A stretch of 64,000 nt of DNA from an uncultured delta proteobacterium (GTDB lineage Bacteria > Desulfobacterota > Binatia > UBA9968): assembly GCA_963760795.1 (NCBI GenBank), contig CAVXEP010000003.1, positions 96,001 to 160,000 on the forward strand. The letters run 5' to 3'. This document shows, one piece after another, positions 1 through 64,000 of the stretch. The notes under the pieces were generated by a model, which was not told the DNA's origin, did not search any database, and worked only from the letters and a program-made list of their open reading frames with translations. The translations under genes and the position numbers were made by a program. Numbering within the stretch: the stretch's first letter is position 1; each line of letters opens with the position of its first letter.

Positions 1-910
<910 letters not shown>

Positions 911-918
911 TTATCCCG

Positions 919-1293
919 ATGATGCTTCAGTTGTCGCCACGCTGGCCGCTCTATTTGCTCGGTTCGCTGATTCTACTGCTCTCCCTGGTCACCATCGTCG
1001 GTGAGCGCGGCGCGCTGCACCTCTGGCGTCTGGGCGGCGAGAAGAGCCGCATCGACGAACAAAACTACCGCGTGCAGCGTGACAACGAAATGTTGCGGCA
1101 AAAGGTTTCCCGCGTCCGTCACGACAATTATTTTCTGGAAAAATTGGCGCGGGAGGAACTCAACATGGCGCGCCCAGGAGAGGTGGTCTACCGCTTTTCC
1201 AAAGCCGAGTCGCGCCGCACCCCCAGCGCCGTCAACCAGGCTTCCGAACCACTCCCGTCAAAGGAACCAAACCTCGGTAAGTCATTGGATTGA
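919..1293 (+). CDS. ftsB: Septum formation initiator FtsB/DivIC family protein
   Basis: N-terminal TM helix, GERGALHLW, coiled coil, LEKLAREELNMARPGEVVY motif; adjacent to eno. Confidence 0.85.
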   Translation: MMLQLSPRWPLYLLGSLILLLSLVTIVGERGALHLWRLGGEKSRIDEQNYRVQRDNEMLRQKVSRVRHDNYFLEKLAREELNMARPGEVVYRFSKAESRRTPSAVNQASEPLPSKEPNLGKSLD

Positions 1294-1432
1294 CTCGCCG
1301 CGGCACAGGCGCATTCGCACCCAACTCTGAATTTCTGCCAAATCACCCGCGCTCATAACGATCCGCCAGATTTCTCAATGAGCGGCTGCTCGATGCGTAA
1401 CAAGCATACGGATAACGCCGAGATCATTAGAA

Positions 1433-1819
1433 TTAGGACTTATCTTTGAAGACGAAATGGTAATACTCATCCATGTCCATGAGAGAGTCGAGTTCCTCTT
1501 CGTTCTTTAAGCGCACTTCGATGAGCCAGCCTTCGCTGTAGGGATCTTCGTTGATGACCGCGGGATGGTCCTCTAACGTCGAATTGACCGCCATCACTGT
1601 GCCGGTGACCGGCGAGACCAGCTCATGCACCGTCGATGCCGATTCGATTTCGGCAAAGATCTCGCCCTCTTCGATGCTGTCACCGACATCCGGCAGCTCC
1701 ACCGAAAGCACCGAACCGAGCGCACCCTGAATGTAGTTGGTGAGTCCGAGATGGACATGCCGGTCTTCGACACCGACCCAGACATGCTGTTTGCTGACTT
1801 TGACTTCTTTTTCCGTCAT
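1433..1819 (-). CDS. gcvH: Glycine cleavage H-protein homologue; lipoyl-Lys replaced by Ser
   Basis: HVWV...LGLTNYIQGALG...VELPDVG...EIESASTVHELVSPVTGTVMAVN...INEDPYSEGWLIEV. The canonical ESVKA motif reads ESAST. Confidence 0.85.
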   Translation of the reverse strand: MTEKEVKVSKQHVWVGVEDRHVHLGLTNYIQGALGSVLSVELPDVGDSIEEGEIFAEIESASTVHELVSPVTGTVMAVNSTLEDHPAVINEDPYSEGWLIEVRLKNEEELDSLMDMDEYYHFVFKDKS

Positions 1820-1966
1820 GGTTGGTAACCCATCCCTACAAACTTTGTCGTTCTGCTGTCAAGGGTATTGCCTCCGGTCGCTGCCTTGACATCATCATGG
1901 AATTCACAGTAGCGATAGTCGAATCGGAAAAGCAAATCATGCGAAACTCTCAACCCGAGGAATAAC

Positions 1967-2479
1967 ATGGCAACCAATGATCCCGTGGCTGCGGGCGCGG
2001 CCATCGTCGCTGGCTTGAAAAAGGCCGGCATCGACTTCGTCGCCACCCTGCCGGACGAGAAAATGCTCGAAGTGATCCGCGCCGTCGAACGCGACCGTCA
2101 GCTAAAGCATGTACCGCTATGCCGCGAGGAAGAAGGCATCGGCATTTGTGCTGGCGCCTATCTGGCTGGCAAGAAGACCGCGATCATCATGCAGAACGCC
2201 GGCTTTTTGAATAGCTGCAACGCTCTGACCACCACGTCGCTGCAGCTGCAAATTCCGATCTTGATGCTGATCTACTACGCCGGCGATATCGGCGACCGCG
2301 GCTTTACCACCCTCGGCGCGGTCACTGAACCGGTCTTGCAGGCGATGGGATTCCGCAGCTACGTGTTGCGCAAGCCAGAAGACATCGATGAGGTCCTGGC
2401 CGGCGCGCAGATTCTCGCCGATGATTCGAAAAGACCGGTGGCGGTGCTGCTGACCAAGAGCGTCCTGGGGGTAAAATGA
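1967..2479 (+). CDS. Sulfopyruvate/phosphonopyruvate decarboxylase alpha-subunit-like (ComD-like, ThDP PYR domain)
   Basis: REEEGIGICAGAYLAGKKTAIIMQNAGFLNSCNAL motif; overlaps the downstream beta subunit. Confidence 0.85.
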   Translation: MATNDPVAAGAAIVAGLKKAGIDFVATLPDEKMLEVIRAVERDRQLKHVPLCREEEGIGICAGAYLAGKKTAIIMQNAGFLNSCNALTTTSLQLQIPILMLIYYAGDIGDRGFTTLGAVTEPVLQAMGFRSYVLRKPEDIDEVLAGAQILADDSKRPVAVLLTKSVLGVK

Positions 2480-3078
2480 TGCAACGCTTTGATTATCTGA
2501 AGACTGTTGCCGCGGACGCACAGGATGCCCTGGTGGTGTCTACAGGTTGGGGTTCGCGCGAATGGTGGGCGGTGCGGCCGAGCGATGGCAATCTGAAAAC
2601 CCGCACGCTGGGCTTGGTGTCTTCCATCGCCGCCGGCTTAGCCATCGCGCTACCGCACCGCAAAGTGATCGCCATCGATGGCGACGGCGCCTTTCTGATG
2701 AACCTCTGCGGTTTGCCGACTATCGCGCGGCAGAGCCCGGGGAATTTGCTCCACCTGCTTTTCGACAACGAAATCTATGAAGCGTCCGGCGGCACCGCCT
2801 CCGGGTCGCGCAGCACCGATGCGGTGGCCATAGCCAAGGGCGCGGGTTACGCTGACGCCCTGTGGGTCGACTCACTGGATGCGTTTCGCAATGCATTTCT
2901 GCGCGCCTGGATGCGGAACGAGCTGACTTTGATCGCCGTGAAAGTCGATCCCGGCCAGCCCAAAGATTTACCACCGCTAAAACTAGACGAGATCGAGAAC
3001 AAATACCGCTTCATGCGCTACTTGGAAGCGAGCGAGAACAAAGGCATTCTGAATCCGGGATTCGACTCGAAATTATAG
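2476..3078 (+). CDS. Sulfopyruvate/phosphonopyruvate decarboxylase beta-subunit-like (ComE-like, ThDP-binding)
   Basis: AIDGDGAFLMNL...FDNEIYEASGG ThDP-binding motif; ATGA overlap with the alpha subunit. Confidence 0.85.
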   Translation: MMQRFDYLKTVAADAQDALVVSTGWGSREWWAVRPSDGNLKTRTLGLVSSIAAGLAIALPHRKVIAIDGDGAFLMNLCGLPTIARQSPGNLLHLLFDNEIYEASGGTASGSRSTDAVAIAKGAGYADALWVDSLDAFRNAFLRAWMRNELTLIAVKVDPGQPKDLPPLKLDEIENKYRFMRYLEASENKGILNPGFDSKL

Positions 3079-3085
3079 TTGGCAG

Positions 3086-4117
3086 CTAGAGGCCTGTGCC
3101 GGTTTTTCGCGTTACAGCGACATCGCGCGCGGCGGCTTTTTTTATCCGTTCTTTCCTGCGCAGCGCCAGTTCGGCGCGCGAGAATTTACCATTGCGCTTG
3201 GGTAAGCCGAGCCAGTTCCACTGATCGGGATAGCGGCGAATTGCCGCTTCGAGGTACCTCGTGTAGACCGCCGTGGTCGCCACCACGCTCGCTTCGAGAT
3301 CTTCACGTTCCACCGCGGCGATGGCAGCGCCCACCGACAATAGCAAAGAATCGTCGCCCTCGCGGGTAGCGAACATCGGCAAGGTGACGGCGCCGGTGCG
3401 CAGGGCCAGAGTCGCCGGGCCGCGCGGCGCGGGCACTTGCATGCCAAAAAAATCCACCATCACGTCGCCCGACTTGAACTCATCGGCGATCACCAGCACG
3501 ATGCGATTTTCGCGCAGCGCCTTGAGCATTCCGCGTACCGCTTGGCTCCGTGGTTTGGCGGGAATCGTGTGAATGCCGATCCGCGACCGGTAGTCGTCGG
3601 TGAGCCGGGCAAACCGTTCATCGGCGGGATGTTTCACCACCACGCTAAAGGGATAGCCCGCCGCCGCCAGACGCGGGCCGATCAAGGTAAAACTGCCGAG
3701 ATGCGCGCTCAAGGCGAGGACGCCTTTGCCTTTGGCCAAGGCGCTTTGCAGATGTTCTTCGCCGTCGAGTCGGATGCTGCCGACGATGCGCGCCTTCGAA
3801 TGATGCATGATCGCCATGGTATCGAGCACTCCGCGGGCAAAGCTTTTCCAAGCGCGCCAAGCCAAATCTTTACGCTCCGCCTCGCCAGGGATATCCTTGC
3901 CCAAGGTCAAGGCGATGTTTTCCTGCATGCGCCGGCGGTACTGCGACATCAGCTTGAAGGATAGCCACGCCACCAGCATGGTAAACCGCTCGACGACTCG
4001 AAAGGGTATGTACCGCATACCTGCGATGAATCCGCGCAACCAATATTCGCCGACGCGGTAGCGCAAGTTGTAAAAAAACTGTCCGAACGGCGAGCGCCGC
4101 CGCTTTAACCTAGCCAT
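3086..4117 (-). CDS. Lipid A biosynthesis / lysophospholipid acyltransferase family (LpxL/HtrB-like)
   Basis: GEEHLQSALAKGKGVLALSAHLGSF...VDFFG...GPATLALRTGA...IRRYPDQWNW. The H-x4-(D/E) dyad reads HLGSFT. Confidence 0.85.
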   Translation of the reverse strand: MARLKRRRSPFGQFFYNLRYRVGEYWLRGFIAGMRYIPFRVVERFTMLVAWLSFKLMSQYRRRMQENIALTLGKDIPGEAERKDLAWRAWKSFARGVLDTMAIMHHSKARIVGSIRLDGEEHLQSALAKGKGVLALSAHLGSFTLIGPRLAAAGYPFSVVVKHPADERFARLTDDYRSRIGIHTIPAKPRSQAVRGMLKALRENRIVLVIADEFKSGDVMVDFFGMQVPAPRGPATLALRTGAVTLPMFATREGDDSLLLSVGAAIAAVEREDLEASVVATTAVYTRYLEAAIRRYPDQWNWLGLPKRNGKFSRAELALRRKERIKKAAARDVAVTRKTGTGL

Positions 4118-4227
4118 AAATGATTTATGAATTCCTTTGGTGGGCTTTTCAAGCTCGCGCTAAAGCGAAACCGGCGGCGCTGGGCGAATCCCATTGCCAC
4201 CGGTGCTGGGGTAAATCGAATGATCGG

Positions 4228-4695
4228 TTAGCGGCCCGCGGCCCGGCGCAGCCGAGGTTTAGGCCGGCCGGAAATCGCCATGCCACGGCGCGGTTTATCG
4301 CGCAGCGGCCGCAGTTGAATCACTTGCGGCTGGGTCTGCTGGGCGACGCGCTGCTGTTGCCATTGCGCCAGGCCGCGGCGCAGATAGTTAGGATCGAGCC
4401 CTAACGTCTCGCAGACGATATTGAAGGAGAAGACTCCTGAATCGTCGAGCTGAAAAACCCAATCCTCGGTGTCGCGAAACTGCGCCTTGCCCTTGCTTTC
4501 GCGGGCGAACAAATATTTTTGAAAACAGGCGACGGCATCCTCCAGAATCGCCAGCATGAGCTTTTTCTCCGGCTCCAAGTGCAGCTTGCGCCGGAAGGTA
4601 TCGAGATATTGATCCGGCAGCAGCGTGTCCGGCTGAAACAATGAAGTCACCCGCTCATCCATACTCAGTCCATTCTCGTAAGGCATGAAAACCAC
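4228..4695 (-). CDS. Conserved hypothetical protein, possible DNA-binding
   Basis: Strong RBS (GGAGGTGG); EPEKKLMLAILEDAV...FSFNIVCETLGLDPNYLRRGL core with an Arg-rich tail. Confidence 0.75.
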   Translation of the reverse strand: MVFMPYENGLSMDERVTSLFQPDTLLPDQYLDTFRRKLHLEPEKKLMLAILEDAVACFQKYLFARESKGKAQFRDTEDWVFQLDDSGVFSFNIVCETLGLDPNYLRRGLAQWQQQRVAQQTQPQVIQLRPLRDKPRRGMAISGRPKPRLRRAAGR

Positions 4696-4750
4696 CTCCC
4701 GTTAGGATGCGGCCTAGATCCCGGTTGCAACACGAAATTTCGCATCCCGG

Positions 4751-5206
4751 CTACGCCGCACTCGAAAGAGAAGAGGAGCCAATAAATTCCCGGCAGGGTG
4801 AACGTCGCAAGCCCGCAATCGTCGTCCCACTGAGCACTGCGTTAATCTTCTGCTGCACTTCGCTCCACACGCCGATCATCGTACAGCGGGGCATTTGGTC
4901 GCAGCCCCGGTGTTCGTCGAGGCACACGTTGACGGCGATCGGTCCGTCGATCGCCTCGATCACATCGTTAAAAGAAATTTCCTCCGGCGCCCGTGCCAGC
5001 GCATAGCCGCCACAGGAGCCGCGCTTCGATTTGATCAAACCACCGCGAATCAGGTCTTGAATGATCTTTTCCAAAAACTTGCGCGGCATGCCCTGCTGTT
5101 TGGCGATCTCGGCAATGGAGCAACATTTTTCGCGGTCTTGGCCCGACAAGTAAATCACCGCGCGTAGACCGTAATCGACCCGCCGCGGAATTTGCATGAG
5201 CGCCAT
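4751..5206 (-). CDS. Rrf2 family transcriptional regulator (Fe-S binding)
   Basis: DYGLRAVIYL, EIAKQQGMPRKFLEKII, SKRGSCGGYALARAPEEI, and C-x6-C-x5-C cluster ligands. Confidence 0.92.
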   Translation of the reverse strand: MALMQIPRRVDYGLRAVIYLSGQDREKCCSIAEIAKQQGMPRKFLEKIIQDLIRGGLIKSKRGSCGGYALARAPEEISFNDVIEAIDGPIAVNVCLDEHRGCDQMPRCTMIGVWSEVQQKINAVLSGTTIAGLRRSPCREFIGSSSLSSAA

Positions 5207-5226
5207 AATGTTTTTTCCCTCATTCG

Positions 5227-6432
5227 TTAACGCGCGCCATCAAGGCTGCGTTCGTCTGGCGGCCGGCGTTGGCTGCCCAACCGCCCCAGGGCCGAAAGCC
5301 CTTGTAAGCGTTGGACGATCGCCGGCACTTTTTCGTTCACATAATTAACTTCCGCTTCGCTATTGAACCGGCTCAAGCTGAAGCGCACCGCCCCCTGCAG
5401 CCAATCGGCCGGCACGTCCATCGCCCGCAAAACATGCGAAGGCTCAGCGGAGCCGGCCGTGCATGCGGAGCCAGTGGAAGCGCAAATCCCCTGCTGGTCT
5501 AGTAGAACCAGCATCGACTCGCCTTCCAAATAACGAAAGCTGATGTTCAAGGTGTTCGGCAGCCGCTCTTGGTTGCGGCCATTGACCCGGCTCTCGGGAC
5601 AAGCGGCCAACAGCAGCGCTTCCAAACGATCGCGCAATTTTCTCTCATGTTCACTGTCCGCGACGATGCGAGCCAGGGCGATCTCGGCGGCTTGACCCAT
5701 GCCGACGATGCCGGCAACGTTTTCCGTGCCGGCGCGCCGATTGCGCTCTTGGTGGCCGCCGATCATAAACGGCGGGAAAGTGATGCCGCGGCGCACATAC
5801 AGCGCGCCGACACCCTTGGGTGCATGAAATTTATGGCCGGATATCGTCAGCAAATCGACCGGCAGCGCGCTGACGTTAATCGGAATCTTACCGGCCGCTT
5901 GAACTGCGTCGACATGGAGCGGAATGGCGTGGGCACGGACCAGCGCGGCAATTTTTTCGATGGGAAAAATCACCCCGGTCTCATTGTTCGCCCACATGAT
6001 CGAAACCAGCGCGGTATCGTCGGACAATGCGGCGGATAATTCGGCCAAGTCGAGCGCGCCGTCCTGATCGACGCTGAGCCAGGTAACCCGATAGCCTTTC
6101 TTCTCAAGATGCTGGCACAAGCCCAACACCGCGGAATGTTCGACCTTGGTTGTGATGATATGACGTTTGTCCGGCCGCGCTTCGAGCATGGCGCGGATCG
6201 CCGCGTTATCGCCCTCGGTACCGCAACTGGTAAAGAGCACTTCCACCGGATCGGCGGCGCCGATAAGAGCCGCCACTTGGGCGCGCGCCTGGGCGATCTT
6301 CTGACCGACATCGCTGCCAAAGCGGTGGATACTCGACGGATTACCGTAAAACTCCGTGTAGTACGGCAGCATCGCCGCGGCGACTTCCGGCAGCACTCGA
6401 GTGGTGGAATTGTTATCGAAGTAAACGTCCAT
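5227..6432 (-). CDS. nifS: Cysteine desulfurase, NifS-type (group I)
   Basis: YFDNNSTT, GNPSSIH, FTSCGTEGDN, WANNETG, ISGHKFHAPKG (PLP Lys), STGSACTAG (catalytic Cys); ATG at 6432. Confidence 0.9.
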   Translation of the reverse strand: MDVYFDNNSTTRVLPEVAAAMLPYYTEFYGNPSSIHRFGSDVGQKIAQARAQVAALIGAADPVEVLFTSCGTEGDNAAIRAMLEARPDKRHIITTKVEHSAVLGLCQHLEKKGYRVTWLSVDQDGALDLAELSAALSDDTALVSIMWANNETGVIFPIEKIAALVRAHAIPLHVDAVQAAGKIPINVSALPVDLLTISGHKFHAPKGVGALYVRRGITFPPFMIGGHQERNRRAGTENVAGIVGMGQAAEIALARIVADSEHERKLRDRLEALLLAACPESRVNGRNQERLPNTLNISFRYLEGESMLVLLDQQGICASTGSACTAGSAEPSHVLRAMDVPADWLQGAVRFSLSRFNSEAEVNYVNEKVPAIVQRLQGLSALGRLGSQRRPPDERSLDGAR

Positions 6433-6456
6433 AGGCTTCACGCAAGCGTTGGGCAA

Positions 6457-7912
6457 CTATCCAACACTGCCCTCAAGACTCACGCCCAACAATTTCTGCG
6501 CCTCGACGGCGAACTCCATCGGCAGTTCTTTGAATACTTGCTTGCAGAAACCGTTGACGATCAGGTTCACCGCGTCCTCATTCGAGATGCCGCGCTGACG
6601 GCAATAGAACAGCTGATCCTCGCCGATCTTCGACGTCGACGCTTCATGCTCGACCTGGGATGCGTTGTTCAACACTTCCAGATAGGGAAATGTATGGGCG
6701 CCGCACTGATCACCCAACAACAACGAATCACACTGTGAATAGTTGCGCGCGCCGCTGGCGCCTTTCATGATCTTCACCAGGCCGCGATAGGTGTTCTGGC
6801 CATGGCCGGCGGAAATCCCCTTGGAGATAATCGTGCTTTTGGTGTTCTTGCCGATATGGATCATCTTGGTGCCGGTGTCGGCTTGCTGATAATTATTGGT
6901 CAGCGCCACCGAATAAAATTCGCCGACCGAATCGTCCCCCTGCAAGATGCAGCTTGGATACTTCCAAGTAATCGCCGACCCCGTTTCCACCTGCGTCCAG
7001 GATATTTTTGAACGCTCGCCCAAGCACTTGCCGCGCTTGGTGACAAAGTTATAAATGCCGCCTTTGCCTTCTTTGTCACCGGGATACCAGTTTTGCACCG
7101 TCGAGTATTTGATCCGCGCGTCCTTGTGCGCGACCAACTCGACCACCGCGGCGTGCAGCTGATTTTTGTCGCGCATCGGCGCGGTACAGCCTTCGAGATA
7201 ACTCACGGTCGCGCCTTCGTCGGCGACGATCAGTGTGCGCTCGAACTGGCCGGTGTCCGCCGCATTGATACGAAAATAAGTCGACAACTCCATCGGACAC
7301 TTGACGCCCTTAGGAATATAACAGAACGAGCCGTCGCTGAAGACCGCCGAATTGAGCGCGGCGAAGAAATTATCGCTGTAGGGCACCACCGAACCCAAAT
7401 ATTTTTGAATCAGTTCGGGGTGATTGTGCACCGCTTCGGAAAACGAGCAAAAAATCACGCCCATCTCGGCGAGCTTGCCCTTAAAGGTGGTCGCCACCGA
7501 AACACTATCGAACACGGCATCGACGGCGACGCCCGCGAGCAACTCTTGCTCCTTGAGCGGAATACCGAGCTTCGCATAGGTCTCGAGCAGGTCGGGGTCG
7601 ACCTCTGCCAGGCTCTTGGGACCATCGTTCTGCGACTTGGGCGCCGAATAGTAGCGCACCGCTTGATAGTCGATGGCCGGATAGTGAATCTTCGCCCATT
7701 TCGGCTCGGCGTCGGCCTGCTCCAGCTTGGTCCAATAGCGATACGCTTTCAGACGCCATTCGAGCATGAATTCCGGTTCGTTTTTCTCTCGCCGAAATCA
7801 GCCGAACCACGTCCTCGTTCAAGCCCGGCGCCATGGTATCGGCTTCGATGTCCGAGACAAAGCCGTACTTGTATTCCCGTTGGGCGAGATCTTCGACAGT
7901 AGTGGTCGCCAT
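6457..7912 (-). CDS. sufB: Fe-S cluster assembly protein SufB (one frameshift near 7790)
   Basis: ORF 7505-7912 gives [10 protein letters not shown]...[12 protein letters not shown]; ORF 6457-7767 gives [53 protein letters not shown]...LEGSVG. Confidence 0.95.
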
Positions 7913-7937
7913 AAATGTTGATCCTTTATTTATTCTT

Positions 7938-8267
7938 TCAAACGGCGAACGACGCGCCGCAACCGCAAGCCTTTTTGACGTTGGGATTTTGGAAGACGAA
8001 GCCCGACTGCATCAGTTCGTCCTTGTAGTCGAGTTCCGTGCCGGTCAAATACAGCAGGCTCTTCATATCGACCAAAACCTTGGCGCCGTCTTTCTCGAAA
8101 ATCTTATCGGTGCCCTTGGGCATATCGAAGTCGACTTTGTATTGCAGACCCGAGCAACCGCCGCCAACGACTTTAACTCGGAGCCACTGGCCGTCGCGGT
8201 TCTCGGCCGCCGCCAACTCCTTGATTCTTGCCGCTGCCCTCTCGGTTACACTTACGCCCATCGCCAT
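7938..8267 (-). CDS. iscA: A-type Fe-S carrier (IscA/HesB family)
   Basis: GGGCSGLQY and CGCGASF motifs. Confidence 0.93.
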   Translation of the reverse strand: MAMGVSVTERAAARIKELAAAENRDGQWLRVKVVGGGCSGLQYKVDFDMPKGTDKIFEKDGAKVLVDMKSLLYLTGTELDYKDELMQSGFVFQNPNVKKACGCGASFAV

Positions 8268-8311
8268 GATTTTTCTCCTGTCAAAAACACCAAAGGCTTA
8301 AGAAAAGTGCT

Positions 8312-9526
8312 CTATTGATTGGCGTCCGCCAGCTGCTGCCGGCCTTTCTTAGCTTTGTACAGCGGCGATATCTGCCGCAGCCGAGCCACTTCTTCGACCA
8401 CCCGTTTGACGGTATAGTCGATCTCTTCTTCATTGGTAAAGCGGCCCAAGCCGAAACGAATCGCGCTGTAGGCCAGTTCATCGGCAAGGCCGATCGCTTT
8501 CAGCACATAGGACGGTTCCAGACTCGCCGAAGTACAGGCGGAGCCGGTGGACACGGCGATATCCTTGAGCCCCATCAATAGCGATTCGCCCTCGATGTAA
8601 GCAAAGCTCAGGTTCAGGTTGCCGGGCAAACGCTCGACGGCGTGGCCGTTGATCTGCACATCGTCGAGCTGTTTGAGAATACCGTCCTTCAAGCGCTCGC
8701 GCAGTGCGATCAAGCGCTCAGCTTCCGCGCTCATTTCATTTTGCGACAGCTCGCAGGCTTGGCCGAGTCCGACGATGCCTGGAACATTTAAAGTTCCCGA
8801 ACGCATGCCGCGCTCATGGCCGCCGCCGTCGATGAGCGAGGTCAATTTCACCCGCGGTTTGGCCGAGCGCACGTAAAGCGCGCCGATGCCTTTGGGGCCG
8901 TACATCTTGTGCGCCGTCAGCGACAACAGATCGATACCCATGGCGTCGACGGCGATCGGAAACTTGCCGACGCCTTGAGTCGCGTCGCTATGAAACAAGA
9001 TATTTTTTTCTTTGGCCAAGCGGCCGATCTCTGTGACCGGCTGGATCGTGCCGATCTCGTTGTTCGCCGCCATGATCGAGAGCAAAATCGTCTTGTCCGT
9101 GATGGCCGCGCGCAAGCGCTGCAGGTCGATAAGCCCATCCGACCCAACCGGCAGATAGGTTATCTCGAAACCATGCTTGGCCAAAACCTTACAGCTATCC
9201 AACACCGCCTTATGTTCGGTGACGCAGGTGACGATATGGTTGCCTTTGTCGCGATAGGCATCGGCAACTCCCTTGATCGCCAGATTATCCGACTCGGTGG
9301 CGCCGCTGGTGAAGACAATCTCGCGCGGCGAAGCCGCGCCGATTAACTTTGCCACCTGTTCCCGCGCGGTATCGACCGCGGCGTCAGCTTCCCAACCGAA
9401 AGCATGGCTCTTGCTCGCGGCATTGCCAAAACGCTCGGTAAAATACGGCAACATCGCCGCCAAGACCCGTGGGTCCACCGGCGTGGTGGCGTGATTATCG
9501 AGATATATGGGCGTTTGTAGAGCCAT
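8312..9526 (-). CDS. iscS: Cysteine desulfurase, IscS-type
   Basis: [71 protein letters not shown]. Confidence 0.93.
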
Positions 9527-9544
9527 GGGAAGCGCTTTTTTCAA

Positions 9545-9569
9545 ATTACAGACCTTATTAGTCTGATAT
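9545..9569 (-). promoter_or_regulatory. Putative Rrf2/IscR type-1-like operator upstream of iscS
   Basis: Minus strand ATATCAGACTAATAAGGTCTGTAAT resembles ATASYYGACTRWWWYAGTCRRSTAT and lies just downstream of the -10 box. Confidence 0.6.
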
Positions 9570-9570
9570 C

Positions 9571-9599
9571 AAGTTAACCAAGACTGGGATTTGAGTCAA
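9571..9599 (-). promoter_or_regulatory. Sigma70-type promoter of the Fe-S operon
   Basis: Minus strand TTGACT-N17-TAACTT. Confidence 0.55.
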
Positions 9600-9648
9600 T
9601 AGCCAGGGACGTTTAACTAAGTTGTCGAATTATTAGGACTTATTGACT

Positions 9649-12168
9649 TCACGAAGCAAGCACTGCCCGCAAATAACGCCCGGTCACCGACGCCGGCTCC
9701 GCCGCAATGTCCTCTGGCGTACCTTTGGCGACGATATTTCCTCCGGTCGTTCCACCGCCAGGACCGAGATCCAAGACAAAGTCAGCGCACTTAATCACTT
9801 CGAGATTATGCTCGACAATAATCATGGTGTTGCCGAGATCGGTTAGACGATTGAGCAGATCGAGAAGTTGCTTGATGTCATCGAAATGGAGTCCGGTGGT
9901 CGGCTCGTCGAGGAGATAGAGCGAGCGCCCGGTCGAGCGACGCGCCAATTCGCGCGCCAGCTTGAGCCGCTGCGCTTCGCCGCCGGAGAGGGTTACGGCG
10001 GATTGGCCGAGGGTCAAATAGCTCAAACCAACTTCACGCAACATGCGTAACCGGTCATGAATCGGCGGCACGGCGCTCAGCAGTTCCGCCGCTTGGTTGA
10101 CCGTGAGGTCCAAGACATCGGCGATGCTCAGACCTTTGTATTTGACATCCAACGTCTCGCGGTTGTAGCGCCGCCCTTTACAGGACTCGCAGGTGACAAA
10201 CATCTCGGGGAGAAAATACATCTCGACCCGGGTGATACCGTCGCCCTGGCAAGCTTCGCAGCGGCCGCCCTTGGCGTTGAAGGAAAACCGTTCGGCTTTG
10301 AAGCCGCGCACCCGCGCTTCGGGAACTTGCGCGAACAGCTCGCGCAAATGATCGTGCAGTCCCATGAATGTCGCCGGGTTCGAGCGCGCCGTGCGGCCGA
10401 TCGGCGATTGATCGACGGCGATCACCCGGTCGAAACTTTCCCAGCCGGAGATTTGCTGCGACTCGACACTCTTGCCGCGGCCTTTCTGCAACCGCTCGCT
10501 GATGCCGCCATGAAGAACTTCCATCACCAAGGTACTCTTGCCCGCGCCCGAGACGCCGGTCACGCAGCTCAACGCGCCGATGGGAAAAGCCACGGTGAGA
10601 TTCTTCAAGTTGCGTTGGCGAACGCCGGTAATCTGCAAAAAATTCCCGCTGCCGCCACGCCGCTGCGGCGGCCGAAGAATCTCCAACTCGCGCGCAGAGA
10701 TATTTTCCGGTAAGTGAGCGATGATTTTTTTGTAATTCGGCAGGCGTACCGTGCGCCACCACTTCGCCGCCGTTGACGCCGGCGCCGGGCCCCATGTCGA
10801 TGACGTAATCGGCGGCGCCAATGGTCTCGGGATCATGCTCGACGACGATCACCGAGTTACCGCCCTCGCGCAGCTGGCGCAACAGGCGAATCAACCGCTC
10901 GTTATCTTTCTGGTGCAGGCCTATGCTCGGCTCGTCGAGAATATAGAGCACTCCCGCCAGGCTCGAACCGATCTGGGTCGCCAGCCGCACCCGCTGGAGC
11001 TCGCCGCCAGATAACGTCGTCGTCGGCCGATCCAGACTCAAGTAGTCGAGCCCCAACTCGCCCAAGCAGCGTAGCCGGCTGGCGATCTCGGCGATAATTC
11101 TTTGCCCGACCACCTTGCGTTCTGGTGCGAGTTCGAGACCATCGAGAAATGACAGATTCTCACTAATCGAAGCCGCGGCAAATGTGGCAATACTTTCGCC
11201 GGCGATGCGCACCGCCAAGCTTGCCTTACGCAAGCGGCTGCCGCGACAATCTGAACATGGCGTGGCATCTGTCTCATCGGCGACGCGCTTGGCGCGCTTG
11301 ATCTCAATGCCAGTACCGTTGCACGCCGGGCACGCCCCCTCTGGGCTGTTGAACGAGAACAGACTCGGGGTAATTTCGCCCAGCGCCGTACCACAATCGA
11401 CGCAAGTGAAATTCAGACTGAAACGTAATGGCGCCGGCGTAGTTGCACCAGCGCCAAGAATCTCGACCTTGATCGTCTGCTGCCCCGCCCGCGCGGCAAC
11501 TTCCAGAGAATCGGCCAGGCGCTTTTCAATGCCGTCGCGCAGCACCAGCCGGTCGACGACGAGATCGAGTTGACTCGCGTGCTTGTAGAGCATCGGGAAT
11601 CTCGCCGCCAAGCTCGAAGCTCTGTCCGTCGAACATGACGCGCGTTAAAACCCTGGCGCGCGAGTTCTGCTAAACTCTTACCGGCGCCGCCTGGCGAGAA
11701 TTGAACTGGCGCCAAGATAAGCAGTCGCGATCCCGTAGCCAGCGCCATGATGCAATCGCCGATTTGCTCGATAGTTTGGGCGTTGATTTCCCGGCCGCAG
11801 TTGACGCACAACGGCTGGCCAACCCGCGCGAACAAAAGGCGCAGAAAATCATAAATGTCGCTGAGCGTGCCGACGGTGGAGCGGGGATTGTGCGCGGCGG
11901 CTTTTTGCTGAATCGCGATGGCCGGTGACAGCCCGTCGATGCGATCGACATCGGGCTTGGCCATTTGCTTGAGGAGCTGGCGCGTGTCGGCGCCGAGGGA
12001 TTCGAGATAGCGCCGTTGTCCTTCGGCGTAGAGCGTATCGAAGGCCAGCGAGGACTTACCGGAGCCGGAAACCCCGGTGATGACGACCAGCTGGTCGCGC
12101 GGAATCTCCAGGTCGATATTCTTGAGATTATGGACGCGCGCGCCCTGGATGACGATTTGGCCCGCCAT
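9649..12168 (-). CDS. uvrA: UvrA excinuclease subunit, short form lacking the insertion domain (frameshifts near 11640 and 10690)
   Basis: [55 protein letters not shown], second ATPase GVSGAGKS...[12 protein letters not shown]...LDEPTTGLH; Zn-finger Cys pairs; spread over three ORFs. Confidence 0.93.
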
Positions 12169-12176
12169 CGTGAAAA

Positions 12177-13533
12177 TTACTCCAGCTCGAATTCTCTGAG
12201 TTTACCTTCGATCAGCGCGCGATATTCCTTGAGCTTGGCGGCGGACTGCGCTTCGAAACGGAGCACCAATGCCGGCTGGGTATTGGAAGCGCGCACCAAC
12301 CCCCAGCCTTCCGCGAATTGCACGCGCACGCCATCGATATCGATGACATCATAGTGCCGGCGAAAATATTCTGTGGCCTTGTCGGCGATGATAAACTTTC
12401 TGTCATCGGGGCAATCGACGCGCAGCTCCGGCGTCGATACGCTGTTCGGCAGATCGGCGAGCAGTGTCGACAGCGGCTTGCCGGAATCGGCGAGTATTTC
12501 CAACAGACGCAGCGAGGCATAGACGGCGTCGTCATAGCCAAAGTAGCGCTCTTTGAAAAACATATGGCCGGTCATCTCGCCGGCCAACAGCGCACCGGTC
12601 TCTTTCATCTTCGCCTTGAGCAAGGAATGGCCGGCCTTCCACATGATCGGCTTGCCGCCATGTTTGGCGATGTCGTCGAACAGCCGCTGCGAACATTTCA
12701 CCTCCGAGATCACCACCGCTCCGGGATTGCGCTTGAGCATATCCCGGGCGAACAGGATCAGTAACTCGTCGCCCCAGAGAATATTGCCCTGCTCATCGAC
12801 GGCGCCGATGCGGTCGGCGTCGCCGTCGTAGGCGACGCCAAGATCGGCTTTCTCTTTTCTTACTTTGGCAATCAGCATGGCTAGATTTTCCGGCACCGTC
12901 GGATCAGGATGGTGCAACGGGAAATTACCATCCGGCGCGCAGCCGATCTCCCACACCTGGCAACCCAATTGGCGAAAAATCGGCGGCGCCACCGGACCGC
13001 CGACGCCACTGCCGGCATCGACGACAATTTTTAACGGGCGCGCCAGCTTCGGCACGTCGGCTAATAGATGCTGGTGATAGGGCGGCAGGATTTCATAACG
13101 TTGCCACTTCGCCGCCCGGCCGCTCGCGAAATTCGCCGCGCTCCATCTTCTGGCGAATCTCTTGAATCCGCTCGCCATAGAGCGTGTCTTTGCCCAGGCA
13201 AATTTTAAAGCCGTTGTACTCCGACGGATTGTGGCTGGCGGTGATTTGAATGCCGCCGTCGACGTCCAGGTGAAACAGAGAGAAATAGAGTAGCGGTGAC
13301 GGACAAACGCCGAGATCGTAGACTTGCAGGCCAGCCGACACCAGGCCAGCGATCACAGCTTCGGCATAAGCATCGGAAGTCGCCCGGCAGTCCCGCCCCA
13401 CGGTGGCGCGTGTGCCGCCTGTTTCCGCGATCATGGTCCCGTGCACCTTGCCGAGCAGCAGGGCGAACTCTTTGTCGAAATCGATTTCCGCCAGACCGCG
13501 AATGTCGTACTCGCGAAACACCGCGGAGTTCAT
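12177..13533 (-). CDS. Phosphomannomutase/phosphoglucomutase (frameshift near 13095)
   Basis: [15 protein letters not shown] (catalytic Ser), DGDADR, GEMTGH, RASNTQP. Confidence 0.93.
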
Positions 13534-14554
13534 GTTTTTTTCGGACCGCATGGTTTTGCCGCGCAAGACGCGCCGCCAGGAGAATCGCTTCCTTCATGCT
13601 GGTTTCATCGGCTTTATCCTTGCCGGCGATATCGTAGGCGGTGCCATGGTCCACCGAGGTGCGGATGAATGGCGGTCCCAGCGTCAGTGCCACGCCACCG
13701 TAGAAATGGTGCAGTTTGAGCGGGATCAAACCTTGATCGTGATACATGCACACCACCGCGTCGTAATCGCCGCGCGCCGCATGATGAAACAAACTATCCG
13801 CGGGAAACGGTCCATGCACGGGAATCCCGCGCTGGCGTGCCGCCTTGACCGCTGGCGCGATGATGTCAATCTCCTCGGCGCCGAAGTTGCCTTTTTCACC
13901 GCCGTGGGGATTGAGCGCCGCCACCGCGATGCGCGGCCGGGCGATGCCGAAGGATTTTTTTAAGCTTGCGTGCGTCAACGCAAAAGTCTTTTGCAGATTT
14001 TCCCGGTTCAAACTGCGCGCCACCTTGGCGAACGGAATATGGCCGGTCACCGGCACCACGCGCAGCTTAGCGCCGATCAGCATCATGCGGCATTCGGGCG
14101 TGCCGCCGAGCTCGGCAAACAATTCGGTGTGGCCGGGGTAATTATAACCGGCATCGATGAGGATATTCTTGCTCAGCGGCGCGGTGGCGATGGCATCGGC
14201 GACTTTCGAGAGCGCGAGCTTGGCCGCCACCCGAATGTAGCTGAAGGTACCGTGGCCGGCGATTTTGGCCGCGACACCGGGACGCGAATCTCTGGCGCTA
14301 AGCGCCGATAGCGAACAGACCGTAAAAGCCTTGGGATCGTCAAGCATCGGCAACAGCCGCTGGCCCGGCTGCCAGCAGAACAGTTTCGGTCGTTTGCGGC
14401 GTACATGGGTTCGCTGCAACACGCCCCAGTCGCCCAAGATTAGCGGCCGGGCGACTCTCTTGATCATTGGGTCGGCAAGCGCCTTGAGAATGATTTCCGG
14501 GCCGATTCCCGACGGATCGCCCATGGTAACGGCGATAATGGGTTTATAGGGCAT
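13530..14554 (-). CDS. pdxA: 4-hydroxythreonine-4-phosphate dehydrogenase
   Basis: TMGDPSGIGPEI, YPGHTE, LNPHGGE, MYHDQGLIPLK, RTSVDHGTAYDIAG. The stop is probably lost through a short poly-A run at ~13535; one extra A restores an ATGA overlap with the PMM gene. Confidence 0.93.
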
Positions 14555-14621
14555 GCGGTGGCGCAACGTCGTGAGAGATAGTGACTCGATTATCTTCACT
14601 TACGAACGTTCAGGCAAGAGA

Positions 14622-15929
14622 TTAGGGCTTTTTTGACGAGAACGGATTGAGCGAATCGACGATCGAAGAGAATATTCCCTTGGACTGCCCGGCCTTTTCT
14701 TCCGGCGGCGGCGCGAAGATATCCGGCGAATCGTCGGCCTTATCGGTGACGAATAGCGGCATGCCGAAGATACTAACGACGCTTTTGTTCGACAACGGGC
14801 TCTTGGGATCTTCGTCCTCGAATGGCGTTTCGTTGACGATGTAGGACAGCGGATTCAGATAGCTCAATGCCGAGCGCGACTCGCGGCGTGCCGGCCGGTT
14901 CGAACGTGCCATTAACGCGTTGACGGTTTCTTCTTTCGATTCTTCCGGTTTGAACGTCACCCCGGCGAGCTTGACGTCGACGCGATGTTTGCGGCGCAGA
15001 TCGGACTTGAGCCATTTAGCGAAGCGCTCTTCCATGGCTTTGGCGAGCAGCTCTTGTTTGATTTTCGCGGCTACGGTACTGAGCGGCAAGACTCTACCGG
15101 CTTCGCGCGCTTCCAGTTTGACGATATGCATTCCCATGCTGGTGCGGAACGGCTCGCTGACTTTACCGGGACTGAGTTTTTCAAAGGCGACATCTTCGAG
15201 CCCGGCGATCAACGTACCTTTGTTCACCCAGCCGATGTCACCGCCATCGGCGCGACCAGCGCCCTCGGAATACTCCCGCGCCAGGGCGGCGAAGTCTTCC
15301 CCTGCGACAATTCTTTTGTACAACTCCCTAGCCTTGGCAGACACGGCATTGACTTGGTCGGCAGGAGCTTTTTCCGGCAAGGACAACAAGATATGCCGGA
15401 TGCGCGCCCGTTCATTGGCCCGGTAGTTTTTCGAGTTGAGCTTATAGTAGCGTTCGACGTCTTCGTCGGTAATGTTGACCTTGCGCTTGACTTGGCGCTC
15501 GAGGATCTCGGCTTTTTCCATCTCGGTCTTAACCGAGATTTTGTAGCTCGCCAAATTCAACCCCTCGCGGGTGAGACTCGCCGTGAAATCCTCATCGGAA
15601 AGCCGATTGTTTTTCTTGACCTGTTCGATATAGCGATTGACATCGTCGTCGGTGACCCGAATTCCGGCTTCGCGCACTTCCGCTTCCATGAGCTTGTCCG
15701 TGATGAACTGCTCCAGCACTTCACGATCGGCGGCATTGATCTGCTGCAAGCTTCCTGTCGGGAAAATTGTCGCCAGGCGGGTCTTTGCGAAGGTAGTGAG
15801 ATTGGAAAGGGTATAGGGCTCGCCGTCGATCACAGCGATCAGCTGCTCGATCACGGCCGCTGGGGCACTGTGGGGCAACCCAACAATTGCCAACAAGCAT
15901 AGCCCGACATATTTCGCTCCTATGAACAT
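14622..15929 (-). CDS. SurA-like periplasmic chaperone / parvulin PPIase
   Basis: Signal peptide, IEQLIAVIDGEP SurA N-domain, RIRHILL...GEDFAALAREYSE...GGDIGW...SEPFRTSMGMHIVK; lies upstream of pdxA. Confidence 0.88.
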   Translation of the reverse strand: MFIGAKYVGLCLLAIVGLPHSAPAAVIEQLIAVIDGEPYTLSNLTTFAKTRLATIFPTGSLQQINAADREVLEQFITDKLMEAEVREAGIRVTDDDVNRYIEQVKKNNRLSDEDFTASLTREGLNLASYKISVKTEMEKAEILERQVKRKVNITDEDVERYYKLNSKNYRANERARIRHILLSLPEKAPADQVNAVSAKARELYKRIVAGEDFAALAREYSEGAGRADGGDIGWVNKGTLIAGLEDVAFEKLSPGKVSEPFRTSMGMHIVKLEAREAGRVLPLSTVAAKIKQELLAKAMEERFAKWLKSDLRRKHRVDVKLAGVTFKPEESKEETVNALMARSNRPARRESRSALSYLNPLSYIVNETPFEDEDPKSPLSNKSVVSIFGMPLFVTDKADDSPDIFAPPPEEKAGQSKGIFSSIVDSLNPFSSKKP

Positions 15930-16055
15930 AGTCTAGATCCCCACTGCCAAACTCGCTGAAAGGTAACATAGTCAATTTTGAATTCCAAACCAGCAAATCC
16001 CGAGAGATTGCCGTTGTATAGGGCTTAAACGCCAGCGGCCGTCGATCTCGATTAT

Positions 16056-17348
16056 CTAAATTCTTGGCGGGGTCCTCGCCGCCCGCGCCGCCCAGCCGAT
16101 GAAGCAGACCGAGAGCAACGACAGGATCTGGGCGAGCCAAAACGCGCCCAGATAGCTGCCGGTCCAATCATATACCGCGCCGCCGAGCCAGGGGCCGATG
16201 CCGGCGCCGGCGCCGATGAACAACGCGATGGCGCCGATGATCGCGCCAAAGGAGTTGCCGTGAAATAGATCCGCCGCGATGGTCGGATAGAGCGACTGGC
16301 GCGACGAAAAACCGAAGGCGATCAATGGCGGGAAAGCGTAAAGCAGCCAGGCCTGCTGTGAGAAACCGATAATCATCAATAATACGATGCCAAGCATCAG
16401 CGACGCCGAGCCGAGAGCGTAACAGCGCGGACGGCCGATGCGATCGGCGAGCAACCCCATGAGAATCATACTGGGCGCTGTGAACAAACCGATCAAGCCT
16501 AGGGCCAATGCGGCAACCTCTTTGGAATAGCCGGCGTCGTTTACCGCCGCCACCTGGTGAATCAAGACCATATGCAGCGGAATCGCGCCGAACAGCACGC
16601 CGATGGCAAACCACCAAAAGCGCGTCGTGCGCAGCGCCTGCTTGAGCGTGATCCCCTGAGCTCCGGCGTTGCCGCCATGGCCATGGCCGGTGGGCACCGG
16701 CCCCTCATAGGCTCCGAAATCCGGCTTGAGTCCCATTTGTTCCGGGCGCTGGCGCTGCAAGAAAAAATTTGCCGGAGCCACCAGGCAAATCAATAAGCCG
16801 GCGAGAATAAAAAACGCCTGGCGCCAGCCGAAGTTGGCGATTAGCCATTGAGTAAGCGGCACGACGATGAGTATGCCCAGACCGATACCGGAAGCCGCCA
16901 GGCCGATGGCCATGCCGCGCTTACGCACGAACCAATTGGCGAGAAAGGTCGCCTGCGAGGTCATCGGCAGGGCGGCAAAACCGGCACCGACGAGAATGCC
17001 CATGCCGAGATAAAATTCGACCACCGTGCCGGCCAGCCCGCTGACGATCAATCCCGCAGCCATGACCAGCGCACCGCCAGTCATCACCGGTCGCGGTCCA
17101 TAGCGGTCGAGCAGGTTGCCGATCACCGGCGCCACCACCGTCCACACCATCGACCCCAACATCAAGGCGCCCGAGGCGAGCGCGCGGCTCCAATGAAACT
17201 CTTCGATGACCGCGATGAGAAATACGGCAAAAGCATTACGTGCGCCAAAGGCCATGGCCACGGTGAGAAACGCCACGCCGATGACGATCCAGGGATAACA
17301 GCGTTGCACCATGCGGCTCGGAGCCGGCGAGGTAATATCAGCCTTCAT
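16056..17348 (-). CDS. MFS transporter
   Basis: About 12 TM helices; GNLLDRYGPR and GLLADRIGR motif A. Confidence 0.9.
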   Translation of the reverse strand: MKADITSPAPSRMVQRCYPWIVIGVAFLTVAMAFGARNAFAVFLIAVIEEFHWSRALASGALMLGSMVWTVVAPVIGNLLDRYGPRPVMTGGALVMAAGLIVSGLAGTVVEFYLGMGILVGAGFAALPMTSQATFLANWFVRKRGMAIGLAASGIGLGILIVVPLTQWLIANFGWRQAFFILAGLLICLVAPANFFLQRQRPEQMGLKPDFGAYEGPVPTGHGHGGNAGAQGITLKQALRTTRFWWFAIGVLFGAIPLHMVLIHQVAAVNDAGYSKEVAALALGLIGLFTAPSMILMGLLADRIGRPRCYALGSASLMLGIVLLMIIGFSQQAWLLYAFPPLIAFGFSSRQSLYPTIAADLFHGNSFGAIIGAIALFIGAGAGIGPWLGGAVYDWTGSYLGAFWLAQILSLLSVCFIGWAARAARTPPRI

Positions 17349-17369
17349 GATTGAAGCAACTTGGCCTGG

Positions 17370-17440
17370 GGAGAAATGGAGTGTTGGAGAAATGGGCTCG
17401 GATTTTCCGTCGTCCCGCCAGTACTCCAAGACGCCAACCT
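17370..17440. repeat. Intergenic 8-bp-period inverted repeat (GGAGAAAT/GGAGTGTT type)
   Basis: GGAGAAAT GGAGTGTT GGAGAAAT GG ... CCAGTACT CCAAGACG CCAACCTT, between mfd and the MFS gene. Confidence 0.55.
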
Positions 17441-17445
17441 TCGCT

Positions 17446-20400
17446 TCACCCCACCGGTATCCACTGAGCTTTTTGGGGAGCCGGAATTTCGCGAATCGCG
17501 TGAAGCAACTCGATAACTTCACTGGCCAACGGTTGCCAGTCTGATTGCTTCGGCATGAACGACATGCGGCCGTCGGGCGCCAAGCGGAAACGATTTTTTT
17601 GCTTATGAATGAGTTCGAGCAGCTTGTCGACTTTGACCGGCGAATCAGGATGGAAGAGCAAAAATATCTTGCCGTCGGAGAAGCTGATCTGCTGAACAAG
17701 GAACTCTTTGAGCTCTCGGCGCAGATTCATCACCAGAAATAAGTTGTCGACGACTTCACTATAGGGACCGAAGCGGTCTTCGATCTCTGCTTTCAACTCG
17801 TCGAGCTCGGCGGCGTTCTTCAGGCTCGCCAAGCGCTTGTAAAAATACAGCCGCTGGTTGGCGTCGGGCATGTAGTTATCGGGGAAGTAGGCCGAGATGC
17901 CCAGGCGAATTTCCGGATCGATCTCCGGCAAGATCTCTTCGCCTTTGAGCTCTTGAATCGCCGCCTGCATCATCTCGGTGTAAAGCTCGAAACCCACCGC
18001 GGTGATCTGCCCCGACTGTTGATCGCCCAACAGATTGCCGGCGCCGCGGATTTCGAGATCGTGCAGCGCCAACTTAAAACCGCCGCCCAGGCCGTCGAGC
18101 TCCTGCAATGCGCGCAAGCGCCGTTCGGCATCCGGTGTGATCGCGTGCTCGCCCGGTATTAATAAATAAGCGAATGCATGGCGGTGCGAGCGCCCGACCC
18201 GGCCGCGCAACTGATAGAGCTGCGCCAAGCCGAAGCGGTCGGCGCGGTTGATGATGATCGTGTTGGCATTGGGAAAGTCGAGGCCCGACTCGATGATCGC
18301 AGAACAGACCAACACCTGCGTCTTGTTTTCAAGGAAATCGACCATGACTTTTTCCAACTCCTTCGGCCGCATCTGCCCATGACCCACCGCCATCTTCGCC
18401 TCGGGGATGAGTTCCGCCAATTTGAGCGCCACTCGATCGATTGTTTCGACGCGGTTGTGAAGAAAAAACACCTGCCCGCCGCGCTCGATCTCGCGCAGGA
18501 TGGCGTCGCGGATTACCCGATCGTCATAACGGGTGACGTAGGTCTGAATCGCCAGCCGGTCTACCGGCGGCGTTTCAATGATGCTCAAGTCACGAATACC
18601 GACCAGCGACATGTGCAAGGTGCGCGGGATCGGCGTCGCGGTCAGGCTCAAGACATCGACCAGCGCGCGCATTTTTTTCAGCCGCTCTTTGTGCACCACG
18701 CCGAAACGGTGTTCTTCGTCGATGATCACCAGTCCCAAATCTTTGAAGTCGACATCTTTCTGCAATAAGCGGTGCGTGCCGACGACGATATCAACCTGGC
18801 CTTTGGCGGTGTCGCTGAGAACCCGCGCGATTTCTTTGCTGGTCAAAAACCGGCTGACCATTTCGACGCGCACCGGATGATTGCGGAAGCGGTGGCGAAA
18901 GGTTTGCAGATGCTGTTGCGCCAAGATCGTCGTCGGCGCCAGGACCGCCACTTGCTTCCCCCCCTCGACGGCGAGAAACGCGGCGCGCATGGCAACTTCG
19001 GTTTTGCCGTAGCCGACATCGCCGCAGACCAAGCGGTCCATCGGCTTTCGGCTCTGCATGCTCGCCAGCGTGTCGTCGATGGCACGCTGTTGGTCCGGCG
19101 TCTCCTCGAACTCGAAGGCGGCTTCGAACTCTTTGTACATGTTGTCCGGCGGCGCGAACGCCGTGCCGCCGCGCGCTTCGCGCAAGGCGTAGAGCTGGAC
19201 CAACTCTTCGGCCATGGCGAGCACGGTTTTTTTCGCCCTGGCTTTGACCTTTTCCCAGGCCGTGCCGCCCAACCGGTCGAGGGACGGCTGCGCGCCATCG
19301 CCGCCGATGTATTTCTGCACCATATTGATGCGGTCGACAGGTAAATAAAGCCGGTCGCCCGCTTCATATTCAAGATGGAGAAACTCGCCCTCGACGCCGG
19401 CCACCTTGAGAAATTTGAGGCCGCGGTAAACGCCGATGCCATGGTCGAGATGAACGACGTAATCGTCCTGCTTCAACTCGCTCAGGCTGGAGAGAAAATG
19501 GCTCGGATAACTCTTGGTCGCCGTGGTCGGCTGGCGCTTGCGCGTGGCGAAGATCTCGTCGAAGGTGACCAAGATCAGCTGCGCTTCGGGCAAGCGGAAG
19601 CCTTGATTCAAATTGCCGCGGACGATTCCTCGCGCGATATCCGGGCGCGCCAACACCGTCGGAATGGCATCTTCGACTAGCGCCACTTCGACTTGGTAGC
19701 CACCCAGGAGCTCGCGCAAGCGCACCGCATCGCCCTTGGTCGGCGCGACGAAGATGACTTTTTCGCTGCCCCAAGTCTTCAAGCGTTCGACCAGTGGTGC
19801 CAGGGAGACATCCTTGCCGTGCAGCGCCGGGTCCTGGCGCAAATCGCTGGTCAGAAAGGACTCGACGTTTAACGTCCTCTCCTGGGCCTTTTCCGCTGCG
19901 GCAAGCAGCATCAACGCTTCGCCGTGAATGGCCGAAAATGGCTCGAACGTTGCGCGCCACTCATGTTCGTTTAAGTATAGCTGCTCCACCGGCGCCACCA
20001 GGCGGTGATCTTCTTTAGCCTGCCGGTTGCGCGCCCAGGCATGCTGGCCAAAGCGCTCGCTTTCCGCTTCGACGCGGTCGCCGCCATCGAGCCAGACCAG
20101 CGTGTTAGCCGGCAAATAAGTGGTCACCGGCACCAAGTCGGGGCAGAAGTATGGCAGCAAGAATTCCACGCCGGCGACCGGGATGCCTTCGCGGAGGGAT
20201 TCAAGCAACGCCTGGCGCTCGTGCCGGTCGACTTCCAACTCCAGCGCGCGCTGCTCCAAACGCTTGATCGATTCGTCGATGCCGGCGCGTTTGAGCGCGA
20301 ACTCCTTCATCGGCAGAAGTATGAATTCTTCCTGCACCGCCTCGGTGCGCTGATTGGCCGGACTGAACTCGCGGATCGATTCCAAGCGGTCGCCGTCGAA

Positions 20401-20991
20401 TTCGAGGCGAATCGGCCGGCCGTAGCCGGGCGGAAACAGATCGACGATGCCACCGCGCACACTGAAATCACCGCGCTCCTCGACCAACGGGACATTTTGA
20501 AATCCCCAGTGGATCAGGTGATCGAGCAACCCCTCGCGCGGCAAATCTTGGCCGACAACGATGTAGAGATAGGATTTTTTTAACGTCTCTTTCGGAATCA
20601 CCCGCTGCATGAGCGCCGCCGGCGTCGCGATCAAGATCGGCGCCGGCTCTTCGATTAGTTTGTAGAGCCCTTCCAAACGGCCGGCGATGTTTTCCGGATG
20701 GGGCGAAAGATTTTCAAAGGGCAAGACTTCCCAGGAGGGAAACAGATGGAGTCGACGGCGCAACGGCGCCAAACCGCGCTCCTCGCCGAGAAAAAACCCC
20801 AGGTCGTCGTAAAGAGTTTCCGCCTGGTTGGCGCTCGGCGCGATCACCAGCATCGGCCGCTGGCCATCGGCCGCCGCGAGAGCGAGCAGATAGGCGCGCG
20901 CGCCGCCCTGGATGCCCTGAATGCGCTTGCTGCCCGCCCAGCTCCCGCGCAGGAACTGAGCGAGCTTTTCGCTGAGCGGTTGAGCGGTCAT
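17446..20991 (-). CDS. mfd: Transcription-repair coupling factor Mfd
   Basis: FSVRGGIVDLF, YVVHLDHGIG (RID), DRLVCGDVGYGKTEVA, DEEHRFG, TATPIPRTL, QLRGRVGRS, DLEIRGAGNLLG. Confidence 0.98.
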   Translation of the reverse strand: MTAQPLSEKLAQFLRGSWAGSKRIQGIQGGARAYLLALAAADGQRPMLVIAPSANQAETLYDDLGFFLGEERGLAPLRRRLHLFPSWEVLPFENLSPHPENIAGRLEGLYKLIEEPAPILIATPAALMQRVIPKETLKKSYLYIVVGQDLPREGLLDHLIHWGFQNVPLVEERGDFSVRGGIVDLFPPGYGRPIRLEFDGDRLESIREFSPANQRTEAVQEEFILLPMKEFALKRAGIDESIKRLEQRALELEVDRHERQALLESLREGIPVAGVEFLLPYFCPDLVPVTTYLPANTLVWLDGGDRVEAESERFGQHAWARNRQAKEDHRLVAPVEQLYLNEHEWRATFEPFSAIHGEALMLLAAAEKAQERTLNVESFLTSDLRQDPALHGKDVSLAPLVERLKTWGSEKVIFVAPTKGDAVRLRELLGGYQVEVALVEDAIPTVLARPDIARGIVRGNLNQGFRLPEAQLILVTFDEIFATRKRQPTTATKSYPSHFLSSLSELKQDDYVVHLDHGIGVYRGLKFLKVAGVEGEFLHLEYEAGDRLYLPVDRINMVQKYIGGDGAQPSLDRLGGTAWEKVKARAKKTVLAMAEELVQLYALREARGGTAFAPPDNMYKEFEAAFEFEETPDQQRAIDDTLASMQSRKPMDRLVCGDVGYGKTEVAMRAAFLAVEGGKQVAVLAPTTILAQQHLQTFRHRFRNHPVRVEMVSRFLTSKEIARVLSDTAKGQVDIVVGTHRLLQKDVDFKDLGLVIIDEEHRFGVVHKERLKKMRALVDVLSLTATPIPRTLHMSLVGIRDLSIIETPPVDRLAIQTYVTRYDDRVIRDAILREIERGGQVFFLHNRVETIDRVALKLAELIPEAKMAVGHGQMRPKELEKVMVDFLENKTQVLVCSAIIESGLDFPNANTIIINRADRFGLAQLYQLRGRVGRSHRHAFAYLLIPGEHAITPDAERRLRALQELDGLGGGFKLALHDLEIRGAGNLLGDQQSGQITAVGFELYTEMMQAAIQELKGEEILPEIDPEIRLGISAYFPDNYMPDANQRLYFYKRLASLKNAAELDELKAEIEDRFGPYSEVVDNLFLVMNLRRELKEFLVQQISFSDGKIFLLFHPDSPVKVDKLLELIHKQKNRFRLAPDGRMSFMPKQSDWQPLASEVIELLHAIREIPAPQKAQWIPVG

Positions 20992-21356
20992 GAAAAGAAG
21001 CTGAAACGTTGAAGCTGAATTTTCGGAATGTTCGATGCCGACGGCGTGGCGCCAGGCGGCTCGGCCGCTTTGGCCCAAGCCTCGGCCTCGGCACAGAGTT
21101 CCTTCACCCGCACTTGAAGAAACGCCGGCTGATAGTTCTCAAAGCGAATCAGCGCCTGGTAAATCCCACGCACCGCGCCCTTCACTTCGGCGAAGTCGAC
21201 AAACATACGATACGCCGCCGCCAGCCGAATTAGTCCTTCGAGAAACGGCTTGGTCTCCACCTCGCTGTCCCGGTAAAATTCTTCCAAAACCTCGTGGCAC
21301 TCGTAGAAGTTCTGGTCGTTAAATAGACGTATGCCGTCTCGCAGCCGAGCATCCAT
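20988..21356 (-). CDS. DUF309 domain protein
   Basis: GIRLFNDQNFYECHEVLEE...FLEGLIRLAAA signature; overlaps the mfd start. Confidence 0.85.
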   Translation of the reverse strand: MDARLRDGIRLFNDQNFYECHEVLEEFYRDSEVETKPFLEGLIRLAAAYRMFVDFAEVKGAVRGIYQALIRFENYQPAFLQVRVKELCAEAEAWAKAAEPPGATPSASNIPKIQLQRFSFFS

Positions 21357-21435
21357 AACTTTGAAAAACGTACGCTAGCAATTTCTCACTAGCCGCTCAA
21401 GGCGAGTAGCTCTGGACTGATCGCAAACGGAGGAG

Positions 21436-21477
21436 TTAAACGGATTGAACGTTTTGAACTACTTGAACGGCTTGGAC
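21436..21477. repeat. 9-bp-period TTGAAC tandem repeat
   Basis: TTAAACgga TTGAACgtt TTGAACtac TTGAACggc TTGGAC. Confidence 0.7.
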
Positions 21478-21481
21478 AAGT

Positions 21482-22732
21482 TCAATGCCGCGCCCACAAC
21501 CGCTGGTCGTACAGCGCCACCGCCGGCACCGCGGCGAGCCAGATGCAGACATCGGAGATCGCCAGTAGCAAGGTGGAAAGCGTAAACGACATCGTATAGC
21601 TGCCGGTCCAGTCATGGAACACGCCGCCGAAGAAAGAGCCCAAGGCGCCGCCGACGCCAACGGCGACGGTGGAATAACCGAGGATCGAACCGAAGCCTTT
21701 GCCGGAAAAGATATCGGCGGTGAGCGAGGAAAAAATCACCGCCCGCGAGCCGAAGCCGATGCCGAAAAAAATCACGTAGACGTAAAGCAGCCAGGCCTGA
21801 CTCGGATCGCGCAGCAACATCAAGGCACCGACGCCGACGACGGTCATGGCTATATTTAGCGTATAGGCCGCCTGTTTGGTCAAGCGGTCGGCGATAAAGC
21901 CGAATATTACCCGACCGAAACTGCTGGTGATGCCGGCGAAGCCAAAGATCGACGCCGCCAATAATTTGCTGAACCCGACATCGACGACATGGGCGACCTG
22001 ATGAGTGACGATGACGGTCGTGCCGGAGGCCGCGCCGATGCGGGCGATAAACAACAGCCAGAACTGCAAACTCTGCAACGCCAACTTGGCGGTCCACTGC
22101 TTCTGCTCGTCTTTCCTCAGTTTAAGATGACCGCCGCTATGCCCGTGCGGCCCCGGTTGATAGGAAACCAACACGATAGGCAGTAGCAAGACCAACACCA
22201 TCGCCGCGTAGATCTCGAAAGTGCTTTCCCAGCCATAGCCGGAAAGCAGCCATTCGCTGAGCGGCGCCAACAACATGATACCGACGCCGCTGCCAGCGTA
22301 TACCACGCCGATGGCCGAAGCTCGATTGGCCGAAAACCATTCTGAGATAAGAAAAATATGCGGCACCATGCCGGTCAAGGTGAACCCGGTGGCGAGCACG
22401 AGCCCGAAGCAGATATAAAGTTGCCACAGCGCCGACACCTGGCTGCTGAGAAAAAGCCCAACTCCCAGAGTGAGACAGCCGGCAATGGCAATTTTTCTGG
22501 TGCCGTAACGGTCGAGTAAATAACCAGCTCCGGGAGAAAGCAGCGCATCGACAGCAAGGACGATGGAAAATATCCCTGCCGTCGCGCCCCGGCTCCAGCC
22601 GAAAGCGTCGAGCAGGGCAACGTTAAAAACGCCGAAAGAAGAATGCAACCCGCGCGAAAAACCGAGCACGATGAAAGCAAACGCGGCGATTAACCAGGGT
22701 GTGGGAGAGAAACGCATCACGGTAATTGCCAT
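21482..22732 (-). CDS. MFS transporter
   Basis: About 12 TM helices, GYLLDRYGTRK and GFIADRL; paralogous to 16056-17348. Confidence 0.9.
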   Translation of the reverse strand: MAITVMRFSPTPWLIAAFAFIVLGFSRGLHSSFGVFNVALLDAFGWSRGATAGIFSIVLAVDALLSPGAGYLLDRYGTRKIAIAGCLTLGVGLFLSSQVSALWQLYICFGLVLATGFTLTGMVPHIFLISEWFSANRASAIGVVYAGSGVGIMLLAPLSEWLLSGYGWESTFEIYAAMVLVLLLPIVLVSYQPGPHGHSGGHLKLRKDEQKQWTAKLALQSLQFWLLFIARIGAASGTTVIVTHQVAHVVDVGFSKLLAASIFGFAGITSSFGRVIFGFIADRLTKQAAYTLNIAMTVVGVGALMLLRDPSQAWLLYVYVIFFGIGFGSRAVIFSSLTADIFSGKGFGSILGYSTVAVGVGGALGSFFGGVFHDWTGSYTMSFTLSTLLLAISDVCIWLAAVPAVALYDQRLWARH

Positions 22733-22860
22733 TTGTCCTTAACAGAACGATCTCAAGCCCACAAGCCGGCAGGTTCAAAATAGCGCAAGCGATCCAGCGC
22801 TACCCGATCGCCCGTGGCTTATTGTCTTTTCCCCCTAGCGCGCTTATCTTATGACTAGCC

Positions 22861-23703
22861 ATGCAGGTTCGATTTTTATTATTCGCGTTATCTTGTTTAG
22901 CGGTTGCCGCATGCTCTGGATCAGGGACCGGCTTCTCATCCGGGCGCCAAGCGCTGTTGCGCGGCGAGCCCGATAATGCTGTCGCTGATTTTGATCGTGT
23001 GGCGCAAGCGGATCCCGGCTACATTGCTAATTCGCCGCCGCCACGCAAAAGTATCTGGACCTACGTCGGGCGCGCGCACTACAACTCGGGGCGATACGCC
23101 GACGCCAAAGTTGCCTTCGACAAAGCTCTCACTCATCTTAAGGACGACTATGTCGCGCGGCTCTACCGCGGGCTGACCCTGCTCCGGGTTCAGTCCGCGA
23201 CGCCGCCTCCGGCCAACGTTTTTACCCTGCAAGAGGTTTCCTATGCACTACGTGAAGGTGTGTCGCCACGGCGAGTAAGCACGCTAGCGCGTGAGCGCGG
23301 CGTTGCCTTTGATCTCAACCTAGAAACTGAAAGCCAGCTAAAAAACGCGGGCGCCGACACAATTTTGTTGGATGATTTGCGCAAGTTGCGCGCCGAGCGC
23401 GCCAAACAAAATCAACCCAGCGACAACCAGCGCACCGAGGGCGCCAAGGAAATTACCGCAGCCTTGACTGCCCTGCGCGACTGGCTCAGCTACACTATCG
23501 CCAGCACTCCCCAGGGACGTTTTTGGGATCCGTCGGGAGAGATTCGCGCGGAAATTTCACGGGGACTACGCGCTGCCACGGCGAGTCCGCGCGATTGGGA
23601 GGCCATCGTCACCGGTGCCGAATCGGTGGGTTACAAGTTGGAAGAGGAAGGCGATCGCGCTCGGCGTGACGAAGCCGACGATTTCGAGCGGCGGCGCCGT
23701 TAA
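22861..23703 (+). CDS. TPR-repeat lipoprotein
   Basis: Lipobox VAAC after a signal peptide; TPR-like IWTYVGRAHYNSGRYADAKVAFDKAL...ARLYRGLTL. Confidence 0.8.
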   Translation: MQVRFLLFALSCLAVAACSGSGTGFSSGRQALLRGEPDNAVADFDRVAQADPGYIANSPPPRKSIWTYVGRAHYNSGRYADAKVAFDKALTHLKDDYVARLYRGLTLLRVQSATPPPANVFTLQEVSYALREGVSPRRVSTLARERGVAFDLNLETESQLKNAGADTILLDDLRKLRAERAKQNQPSDNQRTEGAKEITAALTALRDWLSYTIASTPQGRFWDPSGEIRAEISRGLRAATASPRDWEAIVTGAESVGYKLEEEGDRARRDEADDFERRRR

Positions 23704-23735
23704 CGATCTGCGAATTGCCAGTCTAGTTAAATCTT

Positions 23736-25174
23736 TCAGCAGTCGATTCGCTGGCCTAGACTTCTCTCTGCGGCACAGGCTCTTTTGGTTTTATCGATCT
23801 CGTTAACCAACTCAGCGTTGCTCGGATCGAGGGCGGCCGCTTTTTTCAACTCCGCCAACGCCGCTGCATACTGTCCCTGCTCGCGTAAGCTTTTGGCCCT
23901 CGCGATATAAGGTCCGAGCCTTGCCTTGACCGCCGCCACTGGTGGGGGCGCAGTGGATGGTTTCGCCACAGCTGTTTCGAGCTGCGCTTTTTTCGGCAAC
24001 TCCTTCACGACCAGGGTGACCGGAGCGCTGGTCACTTCGCCGGCGCGCACTGCGACATCGACTCGGCCCGGCCGTAAACCACTGAGTTGACGTTCCGGCG
24101 TGATCGCCGCGATGGTCGGATCACTGATTTGCCACCGCAAGTAGCGGGTAATCGGCTTTTCACTCTGGTCCGAATAGCGCCCATGCACACGGAGCGCGAC
24201 TTTGTCGTTCGCGAGCAGTTCTTTGCGCGCAGGCATGATTTCAAGTTTCACCATTCTAACGGCTGGGATATCTCTGACGATTTTTTCGTCCGATTTCACA
24301 GTCACGGTCCATGACGCACTGACAAGCTCTCCTTGGCGCGCCGATATCTCGGCGATGCCCGGCTGTAACGCCTTCACCTTTCCTTGCGTATCGACAACCG
24401 CAACGCTAGCATCACTGCTCGTCCAATCGACTGGACCCGCGATATCACTCTTCGTCCCATCGGAATATTGTCCTTGCAGTGTGAGCGCCAAGCTGTCGGC
24501 GGGCTTCAGCGGGGTGCCATCGATGATGATCGCAGTCAGTCGACGCGCCGCCGGTTGAGACGGAGCCGGTTCGTGCACCGGCGCCACCGGTTGTGTTTCA
24601 CGGGCGATTCGACCAGGCATTGAAATTTGTAATGCCACGAGAACTCCGGCAAGGCGGCTCCACCACCAACCAATTTCTTCCAGTGCCCGCGAACATCCGT
24701 CGCAAAGAGATTGCAATGGATCCTTCACTTGCAGGCACGCCAATGTCATCGGCAACTTGCGGCTTGCTCATCGGTCGCTTTGCTTCGCCCAGCAAAGCTT
24801 TTAGGTCAGCGATCAACAGCGGTACGGCCGGCGTATCGGCGGAACCGTCCCAGTCTATCAGGTTAGCCGCTTGGATCGCGGAAACCCACCGGCGGCGCGA
24901 CATGTTCAATCAGCACTGGAAAGAGCAGTTTTTCCAACCGGCGTGCCTCTTCGGCTTCTTCCAGGACCCATGGACTTTTTAACGAGTTTTCCGACCACAG
25001 CACGATCAAGCAGCGCATGCCCTGCAGCGCCTCTTCGAGGACGGCGCGCCAAGTGCGGCCTGCGGGGATGCGGCGGTCCCACCACACGCTCAAGCCGGCC
25101 GATTCGAGAGCTCGGGCAAGATGTCCGGCAGTCTCGCGGTCTTCGTTTGCGTAACTGATAAAAATGTCGGCCAT
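23736..25174 (-). CDS. TIR-domain membrane protein with two bacterial Ig-like (BIG2) domains and a C-terminal TPR (about 3 frameshifts)
   Basis: MADIFISYANEDRE...VWWDRRIPAG...IVLWSENSLKSPWVLEEA (TIR); joins to IQAANLIDWDG; hydrophobic segment; GQYSDGTKSDI..VDWTSSDASVAVV and GRYSDQSEKPI..LRWQISDPTIAAI (BIG2); GQYAAALAELKKAAALDPSN (TPR). Confidence 0.8.
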
Positions 25175-25399
25175 ACGGATCGATCGAAAACTCTTGCGCT
25201 CAACGCGGGTAGCTACAAAGGTTCAGAACGAGCGCATTGTAGCAAAAACCGGGCAGTTTTGTAATGAAGAATTTATCCGGATGAATTTACCCGGACCATG
25301 TGGCACTGCGGTGCGTGATGATTGTATTCCACGCACAGACCTTCTTGACAACTCGCACGGCCAAGTAATACAGCTCAACTCGACTAGGAGGGATTGCCC

Positions 25400-26524
25400 A
25401 TGCGAGTTATCGATGCCGACGGCCATGTCGAAGAAAATTTAGATACTTTTAGCGATAAATATTTGGACCCGGCGTTTCGCGCGCTGCGCCCGCGCGTCAC
25501 CGGCGTCGACGGCCTGGCCTACTGGGTGATCGAAGAGCAGCTCTATCCGCGCCGCGTCGGACCGGGCTGCCACAACCTCGGCACGCCGACCAACGTCAAC
25601 GGCCAGGTCGCCGCTCACACCATGGGTAAGCAGGAAAGCATCGCCAGCATGGAACTGGACGATATCGCGGCGCGCTTAAAGTTGATGGACGACGAAGACA
25701 TCGCCGTGCAGGTCATCTACACGACGCTGTTCCTCGCCTACCCGCTGACGACGAATGTACCGCTGGCAACCGCGCTCACATCTTCTTACAACCGTTGGAT
25801 GGGCCAACGCCTGGCCGGCCAAGCACGCATCAAGTGGTCGGCGGTGGTCAATCTCGACGACATCCCAGGGGCGGTCAAACAAGTTCGCGAAGCGAAAAAA
25901 CTCGGCGCCGTCTCGGTCATGGTGCTCGGCACCGCCGGCGACGACATGCTCGACCACCCGCGCCTCGATCCGTTTTACGCCGCGCTCTGCGAAGAAAATC
26001 TCGCCTTAGGCGTCCATGTCGGCTGGTCTTGCCCGTCAATAAACAATCTCTACTCGCATATCTACCCGTCCGGCGTCATCGCCTTTCACGTGCCGCTACT
26101 GATGGCCTTCACCGCCCTGGTCAGCGGCGGCGTGCTCGATCGATTTCCGCAGATGAAAGTAGTTTTCCTCGAAGCCGGCTGCCAGTGGGTGCCGTTTATC
26201 ATCGAACGAATCCATCACCGCTTCAAAAACCAAGGCTCGACGCTGAGAAAATTCCTGCCGCAAACCGCGCCGATCCAGAAACTGCCGGTGATGGAATACA
26301 TCAAACAAGGCAACATCTATTTCAGCACCGAAGTCGAAGACGAAATCCTGCCGAACGTTTTGAATCTCGTCGGTGAAGGCCAAGTTATCTTCGGCAGCGA
26401 CATGCCCCACGGCGACCGCGACCGCTGCGCCGCCGCGATCTTGCAAAAGCGCACGGATATCAGCGAATCGGCGAAGGGAAGTATCTTAGAGAAGAATCCG
26501 GCGAAGCTGTATGGAATAACCTAG
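25400..26524 (+). CDS. Amidohydrolase_2 family protein
   Basis: IDADGHV, GVHVG, GVLDRFP..FLEAG, FGSDMPHGD, NPAKLYG. Confidence 0.9.
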   Translation: MRVIDADGHVEENLDTFSDKYLDPAFRALRPRVTGVDGLAYWVIEEQLYPRRVGPGCHNLGTPTNVNGQVAAHTMGKQESIASMELDDIAARLKLMDDEDIAVQVIYTTLFLAYPLTTNVPLATALTSSYNRWMGQRLAGQARIKWSAVVNLDDIPGAVKQVREAKKLGAVSVMVLGTAGDDMLDHPRLDPFYAALCEENLALGVHVGWSCPSINNLYSHIYPSGVIAFHVPLLMAFTALVSGGVLDRFPQMKVVFLEAGCQWVPFIIERIHHRFKNQGSTLRKFLPQTAPIQKLPVMEYIKQGNIYFSTEVEDEILPNVLNLVGEGQVIFGSDMPHGDRDRCAAAILQKRTDISESAKGSILEKNPAKLYGIT

Positions 26525-26549
26525 ATCAGTTACAACTGAATGAGTTCTC

Positions 26550-26626
26550 TCACCGCCAAGGCGCAGAGAACCCAGAGGAGAGATTTGTTAGAAACTAACT
26601 CCGCGTTATCTGCGCCTTTGCGGTGA
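26550..26626. repeat. REP-like long inverted repeat / bidirectional terminator between convergent genes
   Basis: TCACCGCCAAGGCGCAGAGAACCCAGAG ... CTCCGCGTTATCTGCGCCTTTGCGGTGA. Confidence 0.7.
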
Positions 26627-26627
26627 T

Positions 26628-27611
26628 CTACGGCTTCCAGCCGCTCGCCTTCAATTCCTCATTGGCTTTGCGCGCGAAGCTGAAGTCGAAGACATCGGCG
26701 AATTTCATATCTCGCGTAGTCTTGGTCGCCGCCTTCATCTCATCGATCATCGGTTGGAGAATCTTTGGATCGCTGATCCCGTTGCGCACCATGAGTTTCG
26801 CCTCTTCGTCGTAGATCGCCGCCGCCATGTCGCGGTCTTTGAGTTTCAGGATGTCCATGGAGTACTTAATTGACGCGTCGCGCTTAGCGAGATAAAAGGC
26901 CGCGCCCTTCAAGGCCGCGCGCATGATCTTGGCGATTTTCGCCGGTTGTTGTTTGATCTTGTCATCGGAGGTCGCCAAGCCACCCTGGATCGTATTTACG
27001 TACTCGCCCGCCGCAGCGAGTTTGACGAAGCCATCCTTTTGCGCGCGTAGACTAGCCGCTGTGTTAAATAGCGTCGCCTGAATGGCCTTTGCCTTGAGCG
27101 CCGGGAAACGCACATCGTCGCCGCCCATCACAACCAGTTGCGCATCCTTCGCCGCATCGATGCCATGTTTTTTCAATATCTCGCGCGTCACCATCGCCAG
27201 CGACCCTTCCGGCGACATGATCGCCACCGTCTGGCCGCGCAGCTGGGCGATGGACTTGATATTTGGCAACGCAATCAAATCCCAGCCGGGTCTATCTTGG
27301 AAAACCGCGAGTATTTTCACCGGCACATTGCGCGCCACGGCGGCAATCCCACTGCCGGCGTTGGTGAACATATCGATCTCGCCGGCCAGGGTCGTGCGAA
27401 TCGCGATCTCGCCGCGGATGCTCAGAAACTCGACGTTCAATCCCTCTTCGCGGAAGTAGCCTTCTTTGTTGGCGATGATCAAGCACAGCACCGACGCTGA
27501 TAACGATGGATGGGCAATGCGGATGTTTTCCTGTGAGTGTCCGTTTCGGTTAGCAAACGTCACCAGGACAAAACTCATGATAAGGAACAAACTGATTCGG
27601 CGACAAATCAT
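26628..27611 (-). CDS. ABC transporter substrate-binding protein (NMT1/THI5/SsuA-like)
   Basis: Signal peptide; IANKEGYFREEGLNVE, IKSIAQLRGQTVAI; C-terminal DVFDFSFARKA. Confidence 0.88.
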   Translation of the reverse strand: MICRRISLFLIMSFVLVTFANRNGHSQENIRIAHPSLSASVLCLIIANKEGYFREEGLNVEFLSIRGEIAIRTTLAGEIDMFTNAGSGIAAVARNVPVKILAVFQDRPGWDLIALPNIKSIAQLRGQTVAIMSPEGSLAMVTREILKKHGIDAAKDAQLVVMGGDDVRFPALKAKAIQATLFNTAASLRAQKDGFVKLAAAGEYVNTIQGGLATSDDKIKQQPAKIAKIMRAALKGAAFYLAKRDASIKYSMDILKLKDRDMAAAIYDEEAKLMVRNGISDPKILQPMIDEMKAATKTTRDMKFADVFDFSFARKANEELKASGWKP

Positions 27612-27748
27612 TGATAACCTCCTTCGCTTACCGCGATCACCACTCCCGATACAGAAAGCGCTCTCTCTTGGCAAGAGGGTTGGCGTTGACCCCATCCGGA
27701 CAACGGTGATAAACCGTCGGCTATCGTTGTCCTCCCTAGGAGTGTTTC

Positions 27749-29230
27749 ATGGCTAATTCGATTATCGAAACGGATGTAGCGATCATCGGCGGCGGCGGTG
27801 CGGGTATACCGGCAGCCATCGAAGTCGCCCGCGCCGGCGGCAAAGCACTGGTTCTGGAAGGCGCGGCGGAATGCGGCGGCACGGCGGCGATCTCCGGCGG
27901 CGGTTGCTGCATCGTCGGCACGCCGCTGCAAAAGGCCGAAGGAATCAACGATACGCCCGACTTGGCATTCGAGGATTGGGTCAAGTGGGGCGGCGGCCAG
28001 GCCGACGAAATCTGGGCACGCTATTACCTCGACCATAGCTTGCACGATTTGTATCACTGGGCCGAGAGCTGCGGCGTCAAATGGGTCGACATGAAGTTTC
28101 AGGAAGGCAACCGCGTCTTGCGCTGGCACCGTCCGGACAACAACGGCTTGGGTCTCATGACCGCGCTGATCGAAACCGCCGCATCGATTCCCAACATCAC
28201 GATCATGACGTCGACCAAAGCCGACAAACTGATCACGAAAGATGGCCGCGTCGCCGGTCTTACCGCTACGAAAGGTAGTGAAGCCATCAACATCCACAGC
28301 AAAACCGTGGTCGTTGCCACCGGCGGTTTCAATTCCAATCTCGAAATGGTCCTGGAACACCGCCCCGAGTTCAAAAACTTCCGCGTCATGGAAGGCTCCG
28401 GCTTCGGCGCCAAGGGCGATGGCCACAAGATGATCGGCGAGCTCGGCGGCTACTTCACGCATATGGACTGCATCTGGTTCTACGTCTACGCCACGCCGGA
28501 TTACCGCGACCCGCAGCAGAGCCGCGGCTTGGTTTTCCGCATGGTGCCCGGCTACATCTGGTTCAACCAGCAGGGCCGGCGCTTTCACAACGAGTCGCGC
28601 ACCGGCGGCGCCTCGGCAACCCCCGCGCTGCTCGCGCAAACGCCGCCCCACGCCTGGGCCATCGCCGACACGCCGATGCTGGCAAAGATCGACGTCGCCG
28701 ACCCGTACTATCGCCGCGGCGATGTCATTGACCGCCCCAGAGTCGAAGAGCTGCTAAATAATTCGCCGTTCATCAAGAAGGCCAACAATCTCGAAGAGCT
28801 GGGCAAGCAGTGTCGATTCGAAGACGTGAAGAACTTTCTTGGCGAGGTCGAAGCCTACAATCAATGCTTCGATGAGAAATTGGAAAATGAATCCAAGTTC
28901 GGCAAGTCGCTCAAGGGTTCGAAGAAGTTCGACACGCCGCCTTACTACGCGATGCAGATTTGCCCGCTGGCGCGGAAAAATTTCGGCGGCGCCAAAACCG
29001 ATCTGCGTTGCCGCGCGCTGAATAAATTTTTCGAGCCGATCCCGGGACTCTATGCCGCCGGCGAAGTCGCCGGCATGGCCGGCGGTCATATCAACGGCAA
29101 AGCCGGCCTCGAAGGCACCATGCTCGGCCCATCGATCTTCAGCGGCCGCGTCGCCGGCGCCTGGGCTGCCCACGAAGCCGGCTTCGGCCCCGGCTTTGTC
29201 GGCAAACCGAACCGGCCGGAGCAAGATTAA
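27749..29230 (+). CDS. FAD-dependent oxidoreductase, FAD_binding_2 (fumarate reductase/KstD-like) family
   Basis: DVAIIGGGGAG, GGTAAISGG, VVVATGGF, GDGHKM, NQQGRRFHNE, PIPGLYAAGEVAG. Confidence 0.88.
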   Translation: MANSIIETDVAIIGGGGAGIPAAIEVARAGGKALVLEGAAECGGTAAISGGGCCIVGTPLQKAEGINDTPDLAFEDWVKWGGGQADEIWARYYLDHSLHDLYHWAESCGVKWVDMKFQEGNRVLRWHRPDNNGLGLMTALIETAASIPNITIMTSTKADKLITKDGRVAGLTATKGSEAINIHSKTVVVATGGFNSNLEMVLEHRPEFKNFRVMEGSGFGAKGDGHKMIGELGGYFTHMDCIWFYVYATPDYRDPQQSRGLVFRMVPGYIWFNQQGRRFHNESRTGGASATPALLAQTPPHAWAIADTPMLAKIDVADPYYRRGDVIDRPRVEELLNNSPFIKKANNLEELGKQCRFEDVKNFLGEVEAYNQCFDEKLENESKFGKSLKGSKKFDTPPYYAMQICPLARKNFGGAKTDLRCRALNKFFEPIPGLYAAGEVAGMAGGHINGKAGLEGTMLGPSIFSGRVAGAWAAHEAGFGPGFVGKPNRPEQD

Positions 29231-29236
29231 ATTGCC

Positions 29237-29305
29237 GTTCAAGCGTTCAACGGTTCAACGATCCGGAGTCTGACCTTGAACTGTTGAACGTTTGAACTTT
29301 TGAAC
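29237..29305. repeat. Inverted array of 8-bp-period GTTCAA/TTGAAC repeats
   Basis: GTTCAA x3 (29237, 29245, 29253) facing TTGAAC x4 (29276-29300). Confidence 0.75.
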
Positions 29306-29343
29306 CGCCACGCACGGCACGCAAGGCGCAATCGGAGAACCAC

Positions 29344-31754
29344 ATGTCCAAACCAGCAGAGTCCGTAAGCGATGTAAGGGAAGTGCGCGGCTACTGCGCC
29401 CTCTGCACGGCCCACTGCGCCACCATCGCCACCGTCGAGAACGGCCGGGTGACAAAGTTGGAGCCGGATCACGATCATCCCAACGGCGGCGTCATGTGCG
29501 TCAAGGGCAAGGCCGCGCCCGAGCTGGTTTACAATTCTGACCGCTTGAATTATCCGCTCAAGCGCACCCGGCCCAAGACCGACGCCGATCCCGGCTGGCA
29601 GCGCGTCAGTTGGGACGAAGCCCTCGACGACATCGCGAGAAAATTGTTATCGATCCGCGAGCAGCATGGCGCCAAGGCGATGGCACTGGGCAAGGGGACG
29701 AAGAGCGGCACCTCGGTTGACGATGTCGAGCGCTGGCTTGGCCGGTTTCTCTATCTCTACGGCAGTCCGAACTGGGTTTCGACCACTCATGTCTGCAACT
29801 GGCACAAAGACACCGGCTTCAGTTTTACCTTCGGCACGACGATTCAGACGCCGGATGTCGCGCATAGCAAAACGTTTTTACTCTGGGGCCATAACCCGAG
29901 CTCGACATCATTGATCCTCGCCCACGACATCGTCGCCGCACGCCAGCGCGGCATGAAAACCGTGGTCGTCGATCCGCGCCGCATCGGCATCGGCGCCAGC
30001 GCCGACATGTTGCTGCAAGTCCGTCCCGGCACCGACGGCGCCCTGGCGCTGGCGCTGATCCATTGTCTTGATCGAAGAGAGCTGGTACGACGTCGAATTC
30101 GTGCGCCGCTGGACCAACGGCATGTTCTTGCTGAATATGGCAACCGGCGCGGTCGTCAGCGAAGCCGATCTCAGCGCAGCGGGAAGCCAGAATCGCTTCG
30201 TGGTTTGGGACGAAGCGAAGAATGAAACTGTCATTTACGATCCTGACAGCGGCAGCGTATGCCCGCGACAACGTGCGCCCCGCACTCTTCGGCACGCGCA
30301 CTCTGCGCTCGAAAGACGGCAATGAAATTATTTGTCAGCCGGTCTTCGAGCGGCTCGGCGAGATCGCCGCAGAATTCGCGCCGGAGAAATCTGCAAAAAT
30401 CACCTGGGTGCCAGCCGACCAAGTTTGGCAGACGGCGCTCATGCTGGCGCACAACCGGCCCGTCAGCATGTACATGTGGAACGGCGTCGGCCAGCATACC
30501 AACGCGACCCAAACCAGCCGCGCCATCGCGTCGCTCTACGCGCTGCTCGGCGACTTCGACCGCCAGGGCGGCAACGTGACCTTTCCCAAACTGCCGACCA
30601 ACAATGTCGATGGCAAAGAATTTTTATCGAAAGAAGCGGCGGCGCTGCGCATCGGCCGCGAGAAAAAGCCGCTCGGCCCGCCGGCATCGCCGGGCAACTG
30701 CGCCGCCTACGATATCTTCACCGCGATCCTCGACGAACGGCCCTATCCGATCAAAGCGTTTCTCGCCTTCGGCTGTAATCCGGTGATGTCCAACCCCGAC
30801 CCGCGCCGCGCCCGCGAAGCGCTGAGCAAATTGGATTTCGCCGTGGCGATGGATTTGTTCATGACGCCGACGGCCGCGCTCTGCGATTATGTTTTGCCGG
30901 CCACCAGTTTTCTCGAGATGTCCACCATCACCACCGCTTTCGAACATCGCCAGTTGGGCAAGACCCATCTGCAATACCGCGCCGCCGTGGTCGAACCGCT
31001 ACACGAGCGCCGCTCCGACACCTGGATACTTTTTGAATTGGCCAAGCGCATGGGCATGAGCGAGCAATTCTTCGACGGCGACATCGAAGCCGGCTACGCC
31101 TATGAACTGGCACCGACCGGAATTACGCTGGAACGAATTGAAAAACGCTCCCGGCGGCATTTCACGTCCGGTGGCACCGAGCTTCGAGAAACATGCCAAG
31201 ACAAATAAGGACGGCACGACCGCGCGGCTTCGCCACACCGTCGAAACGAGTCGAACTCTACTGCCACAAGTTCGCCGCCGCCGGCTATCCAGCCTTGCCG
31301 GAATACCTCGAACCGGCGCTGAGCCCGGTCAGCCGCCCCGATATCGCCGCCGATTTCCCCCTGGTCCTGACCAACGCGAAAAACACCACCTTCGTCCACA
31401 GCCAACATCGCTCCCTGACGAGCCTGCGCAAATCGCTGCCGGAACCGAGCGCCGATGTTCACCCGGAAACCGCATTGCGTTACGGCGTCAAGAATAAAGA
31501 ATGGATGACCGTCGAAACCCCGCGCGGCGCGATCAAAGTCAAAGCCCGTGTGACTACAAACATCGTCCCCGGCGCCGTCTGCGTCCAACATGGCTGGTGG
31601 CAAGGCTGTAAAGAATTGGAATTGCCCGGCTACAACGCCTACGAAGCAACCGGCGCCAACGCCGCCATGCTGATCGGCACCGACCAAGCCGATCCCGATC
31701 AGCGGCTCGCTGCCGCATCGGTCGTATCTGTGCAGAGTCCGCCCGGCGACATAA
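29344..31754 (+). CDS. Molybdopterin (bis-MGD) oxidoreductase, cytoplasmic, acetylene-hydratase-like clade (several frameshifts)
   Basis: CALCTAHC...MCVKG 4Fe-4S motif, DRLNYPLKR, WQRVSWDEALD, VVVDPR, RPGTDGALAL, DLFMTPTAALCDYVLPA, FATPSKRVE, VETPRGAIKVKA; no Tat signal. Confidence 0.88.
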
Positions 31755-31770
31755 ATCGCCGAGCGAGCCT

Positions 31771-31846
31771 GTTCCAGTCGTTCCAAGACGACCGGCCGAA
31801 ATCGGCGACGCTTTTGACGGCTTGAACGTTTTGAACGACTTGAACG
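31771..31846. repeat. 9-bp-period GTTCCA/TTGAAC inverted repeat array between convergent genes
   Basis: GTTCCA x2 followed by TTGAAC at 31822, 31831 and 31840. Confidence 0.65.
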
Positions 31847-31850
31847 AATA

Positions 31851-32467
31851 TTATTTCACCGCTCTAAGATCCGCAGTGAGAGCAGTGAGGATTTCTTCCA
31901 GCGCCAGATCCCAGCTTTTGACCAGCGCTTCCGGCGATCGGCTGCTCACCGGCACGGATTTCACATAGCGTTTCTGCAGGAGAATGCCTGGCTTAGCGGG
32001 TAGATCGCTGGTCAGAAAAAATTCCAGGTCGATGATCGCAGCCGGCGCATTGAGATTTCTGAAATCGCCGTAGATCCCGTTGACGGCGCCTTCCAACACA
32101 TAGCTCGGCGCCTGGCTATTCGATCGCGCTGATGACATACTTGAAAAGCTGCGCGCCGATCAAACTCTTGCGAATCTCTTCGCTGATCAATCCGGCCGGC
32201 GGGGCGATAAATTGATTGTAAAAATCGGTCTCGAAACCGCTGTCCGAAATCCGATAGACAAAACTTCGATCCTGGTAGCGCGGCGAAATACGCAAAGTCG
32301 ACACTTGCAAAATTTCATTATGAACCGCCCCGCCGGCCGGCGCCGGCGCGCGCACTTCCAAGACATAGAAACGCTTCTCGGGATAGCTGCGTTCAAGGGT
32401 GACGCAACCGCTGGCCAGCATGGCCAACATTGCTGCGGCCACAGATAAGAGTCCTAAATGATTTCAT
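31851..32467 (-). CDS. ABC-type transport auxiliary lipoprotein (PqiC-like; frameshifted)
   Basis: Lipobox LASGC; FVYR...DFYNQFIAPP; ORFs 32116-32442 and 31851-32138; downstream of the MCE gene. Confidence 0.75.
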
Positions 32468-33513
32468 CGTTGCATCACCTTCGAGGGCGGCGGCGGCGCG
32501 CCGAACAACACCTGGGATGGATACTTGCGCGAACTTTCCGTGAGCTCTTTGATGTCATTGGAAACCGCTTGCAAGTTCTCGACTGTGGCAGCGATCCCCT
32601 GCTGCTGGGTCGCGATCAATCGGTTCATGCGCTGTAAGGTTTGCCGGAGCTGGGCGCTGGTATCCGGCAAATCGGCGGTGACCGAATCGAGCCGTTTGAC
32701 CATCCGCTCCAAACTCTCTGCGGCGCGCGGCAAATCGGCGAGCATCTGATTGACCGGCGCTTGGGCGCGCTCGATGATCTGGCGCGCGCCGCTCGCCGCC
32801 GCCGCGCTGTCTTTGAAGGCGGATTTGATATCGCTGCTGCCGATCAACTCTTTCAACTGGCGATTGGTGTCGCGCACTTCGGTCAAAAACGCATTGGCCT
32901 GACCGCCGAGTTTATCGAAGTTCGCCCCTTCGGCGACTTTGGTGATCGTCAGCAGCGATTTTTCCAGACCGTCGACCAGCCGGCCGACATCGATGTCTTC
33001 CACGCTGCGGAGAATTTTTTCCACCGATTCGCTCAGCTGGGTAATGCGGCTGCGGCTCGACGGCACATAGGGATAATGGGGCTGCCAATCGATCTCCAGC
33101 GGTGGATTGCGCGCCGGATCCTGATAATCCGCCTCGATATAGGCCACACCGGTGACGCCTTGGGACGCCAGTCGGACGCGCAAACCTTTTTCGACTTCAG
33201 CCTGGAAACTTGGCGAGCCGGCATCGGCGAGAAATATTTTCGTCGTCAGGCCGATGCGCACCAAAACGTAGCGGCGCTTGGTCGGGTACTCGGCGCTGGT
33301 CAGGCTAATCGTCTCGACCTTGCCGACTTGCACGCCGCGGAATTTCACCGACGAGCCGACGTCGAGCCCCTGCACCGATTCGTCGATGTAAGTCTCGACC
33401 AGGACTTTTTTTTGAAAGATCGTGCCGACGCCGAGGGCGACCACGCCGATGGCGCCGATGATCGTGCCGACGATGACGAACAGACCGATCTTGAAGTAGC
33501 TGGCTTTTTCCAT
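32464..33513 (-). CDS. mlaD: MCE/MlaD family protein
   Basis: FKIGLFVI TM helix, ESVQGLDVGSSVKFRGVQVGKV MCE domain, long helical tail ending PSQVLFG. Confidence 0.9.
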   Translation of the reverse strand: MEKASYFKIGLFVIVGTIIGAIGVVALGVGTIFQKKVLVETYIDESVQGLDVGSSVKFRGVQVGKVETISLTSAEYPTKRRYVLVRIGLTTKIFLADAGSPSFQAEVEKGLRVRLASQGVTGVAYIEADYQDPARNPPLEIDWQPHYPYVPSSRSRITQLSESVEKILRSVEDIDVGRLVDGLEKSLLTITKVAEGANFDKLGGQANAFLTEVRDTNRQLKELIGSSDIKSAFKDSAAAASGARQIIERAQAPVNQMLADLPRAAESLERMVKRLDSVTADLPDTSAQLRQTLQRMNRLIATQQQGIAATVENLQAVSNDIKELTESSRKYPSQVLFGAPPPPSKVMQR

Positions 33514-33553
33514 TCCCGGTGTATTAGACGGCTAAGCAATGTGCTCTCCGGTG

Positions 33554-34332
33554 CTACGTTGGGTTATCGGCGGACGGCTGCCGGGAAAAAAACTGCCGCA
33601 CCCAGGGATTGTCGCTGCGATCGCGCAACTCCTGGGGTTTACCCGTGGCGACGATGCCCTTGACGCTGTTTATCCAACATAATCACCCGGTCCGCAATCG
33701 CGAAGATGCTCGCCAGCTCGTGGCGTGACGATGACAAAAGTTATTTTCAAGCTGCGCGCCAGCGACAAGATCAAATCGTCGAGTTCCGCCGAGGTGATCG
33801 GATCGAGCCCGGCCGACGGCTCGTCGAGAAACAGCATCTGCGGGTCGAGCGCCATGGCGCGGGCGATGGCGGCGCGCTTCTGCATGCCGCCGCACAGCTC
33901 CGACGGCATGTGATCGTCGAAGCCGCCAAGCCCGACCCGCTCGCAGCTTCATCGCGCGCGATCAGGCGAATCGCATCCGGCGGCAGATCGGTAAACTCCT
34001 CCAGCGGCAGACAGACATTTTCCAGCAGCGTCATCGAGCCGAACAGCGCGCCGCTCTGATACATGACGCCGAATTTTCGTAGATAGTCGTTGGCGCTCTC
34101 GCGCCTTCCACCGTGGCGATGTCGTCGCCGTCGATGAGGATGGTGCCCGCCGCCGGCGCATACAAGCCGATCATATGTTTGAGCAGCGTGCTCTTGCCGC
34201 AGCCCGAGCCGCCGAGAATGACGAACACTTCGCCGCGGTAGACTTCGAAGCTGAGCTGCTTGAGAATCACCTGGCCGTCGTAGGCCGCGGTAAAACCCTC
34301 CACTCGAATGAGCGTCGTCGCCGGTCGGTCAT
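33554..34332 (-). CDS. mlaF: MlaF-like ABC ATPase (several frameshifts)
   Basis: GGSGCGKSTLL, YQSGALFGSM, PSELCGGMQKRAAIARAMALDP, FLDEPSAGLDP. Confidence 0.85.
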
Positions 34333-34341
34333 GAGTGCTTG

Positions 34342-35482
34342 TCAGACCCAGAGGTAATAATAGATCACCGAAAAAATCCCGTCGGTGATGACGATCAGAA
34401 TGATGCCGCTCACCACCGCGTGGGTGGTGGACAAGCCGACGGCGCTGGCGCCGGTCTCGGTTTGCAGGCCGCGCAAGCAGCCGATGGCGGCGATCAGGAT
34501 GCCGAAGACGAAGGCCTTGACCAGCCCGCCGACCAAAGAACCGTAACTCACCGCCGACTGGAGTTGATGAAAAAAAGTGATCAGCGGAAAGCCGAGAGAC
34601 ATCATGACCACGGAGCCGCCCATCACGCCGAACAGATCGGCGAACACCGTGAGCAGCGGCGTCATGACCACGCGCGGCGAGCACCCGCGGCACGACCAGA
34701 AACCGCACCGGCTCCAGCCCCATGGTTTTGAGCGCGTCGATTTCCTCGCGCACCTTCATGGTGCCGATCTCGGCGGCGAAGGCCGAGCCCGAGCGGCCGG
34801 CGAGGATGATCGCGGTCATCAGCGGACCCATCTCGCGCAGCACCGACAAGCCGATCAGGTTGGCGACGAAGATCTCGGCGCCGAATTGGCGCAAGGCGAC
34901 CGCCGCCTGAAACGCCATGATGACGCCGACAAGAAAACTCAGCAAGGCGACGATCGGCAGCGCATTGACGCCGAGCTCTTCGGCGACGAGTAAAGTATCG
35001 CGCCAACGAACCATGCTGGGATGAAGCGCGGCCTTGACCAAGGCAAGACCGAGTTGGCCGATAAAACTAATCACCTCGCGCACATCGTCCCAGAGTTGCA
35101 CCGCCGACCGGCCAACCTCTTCGGCCAGCGGCACGCGAACTTTGGCTTTGCTCGGGGTAGTGTCGCTGCTGCCCTGGGACCAGTCGTCGAGCAGCTCTTG
35201 GAACTCCGGCCGCAGGCCGTGGATCTCCAGCTTGCCGCCGGCTTTTTGTTGCAGCCGGCGCAATTGAATCAGCAGGGCGATGCCGGAACCGTCACAATAA
35301 TCCATCGCTGAAGCGTCGAGATTCACCGTCGCCGCACGCGCCGCCGCCACGAGCCGGATCGAATCCCGCCACACGCGCCCGGTGCTGTCGGCGTCGAGCC
35401 GGCCGTCGATGGCGAGTTTGAGCAGGCCGTTGCGCGGGCCGTCGCTGCGCAGTTTGGCGCCATTGGAAATGGGTGAATCCAT
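34342..35482 (-). CDS. mlaE: MlaE permease with N-terminal STAS domain (frameshift near 34675)
   Basis: STAS LDASAMDYCDGSG; LREMGPLMTAIILAGRSGSAFAAEIGTMKVREEIDAL. Confidence 0.92.
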
Positions 35483-35533
35483 TTGAAGCTATTCGCGGTT
35501 GGTGTCTTTATTATGCGCGGTCCATCGGCGCGG

Positions 35534-36841
35534 TCAACTCACCAGCGCAGAGTTTTTTTGCGGTGGGCGTACCGCCAGACTCAAGAACGCCGCGATAATC
35601 AAAGCGACGACGAAGGCCAAGAACGACGACTGGTAGCTGCCGGTAACATCGTGGACAAAACCGAAGAACGGCGCCCCCACGGCGCCGAACGCGTGGGTCA
35701 CGAGAATACCCAGACCGCGCACCATGCCGAGGGAGACGCGACCGAAGTTGGTCGCCCAAATCAATTCTTGCAGCACCCAGCCGCCGCCCAAACCGATGCC
35801 GTAAAGAAAAAAGCCCAAGTAGACCGGCACCATCTGGCCGGTGGCGAGCACCAGCGCCAATCCCGCCGACTGAACCAAAAACATGATTAAGCTGGAATGG
35901 CGGATATCCATGCGCTCGCTGATCACGCCCCACACCATGGTCGAGCCAAGCTGCGTCGACGCGATAATGCTCAGCACCGTCGCCGCTACCAGCGGCGAGA
36001 AGCCGATGTCGGTGACGTAAGCGAACACATGCAGATTCAAACCGGCGATGCCGACGTTGGCCATGCCGTAGATGAAACAGATAAGCCAAAACGCTTTGGT
36101 GCGGATCACTTCGCGCCAGGTCCAGACCACTTCGTCCGCCGACAGGATTGCTTTTTTGTCGTCAGTCGATTGGCTGGCATCCACCGGAACCGCCGGCGCG
36201 TCCATGCCATCCGGCTGCAAGCCCAGTTCTTCCGGGCTGCGCCGCATGAAGATCAAAGCGGGAAACACTACCAGGGCCAAGGTGATCAGACCAAAGATCG
36301 ACCAGGTCAGCCGCCAGCCGACCCAGGCGAACAGCGTCGCGGTCACTATCGGAATACAAACTTTGGCAAATCCCTGACCCATGCTGGCGATGGCGATGGC
36401 CCGCCCGCGTTTGCGCACGAACCAGCGCGACACCGTCACGCTGACGATCATGTGACACATGAACACGCCGCCGATGGCGACGAAAATCCAACGCAGCAAA
36501 AGAAACTGCCAGAACGCGTCGACCTGGCTCATCAGCACGAAACCCAACCCCGCCGAAAGCGCGCCGCCGGCCATCAACCAGCGGCCGCCGAAACGATCGA
36601 CCATCGGTCCCACCAGCGGCGCCATCGCCGCGCCGATGAGGATTTCCCCCGAGCGCAAAAGCGAGAACAAGCCGCGCGACACGCCTAAGTCCTCGGTCAA
36701 CGGTTTCAAGAACACGCTCAGCGTGCTCGACATGTGAAATGCGCAAACGACATGAGAAAGAAAGCCGACGCCGACAATATACCAGCCGTAGAAGAACTTA
36801 CGGTCGGACCGGAAAGATGAAAATGTTGTGGGAGAATTCAA
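35534..36841 (-). CDS. MFS transporter
   Basis: FFYGWYIV start, GPMVDRFGGR, about 12 TM helices; start codon uncertain. Confidence 0.88.
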   Translation of the reverse strand: MNSPTTFSSFRSDRKFFYGWYIVGVGFLSHVVCAFHMSSTLSVFLKPLTEDLGVSRGLFSLLRSGEILIGAAMAPLVGPMVDRFGGRWLMAGGALSAGLGFVLMSQVDAFWQFLLLRWIFVAIGGVFMCHMIVSVTVSRWFVRKRGRAIAIASMGQGFAKVCIPIVTATLFAWVGWRLTWSIFGLITLALVVFPALIFMRRSPEELGLQPDGMDAPAVPVDASQSTDDKKAILSADEVVWTWREVIRTKAFWLICFIYGMANVGIAGLNLHVFAYVTDIGFSPLVAATVLSIIASTQLGSTMVWGVISERMDIRHSSLIMFLVQSAGLALVLATGQMVPVYLGFFLYGIGLGGGWVLQELIWATNFGRVSLGMVRGLGILVTHAFGAVGAPFFGFVHDVTGSYQSSFLAFVVALIIAAFLSLAVRPPQKNSALVS

Positions 36842-36991
36842 GTCACAGCCGTTGCCGGAAAGAGTTTTCAAACTATCAAGAATCGCCGCGATTGTAAAAG
36901 CGCCGCCGGTTGAACCTGCGAGAACCGATGAGATATAAAAAACCCATCCGACAAGCACGGTCACGAACTACGATTACGGAGGAGCCAAGCT

Positions 36992-37343
36992 ATGGCAAAA
37001 AAGGGGCTGAGCCACATCGCGCTTAAAGTGCGCGATTTGAAAAAGACCGAGGACTTCTACGTCGGAATCTTGGGACTAAAAGTAGCGTTCCGCCATCCGC
37101 CCAGCATGATTTTCCTGACCACGCCCGGCAGCGGCGATCTGCTGAACTTCGTCAAGACCGCTCAACGCGTCAACAGCCAACCAAGGCCTCGAACATTTCG
37201 GCTTCAAAGTCACCAGCGCGGAACTGAAAAAGCTCGAAGCAAAATTCAAAAAGCTAGGCATCAAAATCGACGGCCGCCGCGGCAAAACCGCTTTCTACAT
37301 CACCGATCCCAACGGCTATCAACTGGAATACTATTGCGACTGA
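36992..37343 (+). CDS. VOC/glyoxalase family protein (frameshift near 37180)
   Basis: LSHIALKVRDLKKTEDFYVGILGL; shifted frame gives LEHFGFKV...YITDPNGYQLE. Confidence 0.85.
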
Positions 37344-37373
37344 CCTGGCGACTCTAAGGAATTGAAGTCACCA

Positions 37374-37496
37374 ATGAGGGAATCAAAAAAAATCCGCATC
37401 ACCGGCGCCGCCCTGATCGGCTGCCACAGCGCCAACGACTTGACCCAGCGCGGCGACAATTTCACACTCTACGACATCAATCCCAATCAAGCCTAG
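37374..37496 (+). pseudogene. Remnant of an NAD-dependent epimerase/dehydratase N-terminus
   Basis: KIRITGAALIGCHSANDLTQRGDNFTLYDINP* resembles a decayed Rossmann ITGxGxIG...YD motif. Confidence 0.5.
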
Positions 37497-37625
37497 ATCG
37501 ACGCCATCGCCGCAAGCAACGATGCGCGAGAGCATAATCCTTCGCGGTGCATCTTCCTTTTCCCAACTTTGTGACCCTTGCGTTCTTTGCGGCCAATTCT
37601 CCGATCCGGCATCTTCACTTTGCGC

Positions 37626-38683
37626 TCAAAATAAACTCAACTGGTCCTTCTCCGGCCGGCGGAAATGTTCCGTCGTCAGCTTGGGCCAGCGTTCGGTGAT
37701 CCCCGACTTCTTGCGCGCTAGTTGAAACAGCGCCGCCATCTGCTCGGCGTAAATCCCCTCGCCGCGCATGCGCGATTTGAAGTTGGGATCGTTGAGCTTG
37801 CCGCCGCGGATCTCGCGCACGCGGTGAAGAATTTTATCTTTTTTGTCGGGATAGTGCTGGCCGAGCCACTGTCTCGAACAATTCTTTAACGGCGAACGGC
37901 AACCGCAACGCCACGTAACCGGAGAACGTCGCGCCGGCCTGCGCCGCGGCGACGGCGATGGCCGGCGCTTCGGAGTCAGTCAGGCCGGGAATCATCGGCG
38001 CTTGCAGATACCCCACCGGCACGCCGGCGTCGGCTAATTTTCGAATCGCCGCCAGACGGCGGGCCGGAGTAGAGCCGCGCGGTTCCAGCGCCGACGCGAG
38101 TTTCCCATCCAGTGTCGTTAACGAGATCGTCACGCCGATGCAGTCAAACTTGGCTAACTCTGAAAGAACATCGATGTCACGGGTGACTAAATGGTTCTTG
38201 GTGATGATGACTACTGGATTGCGAAACTCCAAAAGTACTTCCAAGCAGCGCCGGGTCAGCCGGTATTTATTTTCCGCCGGTTGATAGCAATCGGTGACGC
38301 CGCTCATGCCAAGCAGCTGCGGTCGCCAATTGCGACTCGACAATTCCTTTCGCAGCAGTTCCGGCGCGTCCTCCTTGACCATGATCTTGGTCTCGAAGTC
38401 CAGGCCGGCGGAGAAGCCGAGATACTCGTGCGTCGGACGAGCGTAGCAATAAACGCAACCATGCTCGCAGCCGCGATAGGGATTGATGCTGGCATCGAAG
38501 CCGACATCGGGGCTGTCGTTGAAGGCGATCAGGGATTTCGAACTGTCACGGTAAAACTGCGTGTGAGGGGCGGAAACTTCGTCGCTATCCTCTGGCGGCT
38601 CGGGCACCCGATCGATCGGACTCGAAACGGTTTTTCGGGTTGGTCGCCGAACCGCGGCCGCGCAGAGGAGGCGGCGTAATCAT
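37626..38683 (-). CDS. PA0069/Rv2578c-family radical SAM protein (frameshifted)
   Basis: RGRGSATNPKNRFE, SINPYRGCEHGCVYCYARPTHEY, SGVTDCYQPAE, C-terminal RGGKLNDPNFKSRMRGEG...QLSLF. Confidence 0.9.
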
Positions 38684-38693
38684 GACTTTGCAA

Positions 38694-39021
38694 CTAGGCG
38701 CTGACTTCGGTCGCTGCAGCAGCTTCGGCAGCCTTGGCTGCGTCAGCAGCCTCTTTGGCTGCGGCAGCCTTAGCGTCGGCTGCGGTCTTCGCGGCTGCGG
38801 CCTTTTCCGCAGTCTCTTTGGCAGCGGCTTCGGCGGCAGCCTTTGCCGCCACAGCCTTCTTCTCGCCAGCGAGCACGCGGCTGGTGCGCTTGAGCAGGCG
38901 GATCTTCCTTTGCAGCAGGCGCACCTTCTTGCGATCGGGTGTTGCAGCGTTGAGTTCAGCCTTTTGTTTGGCTAGTTGGCGGATGTTTTGTTTGACGGTC
39001 GATAATTCGGCTAGCTTCCAT
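38694..39021 (-). CDS. Small basic protein with Ala/Lys-rich tail (frameshift just after the start)
   Basis: RBS GGGAGGG before ATG 39021; ELSTVKQNIRQLAKQKAEL...RKKVRLLQRKIRLLKR...AAKAAAEAAAK. Confidence 0.7.
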
Positions 39022-39082
39022 CGAGAAATTCCCTCCCTTTATGAGTCGCTTTTTGGTACCATATTTTTCGACTGAAACTAAA

Positions 39083-39748
39083 ATGACCGCTCAAACGCCG
39101 AAAAGCGCCAATTCCGATCCGCGGGATAACCTCAAAAAGATCCTGCCCCGGCTTGAAAAAACCCACCCCGACGCCAAACTCGATCTCGATTTCACCAATC
39201 CGTTGGAATTGCTGATCGCATTGATCCTCGCCGCACAGGCGCGCGACGATCTGGTCACCAAAGTCACACCAGAACTGTTCAAAGCGAACCAAACCGCCGC
39301 AGACTATGCCGCACTGCCGCTGCCAGAATTGGAAAAGCAGATCGGCAAGATCAACTTCTACCGCAACAAAGCCAAATCGATTCACAACTGTTGCGTGCAA
39401 CTGGTCGAACGCTTCGGCGGGAGAGTTCCCGACAATCTAGCAGACCTCGTCAGCCTCCCCGGCGTCGGCCGTAAGACTGCTAATATCGTCCTCGGCAACG
39501 GTTTCGGCGAGCAAACTATCGGCGTCGACACTCATGTCATGCGTCTATCGCAACGGCTCGGCTTCACGACCAAAACCGATCCGGACAAGATCGAAGCCGA
39601 CCTGATGACAATCGTCCCGAAAAGACAACGGGTGCGCTTCTGCCACCTGATGCAGTACCACGGCCGCCGCGTCTGCTTAGCCAAGAAACCTAAGTGCCCG
39701 GAGTGCACCGTCAAAGATCTCTGTCCATTCCCGGCGAAGACTGAGTAG
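39083..39748 (+). CDS. nth: Endonuclease III
   Basis: HhH LPGVGRKTANIVL, VDTHV, and C-x6-C-x2-C-x5-C Fe-S motif. Confidence 0.95.
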   Translation: MTAQTPKSANSDPRDNLKKILPRLEKTHPDAKLDLDFTNPLELLIALILAAQARDDLVTKVTPELFKANQTAADYAALPLPELEKQIGKINFYRNKAKSIHNCCVQLVERFGGRVPDNLADLVSLPGVGRKTANIVLGNGFGEQTIGVDTHVMRLSQRLGFTTKTDPDKIEADLMTIVPKRQRVRFCHLMQYHGRRVCLAKKPKCPECTVKDLCPFPAKTE

Positions 39749-40125
39749 CAACTCAGATTCCGTAGAGGTCTAAACCGATGAAATTCACCTATGGAGAAAT
39801 GGCTCATCGCACAAGAAGTGAAAGTCATTCACGCCGCGATACCGACTTACCGGGTCGCGAAGTCGTGACTCCTCATTGTCGGCGCGCATTTTGCATAGTA
39901 AATCACCGCTAATGAGCGAAATGATTCAAATGAGCATGACCCCTGTCATCACCGACACCAGCCGGATGAAACGGGAGATCGTGCCGGCACTCATCTATCC
40001 GACTCTCAAAGAACGCCTGATGGCGCTCTTAAGCCGCGGCAGGGCGCGGCGCTGCACCTATCGGCATTGTTCGGCAAGCGGATTTTAGTTAGCATCGAAC
40101 CACCAGCGTTGAGCCACCGGAACCC

Positions 40126-40887
40126 ATGAGTGAAATCCTCCAACCACCGTCATCGTCCCATTTGATGCGCGAAGCGCGCGGCCTGATCGAGTTACCGCGG
40201 CTTCTTTTAAGATTTCCCTCCCTCGCGCGCCAGCCGCGCGGCAACGGCGAACCGATTCTCGTCCTTCCTGGCTATGGCGCCGGCGACGGCTCGACGATGA
40301 TTCTCAAGGGCTATTTGCGTCTACTCGGCTATCGAGCGCGGGGTTGGGGTCTGGGCCGAAATCGCGGCGCTGCCAGCGAGTCGCTGCCGCGGCTTTTGCG
40401 GCGGTTGGGAAATTTATCCCGACGGAGCAAGCAAAAGGTCGCCATCATTGGCTGGAGCTTCGGCGGGTACTTGGCCCGCGAGCTGGCGCGCGAGCGTCCC
40501 GACCTCGTTCGTCTGGTGATTACCCTGGGCACGCCGGTCGTCGGCGGCCCCAAATACACGGCTGCGGCGGAATCCTATCGCAAGCGCGGTATCGATGTTG
40601 AAGCCATCGCCGCCGAGGTCGAGCTGCGCAGTAAAATGGCCAACCTGGAGGTACCGGTGGTGGCGATCTACTCGCGCAAGGATTCGGTGGTGGCTTGGCA
40701 AGCATGTATAGACGGTCAAACTCCCAACATCGAACATGTCGAAGTGATATCGACTCACCTCGGATTCGGCTTTTCCGCCGATGTTTACAAAGTTATCGCG
40801 GTGCGGCTAACGCAGTTCAAGGGGCATGGCGTCGCACCCGCGACGCGGCGACGGCAGCGCCTGAAACTAGAGAGGCTGCCGCGCTGA
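40126..40887 (+). CDS. Alpha/beta hydrolase (esterase/lipase)
   Basis: LVLPGYG, GWSFGG nucleophile elbow, YSRKDSVV, STHLG. Confidence 0.88.
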   Translation: MSEILQPPSSSHLMREARGLIELPRLLLRFPSLARQPRGNGEPILVLPGYGAGDGSTMILKGYLRLLGYRARGWGLGRNRGAASESLPRLLRRLGNLSRRSKQKVAIIGWSFGGYLARELARERPDLVRLVITLGTPVVGGPKYTAAAESYRKRGIDVEAIAAEVELRSKMANLEVPVVAIYSRKDSVVAWQACIDGQTPNIEHVEVISTHLGFGFSADVYKVIAVRLTQFKGHGVAPATRRRQRLKLERLPR

Positions 40888-40931
40888 AACGAATCACCGC
40901 AACCAAGCTCGACGATAACGAAAGCGAACCC

Positions 40932-41414
40932 ATGGAAGTCATTGTCTACTGGGTCGGCGCGGCTCTTCTGGTCGGACTCGGTTTGCTCGGACTCGTCCTA
41001 CCCGGCTTACCCGGTGCGCCGTTAATCCTGATGGGTCTCATTCTTGGCGCATGGGCTAACGATTTTACTTACGTCGGCCTGTGGACGATAGTCGTTCTGG
41101 CGATTCTGGCAGGATTGACTTACGCCGTGGACTTTTGGGCGACAATGTTTGGCGCCAAGAAATTCGGCGCATCCAAACGCGCGATCATCGGTGCTCTTAT
41201 CGGAGTCGTCGCCGGCCTGTTTCTCGGCCTGCCCGGTGTCATCTTCGGACCGTTCATCGGCGCGGTGATCGGCGAGCTGTCGGCCCAGAGAAATCTGCAA
41301 CAGGCCGCCCGCGCCGGCATCGGCGCCACCATCGGCTTAGTCCTCGGCGCCGCGCTCAAAATCGCCTTGGCTTTGGCGATGATCGGAATTTTCGCGGTGA
41401 CACGGTTTTTGTAG
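40932..41414 (+). CDS. DUF456 family membrane protein
   Basis: LPGLPGAPL, GAKKFGASKRAIIGA, GPFIGAVIGE. Confidence 0.88.
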   Translation: MEVIVYWVGAALLVGLGLLGLVLPGLPGAPLILMGLILGAWANDFTYVGLWTIVVLAILAGLTYAVDFWATMFGAKKFGASKRAIIGALIGVVAGLFLGLPGVIFGPFIGAVIGELSAQRNLQQAARAGIGATIGLVLGAALKIALALAMIGIFAVTRFL

Positions 41415-41550
41415 ATTATGAACAGTTAATCAGCGTCGCGCTGCACCGTCGCCGGTGCGAAGGCGGGCAAGCAAACCGCGACGTATTGAACTTGGCGAAC
41501 CCGCCGCAGGCAAACAAGGCTTGCAAGCTAATCGCACGCCTCAACTGGCA

Positions 41551-41662
41551 AGATCCTCGCGGAGTTTATCCCGAGTGTAGCCCAAGGGTTCGGGATGACG
41601 GCTCCCCAAATCTGTCATTTCGGGCCCTTCGGCAAGCTCAGGATAGACTCCGCGAGAAATCT
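41551..41662. repeat. Long palindromic intergenic element (REP/MITE-like)
   Basis: AGATCCTCGCGGAGTTTATCCCGAG...GGGTTCGGGATGAC pairs with GTCATTTCGGGCCCTTCGGCAAGCTCAGGATAGACTCCGCGAGAAATCT. Confidence 0.7.
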
Positions 41663-41788
41663 TTCTCACTCCTAGCACCACGCCAAAATCATACCGACCA
41701 TTACCGTCTGCCACGCTAACAAGTCCCGTTACCTTGAATTGTGATATATCTGCTTTCTGTCGATCCCGAGAGGACCTTAGCGTAATTC

Positions 41789-43292
41789 ATGCTTGAGTCT
41801 CTGACCAGCCTTGCCTACGGCTTTAACATCGCGCTACAGCCGCATAACCTTTTCTACTGTTTTATTGGCGTCACTATGGGAACGCTCGTCGGCGTCCTTC
41901 CCGGTATCGGTCCGACAGCGACCATCGCTCTGCTCTTGCCGGCCACGTTCGCGCTCAACCCGATCTCCGCCATCATTATGCTCTCGGGAATTTGCTATGG
42001 CGCCATGTACGGCGGTTCGACCACCTCCATCTTGTTGAATATCCCCGGTGAGGCATCTTCTGTCGTCACCTGCTTCGACGGCTATCAGATGGCCCGTCAA
42101 GGCCGGGCAGGCGCCGCGCTTGGGATATCCGCGTTTAGTTCTTTCATCGCCGGCACCGTCAGCATCTTCGGTCTTATCCTGCTCGCGCCGACGCTCGCCG
42201 AATTCGCGCTCAAATTCGGCCCGCCGGAATATTTCGCGCTCATGGTCATGGGGCTGACCGTGGTGGCTTATCTCGCGAGAAAATCCATGGCCAAAGCTCT
42301 GATGATGGCGGTCTTCGGCATCATTCTGGGATGCGTCGGCCTGGACCCGATCACGGCCACGCCGCGCTTTACTTTCGGTATCCTGGAGCTTGCCGACGGC
42401 ATCGGCATAGCCCCAGTGGTCATGGGGTTATTCGGCATCGCCGAAGTTCTGGAAAACCTCGGCGTGCTGAGCAAGACCGAAATCTTTGCCGGAAAGATCA
42501 ACGGGACTTTTCCCCAACCGTGAAGACTGGCGACGATCCATAGGTCCGATAACCCGCGGCTCGCTGTTAGGATTTTTCCTTGGACTCTTACCGGGCGTGG
42601 GCGCCATCGTGCCGCAATTTTTGAGCTATGCCCTGGAAAAGAAGCTCGCGCGTCATCCAGAACGATTCGGCAACGGTGCGATCGAGGGCGTCGCGTCGCC
42701 GGAGGCATGCAACAATGCCGCGGTGGGCGGCACTTTCATCCCGCTTTTGAGCTTGGGCATCCCTTCCACCGCGATGACGGCGATCTTGCTCGGCGCGCTG
42801 ATGATCTACGGCCTCACCCCAGGGCCGCTGTTGATCAAGAATTCGCCGGATCTTTTTTGGGGCGTGATCGCCAGCATGTACATCGGCAACGTCATGCTTT
42901 TAATACTCAACTTGCCGCTGATACCCTTGTGGGTGCGCGTATTGAAAATCCCCTACTCTTATCTTTCGTCTTTTATCATCCTGTTTTGCTTGATCGGCGC
43001 CTATAGCCTCAACAACAGCACCACCGACATTTATATTGCGGTCATTTTCAGCCTCGTCGGCCTGCTCATGAAAAAATTCGCATTCGAGCCCGCGCCGCTG
43101 GTGCTGGCGTTCGTTTTAGGTCCTCTGCTTGAGACCGCGTTGCGGCGCTCGCTGATTCTCTCCGACGGCAGTTTTTTGATTTTCCTGCAACGGCCGATAT
43201 CGGCGGGGTTTATTTTGTTCGCCGTCGTTGTGCTCGTGACGCCGCTGTTCAGCCAAATCAGATTGGGACGTGGACTCAGTGAAGAGGACTAA
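41789..43292 (+). CDS. tctA: Tripartite tricarboxylate transporter permease TctA (frameshift near 42510)
   Basis: GTLVGVLPGIG, YGAMYGGSTTSILLNIPG, DGYQMARQGRAG, EGVASPEACNNA, LGIP. Confidence 0.93.
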
Positions 43293-43740
43293 ACTAACCG
43301 CCGGCACCGCCGGCGCGCTTTTCTGGGTTGCCGTGGGAATACTGGTATGTTATGGCGCGACCCAGCTCGGCTTGGGGAGCATCACCGAGCCCGGCGCCGG
43401 TTTCATCTTCTTCTGGTCCGGGCTGATTCTGGTGATCTTGTCGCTCATAGTTCTCGCCGATTCCGTTCGCAACGCCGAGGACATGGTCGAGGAAATGGGC
43501 AAGATGAACTGGGCGAAGATTGCTCTGGTACTCTTTTCTCTGTTGTTGTACGCCTTCTTTTTGGAAAGGCTCGGTTTTGCTTTGACGACATTTGTCCTGC
43601 TGAGCTTTTTACTGGGCTGGATCGAGCGCAAAAACCGAGCCCGGTCGCTCGGCGTCGCGAGCGCGGCCGTACTGGCAAGCTTTGCGATATTTGAATGGTG
43701 GTTAAAAATTAGACTTCCCAAAGGGATCTTCGGTTTCTGA
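43279..43740 (+). CDS. tctB: TctB family protein
   Basis: Four TM helices, EPGAGF, C-terminal LKIRLPKG. Confidence 0.85.
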   Translation: MKRTKLTAGTAGALFWVAVGILVCYGATQLGLGSITEPGAGFIFFWSGLILVILSLIVLADSVRNAEDMVEEMGKMNWAKIALVLFSLLLYAFFLERLGFALTTFVLLSFLLGWIERKNRARSLGVASAAVLASFAIFEWWLKIRLPKGIFGF

Positions 43741-43758
43741 TACGATTAGGAGAAAAAA

Positions 43759-44753
43759 ATGATTCCATTAAACAAACGGATTCTGCCGGCACTAGCTTTG
43801 GTGGTGGGTATCGCTCTTGGTTCGGCAACTCGATCCTGGTCGCAGGAAAAGTATCCTTCAAGGCCGATCGAGATGGTCGTCGCTTTTCCCGCCGGCGGTT
43901 TTGCCGACGTGACCGGCAGAATTTTCGCCGAAGAGATGTCGAAAATGCTCAACACGCCGATCGCACCGATCAATAAAGGCGGCGCCACCGGCAGCCTAGC
44001 CGCCACCACCATGCTCAATTCTGCCAAGGATGGATACAGTATTTTGGTCAACACGCTTGGCGGCATGGTTTTGGCGCCGGTAACCCTTAAGGACGTGAGA
44101 TACGACGCCAACAAAGATTTTTATCCTGTCGCCTTCATCACCTCCGCGCCCGACGGACTGACGGTTCAAGCGGAGTCCCCTTACAAAAACCTCAACGACT
44201 TGATCGATGCCGCCAAAAAGAATCCGAACAAATTGTCCTATGCAACGGCGGGCACCGGCGTCGGCGGCCACTTCAATTCCCTGATCCTGTCCCAAGTCAC
44301 CGGCATTAAGATCAAACATGTTCCTTACAAAGGCGGCGGCGAATACATTCCGGCGCTCTTAGGCGGCCATCTGGATTTCGTCATCGGCACCGCCATCGCG
44401 ACTCTGCCGCAAGAAAGCGCCGGCAAGCTTAGAACCCTGGCGCTCATGGGTGGCAACAAGATGAAGGAACTCCCCTCAGTCCCGACAACTGTCGAGCTGG
44501 GCATCAAAGGAGATTATCTCGACAGCTGGGCCGGTGCCTTCGTCACCGTCGGCACCCCCAAGCCGGTCGTCGACACGCTCACGGCCGCGGCCGAGAAGGT
44601 AATCAAGTCAAGGAATTCAGCACCAGAATCGAAAAGACCGGCGGCGTCGTTAAATACATCGCGCCCGCTGAGTTTCGCTCGATGATTGAGCGAGACAAAA
44701 ACACTGCCCTGGAAATCGCCAAGAAAGAAGGACTGTCGCAGGGAGTTAAGTAA
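43759..44753 (+). CDS. tctC: TctC/Bug substrate-binding protein (frameshift near 44610)
   Basis: YPSRPIEMVVAFPAGGFAD, NKGGATG, DGYSIL, HVPYKGG, LPSVPT. Confidence 0.92.
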
Positions 44754-44778
44754 GGAATGAGCGCGACAGTGTAACTCG

Positions 44779-45171
44779 CTACTCTGCCCGCGTCGTCAGC
44801 TCGATCTTGTACCCATTGGGATCTTCGAGGAAGGCGATGGCGTTGGCGCCGCTGCCATGTTTCATCGGGCCGGGCTCGCGAGTAATTTTCACGCCTTTGG
44901 CGCGCAATTCATCGCAGGTCTTGTAGACATCCGGCACGCCGAGCGCGATATGGCCGAAGCCGTTGCCGATGTCGTAGGCGTGGGTGTCCCAATTGTAGGT
45001 GAGCTCGATGACCGCATCGGTATCCTCTGAACCATAGCCGACGAACACGTTGGTAAAGCGGCCCGACTCATAGTCACGTTTCTTTAGAAGCGTCATACCG
45101 AGCCCGTCGCAATAGAATTTCAAACTCTCATCGAGGTTGTTGACTCGGATCATGGTGTGGACAATTTTCAT
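44779..45171 (-). CDS. gloA: Lactoylglutathione lyase (glyoxalase I)
   Basis: HTMIRV, IELTYNWD, YDIGNGFGHIA, REPGPMKHG, FLEDPNGYKIE. Confidence 0.95.
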   Translation of the reverse strand: MKIVHTMIRVNNLDESLKFYCDGLGMTLLKKRDYESGRFTNVFVGYGSEDTDAVIELTYNWDTHAYDIGNGFGHIALGVPDVYKTCDELRAKGVKITREPGPMKHGSGANAIAFLEDPNGYKIELTTRAE

Positions 45172-45396
45172 ACGCTGCACCTCTTTCTCAGTCTTAATTT
45201 CCGCTATGAGCGAAGCTCCAACTATTCGCCTTGCCCGTATGGCCTCGGCCAGCCTGTTCAGTCCCGCTTCTGATTCCCAATTCCTCAAAAGCGCAAGCTT
45301 TTTTCGCGCGCCAAAACGGCCCTTCCCAGCCTTTGCTTCTTGCTTCGGAATCGTCGATGACGCGAACGTCGACGATTATAAACGGAGTGATCGTAC

Positions 45397-45551
45397 TCAC
45401 CTCATCGCCTTGGCGAAACCGCGAATCGTCTGTTCCCTGCTGCCGCCCGGCAGACCGTCAGAAGTAATCGCCATCGCTGGATGCCGCTTTTCCCGATGCG
45501 CTCGATCTGTGCGCGGCAACAGACGAATATGCCGGAGCGAGCGAACTTGTC
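45397..45551 (-). pseudogene. Degenerate duplicate of the 3' end of the LLM oxidoreductase gene (55046-55201)
   Basis: tcacctcatcgccttggcgaaaccgcgaatcgtctg...gatgcgctcgatctg...gcgaacttgtc matches tcagctcatcgccttggcgaagccgcgaatcgtctc...gatgcgctcgatctg...gcgaacttgtc at a constant ~9650-bp offset. Confidence 0.85.
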
Positions 45552-45706
45552 AGCCGGCACGGTGAAATCCCTTTGAATTGAATCGCCCGCCGGTCCGTAG
45601 AACAACGCAATTTATAGCAGACTGCGACAGCCAGATGCGAGCGCTCTGGCGGGTGGTTCTCAAAAATCCCGCTCTTGCCCTGGATTTGCCGCGGATTCAG
45701 TCGAAG

Positions 45707-45850
45707 GCTAGAGGATGAACTTGAAAGCCTCCCCCGCCTCTTTGCCGTCCCTGACCACATCGGCCCGGTGGCCCAGCTTCTCGAGCAAGCTAGCGGTGAC
45801 TTTTGCTTGATGTGGTGGTCGTCAACCACGAGGACACACAGACGATGCTG
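45707..45850 (-). pseudogene. Truncated receiver-domain remnant
   Basis: [34 protein letters not shown]...* is paralogous to [28 protein letters not shown] of the adjacent kinase. Confidence 0.7.
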
Positions 45851-45936
45851 CACCCTTCGCTCCGCTACCGAGTGCTGCGTATCCAAGCGGATTCATTTAG
45901 CTCGCATGGTGGCGCAGCCAGCAGCTCTTCCCCGGC

Positions 45937-48900
45937 TCAATGAATCGACTGTCGTGGAGAGTCGCTCAAGCCAAAGCCGCGCTCGTTGAGCGCGGATCGG
46001 ACTAAAGACAGCTCCGCTTCGAGCTCGGCGAGAGCAGGCGAAACGCGTGCCAGATCATTGTGTGATCCAAGTTCCTCGATCGCCCGGGCGATGGCGAGCG
46101 CATGACCGGCACCCACCTGTCCTGCTGACGAGCCAAGCGTATGCACCGCGCCGGTGAGCGTCTTGCAGTTGGCCGCAGACAAGGCTTGACGGATTTCCTC
46201 TAGAAGTCTTGGATACTGAGCCAAAAACATCTTGGCGATCTCGTCGAGCAGCTCGCGGTTACCCTCGACGCGCGCGAGGGCATCCATAATGTCGATCGCT
46301 TCGAGCCGGGCATGGCGCGCGGCCGGCGCTTTTACGGCGGCCTCCGTGAAGCTTTTAGCAGCGGCGCGCACGATGACGCGTTTAAGTTCCCGTGGAAGAA
46401 TCGGCTTGGATATGTAGTCGTCGAAACCGGCGGCGATGCACTGCTCCTTGAACCCTGCCATGGCGTGCGCGGTCACTGCGACGATCGCGCAATGACGACC
46501 GCGCTCGCGCTGGAGCGAGCGAATTTGCCGGCTGGCCTCGTAGCCGTCCATCTCGGGCATCTGCAAATCCAACAGGACTATTTCATAGGGAACCAGACTT
46601 GTAGGCCTGCACCGCCTCGTTGCCGTTGCTCACCACGTCGGCCCGGTGCCCCTGATTCTGCAACAGACTGGCGGTCACCTTTTGATTGATGTGATTGTCG
46701 TCGGCCACCAAGATGCGCAGCCGGCGCTGTGACCTTAACCTCTCCCAAGCCCGGCCGCGGAATCGGCACCGCCGATGCGTCATCCTGCCCACTCTCGCCC
46801 ATCGCCAGCGTCAAACACTCGCCCAACTGAGATAGGCTTACCGGGTTGAACAGATATCCGTCGACGCCGGGTTGCCGCGCCTGCTCACCATCGCCGAGCT
46901 TGCTGACCGCGGTAAGGATGACCAGCTTCAACCCGTCCCAGCGCTTGTCCCGCCGTACGGCGTGGGCCAGTTGGAATGCATTCATCCCCGGCAAATTAGA
47001 ATCAACGATCGCCAAGTCGTAGGCTTTGCCCGGCGCCGCCGACCCGGCCAACAGTTCCAGCGCCGCCGCGCTGTCTTCGGCGGTGTCGTAGCTCATGCCC
47101 AGCGAACTCAGATAATGTTCTAGGACCGTGCGCGCCGTGCGCTTACCCTGCGCCAGCAGCACATGCAAGCCGCGCAACTGGCTATGCGGCACCGGCGTCG
47201 AATGGCGAGACTCGTAACTCTTGGCCAACTGCACGCTGAACCAAAAGCGGCTGCCCTGGCCGTCTACACTACTCACCCCGATCTGTCCGCCCATCAGATC
47301 GACGAACTTTTTGCAAAGCACCAAGCCCAAACCCGTGCCGCCATACTTGCGCGTGATCGAGGCGTCGGCTTGGGTGAACGCGCTAAACAGCTGACCGATC
47401 TTGTTCTCGGAGATGCCGATGCCGGTGTCGCTCACTTCGATACGCAGCTTGACCCACTCGCCGTTGGTCTCCTCCACCGTCACCCCAACCACCACTTCCC
47501 CTTGGTTGGTAAACTTGAGCGCGTTGCCGACCAGATTCGCCAGGATCTGGCGCAGCCGCCCCGGGTCGCCGCGCAGCTCCGAGGGCACTGTGGATTTCAT
47601 CGAGTGGACCAACTCCACTCCCTTATCCGCGGCTTGCATGGCGAACAGCGCGACTACGTCGTCGACCACGCTGCGCAGATTGAAATCGAGGATCTCGAGC
47701 TCCATCTTGCCCGACTCGATCTTGGAAAAGTCCAACAGTTCGTTAATGATCGTCAAGAGCGCGTCGCCCGACTGCTTGATGATGTCGCAAAACTCCTTCT
47801 GCCTGGGCATCAACTCGGTCTCCGATAACAATCCGGCCATCCCGAGGATTCCCGTCATCGGTGTGCGAATCTCATGGCTGATATTGACGAGAAAACTAGA
47901 CTTCGCCTCATTGGCGGATTCAGCGTTTTCCTTGGCCGCTCGTAACTCCACCTCTACGCGCCGACGCCGAGTCAGGTCCCGGGTCACGTTTGAAAAGCCC
48001 AGCACCTCGTTCCCGCCATTGCGCACCGCGGTGATGACCACGTTGGCCCAATACCTCGATCCGTCCTTGCGTATGCGCCAACCCTCATCCTCGCAGTAGC
48101 CGCCGGCCATGGCGGTGTTTAAAATTCGCTGCGGTTTGCCGCTATGAATATCTTCCGCCGTATAGAAACAAGAAAAATATTTGCCGATAATTTCTTCGGG
48201 CCGATATCCTCCGACCGATTCGGCCCCTTGGTTCCAGGTCATCACCCGGCCGCCGGCATCCAACATAAAAATCGCATGGTCCTTGACATTTTCGATCATC
48301 GATCGGAAACGCGCTTCGCTTTGCCGCAGCCGCTCCTCTAACGCCTCGAGCTCGGCGATGTCTTTAATCAAACTGGCGTTAGCCACCCGCAGCTTTTCTT
48401 CACTTGCCGCTAAGCAGACTTTAGAAACGGTTGTGGCGTCTAATTGGACTACCATCCGGTTGAAGTTCTCTGCCAATGCGCCAAACTCATCGGTCCCTCT
48501 TGGAACCAAGCGGTAAGTCAGGTCACCGTGGGCAATCGCTTGAGTACCATCCATCAACTGCTTAAGCGGCCTTTTAATGCTACGCATGATAAGTAGGACG
48601 GCGCCGATAGCGCACAGTATAAATAAAGGGACCAAAACGGCGGCCTTGCGGACGGCGTAAGCCGATGCCTCAGCAGCCCGTCTTTTAGATTCAACTAGAT
48701 TTTTCACGGCCAAGAGCTGGATCTGATCATCCAGAAGGTCGTCCATCTTCGCTCGTAGATCGAGGAACGTATCGAGGCTGTTTTGCTGGGAGTTGTGAAC
48801 CACCAGAACCCTTTGAACCAGTAAAAGGTTGCGCTTAAACGCTTTTCCCAGCTCTCCTGTCCAGTGCTTTTCCGCTTCGGTCAACTTCAGCTTTTTAAAT

Positions 48901-49541
48901 TGCCCAAGCTCCTCCAGAAAATCGTTGGCATTGGCAAAAATACGCTCCTTGTAGGTCTTTTTTGGTGTTCGAAGATAGTTGCCCAGCCAGGCGCCCACCT
49001 CGGCAATATTGGCCTCCATTTCCCCCGCTCGTATGGTCTTGTCGATTCCGTCCGCTCCCTGTCGGTCTATGTTTGCCTGTATTTTTTTGTCGACGATCTC
49101 GTCTAATTTCTCAAACTCCGCGCCAATTTTGCTAAAGATCAGCTCTTGTTCATCCTTTTGGTCCATCAAGATTTTACCGAGAGTCTTGAACTTCTGGTAA
49201 AGAACGACAATCTTTTGCCCTAACTCCTTGCCCGTCTCGGTGCCAACTACGCGGTCGTACTGGGCCTTGAATCTTCCAAAGTCCGCCTCATTTTTCGCCA
49301 CCTGCGCGCGGTATTCGGCCTCACCGGTCTCGAGATACTTGAGTACCGCCATGCCGCTACCGATCGTGTTGATCTCCATCTCGTAGGCGGCGGCGCTAAT
49401 CGGTTCGTCGATATCGGTCACTTGGCCGACTGTCTGCTCCAGCTGCTTAAGACCATTAAAGATCATCAGCACTGGCATCAGGCCGAGGAGTAAAACAACG
49501 ACCAGAGCCAAGCCAATCTTATGGATCACCGTCAGTCGCAT
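45937..49541 (-). CDS. Hybrid sensor histidine kinase: TM-double helical sensor-TM-HAMP-PAS-HisKA-HATPase-REC-REC-Hpt (two frameshifts near 46730 and 46590)
   Basis: SHEIRTPM H-box, [43 protein letters not shown], Hpt VHTLGSS. Confidence 0.92.
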
Positions 49542-49806
49542 AGTAAAAGCTCCATCGAACTACTGCGCGGTCGTCGGGAAGAATGAATCGTCAGGTACTG
49601 CCGCAGTCGCCGTCAGTTCGCGCGAGCAGCGGCGCACGCGGAAAACGATTGAGCTGGTCTAGGATGTCAGTGATCCGGTCCGCCCGCGGCGTAAGCTCCT
49701 GAGGGGCTCCGCGGTTCATTACAGTTACCGGATCGACCGAAATCGGTTGATTCCTGACCACTGGCTGCCTGAGGCACGCAATCGTTCCTTCGGAATTTTG
49801 TCGATG

Positions 49807-49823
49807 CGCAACAAATGGGCCAA
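49807..49823 (-). promoter_or_regulatory. Sigma54 (-24/-12) promoter upstream of hybrid kinase 1
   Basis: Minus strand TTGGCCCATTTGTTGCG (GG-N10-GC); palindromes TGTTCA-N4-TGAACA (49871-49886) and TGGACA-N4-TGTACA (49892-49907) lie upstream. Confidence 0.65.
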
Positions 49824-50107
49824 AAAAAGTGGCAGATATTCAGCGCTTTCCTTGCGCAAAAACCCGTCGCTGTTCAAAAATGAACAATATATGGACAAAA
49901 TTGTACATAATCGTCAGACCTCGAGTTGATTGCAGTCCGTTGCCACACGGACGGAAGAGGTTGGAGAGAAAGAAAGCGGTGGTGGATCTTTGGTAGGTTT
50001 ATCGGCTGTTGATGATGCTGGCGCGGGACTACGGAAGGCGACAATATCAATTCACGCCGAGGCTTGCACGCAATGATAATAATCGGCAATAGCGAGTTCT
50101 TGGAATA

Positions 50108-53100
50108 TCAGTGCAGCGCTTCGGCTGGCGGCAAGCGAAAATAAGCCGGATCGGACATCGCCGATCTGAGCCACAAGAGCTCCCTCTCAAGTTCGGCGAG
50201 CGCAGCCGGAACCTGGGAACGATCGCCGTCGCTGCTAATAAGTTCTAGTTTGCGCGCTGCCGCCCCGGCCCTTTGGCCGCCTAATTGTCCCACCGATGAG
50301 ACCAAGTTGTGCGCCGTGCTGGTCAGTGTTTGGTAATCCTCCTGCGCCAGCGCGCGCCGGGTTTCTGCGAGTGCTTTGGGATATTGGTTGACAAAGATGC
50401 GCGCCACCTCGCAAAGTAGTTCGCGATTACCCTCGACCAACTCCAATGCCTGCGAGAAGTTGAGGACATCGGCATGCGCTGGCGCTGGTGTTGGCGGCTC
50501 AATCGGGGGAAGGGTCATCGTTGCGGCGATTCTGCGCGCGATGGCGGCTTTCAGTTCCCGCGGGTTGACCGGCTTCGAGACGTAATCGTCCATGCCCGCC
50601 GCCAAACATTTTTCTTGGTCTTCCTTCCTGGCATGCGCGGTCATCGCGATGATCGGTGTATGGCGGTTCTTGGTTTTCTCGAGCGCGCGAATTTTCCGGC
50701 TCGCCTCAAGGCCATCCATTTCCGGCATCTGCACGTCCATCAACATCATGTCATAAGGAACCAGCCTGTAAGCCTTGATCGCCTCGTGCCCATTGGCCAC
50801 CACGTCGGCCCGATGGCCGAGATTCTCGAGCAAACTCACCGCCACCTTTTGATTGATGTGATTATCGTCGGCGACGAGAATGCGCAGCGGCTGCCGCGCC
50901 GCAAGCGCCGGTCTGCTGTGTCGCGAAGTTAACCCCGTTGAAGCGTCAGCCTTCGGCGCTTTTCCCGTCGCCACGGCCAAACTCTCGATCAATGGTGCAA
51001 GACCGATAGGCTTAGTGAGAAATCCGTCGATACCGCCGTTATCGTGGACCCCAAGATCGAATCGCTGGCTCGCCGTAGTCATCAGCAAAAGCTTCAGCCG
51101 ACTCAACCCATTCTCGCGCCTGATCGCCTGCGCCCATTCGAGAGCATTGGTGCCCGGCAACGATGAATCCAATAAGACCAGGTCCGGCAGTTCGCCGCGT
51201 TGCGCGGATGCGCGCAATAATTTTAACGCTAACGGCGCGTCGGCGGCGCTCTGGCTGGCGATTCCCAATGAACTTAGGTAGCTTTCCAGCAACGCGCGAT
51301 GGGTTGAGCTGTCATCGACGATCAGCATGCGCAACCTGCTTAAATCCACATGACTCTGGCGTGCCGGCTCAGTCAAATGGCTTTTTTCCAACTTCACGGT
51401 AAACCAGAAACTACTGCCGCGACCTTCCTCGCTGCTGACACCGATCTGACCCCCCATAAGGTCGACGAATTTTTTTGAAATCGCCAATCCCAGCCCCGTG
51501 CCGCCATACTTCCGCGTGATCGAGGAGTCGGCTTGAGTAAAAGCGTTGAACAGCTTGTCAATTTTGTCTTTGGCGATGCCGATCCCGGTATCGTTCACTG
51601 CGAATCGTAAGCTAATCGAATTCTGGTTCTGCTCGACGACGTCGACCCCAACGGCCACTTCTCCCTTGGTCGTAAACTTGAGCGCATTGCCGACCAGATT
51701 GGAGAGAATCTGCCTTAGTCGTCCGGGATCGCCTCTTAGATTCGCCGGCACGTCGGGGTGGATAAAATTAATCAGCTCAATCCCCTTGTCGTCGGCCTCG
51801 CGGACAAATAGCTCGACAAATTCTTTCATCGCGCTGCGCAGATCGAAATCGATGATCTCGAGCTCCAACATGCCTGACTCGATCTTGGAAAAATCCAAAA
51901 CCTCGTTGATGATGGTCAGCAAAGATTCGCCGGAGCCTCTGATGATCTCGCAGTATTCCCGCTGCTTAGGCGTGAGCTCGGTGTCACACAGCAACCCTGA
52001 CATGCCGATCACACCGGCCATCGGCGTACGAATCTCGTGGCTGATATTCGCCAAGAAATCCGACTTGGCGTGATTCGCCGCGTCAGCCTCTTCTTTGGCC
52101 AACGTCAGTTCGTCCTCAATCCGCTTCCACCGGGTTAGATCGCGGGTAACGTTGGAAAAACCGCATAGCTTGCCGCCGCCGTCGCGCACCGCGGTTATGA
52201 TCGTGCTGGCCCAAAAGTTGGAGCCGTCCTTGCGCGCCTGCCAACCCTCGGTTTCGCATTGACCCTCGGCTAGCGCCGTTGTTAAAAGCTCTTGGGCTGT
52301 GCCGGCCACACGATCTTCGGCTGGGAAAAGCACATCATAAGGCTTACCGATGATTTCGTCGTCGCCATAACCTCTAGTTCGTTGGGCGCCTTGGTTCCAC
52401 GTGAGCACGCGTCCTTCGGGATCGAGCATATAAATCGCGTGGTCTTTGACATTTTCGATCATGGAGCGAAACCGCTCCTCGCTATGCTGTAGCCGAGACT
52501 CGGACGCTCGACGCTCGGTGATATCGATAACCGAAGCTAAAAGCTGGGCGCCCTCAGGCGTGTTTACCGCGTTCAAGCCGATTTCTACGGGAAATTCACT
52601 GCCGTCTTTGCGCACACCGAAGAGATCCTTTCCGGCACCCCTCGACCGAACTTTCAAATCGGTAAAACGGTCCTTCTCTATGACTCCGGTGTTGGTCGCG
52701 GTACACCCCAGGTATTAACGTCTCGACCGGCTGACCGAGCAATTCTTGGCTGGAGTAACCAAACATCCTTTCCGTCTGGGGGTTGGCCAGGACGACCAGG
52801 TCATTGCGATCGATCATCAGCAACCCGTTGGGCACCGACTCCACCACGAGGTGAAATAGCTCCTCGGTGTGCTTGTGCTCGGAGAGAACGGCGGTGAGGA
52901 CGAGGCTAGTTCCGGCGACCGTGGCCAAGAATGTTTGTAACAGGAAAACTAACTCATTGGGTTCTGCTAACGCAAAAGGACCGAATCCATGCGCGGTACC
53001 CCAGATTGCCGATGCCGCCATCGCAAAGGTCGCCGTTACAGCCCCGTGTTGACCGAACCGGAGCGCCGCAAAAAAAAGCGGTAGAATACACAAGTACACT

Positions 53101-53744
53101 AGCGGATCAGATTTGCTATCGCTTGAAACCCACGCTCCGAAAACCATCTGGCCAACAACCAAGACCGGCAGCGACAGGAACACGGCGTCGATCACCGAAC
53201 GGGGTTGCCAACGAGGCAAGGGCGTCACCGTCCAGACCAGGAGCAGCGGAGCTATGATTAGATTGCTGGTTAAATGGCCGAGGGACCAGGTAGCGCACAG
53301 GGCAAAATAATCATCCCAACGGACCAAACCGCCTAAGTAGAGACTAGTCACGCCGAACGCGGCGCCGATTACTGTGCTCGTCAGGCCGGCAAGCACGACA
53401 AACTTGACCACATTACTGGCTCGATCGAAAGCGCTACCACCGTTGGCGAAGCGGCGAGCGAGCCAGGCGCCGACAAGCGCTTCGACGGTATTTCCCGCCG
53501 CGATGCCAAGCGAGGTCTCGAATGATCCGATCGTGGTTAGGTTTAGCAGGAAGTCGCCGAACAGGATTGCCGGCCAGACGCGCTGGCCGAGCAGGAGGAC
53601 AGCCGCAAGCGCAAAGCCTGTTGGCGGCCAGACTACCGTTGCGCTTGGATCGACAGCGGCCAACCATGACCCAAGCTTGCCGGTAATAAAATACAGCGCG
53701 CAAACAATCCCGATTGTTGCTAGATCGGAAAAGGATTTTCTCAT
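50108..53744 (-). CDS. Hybrid sensor histidine kinase: MASE1-PAS-PAS-HisKA-HATPase-REC-REC-Hpt (frameshift near 52670)
   Basis: MASE1 VWPPTGFALAAVLLLG...AAGNTVEAL; PAS RKDGSEFPVEI; SHEIRTPM; MDVQMPEMDG; Hpt AHNLVSS. Confidence 0.92.
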
Positions 53745-54003
53745 CACCGAGTCTCGTCGATCTTTGTAATCCCTACAGCCACTTCGCCATCGAGAAATGA
53801 CTCTGGACGCGAGCGCTTCTGAGACCCCAAACCTCCTTGGCTCTGTGGCTCCGGGCACTCGTATTCAGCGCTCGCTGCGCGAGCGCCACGGCGCAGGCTG
53901 GCAAAATTAGATCGTAAAAAAGCGTTGGCATTGTTGAGTTCGTCAGTGCCACTGGCGCAATGTCTCGTTACTCGACTGAAGTCTGTGGTCTGCCTTGCGG
54001 TCG

Positions 54004-54700
54004 TCAGCGGGTATAGAGTTCAAGGTGATATTGCATCGCCTTCAATTGCCTCAATAGCAAAGGACGCTTAGAGCGGAACATCTCCAGCTTTTGCCCAGTT
54101 GAACACTGTTCCAGACTAGTCAGAATCTCGCTTAGCCGCTCGGCCCTAATCAGCTTGGCTCCTTCCAAAAGTTCTTTCAGATCCATCGGCTCCTGTGCGG
54201 CGTCTTCACCCTGCTTCTCTAGTCGGACGATTGCATCGCTCACAGCCTGAGAAAATTTATCCAAAACCTCGGCAAAGGCTTCGGAGTCAATGCCGATCTG
54301 CGACCTAGTCAGCTCAGGGTCTTGCAGGATTTGCCGTTTTTGCGCAAAGGCCTCGTTCACTTTTTGAATCAGAGTGGAAGCTATGATTGGCTTGAAAAGA
54401 TATTTCGACCCTTGGTCCCGCGAGTCGGTGGTTAGCGCTCTCGGGCTGCAACGACGTGCATACCAGGATCGGGATGTCATTCCATTCATCGCGCTCCTTG
54501 ATTCTGCGCACCAGTTCTACCCCATCGGAGTTGGGCATGACGATATCGGTGATGACAAGGTCAATCTCCGGGTGAGACTCCAGACATGTCAATGCCTGTT
54601 TCCCGTCATGCGCAGTGATCGTGTCGTAACCGTGTTTGTCGAGTGTGTGCTCCAATACTGTAGCACTAATCGGATTATCTTCCACAATAAGTACGTTCAT
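54004..54700 (-). CDS. Response regulator (REC plus degenerate Hpt-like C-terminus; frameshift near 54445)
   Basis: MNVLIVEDNP...DLVITDIVMPNSDG...IPILVCTS, then YLFKPI and a helical tail. Confidence 0.8.
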
Positions 54701-54872
54701 GGTGAATTTCTCCCTGATCTCTGTTGACAGGTATTGCCGATCAAAGTTTGTACCGAAACTTCTCTGAGTCTCCGCCGTTCGTAACTGCACGCCGTTGGGC
54801 CAAAATATAAAATTTGTTCCCGGCCGCGGATAGGTTTTGGATACTTGATCGCCACTACGGAAATTCTAAGGC

Positions 54873-54889
54873 AGCAACACACGTGCCAA
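54873..54889 (-). promoter_or_regulatory. Sigma54 (-24/-12) promoter upstream of the response regulator
   Basis: Minus strand TTGGCACGTGTGTTGCT is a full match to YTGGCACGN4TTGCW; IHF-like TATCAACGTTTTC lies just upstream. Confidence 0.8.
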
Positions 54890-55045
54890 AGGAAAACGTT
54901 GATATTCAGTGCATTACAAGGCTCGCCGGCATCAGCGCCGTACGAAAATGCGCTTTGAACGACAAACTTGTCAGCCCATTCGCAGCATAAATCTCGATCG
55001 AGTTGTTTAAGCGCCTCGCTCGCTGCAAGCGCTTGATTGGTAGGT

Positions 55046-56026
55046 TCAGCTCATCGCCTTGGCGAAGCCGCGAATCGTCTCTTCACGGCTGCCGCCCGGC
55101 GGACTGTAGGGAATGATGGCGATTTGCTGGACGCCGGTTTTTTTGATGCGCTCGATCTGCGCTTTGCATTGGGCCACCGTGCCGGCGATGGCGAACTTGT
55201 CGACCAGCCAGTCGGGAATCACTTCGGCGTGGTTCGCCTGCTGATCCATGTGATGGTAGTAGTCGTAGGTTTTGCGGATCTCTTGCAAAACTTTCTGCTC
55301 GTTGGGATCGAGCACATAGGGCAGCGGATGGGCGACCACGCGGGCGACATGGGCTTTGACCGCGTCTTTGGCATTCGCGGTTTCGGAGACTGCGCAAGGC
55401 ACCCAGAGAACTAAATTAATATCTGCCAGCTTCCGTCCCGCCGCTTCGGCGCCGGCGGCGATTTTTTCCTTGGCGTGGGCGATGTAATCGTCGGCGACGC
55501 CGACCAGCACAATGATACCGTCGGCGATGCGGCCGGAGAGCTCGAGCATCTTCGGGCCGCTGGCGGCGATGTAGATGGGCACGCGCGTCTTGGTCGGATG
55601 CAGCAAGTGGATCTTGCCCGTCGGCAATTGCGCCTCTTTGCCGTCGAGGATCTGGCGCATTTGCTCGAGAGATTTTTCGAAGTTCGCCAGCGTCGACGGC
55701 TTCATGCCCATGGTTTCCACCGAGCTGTCGCCCAGTCCGATGCCGACAATCATTCGCCCCGGCGCATACTCTTCCAAGGTCGCGTAGCCGCTGGCCGACA
55801 CCGAGGGATGGCGCGTCAACGGATTAGTCACGCCGGTGGCCAACTTCACTTTGGTGGTGTTGAGCACCATCGCCGCCATGTTGATGTAGGCTTCGCGCCA
55901 AATAAGATGCGAATCGCCGACCCAAATATGGCTGAAGCCGACCTCTTCGCTCACCTTGGCCAGATGAATCATTTTCTGCAACGGCTCGGTGGGAAAAAGC
56001 CCAACGCCGAATTCGAATTGACTCAC
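55046..56026 (-). CDS. LLM-class flavin/F420-dependent oxidoreductase (Mer-like)
   Basis: GFSHIWVGDSH, LATGVTNPLTRHP, PGRMIVGIGLGD, PIYIAASGPKMLELSGRIADG; RBS AAGGAGAG before GTG. Confidence 0.9.
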   Translation of the reverse strand: MSQFEFGVGLFPTEPLQKMIHLAKVSEEVGFSHIWVGDSHLIWREAYINMAAMVLNTTKVKLATGVTNPLTRHPSVSASGYATLEEYAPGRMIVGIGLGDSSVETMGMKPSTLANFEKSLEQMRQILDGKEAQLPTGKIHLLHPTKTRVPIYIAASGPKMLELSGRIADGIIVLVGVADDYIAHAKEKIAAGAEAAGRKLADINLVLWVPCAVSETANAKDAVKAHVARVVAHPLPYVLDPNEQKVLQEIRKTYDYYHHMDQQANHAEVIPDWLVDKFAIAGTVAQCKAQIERIKKTGVQQIAIIPYSPPGGSREETIRGFAKAMS

Positions 56027-56039
56027 GATCGACTCTCCT

Positions 56040-57212
56040 TTAACAACACGGCTCGCTGGCGGCCCGCTCCGGCGGCGGCGTTTGCTGGCTGCGTCCGGCG
56101 ACCTGAACGACGCCGTCGATGATGACGTAGGAAATCCCCGGCAAATCGCCTTTGGCGAAGGAGTCGAGCGCATCCTTCGAGACCGAACCGGTGATCTTGT
56201 GCAGCAGGACGATATCAGCGGGCCGCCCCTCTTCGAGAATGCCGAGATTCAAGTCATGAGCGCGGCCGACATTGCCGGTGGCCATGCAGATGGTTTTTTC
56301 CGGCGGAATTTCACCGACCGAAGAGATGAACGCGATCTCGCGCAGAATACCGCGCGGCACGACGCCGGTACCGCCGGGAGTGTCCGTGCCGATCAGCACC
56401 CGGTCGTAACGGCCGTTGGCTTTGACCGCGCGCGCGAGACTCAACGCCAGCCGGTAATTTCCCGATGTACAAATTTCCATGAAGCATTCGGTTTCGTTGG
56501 CGATACGCAGCATGTCCGCTTCAGGCATGGGGATCGGCCCGCCGGTGATATGGCCGATGATGTCCGGTTTGATCTTCTGCACCATGTCGAAGCCGGCCAC
56601 CTGGCTCACGCCGGAACGCGACACGCCGCCGGAATGAATCTTGACTTTGATGCCGCGGGCGTGCGCCCAGTCGACGTAGCGGTTGGCTTCGCCGTTGGGC
56701 AACAGGCTGTAGTCGTAGAAAATGAATTTGACTAGCTTGATGCCGAGGGCTTGAATCTCGTCGAAATCTTTTTCCGTCAAACCCGGCACTAAGAGCAATG
56801 TGCCGGCATGAACTTTCACCCCCGACGGCCGCAGGTTGTCGTAGCACTTCTTGGTGACGATGGCGACCGACAGCGCCGTGCGCGCATCAGGCGGCAGCGG
56901 CAGCCCCGGCAGATGCAATTCGCCGGCGGAGATTAACGCGGTCACGCCGCCATGCATGTAGTTGGTGATCCAGCCGAGTGAATTCTGCGCCGGCGTGTAC
57001 TCACCGATGGATGGATGCGAATGCGAATCGATCAAGCCGGGAATTGCCGTGATGCCGTTGGCGTCGATGGTTTGGTCGGCGGCTTGATTCAAACCGTTGC
57101 CGATGGTTTGAACGAGACCGTCTTTAATGAAGATCGAGTCCGCCTGCCTAAGCGGACTTTCTAATTTGCCCGTGACCAACGTGCCGATGTTTTTAATCAG
57201 GATCGAAGCCAT
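56040..57212 (-). CDS. Enamidase-like amidohydrolase
   Basis: ILIKNIGTLVTGKLESP, PGLIDSHSHP, HGGVTALISAGELHLPG, KIHSGG, GHITGGP, GTDTPGGTGV. Confidence 0.85.
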   Translation of the reverse strand: MASILIKNIGTLVTGKLESPLRQADSIFIKDGLVQTIGNGLNQAADQTIDANGITAIPGLIDSHSHPSIGEYTPAQNSLGWITNYMHGGVTALISAGELHLPGLPLPPDARTALSVAIVTKKCYDNLRPSGVKVHAGTLLLVPGLTEKDFDEIQALGIKLVKFIFYDYSLLPNGEANRYVDWAHARGIKVKIHSGGVSRSGVSQVAGFDMVQKIKPDIIGHITGGPIPMPEADMLRIANETECFMEICTSGNYRLALSLARAVKANGRYDRVLIGTDTPGGTGVVPRGILREIAFISSVGEIPPEKTICMATGNVGRAHDLNLGILEEGRPADIVLLHKITGSVSKDALDSFAKGDLPGISYVIIDGVVQVAGRSQQTPPPERAASEPCC

Positions 57213-57315
57213 AGTTCACCACTTGGCGGGGCACTATATCAAAGTGTCTTTTGGTGTAAACCCGGTTGAGAATTTCGTAGACGCGCTGAAGCCGTTCGGA
57301 ATAGGATTACCGACT

Positions 57316-58762
57316 TTAGGTCCCAAAGACTTCGCGCAGGATGTCCCTGATCGCGTCGGCGGAGGTCTCATCCAATCTCGCGGCACCGGAGAGCGGCACC
57401 GTTTTGACAATCTGGCGCTGCCAACTCACCGCCCCATTTTCGATGCGCACCAATTGCATCTCCACCACCGTCCGCAGCGGCGAACGGCCGTCGGTATGCC
57501 AACGGCGGATCTCCCACAGCCACAACCAACCAGAGAGGTTGGCCGTGCGCGCATTGGCCGCGGCGCTCACACGCATCGAAAGGAAACGACTGCAAGCGGA
57601 CATCGCGCTCTTCCGGCAATGACACGGTAATTTGTCGGTGCTGGAGTTCGCGCTGCAAGGAACCACGAAGCAAGTCCATCACTGTGGGCCGGGACTCCGG
57701 CGACAGCTTGCCGGCCATCTCACCCAAAGAGCGCAACGGATTCGTGCCGGGCAAACGCAAGTCCGAACCTGTGCCATTGCGCACCGAAGCGAGCCATACC
57801 GGCCCCTGGCCCAATGTCGATGGATCAAGCGGCGCTTCAGGCCGCTGGGCGCCACAACCGGCGCACAGAGTAAGAACGAATACGATTAGCCCAGCGACCC
57901 CGCCGCCACGGCGCAAGATGGATTGCACAGCATAGACGGCGAAAATCACCACGCAGCCAAACGCCACATCGGTCGGTCCCAGCGGCAGGTCCAGGCGCAC
58001 GGATAGATAGAACCCTAGGACCGCGATGAAAATACCGATCAACGACGAGAGCGACAGAAACGAACTCATGCCGCGCGCCAAAGTGCGCGCCGCCAGTGGC
58101 GGCAGAACCATGAAACCGAAAACCAAGAGCGGCCCAGCCATGATGACGCCAATGGCAATGCTGAAGCCGCACAGAACGTACAACCAAAAACTCCACTGCG
58201 CGCTGCCGCCGGTGAGCAAGAAAGACAGATCGCGGTCGAAAGAGTTGAGTAAAAATTCCCGGCGAAACAAAACCAGACCGACATAAACCACGCCGTAAAC
58301 GATCGCCAGCAGTTTCAATTCTTCCTTGGATAGGGAAATCACTTCGCCCTTGAGCAAATTGAGGATTTCCAGCTCACCGGCCGGGTTAAAGACAATGAAC
58401 AAAATCGTCAATGCCGACGCCAGGGCGTAAGCCGCCGCGAGCCGGCCTTCCGGCGATCCGGTCGCGTGGCGATCAAGATAGGCAAGCAGTCCCATGCCGG
58501 CCAACGTGAACAACAGTGAACCGGCCATCGCCAATAGCCGTTCGCCGCCACTGCCGTGAGTGAAACCGGTGGCATGATAAATCCAAAACGTAAACGCCAC
58601 GCCGCAGGCGGCGATTTGCGGCAGCGTCAAGCCGAGGAAAACCCGCCGGCGCAGCATCAAGTGCGCACCGACCAGCGGGCAAACCAACGCGAGGATGGCA
58701 CTGCCCAGCAAAGCCGGGAAAAGCAAGAATGACGGACTGAAAATTTCCCAAAAACTCACCAT
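57316..58762 (-). CDS. Metal ABC transporter permease (ZnuB/MntB-like) fused to a C-terminal lipoprotein-like domain (frameshift near 57570)
   Basis: CPLVGAHLMLRRRVFLGLTLPQIAACG, REFLLNSFD, GPLLVFGFMVLPP, DLPLGP; continues in frame to LTLCAGC and a soluble domain. Confidence 0.85.
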
Positions 58763-59461
58763 GGATGTTGTGCCACCGCTCCTTCCTCCCACGCCACTCT
58801 GCCACCGTCGACGCGCAGGACTTTGCTCGGCGACGCTCCGCACCATGCGTAGATCATGACTCGAAAAGAAAACGGCAATGTCTCTCATCGCGATTCAATT
58901 TGACCAGCAGATCGCTGATCGCTTTTTGCGACTCCGGATCGACGCCCGCCAACGGCTCATCCAGAAAGAGAATCTTGGGGCCGACCATCAGAGCGCGGGC
59001 GATCAGCATGCGCTGTCTCTGGCCACCCGACAGCGAAAAAAACGAGCGTCTTGCAAGATGGCTAAACCAACCTGTTCAAGCACATCGTCCAGTCGCTGTT
59101 TTTCTCGTCGCCGGTAGACCTCTGATACGGCTTTAGCCGGCCATAGCCGCCCATCGCCACCACTTCGCGCGCGGTGATCGGAAACGTCGAGTCCAGTGCC
59201 GAGCTCTGCGGCACGTAGCCGAACTCGCTGAGCGCGCAGTTGCGCACCAGCAAACCGCTGATCACGGGCAAGAAAACCCAGAATCGTCCGGAAGATTGTC
59301 GTCTTGCCGGAACCGTTGGGCCCGGCCATCGCGATAAGATCACCGGCACGAATATCGAGGTCGACGTCTTTCAAGAACCGGCGACATCCGTCGTATCCGA
59401 GGTCGTTGCTCGTGAAGACGAAACCAAGGGGAGACGCTAGCTCATCGAAGCTCTCCCGCAT
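58756..59461 (-). CDS. Metal ABC transporter ATPase (ZnuC-like; several frameshifts)
   Basis: [15 protein letters not shown]...[40 protein letters not shown]. Confidence 0.85.
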
Positions 59462-59502
59462 CGGTTATGAGCGCTATCGATCATTGCATCGGAATCGATG
59501 TC

Positions 59503-60433
59503 TTAACTCTTTTTGAGCGCGGCGAGCAAACTCCTGACGTTGTAGTCGATGAATTTGATGTAGGTGTCGGTCTCCGCCGTCGCGCCGGCGATGCTTCTGC
59601 AATCGCACCACAGCGGCACCGGTCTGGCCTGCCAGCTGGCGTCGGATAGCGATCGCTTTGGGCACCGTAGATGATCACCTGCACCTTTTCCTGCTGCATA
59701 TGTTGGACCAGACCAACCAAGTGATTGGGCGTCGGTTCGATGCCCGGCTTGAGCTCGATGCTACCGATCTGCTGAAGCCCGAACCGATTGGCGAAGTAGG
59801 TCCAATCCTGATGGTAGGCCACAATCTTGACCCCTTAAGCGGCGCTGCCATGCTCTGCCAACGGACGATCGCTTTGTCCAACTCCGTCAGATAAGCCGTT
59901 CAGATTCTTGTCGAACGTCGCCTTATGCTGGGGAAAATTTCGCGCCAAGCCGTCGGCGATGTTACGCGCCATAATTCTGCCGTTTACCGGGTCGAGATTG
60001 TAGTGCGGATTGCCCTTGGATGGACATCTCCTTCCGAGCGGTCAAAGGTTCTTGGAACCTCCAGCTACATTGATGCCGTTTGAGCAATCGATATGGCCAG
60101 GCTGACCGGGCATGGATCTTGGAATTGTTCGCCACTTCCAGCAACGCCGGCAGCCATGATATTTCCAGATCCAATCCCATCGCTACGAGCATATCGGCTC
60201 GATTAAGCTTGGGCACGAAACTCGGCTTCACCGGCACCGCATGCATGAATTCCACGCCTCTGGTGAGGCTCTCCACGTCCACCAACTCTTTGCCGATCTG
60301 TTTCGTAATATCCGCCAGATCGGGGATCGTCGTGATCACGCGAATTTGCTGCGCTTCGGCTAAGCCAACCCAGCCGACCGAAACAAGCAGTAAAATTAGA
60401 TAGGCGAGAAAACGTCTTCGTAATCATTTGCAT
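59503..60433 (-). CDS. Metal ABC transporter substrate-binding protein (ZnuA/TroA-like; several frameshifts)
   Basis: VITTIPDLADITKQIG, MHAVPVKPS, GLDLEISWLP, GNPHYNLDP, AYHQDWTYF, ELKPGIEPTPNHL. Confidence 0.88.
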
Positions 60434-60463
60434 CGATGCTTCTCCTTTAAGATAGAGCAACTG

Positions 60464-61716
60464 TTAGCGGGTACGGAATCCATGCGTATGGCTGCCCAAC
60501 ACAGTCGTCCATTGCAGAAAAAATTGGTGACCGCGCTCCGCTTTGTCTTCGCGCACCTTGTCGTCCAGGTAGCTGTATTGGAAGCGCAGCCGGTTAAATT
60601 CGCTCAGGGTCCAGGTCAAGAAACGGCGAGTAGCTGTGAGTCTTCTTACCTGGGCTCGCCAAGTTCGGCGCGTTGTCGTACAGGAATCCTGCGGACCACT
60701 CGCGGTTGAGCTTCATCTCGGCGTAGGCATAGCCGCCCGGGGCGAACATCCGGCGAAAGCCGGATTCACGCTCGACACGCTCGCTGTTGCCGAAAAATTC
60801 GGCGCCAACCGTCACGCCTTGATGCAGGGTGCTGTCGAGCGGTTGGTAGCGATAGGTCAAGTCTAAGCCACTGAGTGTCCGGCTACCGCCATGGGGATCA
60901 GACGGGATGCGAATCGAAGGCGTATAGGCCAAGCTCGTTCCCAGTTCGATGCTGTGATTATCGCTCAAATCGAAATAAGTATTGAGCCGCCCGAGATAGG
61001 TAAACCGGCTCCAGGCGCGTGACTTAGTATCGTCCAAGCGTTCGTTTTCCGCGCCGAGCTTATTGTAACCGCCAACGGTGCCGCGCAAGAAAAACGGCGT
61101 CGGGAAAAGATAACTCAACTCCGCGCCATCGGCTTTGGACTCGCCGCCGACGATGCGCTCCAAAGACAAAGGCGTATTTACAAAGGCATATTCATGGGGA
61201 TGAAACTTGGCCAAGCGGCCAAAGTCGGCGAAAAACCGCCCGCCGCGGGCTTGTAAATTCCACGGCAATGAGGTCGTCACCATCGCCGCCTCCTCGACCT
61301 CGACGCCTTCGCCGCTGCCGTTAAAAAACGCGTAGCCGCGCGCATAGGGATCGATGGAGGCCGCAATGCCGATCTCCGCCGAGCGGAAATTAAACGTCCC
61401 GCCGGCTTTGCTGCGTTGCTCGGCGGTGGCGTCGATGGCCATGCCGATGGCTGGATTAAGCGCCGACGGCGCGCTCTGTACCGCTCTGACTGACTTCTCG
61501 ACTTGATCCACCCGCGTGGCCGTCGTGCCCTTCTCTTGCTCCAACTGGTCGATTCGCTGCAGCGCCTTTTGCAGTTGCTGTTCCATGCCCTTGACCAGCG
61601 ACCGTAACGATTCGAGCTCGGTATTTTGCGCCAAGCCCGCGCTCTGAAATGAATAATAAAACGGTAAATACGGCGGACGCCACCAGTGATGGTGTCCGCA
61701 AAGCGGATGAAACCAT
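60464..61716 (-). CDS. Outer-membrane beta-barrel protein of metal-uptake operons (zinc-regulated receptor/porin-like; two frameshifts)
   Basis: Signal peptide, coiled coil, LNPAIG, AEIGIAASIDPY, VEEAA, GRFFADFGRLAKFHPHE, C-terminal FLQWTTVLGSHTHGF. Confidence 0.85.
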
Positions 61717-61721
61717 GATGA

Positions 61722-61826
61722 GCCTCCCTCACGAGACAACAAAATCCCCTCCGCTCGGGCAAACCCGTACGGAGGGAAAACCAATATCGCTGTAGTTTGA
61801 TGAACTAGACTGAGAGTGAGAGAGGC
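61722..61826 (-). promoter_or_regulatory. RBS-sequestering RNA structure between the leader ORF and the receptor gene
   Basis: mRNA GCCUCUCUCAC (61826-61816) pairs with GUGAGGGAGGC (61732-61722, the SD) over 11 bp with one G-U; it encloses the hairpin UCCCUCCGUACGGG-UUUG-CCCGAGCGGAGGGGA. Confidence 0.75.
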
Positions 61827-62103
61827 GGTCCGCGGACAAACGGACATCGTGGCGCAGTGAAATTCCACTCGCGCATCTGCGGTTCAAGCACAACCGCAAT
61901 TTGCGGCGATGGCACAACGGTCTGGAGAATCGTCAGGCAAAACCATCTGCGCGCGCGCGCCTTGCAGACAACTGCACTGGCTGCTGAGTTGCGACGCAAG
62001 GGAGAAATGAAAATGCAGCGGGAAAAAGAAAATAAACAGCACCGCCGCCGCGCATGCGAAACGGCTGAACGGTCGTTGCTGTTCGAATTCCTAGTACCCG
62101 CAT
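61805..62103 (-). CDS. Putative ribosome-arrest leader peptide (CruR/CutF/DUF2946-like), ~98 aa, ending RGPP
   Basis: Reconstructed across two +1 indels: MRVLEFEQQRPFSRFACAAAVLFIFFFPLHFHFSLASQLSSQCSCLQGARAQMVLPDDSPTVVPSPQIAVVLEPQMREWNFTAPRCPFVRGPPLSLSV*. Confidence 0.7.
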
Positions 62104-62110
62104 GGGAGCA

Positions 62111-62139
62111 AACCTAATCAAAGGCGCTCACCTTGTCAA
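62111..62139 (-). promoter_or_regulatory. Sigma70 promoter giving a probably leaderless transcript
   Basis: Minus strand TTGACA-N17-TAGGTT, then 7 nt to ATG 62103; no SD. Confidence 0.7.
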
Positions 62140-62464
62140 TCAAAACGCTCGCAAACACGGGACAGTCCATCTAACGGAATCGAACGAGAGTCACCGGCAC
62201 CAACACCGGTTCGTTACAGTCCGCTGCCATTTTCACGGCCACTAGATTCAGACCATCCGATAATGCGCTGCTGACCATGCCGCATGGGTCAAATCGCACC
62301 TCGGCACCTGGCGCCGGACTAGTGCCCGGAGCTTCCCTGAATCCCAGCCATTCGCCGTATCGGCTGCTAGCCACGAACGGAGCCGAGACAGACAGCCGAA
62401 ACAGCCGCTAACAGGCCGGCTTTCCAGCTAGATAACCCGTTAGTGAGTTTTTCTAGTGGAACCG

Positions 62465-62494
62465 GTAAACCGATCCGCGGCTTGCGCCGTCTAA
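62465..62494 (+). promoter_or_regulatory. Putative ECF sigma promoter
   Basis: GTAAAC-N17-CGTCTAA ahead of an operon that contains an ECF sigma factor. Confidence 0.55.
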
Positions 62495-62535
62495 CCGCTA
62501 CACGAACGCAAAAACTAGCCTAGGAGGCATTCGAT

Positions 62536-62933
62536 ATGAATAACTAAATCGATCATGGGTACGCGGATTGTTCGTGGCGACTTTGGCGCTGGCAGGCTCG
62601 CCGCTAATTGCCGCGGAATCCAAGATCACCCCGGTGGAGAAAGCCGAGTTGAGACAGGACCGCAAGGAAATTCGCGGCGACCGCCATGAGATCAAAGCCG
62701 ACCGCCGAGAGTTGCGCAAGGACCGCAAAGAACTGCGCTCTGACCGCCGAGAGTTACGCCGCGATCTCAAGAACGGCGCTAGCAAAGAAGAAATCGCCCA
62801 AGACCGCACAGAGATCGCCCAGGGCAAGGCAGAGATTAAAGGCGACAGGAAGGAATTGAAACAGGACCGCGTAGAACGGCGCCAGGATCGCAAAGAGCTG
62901 CGAAGCGATCGCCGCGACGCCGTAAAGAACTAA
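62536..62933 (+). CDS. Secreted heptad-repeat (DRxE(L/I)R/K) protein; 5' end frameshifted
   Basis: RBS AGGAGG at 62522; signal peptide LFVATLALAGSPLIAA; repeats DRKEIRG DRHEIKA DRRELRK DRKELRS DRRELRR. Confidence 0.75.
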
Positions 62934-63005
62934 CCGGGAGTCGACCATGGCATTCCTTCAAGCGGCGGACAGAACTTGAATTCTTCCGCCGCCCCCTCCA
63001 CACTG

Positions 63006-63613
63006 ATGCGAGCGCGCGTGAATCGACGAAAGGCAGGACCAGCCAATTGGCGAACTCTGGGGATGAGGAGTTGGTGGCGTTGGCCCAACGGGGCGACCGC
63101 CGGGCGTTCGAAGAACTGATCGAGCGCCACAAACAGAAGGCCTATAATATCGCTTTGGCTTCGCCCGCGATCGCGAGGAGGCCAAGGATCTGTCGCAAGA
63201 GGCGTTCTTGAAAGCGTTTACTTACTTGAAAAACTTTGACGGCCGTTCGAGTTTCTACACTTGGTTTTATCGCATCGTCGTCAACGTCTGTCTCGACTAC
63301 AAGCGGCGCGCCAAGCGCATCTCCGCCGGCGAGTTTGACGAGACCATCGAGAGTCAAATGGAACCGTCGCATAATCCGGCCCAGCCGCTGGCGCCGGAAC
63401 AACATGTGCTGGCCGAGACAGCTTTCGCGTAAAGTCGACGCCGCCCTGCAAAAGCTGCCGGCGAAACAGCGCATGGCATTTATTTTGAAAAACAATCAAG
63501 GACTATCGATTAGAGAAATCGCCGCGACCATGGAAACCGCCGAGGGCACAGTGAAAGTGCATTTGCACCGCGCGGTCACCACGCTGCGGCAAAGCTTGGC
63601 GGAATTGGTCTAG
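63006..63613 (+). CDS. ECF RNA polymerase sigma factor (two frameshifts)
   Basis: DEELVALAQRGDRRAFEELIERH, EAKDLSQEAFLKA, FDGRSSFYTWFYRIVVN, LPAKQRMAFIL, SIREIA...GTVKVHLHRA. Confidence 0.9.
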
Positions 63614-63621
63614 GAGGAATT

Positions 63622-64000
63622 ATGACGGAGCGAATCAACCCGGCAGCAAGCGCCTGCGCAGACTTGGAAGCGGACCTCGTGCTGCTTCATTACGGCGACT
63701 TGGACGGCGCCGAACGCGCGCGGCTTCAAGCCCATGCCGCCAATTGCGCCGGCTGCTCGGGCTACTTGAACGAACTCGCATCGCTGCTGCCGCTGACGGT
63801 CACAGCCGACACGCCGCCGCAAGAGTTCTGGATGAACTATAACCGTGAGTTGCGCCACAAGATCGACGCCGCGGTTGAAAACAAAACTTGGTGGCAAAAT
63901 TTCACGGCGATTTTCAAACCTGGCTACCTATCCGCCCTCGCCACCGCCGCGGTGGTGGTCCTGGCGCTGACCTTCACCCTCGGTGGCGGCCTGTGGCCCG
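63622..64000 (+). CDS. Zinc-binding anti-sigma factor (zf-HC2), runs off the window
   Basis: MTERINPAASACADLEADL...LQAHAANCAGC (H-x3-C-x2-C) followed by a TM helix; directly after the ECF sigma. Confidence 0.88.
   Translation, partial: MTERINPAASACADLEADLVLLHYGDLDGAERARLQAHAANCAGCSGYLNELASLLPLTVTADTPPQEFWMNYNRELRHKIDAAVENKTWWQNFTAIFKPGYLSALATAAVVVLALTFTLGGGLWP

Follow-up and report, generated by a model that had tools for sequence, protein, structure and literature searches.

A candidate ribosome-arrest leader family with HxH, CxC and R-x-P-P motifs ahead of zinc-type uptake operons in Binatia and related bacteria

A short gene on the minus strand of contig CAVXEP010000003.1, from an uncultured bacterium of the Binatia, was analysed in its 64,000-nt surroundings (positions 96,001 to 160,000 of the contig, hereafter the window; coordinates are those of the window). 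Judged by its sequence and by that of its relatives, the gene is a member of a real, unannotated family of leader peptides that has no Pfam or NCBIfam model. It is probably, in our view by a small measure, a cis-acting regulatory leader of the CruR/CutF kind, in which ribosome arrest would unmask the Shine-Dalgarno sequence (SD) of a metal-uptake operon and zinc would relieve the arrest. From motifs and gene context we infer the arrest, metal binding, the metal concerned, the sign of the response and the compartment of sensing, with export of the sensing segment.

The leader gene and its peptide

The features of the leader and its promoter are as follows.

62134..62139, minus strand: -35 hexamer TTGACA, read directly from the sequence; relatives share TTGAC
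62111..62116, minus strand: -10-like hexamer TAGGTT, 17 nt past the -35 hexamer and 7 nt ahead of the ATG
61805..62103, minus strand: leader ORF, from the ATG at 62103 to the stop TAG at 61807-61805; 98 aa after discounting two extra bases
62007..62015, minus strand: HxH codons (H-F-H), with which the N-terminal hydrophobic segment closes; invariant in relatives
61968..61976, minus strand: CxC codons (C-S-C), followed by a conserved G-x-R; C43 and C45 are invariant
61835..61967, minus strand: linker of fixed length and free sequence (a 'ruler'), from comparison of spacing and identity
61823..61834, minus strand: R-G-P-P codons, at which arrest is proposed; the Arg and both Pro are invariant

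The leader ORF of the window is spread over three frames. In an alignment with six close loci, the window alone has two extra bases, near 62071 and 61923, and the leader family HMM matched two frames of the stretch (E 2.4e-21 and 1.3e-6). Neighbouring genes are frame-broken too (the outer-membrane gene twice, ZnuA, ZnuC and an ECF sigma gene), and sequencing error is therefore the likely cause of the breaks in the leader. The ORF is uninterrupted, at 97-102 aa, in 22/22 related loci from independent species-level genomes, where it was matched by the family HMM at E 1e-30 to 1e-39. In all 22 it is the first gene of the operon and lies directly upstream of the same outer-membrane gene; the distance to that gene is 75-110 nt across loci. 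The preliminary description, made from the window alone, had proposed an ORF of ~98 aa broken by two indels, and the intact orthologues bear this out. The sequence-level predictions on which it had staked its reading, namely an intact ORF, a conserved RGPP and a conserved pairing with the next SD, were all checked and all held.

No purine-rich SD precedes the start codon (ATG, 62103-62101, minus strand), and the 7-nt gap between TAGGTT and the ATG implies, as far as sequence can tell, a leaderless or near-leaderless mRNA. TTGAC was found 24-37 nt ahead of the chosen start in 21/23 sequences, and at -35 to -37 in 18/23; it was invariant in an alignment of 7 sequences and is absent from two loci (L010 and L018). 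The layout of a TAnnnT or TAnnnn element followed after 6-8 nt by a start codon recurs across loci. An in-frame GTG was noted by eye at the matching distance in three of them (L006, L017 and L012). The consensus promoter scan called no promoter at this site because the -10 hexamer fits just 3/6 positions; reading of the minus strand bore out the TTGACA-N17-TAGGTT promoter first described, 7 nt before an ATG that lacks an SD. An inverted repeat of at least 8 nt was not found at the promoter, in agreement with the earlier remark that no Fur/Zur palindrome was evident there.

The window leader carries LHFH, QCSC and RGPP, with five codons and then TAG after RGPP. All three motifs were read where they had been reported (HxH at 62015-62007, CxC at 61976-61968 and RGPP at 61834-61823), and LPLHxH, CxC and R-x-P-P are invariant across the leaders. 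H30 and H32 are present in 22/22 leaders with synonymous CAT/CAC variation at each, C43 and C45 are encoded by both TGC and TGT, and 90% or more of leaders keep G48 and R50. Ten residues are invariant in all, each written with 2-6 synonymous codons, and selection is therefore taken to act on the peptide. The candidate arrest motif is RGPP in the window and in 13/22 related leaders, RAPP in 8/22 and RSPP in 1/22. It is followed by five residues in 19/22 leaders, and PP lies 1-6 residues from the C-terminal end overall.

The spacing of the motifs is nearly constant. HxH lies 10-12 residues ahead of CxC, which was found in 22/22 leaders, and the distance from CxC to the Arg of R-x-P-P is exactly 44 residues in 21/22 (45 in L019). 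The linker has a mean pairwise identity of 0.20; it is neither conserved nor notably rich in proline, and the Pro-rich linker of the preliminary description was dropped. A hydrophobic run after a conserved Arg is kept at the N-terminus, where the AF2 model has a helix at residues 3-43 and no structure past residue 43.

These features bear on a different role, that of a working uptake component: a membrane-anchored periplasmic metal chaperone or transporter accessory subunit whose R-x-P-P and helix tune its own yield or stoichiometry. The conserved putative membrane segment and the His2/Cys2 set would suit such a protein. A parallel is offered by ZrgD of V. cholerae, which PMC9820375 describes as having 101 aa, one transmembrane segment and no known function and as encoded in a zinc operon, and one of the clusters nearest to the leader in the Atlas is of DUF2607 (0.94, 165/256 features). 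Against this role, over half of the peptide evolves with no evident constraint on its sequence but with a length set to the residue, which fits a ruler and not a folded domain, and the AF2 model is structureless over that part. Arrest peptides aside, no tetrapeptide is avoided more strongly in bacterial proteomes than RGPP (PMC12992588). The gene is also always first, on a presumably leaderless mRNA, 75-110 nt ahead of the next SD. We consider a working component very unlikely.

Searches against known families were done with Pfam on 21 of the 22 intact leaders (L009 was left out) and gave chance sub-threshold matches only (DUF5684, 0.16; KASH, 0.066/1.7; DUF5472, 0.32). PF11162 (DUF2946) matched 0/21 leaders at E up to 10, 0/3 paralogous leaders at E up to 0.01 and no fragment of the window, and PF10795 matched none of the 21 leaders scanned. 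NCBIfam on three leaders, and Pfam and NCBIfam on the three leader frames of the window, returned nothing, and tblastn of a leader against plasmids gave no match. Rfam gave no match over the whole window at gathering scores and, with E up to 10 allowed over 61300-62600, two chance-level matches only, so that a known riboswitch does not account for the locus. The Atlas neighbour cluster at rank 15 (0.93) has PF11162 on 54% of its members, which is treated as a lead only.

Pairing of the leader tail with the next SD

Three RNA elements were located between the arrest motif and the outer-membrane gene.

61816..61826, minus strand: anti-SD arm GCCUCUCUCAC, which begins with the third base of the first Pro codon and reaches into the tail; by reading and fold
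61722..61732, minus strand: SD arm GUGAGGGAGGC of the outer-membrane gene; by reading and fold
61745..61778, minus strand: inner hairpin with CCCUCC and GGAGGG arms, then a U-rich stretch; by folds and covariation

The arms GCCUCUCUCAC and GUGAGGGAGGC pair over 11 bp with one G-U, which matches the 11-nt complementarity to the next SD first noticed in the codons around Pro-Pro. The anti-SD arm lies within about 15 nt of the presumed P-site codon. Folding of 61711-61834 gave -50.1 kcal/mol (z = -4.16), a value that 0/200 shuffles equalled. Predicted folds of 23/23 sequences have the SD paired with the last codons of the leader, around the inner hairpin. The probability of pairing between the SD core and the first 40 nt after the R codon was at least 0.73 in 23/23 sequences (mean 0.93). 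Duplexes between a leader and the SD of its own locus had an energy of -19.8 kcal/mol, versus -16.5 kcal/mol with the SD of another locus, and 0/10,000 permutations reached the observed locus-specificity. Conservation of the pairing among relatives, as anticipated in the preliminary description, was found in this locus-specific form.

MAFFT and RNAalifold, run on all 23 intergenic segments, predicted 0 pairs. The SD helix lies at differing codon offsets, which puts the plain alignment out of register; single-sequence folds, duplex energies and a covariance model were therefore used instead. The covariance model (R1) recovered 19/23 true sites and missed L013, L014, L015 and L018. Its extra matches were one after the paralogous leader of L022 (E 0.24) and one at 34913-35036 of the window (E 5.5, taken as chance). 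Pair counts were redone after restriction to E up to 0.1, which left 16 rows. In this model-fitted alignment of 16 loci, 84.2% of cells were paired, versus 74.1% after shuffling (0/500) and 44-63% with slid partners. All ten pairs of the inner hairpin change on both sides, with 88-90% of cells paired; in the SD helix just 3/9 pairs do so.

Arrest was represented by blocking a 23-nt ribosome footprint in equilibrium folding. The mean probability that the SD is unpaired rose from 0.04 to 0.25 (0.00-0.45), and the minimum-energy partners of the SD were then intergenic in 11/23 sequences, in the remaining tail in 7/23 and downstream in 5/23. The SD is thus opened only partly at equilibrium, so that a clean switch would have to rely on kinetic folding. 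Shuffling of the leader tail raised the unpaired probability of the SD to 0.14 only, from which it follows that the pairing is in part generic pyrimidine-purine complementarity. Pro-Pro codons are anti-SD-like in themselves.

An artefact, in which an ORF was pieced together from three frames and Pro-Pro codons are complementary to an SD by chance, could draw on the two frame corrections required by the window ORF and on the inherent complementarity of CCNCCN to GGAGG. It is refuted by the intact ORF in 22/22 genomes, by the HMM E-values, by the synonymous variation at invariant residues and by the permutation test, and is given practically no chance here.

The regulatory reading can be put as a sequence of steps. 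Transcription from the sigma-70-type promoter would yield a leaderless mRNA. Its first product would be the 98-aa peptide, with an N-terminal signal or anchor ending in LPLHxH, CxC 10-12 residues on and R-(G/A)-P-P after the 44-residue linker. The ribosome would arrest with two Pro codons in the P and A sites and would cover the pyrimidine-rich last codons of the leader, which would otherwise be paired with the SD region of the next gene. The freed SD would allow translation of the uptake genes, a porin-like channel and a ZnuA-ZnuC-ZnuB-type importer. Binding of metal, most likely Zn(II), to the two His and two Cys of the nascent chain would compact the chain and release the arrest; the ribosome would terminate, the long-range helix would close around the inner hairpin and uptake would be turned off. 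In SecM, an SD is unmasked by a stalled ribosome. According to PMC12992588, ribosomes stall at RAPP and RGPP, and the ribosome stalled on CruR has the Pro codons in its P and A sites. Melting of an RBS-shielding stem-loop by the stalled ribosome is the mechanism described for CutF (PMC9973294; 10.1101/2025.02.05.636593).

The same arrest leader could instead have a transcriptional output, as in CruR, by masking of a Rho site or by a hairpin pause or terminator, with the SD helix secondary; once the stall is released, transcription would stop ahead of the outer-membrane gene. We regard this as unlikely. The C/G ratio over the 60 nt from the R codon is 1.2-3.2 (mean 1.97) in 23/23 sequences, and this C-rich stretch resembles the C>G region mapped as the cruR rut site (PMC9426467). 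An anti-SD arm would require a C-rich tract as well, and a pure Rho model has no role for the locus-specific complementarity to the SD flanks. For a pause or terminator, the inner hairpin is the best-supported helix, with co-variation at 10/10 pairs, U-rich sequence lies past it in several loci (for example L010, L007 and L014), and a stem of ~8 bp with a U run was seen by eye after the L018 paralogue. Such an output is opposed by the terminator scan, which did not call the hairpin of the window, and by the U tract, which does not adjoin the stem in most loci. Rho or pausing output and SD unmasking are not mutually exclusive.

The downstream operon, the metal and paralogous leaders

The operon behind the leader comprises four genes.

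60464..61716, minus strand: gene for a porin-like outer-membrane beta-barrel that has a signal peptide and, N-terminally, a coiled coil; reading frame broken near 61645 and 60615
59481..60433, minus strand: ZnuA-type substrate-binding protein gene, in several frames and with approximate limits; PF01297 matches fragments
58854..59461, minus strand: ABC ATPase gene (ZnuC/AztA-like), frame-broken in the window
57368..58888, minus strand: ABC-3 permease gene (ZnuB/AztB-like) with a C-terminal extension of ~190 aa that has no family

The outer-membrane protein has ~416 aa and about 16 predicted strands after the coiled coil. Pfam and NCBIfam, including TonB_dep_Rec, gave no match to it. Its model resembles the porins AlgE, OprP and OmpT at a TM of about 0.4 and with low confidence (pLDDT 47.8), and Porin_O_P was the Atlas lead. 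A TonB-dependent receptor, which would have a plug domain, a 22-strand barrel and about 700 aa or more, was rejected on the length of the protein, the lack of a Pfam match and the porin-like predicted barrel. The preliminary description of an outer-membrane receptor heading a ZnuA-C-B-like operon therefore stands for the operon and falls for the receptor. The porin-like family has two invariant HxH motifs and, as yet unnamed, is a candidate outer-membrane zinc channel.

The importer set of the cluster A-I type is complete, with a PF01297 binding protein, an ABC ATPase and an ABC-3 permease. Intact orthologues of the binding protein match PF01297 at E 6e-50, and the fusion of permease and extension (480-487 aa) was also found in L010 and L016. 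The best NCBIfam models were AztC/AztA/AztB and ZnuA, all below their cut-offs; the MntC cut-off was likewise not reached, and Mn-type models scored near the Zn-type ones. Alignment to PsaA places His in the binding protein at the third ligand position, where the Mn-type has Glu. Three His at ligand positions, which we take from the PsaA and ZnuA structures, are kept in 16/17, 17/17 and 17/17 binding proteins, and the fourth position is variable (S in 9, Q in 4 and D in 3 of 17). The metal sensed would most likely be Zn(II), as suggested by the importer context and the His set.

A leader that senses something other than zinc (copper as in DUF2946, another divalent metal, periplasmic thiol redox state through CxC, or Sec/YidC insertion capacity through the anchor) is judged distinctly unlikely. 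HxH and CxC are able to bind Cu, Ni or Co, CutF-like clusters have His/Cys motifs for several metals (PMC9973294), and RAPP/RGPP uORFs also precede DsbA/thioredoxin and sec genes (PMC12992588). Mn and Fe carriers also occur among the binding proteins of cluster A-I, and their scores are near those of Zn types. This is countered by the gene context: two unrelated zinc-type importers, the three-His Znu-type and the ZrgA-type, follow leaders, no copper, sec or dsb gene was seen beside 25 leaders, and a CDF/ZT_dimer exporter lies divergently upstream in L016. The Zn/Mn/Ni/Co sensor first suggested is thus narrowed towards zinc by the three-His binding protein and by the paralogous operon of the ZrgA type.

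Three paralogous leaders (in L022, L012 and L018) have the same promoter layout and the 44-residue CxC-to-R spacing in 3/3, giving 24/25 members with this spacing overall. The one in L022 heads a MerC-DUF3299-ZrgA-ABC-FtsX-NlpC/P60 operon, in which ZrgA matches PF10986 at 133.8 bits, and those in L012 and L018 head NlpC/P60 genes. The tail-to-SD helix of the main leaders was not seen in the paralogues. It is possible, and is put forward tentatively, that such paralogous nascent-chain sensors form a zinc regulon of Binatia, Acidobacteriota and neighbouring lineages that acts after transcription, with a leaderless HxH/CxC/RxPP leader for each unit, a general 44-residue rule and ZrgD (DUF2607) possibly of the same kind. 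Its units would be the porin with the Znu-type importer, the ZrgA-type importer and zinc-independent NlpC/P60 wall hydrolases.

In the textbook view, bacterial zinc uptake is under Zur-controlled transcription. Zinc sensing by the leader would, if true, put a second and quicker level of control beside it and carry the CruR/CutF principle to a metal other than copper. The authors of the CruR study stated that no riboswitch was known for Cu or Zn (PMC9426467), and our literature searches found no bacterial zinc-responsive arrest or leader peptide; the leader would then be the first zinc-responsive cis-acting translational sensor. Gene callers do not see this leader family in error-prone assemblies such as that of the window. 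The 44-residue spacing with free sequence is a natural experiment on the distance from a sensing motif to the peptidyl-transferase centre. A ruler common to this leader and to CruR, a copper leader that looks unrelated, may reflect a general rule of geometry for metal-sensing arrest peptides, set by tunnel length and the distance of the sensing site.

Comparison with known systems

CruR (Bp2923) of Bordetella pertussis (DUF2946/PF11162; PMC9426467) has an N-terminal export signal, to which a putative one corresponds in the leader, and is like the leader in being first in a metal-uptake operon. It has 45 residues from its Cys motif to the C-terminal R-A-P-P, compared with 44 to the Arg here, and the comparison with CruR and CutF made at the outset was apt in this respect. 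The length of the CruR linker, 45 residues, is kept to within 1-2, and regulation suffers when it is extended by 5 (PMC9426467). Both have a long, structured intergenic region, and by analogy the same logic would be expected in both, with metal relieving the arrest and turning uptake off. The two differ in ligands, as had been proposed: CruR has CXXC, whereas the leader has CxC and HxH and gave no PF11162 match in 21/21 leaders scanned. CruR is about 145 aa long with three residues after PP, and the leader about 98 aa with five. CruR stands in a copper context with a TonB-dependent transporter downstream, the leader in a zinc-type context with a porin-like barrel and an ABC importer. The output of CruR is through Rho, and its export signal is dispensable (PMC9426467), whereas the leader has a conserved SD-sequestering helix and a putatively leaderless mRNA.

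ApdA, ApdP, ApcA and SecM share with the leader a C-terminal R-(A/G)-P-P and a position upstream of a regulated gene; they carry a localisation signal, which in the leader is putative. They monitor Sec/YidC activity and are released by translocation force (PMC12992588), whereas the leader keeps two His and two Cys throughout and lies ahead of metal importers. ZrgD of Vibrio (DUF2607/PF10795) has ~100 aa and one transmembrane segment and is encoded in a Zur-regulated zinc operon beside zrgA (PMC9817125 and PMC9820375). Its link to the leader is a lead only, drawn without the ZrgD sequence from the Atlas neighbour and from the L022 paralogue ahead of ZrgA/DUF3299.

CutF of Rhodobacter capsulatus (PMC9973294) is, like the leader, a small sensor, exported in its case, with a C-terminal proline stalling motif. 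The leader falls under the 'CutF-like' rules of that study, being shorter than 150 aa, with PP within the last 15 residues, a same-strand gene within 1000 nt and a putative N-terminal signal. Clusters with other His/Cys motifs were proposed there as sensors of other metals (PMC9973294); the words zinc, ZnuA, ABC and porin are absent from its main text, and the clusters number 29. In CutF a stalled ribosome melts the stem-loop over the next RBS, and the same design is proposed for the leader. The sign differs: in CutF copper induces stalling and turns a detoxifying oxidase on, whereas here metal should turn an importer off.

Leader ORF, frame breaks and promoter

All leader features in the window lie on the minus strand:

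62139-62134, minus strand: -35 element TTGACA, read in the window
62116-62111, minus strand: -10-like hexamer TAGGTT, 17 nt after TTGACA and 7 nt before ATG 62103
62103-61805, minus strand: leader ORF, ATG 62103 to stop TAG 61807-61805, read directly in the window sequence

The leader frame changes twice between the ATG and the TAG. Alignment located two extra bases in the window, near 62071 and 61923, that are absent from six close relatives; without both, the leader has 98 codons. The preliminary description had proposed a hidden ORF of ~98 aa carrying two indels, and this was borne out, the ORF being uninterrupted in 22/22 relatives. A profile built from intact relatives matched the stretch in two frames (E 2.4e-21 and 1.3e-6). 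The gene for the outer-membrane protein that follows is shifted in frame near 61645 and 60615, and the ZnuA, ZnuC and ECF sigma genes are also split across frames. Since the neighbouring genes are full of similar breaks, assembly error is the simplest reading of those in the leader. Among the genes inspected in 57300-64000 there is about one frameshift per few hundred bases, so automatic ORF calls in the window are unreliable.

To find related loci, the outer-membrane protein encoded downstream was searched against a set in which each species is represented by a single genome. Pattern matches comprised 114 stretches, and a relative of this protein was encoded in 22, at 61-92% identity. These records are labelled Binatia, ‘delta proteobacterium’, Thermodesulfobacteriota, Syntrophobacter, Udaeobacter, Acidiferrales and Eisenbacteria; that MAGs under the names of several phyla share one cassette could be due to gene transfer or to inconsistent binning and naming. 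Directly upstream of the outer-membrane gene, all 22 loci carry an unbroken ORF of 97-102 aa, as counted from a start codon that we picked.

Ten columns are invariant in the alignment of the 22 leaders (L-P-L-H-x-H, C-x-C and R-x-P-P), and R14, G48 and R50 are kept in at least 90% of them. The window leader has Phe in place of the first Leu of L-P-L-H-x-H. Synonymous codons are used at every invariant residue (e.g. His CAT 16, CAC 6; Arg CGC 14, CGT 8), so it is the leader peptide that is under selection. Mean pairwise identity reached 0.61 in the hydrophobic stretch as far as HxH, 0.64 in CxC..G.R and 0.86 in RxPP, and fell to 0.20 in the linker and 0.12 at the N-terminus. The AF2 model (pLDDT 63.7) has a single N-terminal helix, residues 3-43, and is unstructured beyond. 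The end of CxC is separated from the Arg by 44 residues in 21/22 leaders, the exception being L019, from a long-read MAG, with 45; the spacing is also exactly 44 in three paralogous leaders, found in the fetched loci with the leader-family profile. HxH and CxC are 10-12 residues apart, and 19 of the 22 leaders end five residues after PP. In CruR, the copper-sensing leader of Bordetella pertussis, the corresponding spacing is reported as 45 residues, and five extra residues reportedly caused loss of copper control (PMC9426467).

The promoter had been described as TTGACA-N17-TAGGTT, 7 nt before an ATG lacking a Shine-Dalgarno sequence (SD); it is present in that form (62139-62103, minus strand), with no purine-rich SD upstream of ATG 62103. 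TTGAC lies 24-37 nt upstream of the start in 21 of 23 sequences (the 22 loci and the window), at -35 to -37 in 18, and is absent from L010 and L018. In L006, L017 and L012, a GTG in frame with the leader stands at the corresponding distance from TTGAC. A TAnnnT or TAnnnn hexamer follows 17-18 nt beyond TTGAC, with the start codon 6-8 nt further, and the three paralogous leaders share the layout (TTGACA-N17-TAnnnn-7/8 nt-start). This conserved arrangement implies a putative transcript that is leaderless or nearly so. A consensus scan did not report the window promoter because its -10 matches consensus at 3/6 positions. No inverted repeat of at least 8 nt was found at the promoter, in agreement with the earlier statement that a Fur/Zur-type palindrome is not evident there.

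Helix between the leader tail and the downstream SD

In the predicted window fold, GCCUCUCUCAC (61826-61816), which runs from the first Pro codon into the leader tail, pairs with GUGAGGGAGGC (61732-61722), both on the minus strand. The helix encloses one further element:

61778-61745, minus strand: inner hairpin with CCCUCC/GGAGGG arms

The segment folds at -50.1 kcal/mol (z = -4.16), equalled by 0/200 shuffles. The complementarity of the codons at and just after PP to the SD, noted originally in the window, extends to the family: all 23 segments, folded singly, gave the same architecture, and the SD core paired with the first 40 nt past the Arg codon with a probability of 0.73-1.00 (mean 0.93, n=23). 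The codon offset of the paired tail tract differs by clade. SD flanks vary between loci and the tail shows matching changes. Mean duplex energy was -19.8 kcal/mol for a tail with its own SD vs -16.5 with that of another locus, an advantage reached by 0/10,000 permutations.

MAFFT with RNAalifold found nothing for all 23 sequences; restricted to the 7 close sequences, it predicted 27 pairs, with compensatory changes in 6. A covariance model built from these 7 recovered 19/23 sites plus two other matches. A weak match in the window (34913-35036, minus strand; 10.2 bits, E 5.5) was taken as chance because a search with the leader profile turned up no leader ORF in that stretch. In alignments fitted to the model, and hence biased in its favour, paired cells made up 85.6% of a 21-row set vs 70.7% when shuffled (0/500) and 46-62% with partners slid, and 84.2% of a 16-row set (rows with E up to 0.1) vs 74.1% (0/500) and 44-63%. 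Covariation in the 16-row set covered 10/10 pairs of the inner hairpin and 3/9 of the SD helix.

A stalled ribosome was represented by blocking the first 23 nt, the footprint presumed if the Pro codons occupy the P and A sites. This reduced fold stability by about 6-23 kcal/mol, and the predicted unpaired probability of the SD was only 0.25 on average. In the minimum-energy structures of the 23 sequences the SD re-paired with an intergenic partner (11), the remaining tail (7) or downstream sequence (5). Shuffling the tail raised the unpaired probability only to 0.14. As judged from these predictions, the tail-SD helix is real and conserved; since the SD stays mostly paired under either treatment, a clean equilibrium on/off is not predicted. 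A clean switch would need co-transcriptional folding in which the inner hairpin forms first. From the Arg codon onward, a stretch of 60 nt is rich in C in 23/23 sequences (mean C/G 1.97), a composition that could serve Rho loading too, as in cruR.

Putatively regulated genes and the probable metal

Features of the neighbouring genes and of the paralogous leaders are as follows:

61191-61205 and 60476-60490, minus strand: HxH motifs FHPHE and HTHGF of the outer-membrane protein, invariant in 17/17 orthologues
57368-58888, minus strand (also L010:8807-10270 and L016:8857-10299): ABC-3 permease with about 190 aa of conserved sequence fused to its C-terminus
62568-62933, plus strand: secreted, charged coiled-coil-like repeat protein (D/E-R-x-E-L-R-x-D-R), divergent upstream of the leader
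63047-63613, plus strand: ECF sigma factor split over three frames, divergent upstream of the leader
63622-63999, plus strand: zf-HC2 anti-sigma factor running off the window, divergent upstream of the leader
L016:4419-5363, minus strand: divergent CDF cation-efflux gene with ZT_dimer, adjoining the leader promoter
L022:6358-6666: paralogous leader heading MerC, DUF3299, ZrgA, ABC ATPase, MacB/FtsX permease and NlpC/P60 peptidase genes
L012:4132-4458: paralogous leader upstream of a single NlpC/P60 gene
L018:4320-4757: paralogous leader upstream of a single NlpC/P60 gene

In the outer-membrane protein (about 416 aa), a signal peptide and a coiled coil precede some 16 strands; the protein matched no family in Pfam or NCBIfam. 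Its model was poor (pLDDT 47.8), with AlgE, OprP and OmpT porins as top matches (TM about 0.4). Atlas neighbours were unnamed Binatota/Acidobacteriota clusters, with one lead, Porin_O_P, in 22% of members. The invariant HxH motifs would be in keeping with a channel that selects metal at the outer membrane.

The genes that follow encode a PF01297 binding protein, an ABC ATPase and the ABC-3 permease, whose extension had no Pfam or NCBIfam match and opens with a lipobox-like LxxCAGC. NCBIfam ranked AztC/AztA/AztB and ZnuA first for the importer, with Mn types close and all below cut-offs. Aligned with PsaA, the binding protein has His at PsaA's Glu ligand position, the PsaA positions used in this reading, Glu included, being assumed. 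His is retained at three positions (in 16, 17 and 17 of 17 proteins), and the residue at the fourth varies.

ZrgA at L022 was assigned to PF10986 (133.8 bits, cut-off 27.4). With the three paralogue contexts added to the ZnuABC-type one, the leader family heads two unrelated zinc-linked importer types and cysteine-type wall hydrolases; wall endopeptidases reportedly belong to the Zur response in Vibrio (10.1101/398487). The tail-to-SD helix of the 23 segments was not seen in the RNA downstream of the three paralogous leaders. At L018 a terminator-like stem and U run stand in its place. Gene contexts favour zinc as the probable metal, short of proof, because leaders head ZnuABC/ZrgA-type importers and a CDF/ZT_dimer exporter lies near the L016 leader.

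Comparison with known arrest leaders

Overall, the preliminary observation was confirmed, and its interpretation is supported wherever sequence comparison can test it; arrest, metal, response sign and sensing compartment stand as proposals. CruR and CutF (Rhodobacter capsulatus) are described as exported copper-sensing leaders with a C-terminal stalling motif (PMC9426467; PMC9973294; 10.1101/2025.02.05.636593). CruR is reported to act by arrest relief and Rho termination (PMC9426467). In CutF, copper reportedly triggers a stall, and the stall opens a stem-loop that covers the following ribosome-binding site (PMC9973294; 10.1101/2025.02.05.636593). The CutF paper describes 29 clusters, whose motifs contain Cys, His or both, and proposes that clusters with His alone beside HupE/UreJ sense Ni/Co; its main text mentions none of zinc, ZnuA, ABC or porin (PMC9973294). 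Neighbours of RAPP/RGPP small ORFs in an EMBO J survey reportedly include TonB receptors, YcnI, PCuAC, PepSY, DsbA and thioredoxin, and zinc and ZnuA are absent from its main text (PMC12992588). Literature searches found no bacterial zinc-responsive arrest peptide; the leader family may stand unnamed in some published supplementary list.

Among the clusters closest to the leader in the Atlas were a DUF2607 cluster (0.94) and one annotated partly as DUF2946 (0.93, rank 15). DUF2607 is given as the annotation of ZrgD, a single-transmembrane protein of approximately 100 aa in the Zur-regulated Vibrio zrg operon (PMC9817125, PMC9820375), and from this neighbour ZrgD may itself be such a leader. 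By sequence the leader family does not belong to DUF2946, the family of CruR and CutF, whereas in predicted architecture and in spacing it is like one. The candidate element is filed as a variant of the CruR/CutF kind, with a His2/Cys2 set, a leaderless promoter, a conserved SD-sequestering helix and a zinc-type regulon.
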